A stretch of DNA of 64,000 nucleotides from Chrysomallon squamiferum (Eukaryota > Animalia > Mollusca), in the NCBI GenBank assembly GCA_012295275.1, contig CM022679.1:2666001-2730000 (forward strand), in the 5' to 3' direction. The translations under genes were made by a program, and so were the position numbers. Under the pieces are notes generated by a model. The model did no database searches. It was not told the DNA's origin and saw nothing but the letters and a program-made list of their open reading frames with translations. Shown piece by piece: positions 1 through 64,000 of this stretch (the stretch's first letter is position 1; each line of letters begins with the position of its first letter).

Positions 1-1803
1 TATTATTGTGACTGCGTCAGTGTCTTAGCTATTCCTTTTTTAAAATAAAGTATGTTAATGCGTAATAACACTACTAAACACGGGCGAAATGATATCGGAA
101 TAAAAATATGAATGGAAATTACAGAAATAATAATAATAATAACCCGAGGGCAGGAATACCCAATATAACGTAACATCAAAATAAATATTTCAGTTTGAAA
201 GAAAGAAAAATAATTAAAAAAAACTAAAATTTAAAGCAGACTAAAGTTTAGGTTTTAGTTTCGTTGTTTTTTTACATCGTGTGTATTGGTTTTCCTTTAA
301 CAAAAACATGCGCACCACCATTTTACATTCTTAACTGAACGATCAAGAGAATCCGACATGTAATAGGATTGCTTTTGAAATTATATTATGTAACTCTGAA
401 TAATTAAGGTACAGTTACCTTTCATAAATACAATATTACTGACATAATATAGTATCACGTGACATTTACAAATAGTTGTCAATGTCAAATGACATTGAAT
501 CGGTTGATAATTACAGATTTAAAAATATTTTTTGGATTCATTGGTATATACATATTCTGCCTGAGCAATATTTTACTTATCATAAACTAACATCGGACAA
601 AAATATTACAATCTGGTACACCAACTAAAACTACAAGGTAATTATATAATTTTCATATTTAGGTCACAGGATAAATGCACCGTTGTCAATAAAGATACAT
701 ATATACAACCACACCTCTTTCAAAGGAAAGAACACATTGACATTTAACTTCATTTCAATTTTGTAAGCAATTTGATATTTATTAAAAGCAAGACGAAATA
801 TTTTAAAATTTGTTATCGAGAGGTTTTAAACTTAAATAAATAGTTATATTTGTTTTGTTCATTTTTGCACAGAATCTTATCTAAACACAATTGTTAGGAA
901 TACAAATATATCAAGTAAAGATTTATTGTTTGCTACTTTGGCGTGCGATCTACGCGATCTAGTGATCTACACCGAGCAAATTTTACTTTGTTGTGTGATC
1001 TACGCGCTTATTTTGTTTTATTTTAGTTTTTTATTATTGTTTTTCACGGCATAAGTTAAACAAATCTTCCCTTTATTATATATTTATAATTTATAGAAAC
1101 AAGGACTAAAAAGTATACTTATTATTTTTCACAGCATAAATGAAACAAATTTTCCTTTTATATAAAGGAGCAAGGGCTAAAAACATAATTTGAATATTCT
1201 TATCGATGAATTGAACGAACATCTTCTAGAAACGCAAGAACAACAACTTCAGCATTCATCCTCATCTGTAGCCAACAGAAATAATCAAGGTATGATTGGA
1301 AGGTTTTTTGAATTGCCCAAGTTTTGAAAGTTTTGACGATTTATGCTAGCTATTCGTCGGAATGAATAAAAATTCGTATATCCAATCAGAAATGAAGTTT
1401 GCCTGGATGTGATGTTCTTATATAATGTATCATGCGTTAATCTTTAAGGATTTTAAGATCTTCCTTTTATATTTTATAAATTTCATATATTTATTTATTT
1501 ATTTATTTTTTGCTATAGATCGTCCTTTAAGTTGTAGACGACACGCCAAAGTAGTTTCGTAACGAGTAGATCAACGTCAAAGTATCACCGATTTTTGTTT
1601 GTTTCTTTCTTTGTTTTTCCCACCACAAAAAACCTTCACTAAATTTTTTGTTGTTATTTGTTTTTTACTCTTTTTTTTTATGTAAAATAAATATATTAAC
1701 AGAAAAGCGCAAAATATAATCACTTTATTTGTTTGTTGTATATATAATTTTTTTTATATTAGTTTGGTAACAAATATTTTCATTAATATTCCTTAAAATA
1801 GCA

Positions 1804-4294
1804 ATGGCAGCTTCTTTTGTTGACCAGCTAAAAGCACTTCTATGGCGAAACTACATCTTGAAGAAGCGAAATAAAAAACAACTCTTCCAGGTTGGTTGAT
1901 TTTCACCACTATTTTTGTATATCCCAACATTTCATTTTCAACAATACCAATTTTATGAAGGTTGGCCTAGTAGTTCCTGAGATATGAGGGTTCAAAGGTT
2001 GGTAGTCATGCCCATTTTGGCCGAAAATCTAAAACGTCGGGGGGCAATATCACCCACATCATTGGTCCGATTGGCCAAAAATTTTGGATTTAGTGCTATG
2101 GGATCCTAACCAAAAAGTATATCAAGTTTCATAAAAATTAGAGACGGTTGGGTTTAATTTTTCTTTTGGGGGGGGGGGATTTTAATATGGAAAATCGGCT
2201 GAAATTAGTCAAAAGAATGTCCTTCACTTGCATTATCATCATCATCATCATCTTTTTTCTCTTTTTTTAACAATGTCTTTTCAGGAGTTATTCTTTCCAG
2301 TTTATTTAATGTTGATCTTGGTAGTGGTTAAAGTACTAAACGAAACTCAGCATTACCCAGCAATAGAATCTTTCCCTCAGCATCCTCTCTCTGACAGCAG
2401 ATTCCACTTCAACTCTTCAAAAAAACTTCTTGTATCACCTAACACATCAAATGTTTTAAACTTGACACCAGCAATATCATCACTTCTTGGTAATGTTAGC
2501 TACGAGATATTTGAAGATAAATTTGAAGCAGAACTGGCCTACAAAGCTAAACCAGAACAAGTTGCAGCCGGAGTCCATTTTGTGGATGCCAAAAAAATTT
2601 GGAATTACACAATCAGAATGGCTTATGAATCTCTGCCATCAGCAAGTCAGATGTTTATAAATGTTCAGAATGAAGGTGCATTATTTTTGTCTCTGTGGAA
2701 ATTTATATAAATATTGAAAATATATATATATATATAAAGAGAAGAAATTATTGACAAAAATCTTATTCTAAAAACATTAGCATTTTGAAATATTTTCAGT
2801 GTAAACATGATCACATTTATACGTAAAGAGAAGTTATGGAAAAGTAAATAAAATTAACTATTAATGTAACTATTTAATGTGACATAGTTAAACCTGAAAA
2901 TAATATTTTTCCATTTTCAAAAATCTAACTTTTATTTAAAGAATAAATTTGTTTAAAAAAAGGGAACGTTTATATACATTTCTTTTTAAAATTTTTACTA
3001 TATTTATTTTTTATTATATTTATTTTTTATTATATTTTTTTATCAGTCCAGTGCCATGGTAGTACAAACGGTACAGAAACCGGAAGAGAATGTCTAGCCA
3101 ATCAGTATCTGACAACCGGTTTTGTCTGGCTACAGACTGCCATTGACACTGCACTCATCAGAGTAAACTGAATCATTGTTTAAACCGGGGACCAGCAGTC
3201 AGCCAGCACAATCACCCAATCTTCAGTCCCTGAACCAATAAAATCACACATAGTCACCCAGCTTTTATTTTATTATTTAAAAGTATCCCAAGATCACCCA
3301 TTATTCAGTCTCTTCCCACCAAAAAAAAACAAAACATAATCCATACAGATTTGATTTTTTTTATATTAGATAAAAGTAATTGCTAACTGGGTCACAAGTT
3401 CAGTCTCCTTCAAGGTTATCTGAATCAATGAAATGCAAAGAGAATCAGAGTTCACCATCACAGTTTGAACTGCGTTTGTCAAGTCATATTTTTTGCAAGA
3501 TGTCCACATAGTTGCATACACTTCTAATATGGAGTATCAAACATAACTGGTTCATTCTGATGCACTTTACAGTGAATTTTTCTGAGACACATTATCAGTC
3601 TTTTTAAATATTTCACAGAAAAACTGATAAAGATTTTTAAAAATTTAAATAATGAAATAATATTTCTGTAAATGCCTCTAATCTGAAAGTAAATTATAAT
3701 AGATTTATTTCAAGTCTAAAAATTAACATAATTTATCAAAAATCAATATTTATAATAGTACTCTTTCTAGTCTAAAACTGAATATAATTTATTAGATAGT
3801 CATTATTTATAATAATATACCATTTCTAGTCTAAAAATTACTACAGTTCATTATAAAATCAACATTTATAATAAAATTTATTTCCAGTCAAAAAAAACCT
3901 GAACAAAAAACAAAAAAATATTTATATAAATAATAAGAAGTAAATAAAATAATACATAATTATGTTTTGTATTTATTTTGCAGCAAGTTGATCCATCGTT
4001 TTCTATGCCAGATGTTGCTGTTCAGTTGATGCCAGTAGATGAATATACACCAAATATCTCAACAATTCAGATCTTCTCATCAATCTACATCGTCATGGCT
4101 TACGCTGTCTTCATCAACTTTCTCTCAATTAATCTGGTTGCTGAGAAGGAGAAGAAAATTCGAGAAGGAATGCAAATGATGGGACTGAGAAACTCTGTTT
4201 GGTGGTAAATAGCTTTTTAATCTTTTATTACAGTAATCATAATTATTAATATTATTATTATTATTAGTAGTAGTAGTAGTGGTAGTAGTAGTAA

Positions 4295-4329
<35 letters not shown>

Positions 4330-6087
4330 TTTCTATTAGAATTATAATTATTAGTAGTAGTAGTATCAGTATTACTATTGTTGTTGTTGTTATTGTGTTT
4401 TTTTAAATCCAGGTTATCATGGTCTCTGATCTACACAGTGATTATCCTAGTAGTGACTGGAATGATTGTCATTGTTCTTATGGCAGCGTCTTTTTTTGCT
4501 AACAGCAACTTGTTCCTTCTTTTCATCATGTTGTTTCTATATGGGCTGTCTGTCATCAACCTGGCGTTTGTCATCACACCTTTCTTCAGAAAGGCTCAGG
4601 TTGCTGGTCTTGCTGCCAGTTTCTTCACCATCCTCCTCAGCCTGCTCTACTTGACTGTAAGCTTAACACGAACACCCACCAGCACCGGCTACCACTACAG
4701 CATCTCTCCCCCAGGCCGCTGGGCTTTCTGTCTTTTGTCCCCTGTTGCTCTCGCCCTGGCTTTGGATCAGGTGACATTATTTCTGTTACATGACAAAATA
4801 AGATTTAAAATTTGTTTTTAATCACTGATTAAATATTAATAAACATAAGAAGAACTAATGTTCATTCGTCTTAAAACTGTATATAATACATAAACTTCAA
4901 AATTATTGTTATTTTGTCTCATTGGTTGTCAAAAAAAAACATAAATAAAAAAACAACAAAAAACAAAACAAAGGGAAAAAGAACTTTTTCAAGTAAAACC
5001 ATTGAAACTTCTATTACTTTTGAACAATGGTTTGATCTTAACTTAATATTAAGATTATTAAGTATTTATTTGAAATGTGTTTATTGCATTGCAGGGAATA
5101 TTTCTGGACATGATTAAAGGAGGGATGTCATTTTCAACACTCACTCTAGGAGACTTTCCACTGTATGCTCCTATCACAATGCTCCTTGTTGACATCATCA
5201 TTTACTTTCTCCTTGCTGTCTACCTTGATCATGTTATTCCAGGTAATCAGTTTTAATACTAAAACTTACTGACAGGACAACACAGAGCAGGTTCTCTTTT
5301 AGACCTGGTAATTAGCTTGTGATTTTTCCTAAAATAAATATCAGACTATAATTACATCACAATTTGCATAATTGTATACAGATCAAAATAATCCAAATTG
5401 TACATTTCTTACTAAATTGGGTTGAAAGTTATAGCAATTTTACTATTTTGGACAAAGATCAGATGGCTTTAAAAATGGCCAGCAGAAGTGCACAAAGCTC
5501 CCAATCTGAAACATCCATCAATTGAATGTGGATGCTTTAGTCACAGCAGTAACGAAAAATCTACTCTAGATCAGTTCACCAATCTGGTACCCAAATACAG
5601 TCTGGCTAAGTGGACTATATAGTTATGTGAACACAGTTTGAACATCACCATTATAGTGTTAGAATAATTATATTTACTACTGAAACAGAACATTTAATAC
5701 AAATTTTCAGAATAAAAAATATTTTTGGTTATTGAGATCTTTCAAAAATAATAATATAAAATGATAAAAAATAACAAAATAACAAGAATGTAATCTGCAA
5801 AGTTATTTTTAATTAATATGTTTACAGGAGAATATGGTCCTCGTTACAAGCCATGGTTTTTCATGATGCCGTCCTACTGGTCTGGAAATACAACAGAGAC
5901 TGGGTCAACTGGGAATTATCAAGTATCGGCAGACCTCAACACTGATTTTGTGGAACTTGTACCTGAAGATTTGTCTAACAAGCTAGGCCTTAGGTAAATA
6001 AATATTTAAAATTAATTTTCTTTTGGTTTAACTGTGACTTAATGAATTAATGAATTATTTATTTATTTATATATTTTTTTTTTTTTA

Positions 6088-6136
<49 letters not shown>

Positions 6137-6507
6137 TGTTTTTAACAGTATATCAAAGTAAATAAACAAAAAGAGAACCTGTTGGTGTCTCTCTTTCAGT
6201 TACTATTTTTATCAGTTAGTATCAAGGAACCTTCCAGTAGATTAAAAACCAACAACCTCAAAGATTACAGTGTTAATTAGTTCTGAGCATTGGCTGGAAC
6301 AGGAAATAGCCCAGCAAGCCATTTTACATACATTCTGTTATTTCTAATACCAATCAGTTTTTTCTCAGTAAATACCCTGTTTTCTATTTCATGGCTGGAG
6401 ATTGTTTTTTATTTCAGAATATTAAATATTTCAAAACACTTTAAAGGCAAGAAGAAAACTGTCATGGCTGTAGATGGTGATTGGATTTATTTCTTTGTTG
6501 CACATAA

Positions 6508-6583
<76 letters not shown>

Positions 6584-9500
6584 ATGCACACACATACACA
6601 GCAACATACATACATTCATATATAGATAGATAGATAGACAGACATGGATACACATACACATATACACAGAGACTCACATACATGATTGTGCAGATACATA
6701 TAATACATAAACATAATTAAGATTCAGCAAAACTTGATATAAACATAGTACATTTTGTTTTTCTGTACTACTTTCAATCTGCTGCTACATAATTTACTGT
6801 ATAAATCTGATGCAAAAATAATTTTTCTAAGATCCAGAACATATTTTTAAAACTACATATTTATTTTAGAACTGTCACTGGATATTTATGAAGGACAAAT
6901 AACAGCACTGCTTGGTCAGAATGGAGCAGGGAAGACAACTCTTATTAATATGCTCTGTGGATTATCTCCACCTACATCAGGAACTGCAACAATAAAAGGA
7001 TTGGTAAAGTTTGTTATAATTGTTATGAATGTATTCAGGTCAATTTTGATTTAAAATAGCTAAGGAATCTTAAATATTATTGTTTATTTATTTATTTAAT
7101 AAGAATGCAAAATACCATCTCTCAAATGACAATCCTTTGGGTACCTTGGTGTCTAGACCCTAATGATTATCACAGATTATTATTTTGTTCATTTTAAAAT
7201 GACATACATGTATACAGAAGAAATATTTTTTCATAGAGAGATATACATTATTCATCAACATCTGTTCTCATGCTGGCAGTTAGTAAGTAACCTTTGACAG
7301 TAATGATCAGCATTCTTGTAAAACAATTCAGAATCTGAACATGAATCTTTCAAGCTGGTCCCAAATAAAGCAAAACCTGTAATTACAATGTCTGATTATT
7401 TCAGAGTGTGTCCAACAGCAGTGATGTTGAAAAGATTAGATCTATGACTGGGGTTTGTCCACAACACAACATTCTGTATGACGAGTTGACTTGTGAGGAA
7501 CACCTCTTGATTTTTGCTGGAATCAAAGGTGTCAGAAAGTCACAGAGATCTGACATTGTTAGTATTTTACATGTGTTACTCTGTTTTCATAGTGTCAGAA
7601 GTAGTCTGTGCTTGTTGTTCACAATGACATAGTAGTAGATATTGTTCGGTTGTCATACTAACAGATATATTATAGTAGATATTGTTCAGTTGTCATACTA
7701 TCAGATATATTGTAGATATTGTTCAGTTGTCATACTATCAGATATATTGTAGGTATTGTTCAGTTGTCATACTAACAGATATATTATAGTAGATATTGTT
7801 CAGTTGTCATAGTAACAGATATATTGTAGATATTGTTCAGTTGTCATACTATCAGATATATTGTAGAAATTGTTCAGTTGTCATACTAACAGATATGTTG
7901 TGCTAGATATTGTTCAGTTGTCATACTATCAGATATATTATAGTAGATATTGTTCAGTTGTCATAGTAACAGATATGTTGACAGTCTCAGTAGCACAACG
8001 ATAACATTAATATTATCTGTTTATTAACATTATTGCCATATTAAAGCAGATGTTAATTTTCTTTTTTGTTTTCACTTCCTGAAATGATCTTTTGTTTTGT
8101 TTTTTACTTGATTTTTCAACTCACATTCCTTTTCTGTATATAGTTTATTTAGTTTATTTAGGTATTTTTAAACTATTTAATATATTTCTCTCAGATAATG
8201 TGAAATTTTGTTTTCTTTGTACTATTTTAATATGTAAACTATTACTTAGTACTTTCTATTTGCAGTGATAGTTCATTTATGACCTTCAGAGAATAGCTGG
8301 CATTTTAACACCTTTGTAATCTTTTGTTATTTTGTTATTTTTTTAGATTACTTTTACATTTAACTAAATTGAAGATTGATTAATAATCATATACACATTA
8401 ATTATTTACTTTCTTTGGAAAGAAAAAATGTAAAATAAGAAAAGATGATTAATCATTATCTTTTTGTTTGAATATTAGAATAATGAATTGATTAACTATT
8501 TAACTTTGGTAACTTTAAAATGTCATAAATAATGTTTTGATATAGTAAGGAAGCTGTAATATTTTATTATTAAAGATACTTTATGCAAATTAATTAAATT
8601 CATTTATTTAATTATTTACCATTTGAAAGTTGATGTCTTACTGTTATTGACTGAATATTAAAATATATATTCTGTTGACTTCTACAATTTAATTCATTCA
8701 GGTTAAGAAAGTCTTGAAGGATGCTGATATTGCTGACCAGGCCAACGTCTTTGCTAAAAGGTTGAGTGGAGGTCAAAAGAGAAAACTTTCTGTTGCTATT
8801 GCTCTGATTGGCAGTCCTGAGGTATTAACACTGTTTTAATTATTTATTCTCAGAAGCAAAATAGCCATATATACACTGCATGTAAAAATGGCCAACGCAT
8901 TTTCAATTTTTATTTTTTTAAATGATGATGGTAATCATGTTATGATGCAAAATAAACATGGGCTGTGGGTACCTTTTGGAAAACTGCCACTGCTCAGAAG
9001 ACTAGGCACAGAGATGAATACATAGATATAAACATATATACAACAGAAGCACACACTCGTTTTCCATATCAATCATTGCCTGTCGTTTGTGTATTCTGTT
9101 TGCTATGTGTTTTACTCTCTATGGTTTGGTACACATAAAAAATCTCTTGTTACTAATTGATAATATTAACCAGTGAATGGTTAGGGGAGTGGATTTTCAT
9201 TTTCATATCTTCATTAAAATATTAAATAATGAGATAATATAAAACCAAGAGGTTAATATTAAAATGTGATGAAGTATTTATAGAAACATTTTTGTTCATT
9301 GATTACATTACTAGCTGAGCTTTTAACATAGAATGGTTGGCCTTACTTACAATGTGTATTTCTGATATTTGTTTTGTTCTTACAGATCACAGTGTATATT
9401 TCTGATATTTGTTTTGTTTTTGCAGATCCTTTTTCTTGATGAGCCTTCAGCAGGAATGGATCCCTACTCCAGACGCCATCTTTGGTCCCACCTGAAAAAT

Positions 9501-12500
9501 AACAAAGAAGGGAAAATTATTCTGTTGACAACACATTTCATGGATGAAGCAGACATTTTAGCAGGTGACATTATTTTATTCTAAAAACAGATTACTGAAC
9601 TTCAGTTTGCAGTAAGCAAAGAGATTAACTTTCTCATTATTTTCTCCCTCTCTCCTTCTCTCTTTCTCTCTTTCTCTTTCTCTTTTTTCTCTTTCTCTGT
9701 CTCTTTCTGTCTTTCATTCTTTCTCTGTACTTTTCAACCTCTCAATCTCTTGTCTCTGTTTCTGAAAATACAATAATTTCTTTCATTTTATAGATTTATT
9801 TAGATTTTTAATTTTTTTTAAATTTATTTATTGATCTTCAGATCGTAAAGCTATTATCAGCCATGGTAAGCTGAAGTGTTGTGGATCCTCACTGTTTCTG
9901 AAGAATCGATTTGGAATTGGATATCATTTAAAGTGAGACAAGTCTGCTTAGTCTCTGGAACTCATATCCTTTTTCTTCTTTCCTATTTTTTTTAATGTTT
10001 TTATTTTACAAATTATATTCTAATTATAATTGATCATCCAAAGTGATAATTAACTGAACTTAATCATGGTCCTTCTAGTGATTACCATTCTGTTAATTGT
10101 GACAATTTACCTGGCAGCAGCTCACTTAATTAATCAATTTTTCATAGCTGGAAGTTATCAGTCATTGACAGCTTTATAACCTGATCAAGAGAAATACTTT
10201 TTGCCAGTTCTCATGCATTGGTTTAGTTCCTGTTTAAAGCAAATTCTGATGTTTTTTTTTTACAGGTTTTTTAAAGGGTGTCATTGGCTCTTTATATGAA
10301 TGATCTGAACAAATACTAGATACTTCGAAGGGAGGGACCTATCGTCATTAGTAACAAAATAGAGTAATAAAATAATTCTGTTACAAAGCATTAGATTGCT
10401 GTCATTGTCTCCTTTGACAACTGGAGCCACAACTTCAGTATTTACAAGACAGACTGATTTCTGTGATTTTTCTCATACCAGAAAAAACTTGTACGTGACA
10501 GCATCATGTCCATTTAAAAATGGCAGCATTCACTACTTATTTTCCATTATTGTTGAAAATAACTCCAATTGGTAGCAAATGTCACAATCCTTACAGAACA
10601 TTTCCAATGATTATTTTAAAAAACTATGACTTGTAACAAATTTAATTATCCTCAAAATGGCATCTTATATTTTCTTTTAAGGACATTTTTGTATTCATTA
10701 CCTTAGAAGGGAATTTTAAATTTAATTTTAGTTTAATGGTTAACTCTAATTATTGTTAAAATTTTGGTTTTCTTTGTTTAGCATGGTTGTTGAGCCACAC
10801 TGTGATGGGAACAGAGTGACAGATTTGTTGAATCTACATGTGTCAGGTGTCCAGCTGAAGAGAACACATGCCAAAGAATTGTCCTTCACCTTGCCACTGA
10901 CAGAGGTCACCAGATTCCCAGGTAAAAAATATTGTAATAAATATTGAAATTATACTGAGAATGGAGAAAAGATAATGATGGGATTAACAGATGAAGTGAA
11001 GGAGAGTAAAACGGAGAGTGAAATGTAAGAACATTAGATGAAGAGCAAGATGGTTATCTTTCAATATTTCTTTAGATGTTCCTTAGAGTGAAAATGGTCT
11101 TTCTGTATTTTTCTTGAACTGTATTTAAAAGATTTCTAAACAATTTTCAGCGATGTTTCGTGAACTAGAATCACCTGTTGGTGATGGACAGAGCAAAGCT
11201 GAGTCACTTGGTATCAGCAGTTATGGTGTTTCCATGACATCACTGGAAGAAGTGTTCCTGAAAATAGGTAATTAATAAACTCGTTAGCAGTCATTAACAG
11301 CATAATTTTGTTTTGGTGTTTTTGTTTTAAATCAGTTGATATCATCTAATACAAAAAATGTAATACACAAGTGATATTCACAAAACAGGTTTTGTCTCAT
11401 TTAAGACTGTGCATCTTACCCAGCTAGCACAAAACTGACTCACATCTGGCAGAGCCAGGTATGAGCTGTCTTTGGTCCAGGTAAATGGTTCTTTAAAAGA
11501 TGATGTGTTGTTCTTTTGGGGATGGTATACATTTGAATGCCAAAGTCATTTTTGACAACATTTTCAAGCAAAAAGCTGAGAGAATGTCAATATAAATTTG
11601 ATAAATTGATAACTGGTGAATTCTAATACATTTGACTATTATATTTCAATTGGGAATAATAGCAACAGTCTATAAACATGTGCAAGTAAATATGATTTTA
11701 TTTACTTATTATTTTTTTTTTAAATTTTGTTTTATTAAAAATGTCTTAATTCTTTCATATATTAAATTTTTTTAAATGTATTTATAAAAACATTCACTCA
11801 ATATAACCTACTAAAAAATTATAAATGTTTACTCCTGCTTAATATAAGTTTTGTTAAAAAAAATTAATCCTATAAGTCACAATATAAACAAATATTCTGC
11901 ATCATGTGCCAGCACCAACACAATTTAATCATTTGCAGGTGAAGATGAAGACGTTGCTCATTCAGAAACTTACATCAATGAGATGTTTGAGGATGATGAC
12001 GATGCCACCAAACAACACTCTACATCAACACAGATTCCTGAACCTCAGCCCAACATCGCAGTGACTTTGCCTCCATCACAGAGTCACACAGACGATGTCA
12101 AGATTACATCTCAAAGATTCTGGGCTCTGCTGAAAATAAGATTTTTGTTGAAGATTCGAAACAAAGGGGCTGTAATTGTCCAGGTGTTTATACCCATAAT
12201 CCTGGTGATTGCTGGATGTCTTATCAGCAAACTGAAACCTAATGTGGACAAGTCGAACCCTTCGTCACTTGAGATCACACCTTCCTGTGCTGTGTCTGAA
12301 ACATCTCCTCTTCTAGCTGTTGATTCAGTTGGTAAAGAAAAGATCTTGTCTTTCTGCTTATATTTTTCTCTTTCTTTCTTTATACTGTCTCTTAATTCAA
12401 TATCTGTAATAAAATTCATTTAAATAAGTATTTTAAACTGTAATATTTTATTTATCTGTTTCAATAAGTGATTTATTTTTTTGTACACACTGTATTTTAA

Positions 12501-12635
12501 TTTAAATTTCAGATTAATTAACTTATTTATGTATTTACTTCGTTCCATGTGATACTTAACAGCTTGTCTGCTGAGTTATAAATGTTTGTTTGTTTACTTT
12601 TTCTCATTCCAATTTAATCTTTGTGTACTTCTCTC

Positions 12636-12689
<54 letters not shown>

Positions 12690-15600
12690 TTCTTCAAATA
12701 ACATTATTTTCAATCAGTGGTTTACAATTTTTGTTACTTAAGGTACACCACTGTCAGAAGAGTTTATAAAACAAATGACGAGTAACTTGCCTGTTGACTT
12801 AGTTAATTCGTCTGTGAACATATCTCAGCTGTCGCACCATTGGATGGGTTTCAATCTGTTTGAATTACACAGAGTAAGCCTCACTCTCACCTCATCTTCC
12901 TCTCAGAACAGGACATAACTTTATTACACTCTATTCTAAGCCACTGCATTTGAGTCAGATTTGTCATATATTTTAAGACACCACTACTGTTACAAAGCAA
13001 CAAGGTAATAGGCCAGAATTGAAACAAAATTTATGAAATTTGACAAGTCTGAGTAAAGTTTACAGTATATTTAAAAACACCAGCACTGTTACCTAGCAAC
13101 CAGGTAATTTCACAAAGAATTTACACATTTATTTTCGGAGATTTTAGTCAGTGAGTGTGAAGTTTCAGAAATGTTTTGAAAGAATTGTAAAAGTTATCCG
13201 GTTTTTCAGAGCTTTTATAATCACCATCATTACCATCAACATCATCATCATCATCATTATACATATTTTAAATATATTTCAGAATGCCAGTTCCAATTAC
13301 ACAGCTCTGTACAATGACACAGCCATCCATTCTCTGCCAGCAGTGATTAACTTGTTATCAAACGGACTTCTGCAACTTTCTACCAACGGCTCTGGCATTT
13401 CTGTGACCAGCTTTGTGTGGCCATCAGTGTTGACTTCTGTTACTTACAGTTCCACTTCCTTCATTGCAGCCTTAATACTTGTCCTTGCTTTCCTTATTGT
13501 GCCTCCAGGGTTTGCCATGGAGATTGTCAAAGATCGGCAGGTTAACTTTATCTTATTATACAAAACTATCAGTAGCTTTAATTTTATTGTTAACACACAG
13601 ATAAGTCAGATGTATTCATGTTGACAGCACAAATAATAAACAGTGCAGATAATTTTGATAAAAATATGGCTGCCATAGCATTCGTCCAGCTGGCCTGGGA
13701 TCAGATATGATTCAGATCCCAGGATTTTCCAGATTTCTGGATCAAAGCTTATTGTTTGCTTAAAATAAAATAAAAAAGATGGAAAAGAAAAAACAACTAA
13801 ACTATATGTAACAGAAACAAATTAATACATTTGTAAGACTCATAGCTGAATATTAATAATATAAAACAGACACAATAGTAATTAAAGATGAAAAATAATA
13901 CACAGGTAGACACACAAACAATTAATGATATAAGAAATATTCTATAAATAAGTGTACACAGCAACAAGAACACTTTCACCAAACACAATCAGAGTTATAT
14001 TGTTATCTCATCTTTATTTTACTGAATCTCTGCTATTCTTTTAGCAACACTCTTACAGATAATCTGATGAAAAAAGTGAACTTAATCCTTTGACTCATTG
14101 GTTTTGGTGTTTTTTTCGAACAGATCAAGGCACGAAGTCAGCTGCGTGTGTCAGGAATCTCATTCAACTTGTACTGGTCAACTTGCTTCTTCATTCACCT
14201 CATCATCAACCTCATTCCAGCCATAATCTGTGTCATAATTGTCATCTCTGTAAACGTTAGTATATAATTTGTGTTATAATAGTCATCTCTGTAAATATTA
14301 GTATATAATTTGTGTTATAATTGTCATCTCTGTAAACGTTAGTATATAATTTGTGTTATAATTGTCATCGTAGAAAATGACAGCAGTATTTTCATGTCTG
14401 TCCAATTTTTGTTGACATTACCATGTATCTCAAGCCTATTATTTAGATAGGAAAATGAATTCTCTTTCCATATATGTGTACATTATACAGCTTGATTTAA
14501 GACATTCATTGGTTTGAGAATGACTTTAACTATGATAGGATGGAGAACTATGAAGTTTGTATAAAATATATTAAAAGTCTTTTTGTTGACATCTCCACCC
14601 AGCAACACCATTTTAATAAGCCACTAATTTTGAAGTATACAAAACAACCACAACCTGTACACACTAATGAAATATTTTCAGGACACTGTTAAACTTTTAT
14701 TCTCTTTGATTTCAGATCTCAGTGTTCTCTTCAGTTAAACTTTTATTCTCTTTGATTTCAGATCTCAGTGTTCTCTTCAGTTAAACTTGTATTCTCTTTG
14801 ATTTCAGATCTCAGTGTTCTCTTCAGTTAAACTTGTATTCTCTTTGATTTCAGATCTCAGTGTTCTCTTCAGGAGGAGCTGTCTTGGCCCTGCTGCTGGT
14901 GTTTTTTCTGAACATCCCTTCCAATCTTCTTCTCACCTACATTTGTTCTTTTGCTTTTGACAAGTTTGAGACCTGCCAGGCATTTTTACCCACTATTTTC
15001 TTTATTGTGAGTAAAACATATCTGTTACCACAAGTAATACTATTTGTATAATAACTTCTACCACAAGTAATGTTATTTGTATGCCATCATTATGATCAGT
15101 TGTTTGTTATTTGTGCTTTGGGTGCAGGTTTTAAATTTGGTTTAATCTGTTTTGAGTACAAACAGCATTCTGGTTGTTATTTCACAAAAATGGGCTTTAG
15201 CAGACAGGCAGACAAAGAGACAAAAAATGTCTGCCTGCATAAAAAGAAAATTTATCATTTTTTTTGTTTTTTTTATATTTTATTATTAAATTCTGAAATT
15301 ATGTATATATTACTTGCAAAATGGTCTCTTTATACTGATGCACCCAATATTAATTTTTTCAATATAAAATGCCCATGTTTGGCTTGATTTTCATTATGAC
15401 AGTTTGTCTACACAATCAAATATACAAAATTAAATAAACAACAACAAAAAATATATATCTCTGTTGTTTATTTACACTGTTAGTTTTCTTTTTGCAGACA
15501 CATTTTAACAAAAAAAAAACATCCCCAAAACAGCAATTAACAAATACAAAAACAACAACAACAAACAAACAAATTTCAGGTATATGAAATTTATTTTTCT

Positions 15601-15838
15601 CTGCTGGTTTTACAATCTCATAATACATAGTATATTATCCCTAATAGTAAACAATGAATTTCTTAAATATTACAAATTATTTTTACTGTTATTGTTAGTT
15701 TTATTGTTGTAACTGTTGATGTTATTGTTATATAATAAATATTTTCTTCAGAATTCTTTGCTGAACTACCAAAAATGTACATAAATGTTCAATTCTACTG
15801 AATTTTATTTGATTGATTATTTTGATTTATTTTGTTTA

Positions 15839-15880
<42 letters not shown>

Positions 15881-17962
15881 ATTATTTATTACTATTATTA
15901 TTTATTACTATATATATATATATTTATTTATTTTTATTCCAGGCAGGGCTCTTACCTTACATTATTGTTTCTAAAATGGATATGTTTGGCCAGTCATCTA
16001 GAGCAGAAATACTTCACTATGTATTTACACTCATAGATCCACCCTACATTATAGCTGGAGGCATATACTACATAGACAGGGTAAGATCCACTTTACATTA
16101 TATCTGGTGGCATATAATTCATAGACAGGTTAAGATCCACTTTACATTATATTTTGTGGCATATTATTTAGACAGGGTAAGGTCCACTTTACATTATATA
16201 TGGTGGCATATACTACATTGACAAGGGTAAGAAATACTTCACTATGTATTTACAGTCATTCATCCACCCTACATTACATCTGATGGCATATACTAAATAT
16301 ACAGGTTAAAAAATACTTCACTATTTCAATATTTCCAGGCAGACACTGTATTTACCATATGCGATTGTTTGTAATCAAAGTTGCAAATTAGATTTATGAT
16401 AGAATTAATATTTCTGAAGTTTAAAAAAGTTTCAGGTTTTTTTTTAGATTACTTATTTTTGTATATGAATGTTTTAATTATGTTGTTATTACTGAAGTTG
16501 TTGTAAAACCATGCAGGTGTCACGGATAGCAGGTGGCTTGAAAGAGAGAATGTCAGTAGACCGGTACTTCAAGTGGACAAACAACATCCTCATCACCATT
16601 CTTGTGGTGAGAAACTGTTTTCTGATTTAGTATTATTATTTGTTTAACATCATTGACTTCAGTTAAAAGAAAAATTCTTTCTTGGACTGCTGTAGCAAGA
16701 CTTTTTAGTGAGACAGTGAGAACTGGGACCAAGGTAGAATTAGAATTTTCTTTTAGATGATTGTTAATTTGTTTCTAGTGAAAAGTAAAACCGAAACAAA
16801 CTGACAACTGTTGCATTGCCTGAATCTACTGATTATTAGCACATTGAAAAGTATACAAATTCATTCACAATAAGACTTTCAGTAACACTATGTTTTGACA
16901 AAAACTGAAAAAGCATCAACAATTAAAGAAAAACAAAATTATTTGAAAAACATATTTGTTGTTTGAAGTCCATATTTATTTTTATCATGAATAAAATCTG
17001 GAAATTTGAAAATCAAAATAAACTTTTAATATTTTTTAGCCTATAGTGCATATTGGAGTTCTGTACTTCATCCTTAAAATCGTAGATGCACACAAAAGTG
17101 GGGTTAACATCAGTGAAATTCTGAAATGTGGTGATAAAAATGTCAAGAAAATTCCTGAAGAAAATACTGATGTTGTGGAGGATGAAGATGATGATGTCAC
17201 TGAAGAAAGACGTAGAGTTTTTCATCTCGAACATACAGGAAACCAGGCAAGGATTAAACTAAAGACTTAAATCTGTAATATCCTATATTAAGTTTCTTAA
17301 AAATTAAATTTTAAATGACAGATCTAAGACTAATATCCTTTATTAGTTTTCATAAAAATATTTTTTTTTATTTACAGATCTAAGACTTTAATATCCTTTA
17401 TTAGATTTATTAAATTTTTTAACAGCAATGCTAAGTGTAGAACTGAATAATTAAGCGAAACAGTTTCTTTTATAAATCATATCAAGGATTGGTTTCAGTT
17501 ATATTTTATCAGAAATTTACTTTGGTTTATTTTTAATTTTTCTTTTCTTCTATTTGTTTTCTTTTTCTTTCTTCTTCTTGTTCTTTTCTTTTTATTATTT
17601 TTTTTTTTTATTTTTTAAAAATATGTTTATATATTTATTTAATTAATTATCTTTTTAATTAATAAATTATTTATTTATTTTATTTATTTTATTTATTTTA
17701 TTAATTAAGGGAACTCCTGTGTGTTATGTACAAAATCTGAGAAAAGAATTCAAATGCAGAGAGAAAGCTGAGGATAAAGTGAAAGTTGTTGTTAGGAATG
17801 CAACATTTGCAGTGGATGCTGGGGAGGTTCTTGGTTTATTGGGTCCAAATGGTGCTGGAAAAACAACAACCTTGAACATGATCATAGCTGAAACTGCAGC
17901 AACAAGAGGAAAGGTTAGTGGGTAGCCTACTTGTTTATATTTCTAGAATTGTATGTGAGTGA

Positions 17963-18006
<44 letters not shown>

Positions 18007-21000
18007 TGATATTTATTGACACACATACACATTTATTCACTGTACATACTTCACACTTACTTCAGATCATTGTTGCTGGTCACAGTGTCCATTCCAGTTT
18101 ATCAGAAGCATTTCAGTCACTTGGTTACTGTCCTCAGCATGATGCATTGTGGGATGACATCACACTAAAAGAACATTTGGAGTGCTATGCAGCCATAAAA
18201 GGTGTCGCAAAGCAGGACATAAAATCTGTCATTAATTAGTAGGTGTTCCTTTTTTTTCTTTTCTCTTTTATTATTATTATTATTAATATTATTATTATTT
18301 TTATTAATTTGTTGTTTTTTTTTGTTGTGGATCCATCATACAGTTTTCACTGGTATGGTATACAATTTAATGCTAATTTGTTGTGAATTTTTAATTTTAT
18401 TTTTTAGTTATATACAGAGTTTAAAACTAAATGAACATGTAAACAAAGGTGCAAAAACATTATCTGGTGGAACAAAACGAAAGGTAACTTTTATTTTCAA
18501 ATGTAAAGGATATTTCTACTGCTTTGAGAAAAACAAAAAATTGAAACAAAATAAATCTCTTCAAACTTAGGCAAATATATATTTTATGTATTTCATACAT
18601 TGATAAAAAAAATTCATATACATTTATATATTTTGTTTAATAATACAAACTAGATTTTTTTTTTACTTCATTTATTCATTTAAATATCCTTTTGAGTAAC
18701 AATTTTATATCTTTCTAATAAGTATCTTATTTAATATATTAAAACTCCAGTTATTAGAGTTTTTCACTGTTCCTTAAAATAAATATGTTTAATGTTTTCT
18801 TTCTGATAGGATAGATAAATACATTACAAGCAAATAAATAAAATGATTAAATATAAATATTAATGTTTTCAGCTGAGCTATGCAGCCAGCATGCTTGGGA
18901 CTTCACAGATTGTTTTGCTTGATGAGCCATCTACAGGAATGGATCCAGAGTCGAAAAGATTTCTTTGGTTAGTCTTTATACCTTGAAAAATTAATATAAT
19001 ATTCCTTAGATGTCATTAAAAAAAAAATTAAATACCTTAAATGTAAGATTCTTTTGGTTTTGTGCATACATTTCTCAAAATAAAAATAAAAATATTCCAT
19101 ACATATATAGACATTTTGAAAATAATACAAAGATGAAATTACTCTGATGCATTTAATTAGCGTAAAAAGTAACGACAATACATTTCTTTCATATTTTGAA
19201 ATATATGAAATAAATAGGATCTATATTTAATGTGTTGAAGAACAATACCCAAAGATTTTCTAAGAAATGAAAAAACAAATAAAAAGTTTTTATATTTGTA
19301 TTATAAAATGATAGTTAATTAATGGCAGACACACTTCAGTTTTCAAAATCGAATAAAATGAATTTTGTTTGACTGGCAAAAGGATTTCATTTTCAGATAC
19401 AAAACATGTAAAAATAGAAGAAAATAATATTAGTTGATGTTTTGTTTAGAAGTTATTTATTTAAAATTATTTATTACATATATAAATTTATAATTATAGT
19501 TTATTGATATTTAATTATTATTTGTATTTGTCATTTGATACATTTATTGGTGATTAAAGGGACACAATCAGCTCAGCATTCCAGTCTACAGGAAGGGGGG
19601 CCATTTTGACAACCCACAACATGGAAGAAGCAGACGCACTATGTTCTAGAGTAGCCATCATGGTCAATGGTCAAATAAAGTAAGTTTTGTGACATCTTCC
19701 ATACACTGAAACAGACTATAATTTAATAACACTGACTTGTTATCAAATATCACATAAAAACAGATGTTTTCAATAAGCATGTCTCTCAAAAACATTATTT
19801 ATATACATATAGTGTGAAATGACTCTAGCAGACTTCAGAAACCTCCATTTGTATTAAAATTTTAACATTTATTGGCAAATATGCTCTTCTCCATTGAAAT
19901 AAACCACACTGAGGCTTATAACTAGTCTCCATTTTTTGTTCTTATATGTCTCAGATATTTATGTCTAACATTTTTATAATCCTGATTACAGTCAAAATAC
20001 ATGAAGGAATAATGACCTTTCTTTTTTCTTCTTTTTGTTCTTCATGAACTTGTTATTTTTGGTTCATACTTTATTATTAGCAAAGGTTTTTGTAAAGTGG
20101 TCACTACAAAATATTGAAATAAAATGTATTTTAGGTATTTCTACTTTTAATAACATTAATAATAAAAAAAAAATTTAAAATGAATTTTCAGATGTCTTGG
20201 TCCAACTCAGCATCTGAAGGACAAGTTTGGCAGTGGTTACTTGCTAGAGATTAAACTAGAGAATAAAGGTCATGACCTCGAGGAAGAACAGGATAAGCTT
20301 GAGGCTCACTTGACCCAGTTGTTTCCTCAGATTCAGTGTCTGGATAGGTTTGCTGAACGTTCACAGTACAGGATATCAAAGAATGATGTGAAGTTGCTCT
20401 CAAAGATATTCTCCTCTTTGGAAGACTGTGAGTGTATCACATTTATTATTCATTTTATAATATATACACTTCAGGTTCCTTCTCCAGTCTTTGTGACACC
20501 TCTGTTATTAAGGTATATAAATAAACAATTATATAAAAGATTTACTTCAGCAGAGACATATTGTCCAAGGATTCCTCCTTTCTTTTTGCAAAGGTGTACA
20601 ATTGATATATTGGTTCCTCTCTTGATAGGCTTTCTAAATAAACAACATTTTTCTCTACCAGTTCATTACTTATTAATATACAGACAATGGTAATCCAAAA
20701 CAAATTAACAAAGGCTACCTGGTTTGTACAATGCTAACAATACTTAAATTGTATACCAAGTAGATGTTTAAATTATATACTTTAACTGAGAATGTTTTAT
20801 GTGTTGTTTTTTTCAGTAAAGAATTCACATAGTGTAGAGGAATACAGTTTCAGTCAGTCAACACTTGAACAGGTAAAATAAATGTGTACATAGTTTAGTA
20901 AGCAAACTCAGTCTACACTTGAACAGGTAAATATCTATGTACATAGTTTAGTAAGCAAACTCAGTCTACACTTGAACAGGTAAATATCTATGTACATAGT

Positions 21001-21489
21001 TTAGTAAGCAAACTCAGTCTACACTTGAACAGGTAAATATCTATGTACATAGTTTAGTAAGCAAACTCAGTCTACACTTGAACAGGTAAATATCTATGTA
21101 CATAGTTTAGTAAGAAAACTCAGTCTACAACTTGAACAGGTAAAAACTAATTGTCTATGTACATAGTTTAGTAAGCAAACTCAGTCTACACTTGAACAGG
21201 TAAATATCTATGTACAGTTTAGTAAAAACTATCTATGTACATATGTACATAGTTTTAGTAAAGCAAACTCAGTCTACAACAGGTAAATATCAGTCTAGAC
21301 TTAAACAGGTAAATATCTATGTACATAGTTTAGTAAGATTAATAATTAATAATAAAATGATTTCTCTTTCAGGTATTTTTGGAATTTTCCAAAAAGCAGC
21401 ATGAAGGAGAAATGGATGAAGCTGACATGAAAAACATGAGCAAAACATCACTGTCAAAAAACAGGCCAGAAACAGAATCAGTCATTTAG
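1804..21489 (+). CDS. ABCA5: ABC transporter subfamily A full transporter (TMD1-NBD1-TMD2-NBD2), ABCA5-like, 31 coding exons, about 1672 aa
   Basis: Exons chained by hand with consistent phases: 1804-1890, 2285-2675, 3047-3162, 3984-4204, 4413-4770, 5095-5242, 5828-5993, 6418-6476, 6870-7003, 7405-7557, 8702-8821, 9426-9564, 9842-9932, 10782-10921, 11151-11267, 11939-12331, 12743-12873, 13283-13540, 14124-14255, 14854-15006, 15943-16080, 16517-16606, 17040-17246, 17710-17913, 18066-18238, 18408-18483, 18873-18967, 19560-19679, 20192-20427, 20817-20872, 21373-21489 (sum 5019 nt, divisible by 3, ends TAG). ABCA N-terminus [15 protein letters not shown]; [18 protein letters not shown]1: Walker [10 protein letters not shown], signature LSGGQKRKL, Walker B ILFLDEP, H-loop [14 protein letters not shown]2: [39 protein letters not shown] motifs [13 protein letters not shown] and [13 protein letters not shown]. 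Short ectodomains and [14 protein letters not shown] fit the ABCA5/6-like clade. Family is near-certain; the ortholog symbol is less so. Confidence 0.9.
4256..4372. repeat. (TAG/TAT)n trinucleotide microsatellite in an ABCA intron
   Basis: Run of agt/tag repeats flanked by att repeats. Confidence 0.9.
6509..6580. repeat. (CA)n microsatellite
   Basis: About 36 perfect CA units; source of the HTHT/CVCV ORFs in the track. Confidence 0.97.
7635..7980. repeat. Intronic minisatellite, about 37-41 bp unit, about 9 copies
   Basis: Unit approximately TAGATATTGTTCAGTTGTCATACTA(A/T)CAGATATATTG, starting about 80 bp after the donor at 7558. Confidence 0.92.
12629..12686. repeat. (CT)n microsatellite
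   Basis: Near-perfect CT run. Confidence 0.95.
14223..14369 (+). repeat. 41-bp tandem repeat spanning an exon end and splice donor, about 3.5 copies
   Basis: Unit ATAATTTGTGTTATAATTGTCATCTCTGTAAAC|GTTAGTAT; the first copy is the real exon end (14255) and donor. Confidence 0.9.
14688..14872 (+). repeat. 46-bp tandem repeat spanning a splice acceptor and exon start, 4 copies
   Basis: Unit GTTAAACTT(T/G)TATTCTCTTTGATTTCAG|ATCTCAGTGTTCTCTTCA; only the last copy continues in frame ([10 protein letters not shown]). Confidence 0.92.
16034..16325 (+). repeat. Degenerate about 49-bp repeats of an exon 3' end plus donor
   Basis: GATCCAC...TACATTATA..TGGTGGCATAT...ATAGACAGG|GTAAG recurs 4-5 times after the real donor at 16081. 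Confidence 0.8.
20853..21338 (+). repeat. 53-bp tandem repeat carrying a splice donor, about 8 copies
   Basis: Unit CAGTCTACACTTGAACAG|GTAAATATCTATGTACATAGTTTAGTAAGCAAACT derives from the exon end QSTLEQ and donor at 20873; it fills most of the last ABCA intron. Confidence 0.93.
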
Positions 21490-23561
21490 TGATTGCTATC
21501 CTGTTCACTTGTCTAGAATGTTCTTCAGTGTTTTGAAAACTTGAACAGAAAAGTACTCTGAAGTGCAGGAGATATCAGAAGGGGGGATTGCTTTCAAAAA
21601 CAGTTTTATAAAGAAAAAAATAGAATAATTTAGTCAAAATTCTTTTTCTGAATGTTCAAATATCACTGGGTGGGTTCTTGTTTATATTGTTTGATTTTTT
21701 AACTGGATGACTGAGTTTCAGCTTTCACAGAAAAAAAAAAAAAAAAATAAAAAAAAAAAAAACTCTTGATTTCCATATATCATAACATCTAAAATGAAAA
21801 CACTTCAAACTGGATCTAACAGTGTTCTTTAGCTGGGATTTTTTCTCACAAAACATTCATACTCCGGATTTTCAGTATAATCCTAATTAATATCATCACT
21901 TTATCCCTGCCATATACATGCATGCATACGTACGTAAATACTTTAGAATTATCTTTTAATAATGATTATAATTTTAAAAAAGAAACTTTTTAAAGAATTT
22001 ATTTAAAAAAAAAAAAGATACCAAAAAGAGCCCCCCTCCCAGTTTTTCTGTTTGCGAAATATGAAAGGTTGACTGATTCAAAAACCATAGATTTATTTTA
22101 AATCGTGATTTCGGTAAAAAAAAAAAAAAAAAAAAAAAAAAATTGTCGATCAAACAGTTCCAGAATTATGAATTTTTAATTTGTAATTTTTGGGTCCCGT
22201 TTGCGCACAACTACCATTTTGAAGAAATCTCGATTTTTAAGGGCCCATTCTGAAGTGAGATTTTCTCTAAGCTTATTTCATAACATGTCATACTATGTAT
22301 GGTATATAACCAGTTTATATATTTTTTTTATTGTTTTATAATTTTTTTTTTTTTTTTTTTCTCCTGCAGATTATATTTATATTGATATGTGAATCCAAAG
22401 TTGTTAAAATCATCCGTTTGCGTTTTGTCTTTCACATGGTCAAAAATAAAATCTTTGAAAATTCGTAACTTCACTTATGTTAGAAATATAATTTTTGTGC
22501 GAAATTAATCGTATTGAAAAGACCTAAATGATGAGATACATTTGAAAGGAATGTTAATTTTTTTTTTTTTTTTTTAGGGGATCAACTTGTTTGGTGTTGT
22601 TTTTGTTTGTTTGCTTTTTCTTTTTTAAACAATATTAAAGCTAGTAAAGGCTAAATACTACTAAAGATGGCTTGTTGAATGGATTTTCCTCATGAGAACG
22701 TGGTTCAGTGGACTGAAAAATGAGAGTATATTAAAACGCGGACGAGACGGATAATCAACTACAATGTTACAGTACTTGGAAAAATTGCGTACAGTGTTTG
22801 GTGATGTAAATGCAAATGGAACAGAAAGTGAATTTCATTTCCATACGATTTCAGAAGCTAACTTTTGACAGCCTGTTTGAATGTGGGAGTGGACTTTATG
22901 AAGTAAATTTCAAACCAAAGAGGAGACAGAAAAAGGAAATTTGGATTGACTGAGTTGCTTAGTTACTTTGGTATTTTCTTTTTATTTTAAGTATGTTTCA
23001 AAACAGGTTGTGAACATAACAAACTTAATTTTCCCCACTATACTTAAACAGATTTATTCCATCATCATTTTTCAGTATTATCCAAACAACGGTCATGTCC
23101 ACAGAATAAAAAGATAAATACAACAGAATAAATAATCACAAATCTTTTAATGAGAAAGCCATTTTTTTATCACAACAGTTGAGAAACTTAAGTCACATGA
23201 CCGTGAATTCTTGGGATATCAGAAATAAATAAACCAGTTTTGTGGTGAAGACCTTCTACAGACGGTTTGTAACTAACATTCTGCCGAGAAGTCGTGTGCC
23301 TAAATAACTTTGACGTTTTTTGTTTTTGTTTTTGTTTTTGTTTTTGAGCAATGTAGAGAATATTTTACTAGATTCATTTTAACTAATATTTTTATTATTT
23401 ATATACATATTCAGTGAATAAATTGTATCAGGATCTAGTGTTTTATAATTATTCGCCCCTAATAAGTATTTTTAGATACTGGTTTATACCAGGTTCATGG
23501 TTAAGGAAGTGTAATTCTTGTGAACATTCATAATTTAATTTAATTAGTGTATTTAAAAAAA

Positions 23562-23597
<36 letters not shown>

Positions 23598-23743
23598 TTA
23601 AAGAAGAAAATATGGATAATTTTAATCAGGATCCTGTTGATTCGGTAATATTATATATTCAGTTTTTAACTAAACTGATGCCTGATAATGTATTAATTTC
23701 GAGAAACCGGGATGGGGGTTCGTTATACCCTCCATATGCCAAA

Positions 23744-23793
<50 letters not shown>

Positions 23794-24413
23794 GCTGTTG
23801 TTGTGTTTTTAACTTTAGTTTTATATTTTAATTGCTGCACGAGGGTTTCTCGTCTTGTTTTGTATTTTGACGGTTTTCTTCATGTTCTAAAATTTTCTTT
23901 TCATGTAAATTCAAAACATCGTTTAATAATATTTCTTATCCAGATTTAATAACAAAAAATCTGCTTTCATAAATAATGTATTCATGAGTGAACAGCTTAA
24001 CGATGTGTCATTAACACATACATATACACAGAACTGAGAATCGATAATTAAATGAACGAAACCTGTAACCCATGGAGATTTAGTTTCGAGTTTAGATAAT
24101 TTACTGTTTGTACTAAAGATACTCATATGATTCATACTGACAATAAAAATAACTTGAAATGAGTACAGTGTTTACAAAATTTCCTTTTTCATGTGATTTA
24201 AAAAAATAATAATAATAATTTGTTTGTAATTTTCAGTCAAAATGCACGAATGATGCAGTATAAGCAAACTGTGTCATGCTGCTAAATATTTCTTTGGTGC
24301 AGTTGCCTCCCTTCACTCATTCTAGTAATTATTAATGACACTGAAAAGTTTAAGAAACAATGCAGTAAGAAGAACTATTAATTTTTACTATTATTTATAT
24401 ATTTTGTTCTATT

Positions 24414-24444
<31 letters not shown>

Positions 24445-24530
24445 TAGTTTAAGGTTATGTTATATTAGATATAAAAAAAAAAATATTTTTGTAATGCATA
24501 CAAAAATAGATAGCTCCTAAAAAATAATCC

Positions 24531-24561
<31 letters not shown>

Positions 24562-24577
24562 TATGTACATACATGCA

Positions 24578-24639
<62 letters not shown>
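24531..24639. repeat. (AT)n microsatellite, interrupted
   Basis: Two AT runs separated by a short spacer. Confidence 0.93.
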
Positions 24640-24642
<3 letters not shown>

Positions 24643-26471
24643 TACTAAAAGGTAACCCACATATGTACAGGAATCCATATACAATTTTACAGAAACGCCA
24701 TATAAAGAGATCGGAATTTACATTTGTGAAATTTAAATACCAAATTTGATAAAAGTAATCTGAATGCCAGTTTTGAAAATTAATTTCCGATCAAAAACCT
24801 GAATGCTGTAATACCTCTAATACTTTTTTGATAATCGCGCAAAAAACTGAAAAATAAAATAAAATTAGTTTTAATGTACTCACTGTATTTCAAAAAAAAA
24901 CACCCACAAAAAACGAACGAGATAAATTCACAGTTCCGAGTAAAAAAGAATTCAAAGTAATTCAAATCTTGTCACCCACCTAGTTATATATCAGTCACGT
25001 CATTGCTTTGTTGACGTCGTTTTTATACCGAGACATCAGACGTCACTGAAATCACCAACGACTGCTACAACGTTAACATATCTGTGTTTTCTATTTATTG
25101 AATTACTCAAACTAAAGCTACAACTCGTGTTTTTTATTTCACATTTCAATCTAAATATTTTCCTTCATTGCGTGACTCTAATTTGATGTAAAGTGCTATT
25201 TTATTTCTTATAAAAGGCGTTTAAAATTATAATTTGGAGAGCTAGATATAGCTTATTATGCACGTAAAGGCCCGCATGAAATAAAAAATTGATTACATTT
25301 TGATCGTAAATGATTTTACACTAGCAATTGATATAAAATGATATATGTTAGACATTTTTTAATATTGGCAACGTTGAATTTAACCAGAAAATTATTTTAT
25401 GCATCTAGTAACACATTCTGTTTCGGGCAAAGAATGTATTAATTTCTCGATGTAAATTCAATTTGAGCATATAATTTATATTTATTACACAAAGGCTTAT
25501 AAGTTAAAGAAATGAGATTAAACTGAATAAGCTGTAAATATAGTAATCCAATTTTCAGTTCAATTTCAGTAAACTAACGTACAATGCATTATTCATTATT
25601 ATTAGCTCCAGTAAACAAACAAATGTAGTTTGGTTTTAAAAATGATTTTCTGTTACAAACCTGAGAAAAGTAAACATGTCCACAATAAATAAAGACAAAA
25701 TATCCGCCAGGCACTAAAGCTGTATGTGAACGATGTCGTCATTCCTAAAACGGTCTCTCTATATATTTTACTAAATTACTGTTTGTTGTCATAAAAGATA
25801 CATTAATTTCATTTTACACATAGTACTAGAAGCAGTAGTAATTGTATTGTATGGATCAATCTGAAAACTGCGCATACCTTTCTCTAAGTACGTGAGAATT
25901 AACCGATACCACTCAGCACACTCTGACAGGTGCCCGAAAGTTTGTTCGACTATATATAAAACAAAAAAACTAAATCATAACATTTTCAAAAATGAAAGTA
26001 AAATTACTATGAGTTAGTTCGAATGATTCTTTATTTTTATACACCTTTATTTATTTAGTTAGTTTTATTTTTATTTGTACTTTTTAAAATGGAACTACCA
26101 GTAATGTAGTAATTATACCGTATAATTATAAGCCATTTACGGACAAATCAACTTTGGTTTCATTTGTGAGATAGATTATAATGGATTTAACCAAAGCTTT
26201 ATAAATGAAAAGTAGTCATCTACGAGATGTCATTGAGGATGCTGAACCAGAAGACCGGTCAGATGAATACTACTTGGAATACAAAACTATCTAAATAATA
26301 ATAATAATATAAATGGCGTCATCGTGTTAAATTGCGACACTGCACGCGTTTGGTTTGCGGCCATATCCAGCATCTCAGTTATTCTGGTGCTGCAGTTTTC
26401 ACCCTTGAAATTAAAAAAAAGAATATTTTTAAATAACAAAACAGTATAAGACAGTGATAGTGACAGAAAGT

Positions 26472-27013
26472 TTACTGAAAAGGAAAATATACAACATGTT
26501 CTTGTCTTTTTATTTTGAATACATCATTGGGTACGAGGGGAACTTTTCTGGGAGAGTGGTATAAACGGGAGACAACTATATTAACAATTGATTGATCATA
26601 GCGATGACATTTCCCCTGCCAGTGAAGATTTACGTCACACACGTATCTTTCCTTTGCGCCTTGTGGACTAAGACATTCCAGTTCTAAACTGCAGCCCAAC
26701 CAGGGCCTCATTATTAACTGCTGTATGAAGAGGGATCTTGTGATCAGAATAAAGCCAGCCTGCCGATCAGGAACTCCTTCAAACGTACATGGAATCTCCC
26801 CAAGATATTCAAATGTCCGTATGTCCGTGTGTTCAACTAAAGTGAAGCGTGGATCATCTTCTCTGATGTACAGAAAACCTGTATTCTTTGCGTGTCGAAA
26901 AACAGACGACAGTTTGTAAGGGGAAGTAATCCGAATTGACGTATCCATGTACATCACAAATCCATAATCATTTAATGCGAGCTGTAAACATTTAAAGTTT
27001 AGGATATTATAAT

Positions 27014-27044
<31 letters not shown>

Positions 27045-28813
27045 TTAAAGTTAATACTCAGCAAAAATAAGTTAATATAATTTATAACAGGCTGAGATGG
27101 TTATTATAATATACTGAGTTGTCTATATTTTCGCTTTTATTTGAATAACACGAATGTTTTGCATGATTAGAAAAGTCAATAACTTACTTGGATTACAATC
27201 GCTTTCCAACCATAAAGTTTCAAGTGTCGAATATGATGCGGAAAGCTTTCAAATGGAAAATCTTTTATTTCACATTTGCAGTATTTTACCATCTGAAGGG
27301 AAAAGCTTAACGTTTACAATAAATAAATAAATGAAAGAACAAATTAGAGGATTTGTGATTTTCATTAGCAACTTCAGAAAATAAAACTTTCTTTCGTTCG
27401 TTCGTTCTTTCTTGCATTTTTTTTTTTACTTTCTTTGTTCGTTTCTTTTTTCTTTCTTTCTTTTCCTATATTTTCTTTTATATTTATTTATTTATTTATT
27501 TGAAATGTCTGTAATATTCCATATGCAAACCTATCATTAAATTCTATTCCTTTAAAAATGGAATACAATATACTTTGTTCTTTATTTATTATGGATATAT
27601 GAATGAATGAATGAACAACAACAACAACAACAACAATAACAATAACAATAATAATAATAATAATAATAATAATAAAGGACTACGTCAGAAAACATGTCTA
27701 AAACATTAAAAAAATATATTTTTACCAAATCCCTTTGCTGAGTGGTTAGTCCCAAGTCATAAAAAACAATCTGTAAATGAGGATAGACTGAACGTATTTC
27801 GTGAAGGTTTTTGATCAATCCTTGAAGTGTGAAAAAATAGTCTGCAGAACAAGCAGCAACAACTACAGGCAGAGTTTGGTTGTAATTTGTCGTATCGTAA
27901 ATACTGTCTTCTGCCAGAATTCCCAGATCTTTCAAATACGACTTTGAGAAAGGTGGTACAGGTATTTCCATTATTTGCTTAATGTCGTCCTCCAGTCTAG
28001 AACCAAAATCCCTGGGACAACTTTTGTTTGATGCTGGTAACGCTGAAAATGAAAAAGAAAAGAAAAACCCTCATAAAAATGCACGTGCGCAAACGAGAGG
28101 TTATTATAAAATAAAGCTGTAAATTATCACAACAAAAGTAAATTATCACAACACAGAGTAAATTATCACAACACAAACTGTAAATAGTCAGAATACAAAC
28201 TGTAAATTATCACAACACAAACTGTAAATTATCACAACACAAACTGTAAATAATCAGAATACAAACTGTAAATAATCAGAATACAAACTGTAAATAATCA
28301 GAATACAAACTGTAAATTATCACAACACAAACTGTAAATAATCAGAATACAAACTGTAAATTATCACAACACAAACTGTAAATAATCAGAATACAAACTG
28401 TAAATTATCACAACACAAACTGTAAATAATCAGAATACAAACTGTAAATTATCACAACACAAACTGTAAATAATCAGAATACAAACTGTAAATTATCCCT
28501 TTACTAACAGTAAATAATCACAGTATAAAGTACAAATTATCACAAACAAAATGTAAATTATCACAGTATAAACGTAATTATCATAACACTGTAAATTGTC
28601 AAATGATATATTTTAAATTATCACAAGACAAACCTTCATTGTTTCTCTGAGATATCTGTTGTAGGTTTGTAATATCTGGTTTGTTTTCCTGCAAATATTA
28701 AATTAAGCAGTTAAATCAGAAATAACTTTGTGATCTGTAAACAACGAAGTGGATGCAGTAAGAATATTTACATAACATTTGGGGACTTCGCACATAAATA
28801 CACGCTATTTCAA

Positions 28814-28860
<47 letters not shown>

Positions 28861-29221
28861 AATACATACGTACATACATTAACACACAATCATACACATA
28901 CATATACATATACAAGCATAAATGCACATACACACAGATTCAAAAATAAATCAGAAAAATGAAATATATTCAACCTCATAATTTAATGTGCATCTGTGCA
29001 TATACAATAAAATGTATAAAACAGCAAATAAAATACGGAAAACAAATCAGCTACAAAACAGTAATAGAAAAAATGATATATTAACTGATTCAACATAAAA
29101 AAAAAAAATTATACACAAAAATACTAGAAGGGTTGGTTGTACATGCTATAATTAATGTGAACAAATTTACCGTATTCCTGTGAGTAACTAACAACAAAGT
29201 AATCACTGCACAAACAAACAT
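26472..29221 (-). CDS. DUF1647-like protein (putative nucleotide-sugar transferase fold, probably secretory pathway), about 345 aa, at least 5 coding exons; start uncertain
   Basis: Minus-strand exons 29221-29171 (MFVCAVITLLLVTHRNT; this exon extends to the acceptor at 29258), 28688-28634, 28042-27726, 27292-27188 (MVKYCKCEIKDFPFESFPHHIRHLKLYGWKAIVIQ, missed by the ORF track), 26981-26472 (TAA). All introns GT-AG with consistent phases. Motifs VVAACSADYF, IVFYDLGL, FPFESFPHHI...YGWKAIVIQ, MYMDTSIR, RPWLGCSL...CLSP.G and CHRYDQS match my recollection of invertebrate DUF1647 proteins. Confidence 0.75.
28115..28633. repeat. 22-bp minisatellite with two alternating variants
   Basis: AAACTGTAAATTATCACAACAC and AAACTGTAAATAATCAGAATAC interleaved, about 23 units including degenerate edges; abuts the minus-strand donor at 28633. 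Confidence 0.93.
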
Positions 29222-30497
29222 TGAAATCTGAGTATGTGTTTCGTCTCCATAATTTTGTCTGTAAATTAAATATTATAATTAATAGTCATCTACCAAAAAC
29301 TGTTATTCACTAGATCTAATCAAACATCTACCCGGATATCATAGTACCCTCGAACCGTTTCTCTTCTAATTTACAAAAATAACGTCACAATACTTTATAA
29401 CACTCGAAATGAGTGGAAATAAAATTTACAATACCATCCATCCTTTCACTTTTTTATTGTATAAAAATAACCGCATTCCGCTAGCCACAGCTATCTACCT
29501 GGTACTACAAAAACAGAAGTATGAAAATAATTGTACAATACGCTCTGCTCGGTTATGTCTAATGTGAAAAAAAAATAACATTACAAGTTATCCACACGTG
29601 TTTGTTTTTTTGATTGTATAAAAATAATTTTACAATACCATCCACCTGTTTTCTTCAGTTGTGTAAAAATAACATTACAACACTCATCTACCCATTTAAT
29701 GAAACAGTTACTGAGAAAGATAATTTTCATTATAATGTACTGAAATCTCATTAGTAGCAAGAACTTAAGTTACACAAACATTAATTCATACATGTACTTG
29801 GTGAGTTATTCTTCGTTCTAGTTCAATGATTTTTTATTTTTTATTTTTATTTTTTATTATTATTCCTGTAAGTGTGAAAGCTTAAATAAAACATTCCTTC
29901 TGTAATCGTTAAGAAAAAGACCACAGAATGAAAGAGAATTTCAACTCTCATTTGTCATCTTTAAGCAAACAATAACAACAAAATAACAAAATAAATAAAT
30001 AAATAATAGCAGTAATAATAAAGAAAAAAACAAAAACAACAATGTGATTGCATATACTGATTATCATTAATAACTAAATCTAAATGAAGTAGTTTACGAA
30101 TAACAACAAAATGTAAAATGTTTAGTCTTTCTTATAAATCTAGGTTTAAAATGCTTTCAATTTCTAATTCAGCTAGAATATTAAAGAAATGTTTTATATT
30201 TTGCTGTATTTTACTAACAAATAAACGAAACTACTGTAAGAATTTCGACTTACCATGGCGTAAAGTTAGTTTGTATATTGTATAATCATCAATATTATTA
30301 TTATTATTATTATTATTATGATATGTTCACTAGAATTATTATACAATTCATATATGTTACTTTTAGAATTCACAGGGGAAATGAACTCTGTAGTTTATTT
30401 CTGCCCTGAAAAAAGAAATATGCACGTGCTAGAGGGTAAGTAACAGATGAACGTGCAGAACGGGGAAAAGAAAACGTAGTCACATGACTACTCTGTC

Positions 30498-30592
30498 GTA
30501 ATAAATAGGTTGACTGTTGATCTGATGTGGTCACTTGTCATCTTTTTTTTTTCTGCACGCCTTGCTGCCTTGGAAAGTTTGTTCACGTAAGG
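30498..30592 (+). promoter_or_regulatory. Candidate TATA-like box, initiator and non-coding first exon of the peptide precursor gene
   Basis: TAATAAATAG near 30499-30508, TCACTT about 30 nt downstream (30531), donor candidates CAC|GTAAGG (30587) or AAG|GTTAAG (30592). The coding ATG sits 1 nt after an acceptor (TTCAG|A ATG), which implies an upstream UTR exon. Inference only. Confidence 0.35.
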
Positions 30593-30737
30593 TTAAGTTT
30601 AATTTTAATTTTTGTTTTTGAAACATTATTGTGAACGTGATGTGATTAAATTTTCAAACAATTATTGCTTTAGCATTAATAATATAATAAATATCTTTGT
30701 AAAATTACTAACGAGAATAAGTTTATTTTGCTTCAGA

Positions 30738-31520
30738 ATGAAGACCACATATTTCTTGCTGGTTCTGTTGTCCTTGACCTTGGTTCCTGAAAACGTGGAC
30801 GGCTGGTTCTTCCGATCCGTGCGAAGAATTCGCGTCAGTCCGTATCACACACTTGGTTGTATGGCGGCCTGTAAGTGGGCCAGGAGCTGGGCATGCAAGG
30901 TGTGCAAGAGGAAGAGAGGACTGGACGTGCGTGCTCCTCCAGCAGAGGTATTTACCAAATATAACTAATTTAATATAAAAACTTTAATATCAAATTCTGA
31001 TGTAAACGCAAAAAGGTTCTTCGTAAACGTCATGGATTAAAAATGTCCTTTGAATTTTCAGGATGCTGACGATGTCGCAGCTATGAAAGAACTGGATCTG
31101 GACGGAGATGGTTTTGCTGACCTGCATGAAATCTCTGTAGCATCGGGTCTGAAACCCACAAACGTGGTTCAAATGAAAAAATTCCACGCTGCAGATATTA
31201 ACGGTATGCCTCTTGCATACAAGATGATAACAATACCGGAACAAATTTATTTAAAACTGCAAAATGTAAAATTTATTTGTAATTTGTAATATTTTATTCG
31301 CATAAAAGTATTTTTTAAATTTTAGGTGATGGTAAACTGAATGTAGCTGAATTGGATGATTTCAATTTCGTAGATAAAGATGAACGTAAGTATACTCATT
31401 TCTTAAAATACATTTGGAACAAGTTCGTCTGTATATAAACCCCATACTTTTTTGTTTTATAAAAATGACTGCTATCTAGTTATAGAAGCTGTTGACGAAG
31501 ACGGAGCTGACGAAGATTGA
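30738..31520 (+). CDS. Secreted prepropeptide, 150 aa: signal peptide, cationic Cys4 peptide, KRKR site and acidic two-EF-hand C-terminal domain (putative antimicrobial or bioactive peptide precursor)
   Basis: Exons 30738-30947, 31062-31203, 31326-31385, 31480-31520 (453 nt, GT-AG, phases 0/1/1). Protein: MKTTYFLLVLLSLTLVPENVDG / WFFRSVRRIRVSPYHTLGCMAACKWARSWACKVC / KRKR / GLDVRAPPAEDADDVAAMKELDLDGDGFADLHEISVASGLKPTNVVQMKKFHAADINGDGKLNVAELDDFNFVDKDELIEAVDEDGADED*. EF loops DLDGDGFADLHE and DINGDGKLNVAE. AATAAA at 31591. The tandem paralog has the same exon structure. The gene model is strong; the function is inferred. Confidence 0.88.
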
Positions 31521-32049
31521 ATTCGTGACGTCGCACCATGAATCCATATAGATTCGTCAGTCGATTTAAAATGTCAAGGGCAAATGGGTCAATAAATGTA
31601 TCGAAGAAAAATGTTTTGTTTTGTTTGTCGGAAACAAACACGTACTTGTATAAAACATCGGGAATTTCAAATGTCAAAATGACATTCGATAACTGTTACA
31701 ATACAATACCACAGAAGATTTAAAATTTCGGTTTTATTGTCGAATGATAACTAAAAAGGTTTCAAGTAACTGCGTTGTGTCACTTTTTAATTATCATTAT
31801 GTAATAAAATGTTAACTTCTCCACTACATAATTCAGATGCCCTGGATCATATTAAATATTAACGGAACGGATATCGGTAAACGTAGCTGTTAGTAATTGT
31901 TACATCAGAATAACTTTATATGAAAATTACATTTACAACACAATTAAACACTTCATATTTTTAAAATTATAATTACTGTTTTTATTTATTTTACACACAC
32001 ACGCGCACACACACCCGCACACGCGCGGGCACCCCCACACTCACTCGCA

Positions 32050-32092
<43 letters not shown>

Positions 32093-32100
32093 CGACATAC

Positions 32101-32146
32101 GAACCAAGGTCAAGGTCAGAGATGTACCAAGAAATACGTGGTCTTT
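32101..32146 (-). pseudogene. Inverted fragment of the signal-peptide coding sequence
   Basis: Reverse complement AAAGACCACGTATTTCTTGGTACATCTCTGACCTTGACCTTGGTTC aligns to 30741-30786 and 32316-32363. Confidence 0.75.
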
Positions 32147-32310
32147 GTTGTGGAGTTTTTCATGTACGTATTTCAAACAGCAAGATGTTTTATTTTAAAT
32201 CTAAATATGTACCTAACAATTTCAAAGATCAAAATTTTATTTCACTTGTACATCGATAAAAAAAAGAAATTGTTGGTTGTGAAGTAATTTAATATTGATG
32301 CTTTTATATC

Positions 32311-33083
32311 GGAACGAAGACCACGTATTTCTTGTTGGTTCTGCAAGACCTTGACCTTGGTTTCTGAAAACGTGGACGGCTGGTTCTTCCGATCCGTGCG
32401 AAGAATTCGCGTCAGTCCGTATCACACACTTGGTTGTATGGCGGCCTGTAAGTGGGCCAGGAGCTGGGCATGCAAGGTGTGCAAGAGGAAGAGAGGACTG
32501 AACCTGCGAGCTCCTCATGCAGAGGTATTGAAATATCAGTTAAAAATATTCAATTAATCACCAGATAAGACTAATCAAATTTTTTGAATTAAACATTATC
32601 TTATGAATTTCAGGATGATGACGATGTCACAGCTTTGAAAGACTGGATCTGAACGGAGATGGTTTTGCTGACCTGCATGAAATCTCTGTAGCATCGGGTC
32701 TGAAACCCACAAACGTGGTTCAAATGAAAAAATTCCACGCTGCAGACAGAAACGATAAGTAATACGTAATGTTCACCAGAATCGAGTGAAATCTGAAACT
32801 CTAAAAATTTTAAACTTAAATCTAAACTGTTTATAACGGATAAAACAAACTTAATAGCAATAATTTTTTTCCTGCAATGACAAACTAATGTGGCTGAATT
32901 AGACGACTTCAGGTTTATGGATAAAAATAAACGTAAGTAACAAAACGATTTTGAAAATCGATTAATTTTGAATACATGAACAAATCTTCAAAAAGTCAAA
33001 TTGTTTCCACTTTTAGTTGTTGAAGCGGTTGACGAAGACGGCGCAGACGTCACACCCTGTATCGATCGACATCACAATTTGTA
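32311..33083 (+). pseudogene. Tandem pseudogenised paralog of the EF-hand peptide precursor
   Basis: All four exons are recognisable (about 32314-32524, 32614-32754, 32877-32932, 33017-33083). Lesions: acceptor AG>GG (32311), ATG>ACG (32314), +1 indel in the signal region (about 32344-32348), 1-nt deletion near 32642, donor GT>AT (32755), and a lost acceptor plus indel in the third exon. Confidence 0.85.
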
Positions 33084-35015
33084 AATGTGGTAAAATGGTG
33101 GAATAAAAATAAAAATTACTTGGTGAGGTCTTTAAATTGTTCTCTGTAAAATCTGATTCCTTAAGGAAAGGTGAAGAATTACGATCTGATTCTTAGACCG
33201 ATTTCCAGGTGGATACAAGTTTTACGAGGCATTTAACAACTCCATACAATCAATAAATGATGCAAAAATGAAGCATGAACTAGCCTGCACGTTTTGAAAT
33301 GAAGGATAAATATTCTATTTTACTGGCAAAATTAGTGAAATAATGGACAAAAAAAATAAAAAAAAAAGTTTGTTAGACATCCTTTATTTAAACTGGAGTT
33401 TGTTTTTGTTTCGTTTTTTGTTTTGTTTTTTACTTATGTGTATGTATATATATATATACAAGTAAAGTTCTTGAACGACCATTCAAACAAGATGCCTCCT
33501 CATATCATTCAGCGAATGATCATTTAGTAAAGTACAAAAACCGTGACGTGACTGGCTTACACAAATATCCGATAATATCAATAGTACCAACTTAAAAGCG
33601 TTTCCTGTACAGACATGCCACGTTGATTTTATCTCAAGTATTTCATGAAATATGGCACAAAAGGAGACTCGGTTTGCTTGATGGTTTATAACTTTCATCC
33701 ACAGCAGAAATGATCGGTTGATGGCTGTTTATCCGGTAGTTTTACTACTCGTTTCCATTAGTGTCGCACGAAGTAATCGTTAACCAATTGTTCTTTCTTT
33801 TTGATGAAATGTTAATTTAAAACAAAAAAAATTGCTAACGAATTCCATTCCATCGGTATTACTTATGAGAATTTTTAAAATTAAAACTGAAAAATGAAAT
33901 AAGTATGCAGACACATGTACATGCTCACACATTTATCATTTATTAAACAGTTACAGGTACAGGTCTAGCATACATAAATGTACCTAAACGGGGAAACTAT
34001 ATACTCGTGCTGTTTTCTTGACAACGAAGTGCGAACAGAAAACAAATTTACAACCAAGACGGTCTGCTTCTCTAGGAAACGTGATTAATGGCACTGGAAA
34101 GGTCTCTTTTTCAACCATTAATCGTTCCTCGTTGAATGGAAGCCATTTTTGCATTCAGCCGATTGGCGTATCAGTTTTCAGTATCCATGCATTGCGCCAG
34201 TCACGGGCATGCGGTCTAAAATGCTTCAACACGTTAGCTGATCTCGAGTTAATAACCTTTTGTTGTAAGTTAAAAACTTGAAGGTATTTTACAGGTTTTT
34301 AAAGACTGTTCGAAAGTTGAACACTAGTTTGGTTTTTCTGGCTCGTGACGGCTGAAATGGACCATGGTGTGTTTGTCTATCTCAACATTTGTGTATCTGC
34401 AAATAATTTATGTACATACATTCACAGGTTCAGTGTGTGTGTTTGGGTGTGAGGGAGGGGCAAAGGTCATATGTGTGTATGTGCATGTTTGTGGAAATAG
34501 TCCATACAGAAAGTACCACATAATCGCGCACAGACATACAGACTTACTGAACAACACAAAACGTTCAGAAGGCGAGACAGAAGAAGAACAGCAATAATGC
34601 TGACATATATAAAACTAAGTGAACAAATAACTGCTGCAGAAATTCACTGAACCAATAACATTTTGATAATGGTGATAAAAACGTGGTGGTCATTTAATAG
34701 ATTATAAATTATTACAATATAATTAATGTGAAATAACATAAATAATATATTAGCAAACTTCAAAGTCACTGTTTTATTATTATTAAGTAACAAAATATTA
34801 TAATTGAAAATATATTCGTTCTGATTAGCACGTTAATTTTTTCGCTCACTCCTTGTTTAGTCCAAGAATATAATGACTGCCTTTTAATAACGACATATAT
34901 AAATAAATAAATAGATATATCAGCAATGATAGGCATTACTATTTGTAATGTAAGAAAGAATTATTTACCAACACATTTTTGAGTGATTAAAACTCACAGA
35001 GTATTAAAATAATAG

Positions 35016-35311
35016 GAAAGAGGAAACGGCAGTTATCACTCTATAAGCTATCGTTGAGTTTTTCTCGGATATTTAATATTTTTATTTAGCGAAGGATATT
35101 GTTTGTGCACCTTGCTGTAGGCAGGGAAAACGCACACCGCAGTTTTTGATATTCGTTCGCGGAACACACTGAAAATTCAAATTTTCTTTAGACTTGACAG
35201 CACATACCAAGGTCTTTCGTGCGACCAAGAAATAAAATCAGTAATTCACCGAGGAAAATCGTACACACGACCCACTGCACTCTAAACAAGAGTTCTGGCC
35301 ACTAAACTACA
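35016..35311 (-). mobile_element. Degenerate tRNA-derived SINE-like remnant
   Basis: Minus strand begins TGTAGTTTAGTGG (A-box-like), followed by GGGTCGTGTGTACGATTTTCC (decayed B-box region), then a body (GGTATGTGCT...GGTGCAC...GTTTCCTCT) reminiscent of molluscan SINEs. Possibly related decayed pieces at about 6177-6320 and 46320-46505. Recognition from memory, not from a search. Confidence 0.4.
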
Positions 35312-35918
35312 GCCGGTGGTGTGTCCCCAGTGTACCGGTGTTGTTGTTGAGCAAAAATAATCTAATACATTATTGAAATGACCACATTACGCTAGCTCGG
35401 CGAGAGAGCCAACTTTTTCCCAGCATAGTCGTAAAGCTTAGTTACGCAGACTGTTGTGTTAACGTTAATAATTTAAACCTACACGTAAAATCCATAAAGA
35501 GAGAGATCTGAAATTCTGATAATTTCGATCGTGAAAAGGTTAAAAAAATAAAAAATAATAAAAAATGTAAGAAAAATGCGTAGCAGTTACAAACATTATA
35601 ATTCCCCAGCCATCCCTTACTTCAACAGCAAATCCAACGAAACAACTGTATATATATATATATATAATAAAAAAAAAGAGAAAGTAACAGAGTTAGAAAG
35701 AGCGACAGATACAGAGAATGTTAATTCCTATTTGTTTTTTTTTTTATTTTTTAACACCTAAATTCATATTTAATATTTTTTGTTGTGAAACTAGAGAAGA
35801 AACCAGCTTCCGTTCTTAACTATTAGATAGGTATTTCTAATACGTAGTCTGGTTACTTGAAATGGTTTTGATAAACTAGCTGTGAGAGGTGTTGGTTTGA
35901 AAACAAAATAATAGTCAA

Positions 35919-36019
<101 letters not shown>

Positions 36020-36894
36020 ATATTAAGAATTAAAGTGGAATATAATAAAGAAATAATTTTAGTGCAATTTATACACGGTTTTAATATTGTATTTATTTTT
36101 ATTTAGATATGCATTTCACATTATTTTAATTGATGTCATAATTAAAAACTAATAATAATAATAATAATAATAATAGAAACAATAATAATTATAATTATTG
36201 TTATTATTATTATTATGACAAGTATAATGATCAATGTAATGATGATTGCCTTGATTCAAATACCCAGAAATCTCGAAAACAAACACTTAATGGGTCGAGC
36301 AAGTATCGATCCTGCTACCTCTAGCTCTTAATTCCGGTCTTAACTGGCGTTACGTGCCGCCGTTTAACCGGTGCTGTAGAGTATATCTATCAGTATGACG
36401 GATAGGCGTGACAGTCTTCACCTGGCTTCGGTAACTTAACCACGATTCTGTCCATTTATCTTAACCAACGAAGACAGCCACATTACAGAACACCAGTAGA
36501 CCGCCTGGCGCATTAATCTCGCAAGTAGTTCACGTGACCAGTGGAAACAGATTAACAATCATACTTGGATTGGGATATTATCCGTCGATTTATTATTTTA
36601 AAGCCGATCACCACAAGTGTAGTGTCGATTCGCTCCAGCAATTATTTTGTTGTGTACGCGAAGCCATTTTTTGTGAGACTGACATGGGCTGAAGCGTTCG
36701 GCAATCTCAAGTAACAATAACCACCGTTAGTTGGTGATAATATACAACTACACACATATAGCTCTACCTGTAATCTGTTTCAAGGAAATTAGCAGCCGCT
36801 GTGTGTGTCGATATATACCTTCAACTTACACTTCTAGTGTCAAAGGATTTTATGTTTCGGTTTGAAATGGAGAGTGAAACCAATATGTTAGAAA

Positions 36895-64000
<27,106 letters not shown>

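Follow-up and report, generated by a model that had tools for sequence, protein, structure and literature searches.

Precursors that place a secreted cationic cysteine peptide in front of an EF-hand region are known from mussels and from a sea anemone. As far as the covered parts of PMC8004829 describe them, mytimycins have a signal of about 23 aa, a cationic Cys-rich peptide, a dibasic site and an anionic C-terminal EF-hand extension; their mature core is under purifying selection, and the role of the EF-hand is given as unknown. Equinin B of Actinia was purified from tentacles and is active at 0.25-1 mg/mL, and its best match is a 147-aa EF-hand-annotated protein made up of signal, peptide and prodomain (PMC11051070, in part). 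The ascidian turgencins A/B are cationic peptides of 35-36 aa with a helix-loop-helix tendency and ladder disulfides; an EF-hand precursor for them has no mention in the covered part of PMC7024374, which together with PMC10384874 and PMC13208793 treats the turgencins and the St-CRPs. EF-hand regions are also found in Lottia EFCB1/EFCB2, a secreted multigene shell-matrix family that makes up just over 0.1% of the shell proteome (PMC4094399, in part). Secreted EF-hand shell proteins are treated in PMC10741955 as well, and snail neuropeptides encoded with an EF-hand region are known by the title of Bogdanov 1998, as listed in PMC8398477.

We analysed a 64-kb stretch of Chrysomallon squamiferum DNA (the window, meaning the whole stretch) for which an earlier note had proposed a new host-defence peptide system. 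The layout itself is not new. Set beside the description in PMC8004829, the window precursor has the mytimycin order of signal, cationic Cys peptide, dibasic site and anionic EF-hand, and the same layout is reported for the equinin B precursor in the covered part of PMC11051070. The contrast with mytimycin that the note had drawn does hold, as the mature mytimycin is larger and has more Cys (about 54 aa, 10-14 Cys, reported only from mussels in the covered part of PMC8004829), whereas the peptide of the window has 34 aa and 4 Cys and belongs to a gastropod.

A spliced gene, its transcripts and a broken copy

The window is AT-rich (GC 0.24-0.36). Sequence analysis places four coding exons on the forward strand at 30738-31520 (30738-30947, 31062-31203, 31326-31385 and 31480-31520, with the TGA stop at 31518-31520), and removal of three GT-AG introns of 114, 122 and 94 nt leaves a single 150-aa frame. 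All the counts of the earlier note, for the signal, the 34-aa Cys4 peptide, KRKR, the tail and the EF loops, were reproduced from this frame. Coding exon 2 holds EF loop 1 (31095-31130) and the start of loop 2 (31194-31203), coding exon 3 the remainder of loop 2 (to 31351), and coding exon 4 an acidic C-terminus and the stop. The ends of the homologs P0001 and P0128 of the vent snail Gigantopelta aegis are similarly acidic, and this exon is kept in the second copy described below. An AATAAA is found at 31591, 3' of coding exon 4. On the other side there is a probable 5'-UTR intron on the same strand (30587-30736), with a putative GTAAGG donor at 30587 and an AG acceptor at 30735-30736; the fit of an RNA contig from run X3 begins at 30737 and leaves 80 nt loose at the contig's 5' end.

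Six sequencing runs from three studies contain parts of the stretch; the contigs of four runs were aligned, plus four runs of one study. RNA contigs are restricted to exons, and intron 1 (30948-31061, phase 0) is skipped exactly in X1, X3 and X5. In the DNA-like run X6 the introns and flanks are covered and no intron 1 joint was seen. One paralog RNA contig from X2 joins across intron 2 (31204-31325, phase 1) with seven variant letters and covers coding exon 3, while intron 3 (31386-31479, phase 1) was placed by homology, with no RNA joint seen. The gene is real and spliced, and its product is a predicted secreted precursor. The observation goes beyond chance because full-length G. aegis homologs match at E ~1e-31 to 1e-34, because the RNA contigs skip exactly intron 1 at a joint that is absent in X6, and because bins that hold only intron or flanking sequence show no depth in the RNA runs.

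The spliced transcript that the earlier note had presumed is thus seen for intron 1, in family contigs that stem from paralogs or alleles of the window copy. A variant at 31083 that is absent from the window copy is in every aligned contig of X1, X2 and X5, and several different continuations past exon 1 (loose ends at 30948) represent several transcripts. What the contigs show is transcription of the gene family and splicing at these positions. Depth in X6 is 350-1150 on the exon 1 and 2 bins versus mostly 42-75 on flanks and introns, an excess that fits many copies, though the depth ratio is not a copy number. Loose ends at 31197 in X2, X3 and X6 run from exon 2 straight into exon 3-like sequence; their presence in the DNA-like X6 hints at a paralog without intron 2, or at RNA within X6. 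X6 also holds one further, more diverged paralog, which differs at 16 positions within 172 nt, including some in the peptide region.

A broken tandem paralog (copy 2) lies at 32314-33044 on the forward strand, where ACG replaces the start codon and there are three 1-nt frame breaks and degenerate splice sites. Both copy 2 and the multi-copy family had been overlooked earlier. An X6 contig with flanking sequence (32102-32393) is the same as copy 2 at the lost start and at the first frame break, and the idea of an assembly artefact was rejected on this ground. Copy 2 equals the window gene (copy 1) along two tracts, 137 consecutive nt across the peptide and 94 nt in exon 2, and the introns of the two copies, 43-56% identical, are near saturation. 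At third codon positions there is no difference among the 34 sites of the peptide, versus differences at 12 of the 28 sites of exons 3-4 (Fisher p 1.4e-5, for regions picked after viewing the alignment). Protein selection cannot hold silent sites identical in a dead gene, and the pattern therefore suggests recent gene conversion between the two copies.

Other genes are found elsewhere in the window. A multi-exon ABC transporter gene at ~2186-20700 (forward; Pfam ABC_tran E 7.9e-11 on one exon) looks ABCA-like by eye, and a kinesin motor gene is at ~53000-59000 (forward; Pfam Kinesin E 2.1e-32 at 58570-58935). An upstream gene has two long coding-like exons at 26472-28070 on the reverse strand that gave no Pfam match and that we take to be reminiscent of DUF1647 or glycosyltransferase-like proteins. 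A tandem repeat with a 22-nt unit is found at 28063-28633.

Precursor parts and relatives

Signal peptide and cleavage sites were judged by eye from residue patterns. The predicted signal (30738-30803, 22 aa, ending V-D-G) has a hydrophobic core and small residues at -3/-1, and 14-17 of its 22 residues are identical in nine G. aegis homologs. The predicted mature peptide (30804-30905) is 34 aa long with 7 K/R, no D/E and 3 Trp (net +7, 4.08 kDa, pI 10.3), its Cys at 19/23/31/34 forming C-x3-C-x7-C-x2-C, and it has amphipathic segments with 11-residue moments up to 0.64 and 0.52. It is followed by KRKR and then G-L, a predicted convertase site (30906-30917). The earlier note had expected furin or PC convertases to cut at this multibasic site; the site stands, RKR being kept in 15 of 16 family members, but furin was judged the less likely enzyme. 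Since P4 is K or N in the family members and never R, the predicted cut is more likely to be made by a PC1/3-PC2-type convertase. No Gly precedes KRKR, which means that an amidation signal is lacking. The mature form could also be shorter than 34 aa, given three R-X-X-R motifs in the peptide interior; the residues after two of these (Val; Arg then Ile) make poor sites.

The tail has 90 aa with 26 D/E versus 7 K/R (net -19, pI 4.05), and its start, the acidic pro-region up to the end of coding exon 1 (30918-30947), is the least conserved stretch of the family alignment. Two 12-residue loops at residues 82-93 and 115-126, spaced 33 residues apart, have D/N at 1, 3 and 5, E at 12 and helix-loop-helix spacing, as in an EF-hand pair of the calmodulin-lobe type; the strict PS00018-type pattern fits the second loop only. 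Pfam EF-hand_1/5 appears at E ~0.004 for window exon 2 alone, the G. aegis homologs exceed the Pfam EF-hand cut-offs, and a tail profile matches calmodulin lobes in the PDB at E ~1e-6 to 1e-10.

A single-sequence AlphaFold model of the peptide (38 aa, mean pLDDT 60.5) has helices at 13-25 and 29-36, so that a disordered Trp/Phe/Arg arm is predicted to precede a helical hairpin; the full-length precursor model (pLDDT 46) was set aside. The Cys would form ladder pairs, C19-C34 and C23-C31, a pairing inferred by analogy to the turgencin ladders and not taken from the model. With this low-confidence model Foldseek gave no match at E<=0.001, and the best Z of a VIA fold search among 48,161 chains was 3.2. 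A PDB sequence search with the peptide returned two chance matches only (E 1.5). In Pfam, window exon 1 matched no family at E<=1, and the 10 matches of homolog P0001 at E<=10 included no defensin, big defensin, mytilin, myticin or macin. Those families have six to eight Cys. By Cys number or by Pfam the peptide belongs to none of them, nor to mytimycin, as the earlier note had judged. In the ESM Atlas nothing was found for the precursor at >=0.9; the four or five molluscan clusters that score 0.80-0.81 (133-145 aa) serve as no more than leads, and the N-terminal part gave no usable match. Among JGI metagenome contigs none of 489 pattern matches was confirmed. A description of the 34-aa peptide was not found in full-text literature, a coverage that leaves most subscription journals outside, and the family is apparently undescribed.

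Close relatives of the window precursor came only from G. aegis and from ENA contigs, among the matches listed. Seven of the 104 candidates of a search with exon 1 were full-length homologs, all from G. aegis and 80-90% identical. A profile search (302 matches of 5643 candidates, the best 120 of the 302 examined) and cluster look-ups found the same peptide in at least ~11 G. aegis gene models, with isoforms counted once, spread over three scaffolds of chromosome size and a further one of 24 kb, possibly a duplicate of one cluster. ENA contigs add single-exon pieces of the family, and that several of these are on 354,900-base contigs suggests a tandem array. A tree on 42 columns had none of its 17 branches well supported.

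The peptide is conserved far more strongly than the signal or the tail. Between the window and nine full-length G. aegis members the peptide is 94% identical, the signal 73% and the tail 49%; among the nine paralogs themselves these values are 97%, 82% and 69%. The window tail shares no more than 50% identity with each of the nine tails, which are 54-98% identical to each other. In an alignment of 16 members, which left out the frameshifted P0003, isoform duplicates, P0121 and P0130-P0133, 22 of the 34 peptide positions are invariant and the four Cys are present in all 16. Both EF loops are present in all 10 full-length members examined. The RNA variant tables agree in direction, with one listed variant (silent) in the 102-nt peptide region versus 13 in exon 2, seven of which alter a residue, in contigs that drop rare variants. 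For the time scale, the covered part of PMC7895826 gives ages of 40 and 116 million years for splits within the snail family.

Automatic G. aegis gene models also have the same signal, dibasic site and EF tail flanking other cargoes: a 14-aa Trp-rich linear peptide with net charge +1 in P0008, 19 aa with an aberrant tail in P0030, and a 17-aa Cys3 peptide with net charge -2 and several dibasic sites in P0128. The acidic three-Cys cargo with extra dibasic sites recurs in P0016/P0127/P0128. XP_041362225, XP_041362427 and XP_041360222 are the accessions of alternative-cargo models. Outside of the snails, a search of 1.84 billion proteins (best 150 of 1090 matches examined) was flooded by multi-EF-hand proteins and may have missed more distant relatives. 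One of the 150 listed matches aligned from the signal onward, the chiton protein XP_064609442 (P0211) of Liolophura sinensis, at E 2.7e-10 over positions 1-130. Like the window precursor it has an MKT-type signal, a Trp-Phe start, a cationic CxxxC cargo, a tetrabasic site and two EF loops 33 residues apart. It differs in its cargo (41 aa, 6 Cys, net +16, then KKKR) and is an uncharacterised protein. Its N-terminal half scores 14.9 bits on the window-family N-terminal profile, a score that no full shuffle out of 500 attained, and that 6 out of 500 attained when the signal was kept. Its tail alone ranks 33 of 271, no better than generic EF-hands, and when the chiton protein was used as the query, the 20 candidates contained no match but the protein itself. 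On these alignments it is a probable distant relative. XP_064609442 is itself a good antimicrobial-peptide candidate.

Possible roles of the peptide

We think it moderately probable that the gene belongs to an amplified, strongly conserved family whose precursor is predicted to be cut at KRKR to give a 34-aa antimicrobial host-defence peptide, and the defence role put forward earlier remains the most likely reading. It is favored because the layout is shared with mytimycins (PMC8004829, in part), because antibacterial equinin B maps to an EF-hand precursor (PMC11051070, in part), and because the x7/x2 Cys spacing matches the inner part of antimicrobial turgencin B (PMC7024374, in part). It is also favored because the chiton protein carries a Trp-initial, +16, Cys6 cargo with KKKR and an EF tail, because the peptide is +7 and amphipathic with 3 Trp, and because there are at least ~11 G. 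aegis gene models and several distinct transcripts.

In a mechanism of this kind the signal would be removed after G22, and the two disulfides would staple the helical hairpin behind the Trp/Phe/Arg arm. A PC1/3- or PC2-type convertase would cut after KRKR and a carboxypeptidase would trim the basic residues, with no amidation. The Ca2+-loaded acidic EF-hand pair would likely act as a pro-domain that helps with folding and packaging and masks part of the charge, and the peptide would be released through proteolysis and competition from anionic microbial surfaces, not by a Ca2+ switch. It may then act on microbial envelopes or on another conserved target; that target would be conserved rather than fast-evolving, and having many copies that are nearly the same, in part through gene conversion, would increase the dose in which a single optimised peptide is made.

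There are points against a defence role. Many invertebrate defence families (e.g. MgCRP-I) combine a hypervariable mature peptide with a conserved pre-pro region, as far as the sources covered go; here the pattern is reversed, and the 97% identity of the peptide versus 69% of the tail among the nine G. aegis paralogs also fits a receptor ligand. Other roles are reported for related EF-hand precursors, in the shell matrix for Lottia EFCB1/2 and in a snail neuropeptide gene, the activity of equinin B is weak in the covered part of PMC11051070, and the RNA contigs carry variants that are absent from the window copy.

A separate claim, compatible with host defence, is the earlier idea of a safety catch, in which the EF-hand tail would hold the peptide in the way of a calmodulin lobe and free it when Ca2+ or pH changes. 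The opposite charges (tail -10 to -19, peptide +7), the likeness of the tail to calmodulin lobes noted above and the retention of both loops in the 10 full-length members would fit, as would F2-V6-V11, whose 1-5-10 anchor spacing is a weak and common motif. However, the same tail follows the +1 linear cargo of P0008 and the -2 cargo of P0128, and its divergence is much faster than that of the peptide, which is not what a tightly bound, co-evolving partner would show. EF loops of the canonical kind should be Ca2+-saturated in the ER, the granule, haemolymph and seawater, so that no Ca2+ drop is expected upon secretion and the loops would be saturated throughout. We regard such a catch as unlikely.

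It is decidedly unlikely that the product is a neuropeptide- or hormone-like signalling peptide from an EF-hand-bearing prohormone. This would account for a nearly invariant mature peptide beside a drifting pro-region, and the cleavage site is of the PC-type dibasic kind, with several dibasic sites in P0128. However, the amidation signal is absent, the peptide is strongly cationic and Trp-rich, and the family is amplified with its close relatives, among the matches listed, only in G. aegis and ENA contigs; neuropeptide genes, by contrast, mostly exist as one copy and can be followed across molluscs. The snail neuropeptides with an EF-hand region (Bogdanov 1998, by its title in PMC8398477) do provide a precedent.

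A broader reading joins several of these elements. In vent snails of this group a reusable signal and EF-hand cassette would take swappable cargoes, of which this one, amplified, near-unchanged across species and gene-converted, would police vent microbes or chemosynthetic symbionts by way of a bacterial target that is itself conserved. The EF lobe would keep it inactive until Ca2+ or pH is low in a phagosome or symbiont vacuole, and mytimycins, equinin B and the 'EFCB1-like' proteins would be one cnidarian-to-mollusc class of EF-hand-chaperoned defence peptides. Taken whole this is decidedly improbable. The symbiosis of two symbiotic peltospirids is thought to have been gained independently (PMC7895826, in part), so a family shared between the lineages would predate symbiosis and could only be co-opted. 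Such a unified class is not described in the full-text literature, with most subscription journals outside its coverage.

A role in shell or mucus matrix we hold to be very unlikely. NCBI's names for P0001, P0006 and P0211 point that way, a label that probably has its source in Lottia EFCB1/EFCB2, which were detected in shell matrix (PMC4094399, in part), and the shell and sclerite proteomes of peltospirids include EF-hand domains (PMC11871041, in part). Against it, the conservation sits on the peptide (94%) and not on the tail (49%). In the peltospirid hard-part tables none of the 28 SMART EF-hand rows listed shows a pair of loops with the 33-residue spacing where it would be expected, with ids that are not mappable to sequences. 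A shell-proteome entry with a coordinate match was rejected as it is calumenin.

A metal-binding peptide (4 Cys + His) that detoxifies vent fluid, or a toxin, is highly improbable: Y-H and the four Cys are invariant and the named relatives live at vents, but in secreted proteins cysteines are as a rule oxidised and the hairpin, as predicted, would set them as ladder pairs, no toxin family match was found in the Pfam and PDB sequence searches, and peltospirids are not known to be venomous.

For the host-defence reading, the inverted conservation and the apparent cargo swaps on one cassette would be unusual among invertebrate defence genes. No antimicrobial peptide of these symbiont-bearing vent snails was found in our literature searches. 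The word 'antimicrobial' is absent from the text and the 10 supplements searched of the G. aegis genome paper (PMC7895826), and the family has no mention in the searched parts of that paper and of PMC11871041. Databases list its genes misleadingly, as EF-hand protein, calmodulin-like or uncharacterised. Synthesis of a peptide of 34 residues with two disulfides costs little, and together with the 90-residue tail such a peptide makes the role of an EF-hand pro-domain, the question left by the mytimycin paper (PMC8004829, in part), directly testable.

Comparison with described peptides

The plant alpha-hairpinin motif is a C-x3-C-xn-C-x3-C helical hairpin. The window peptide departs from it in that its second motif is C-x2-C and its hairpin is predicted only at pLDDT 60. 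The snail precursor of Bogdanov 1998 we take to be Helix HCS2 (the pleurin precursor). HCS2/pleurin gives several short amidated PRXamide peptides and is neuronal (PMC8398477, in part), whereas the window gene has one 34-aa cargo and no amidation signal. Lottia EFCB1/EFCB2 and the window family are both secreted gastropod EF-hand multigene families, with EFCB described as shell components in the covered part of PMC4094399.

Turgencin B, with the spacing x3,x4,x7,x2,x3, includes the x7,x2 of the window peptide, which is an analogy only, as turgencins have six Cys paired C1-C6/C2-C5/C3-C4 and a C-terminal amide (PMC7024374, in part) whereas the window peptide has four Cys and no Gly before KRKR. 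Equinin B comes close in some respects. By description it is, like the window peptide, a 34-aa cationic peptide with CxxxC and a precursor of the same layout (PMC11051070, in part). It differs in having 8 Cys (x3,x3,x3,x5,x3,x3,x3), no Trp/Arg arm and a two-exon gene (PMC11051070, in part); its precursor XP_031572955 was compared with that of the window by description only. The comparison with mytimycin is by description as well, and no mussel-named protein is among the best 120 of the 302 profile matches. The layout of this precursor is thus already known, from mussel and sea anemone, and the peptide that it carries had no described match in the searches covered here.
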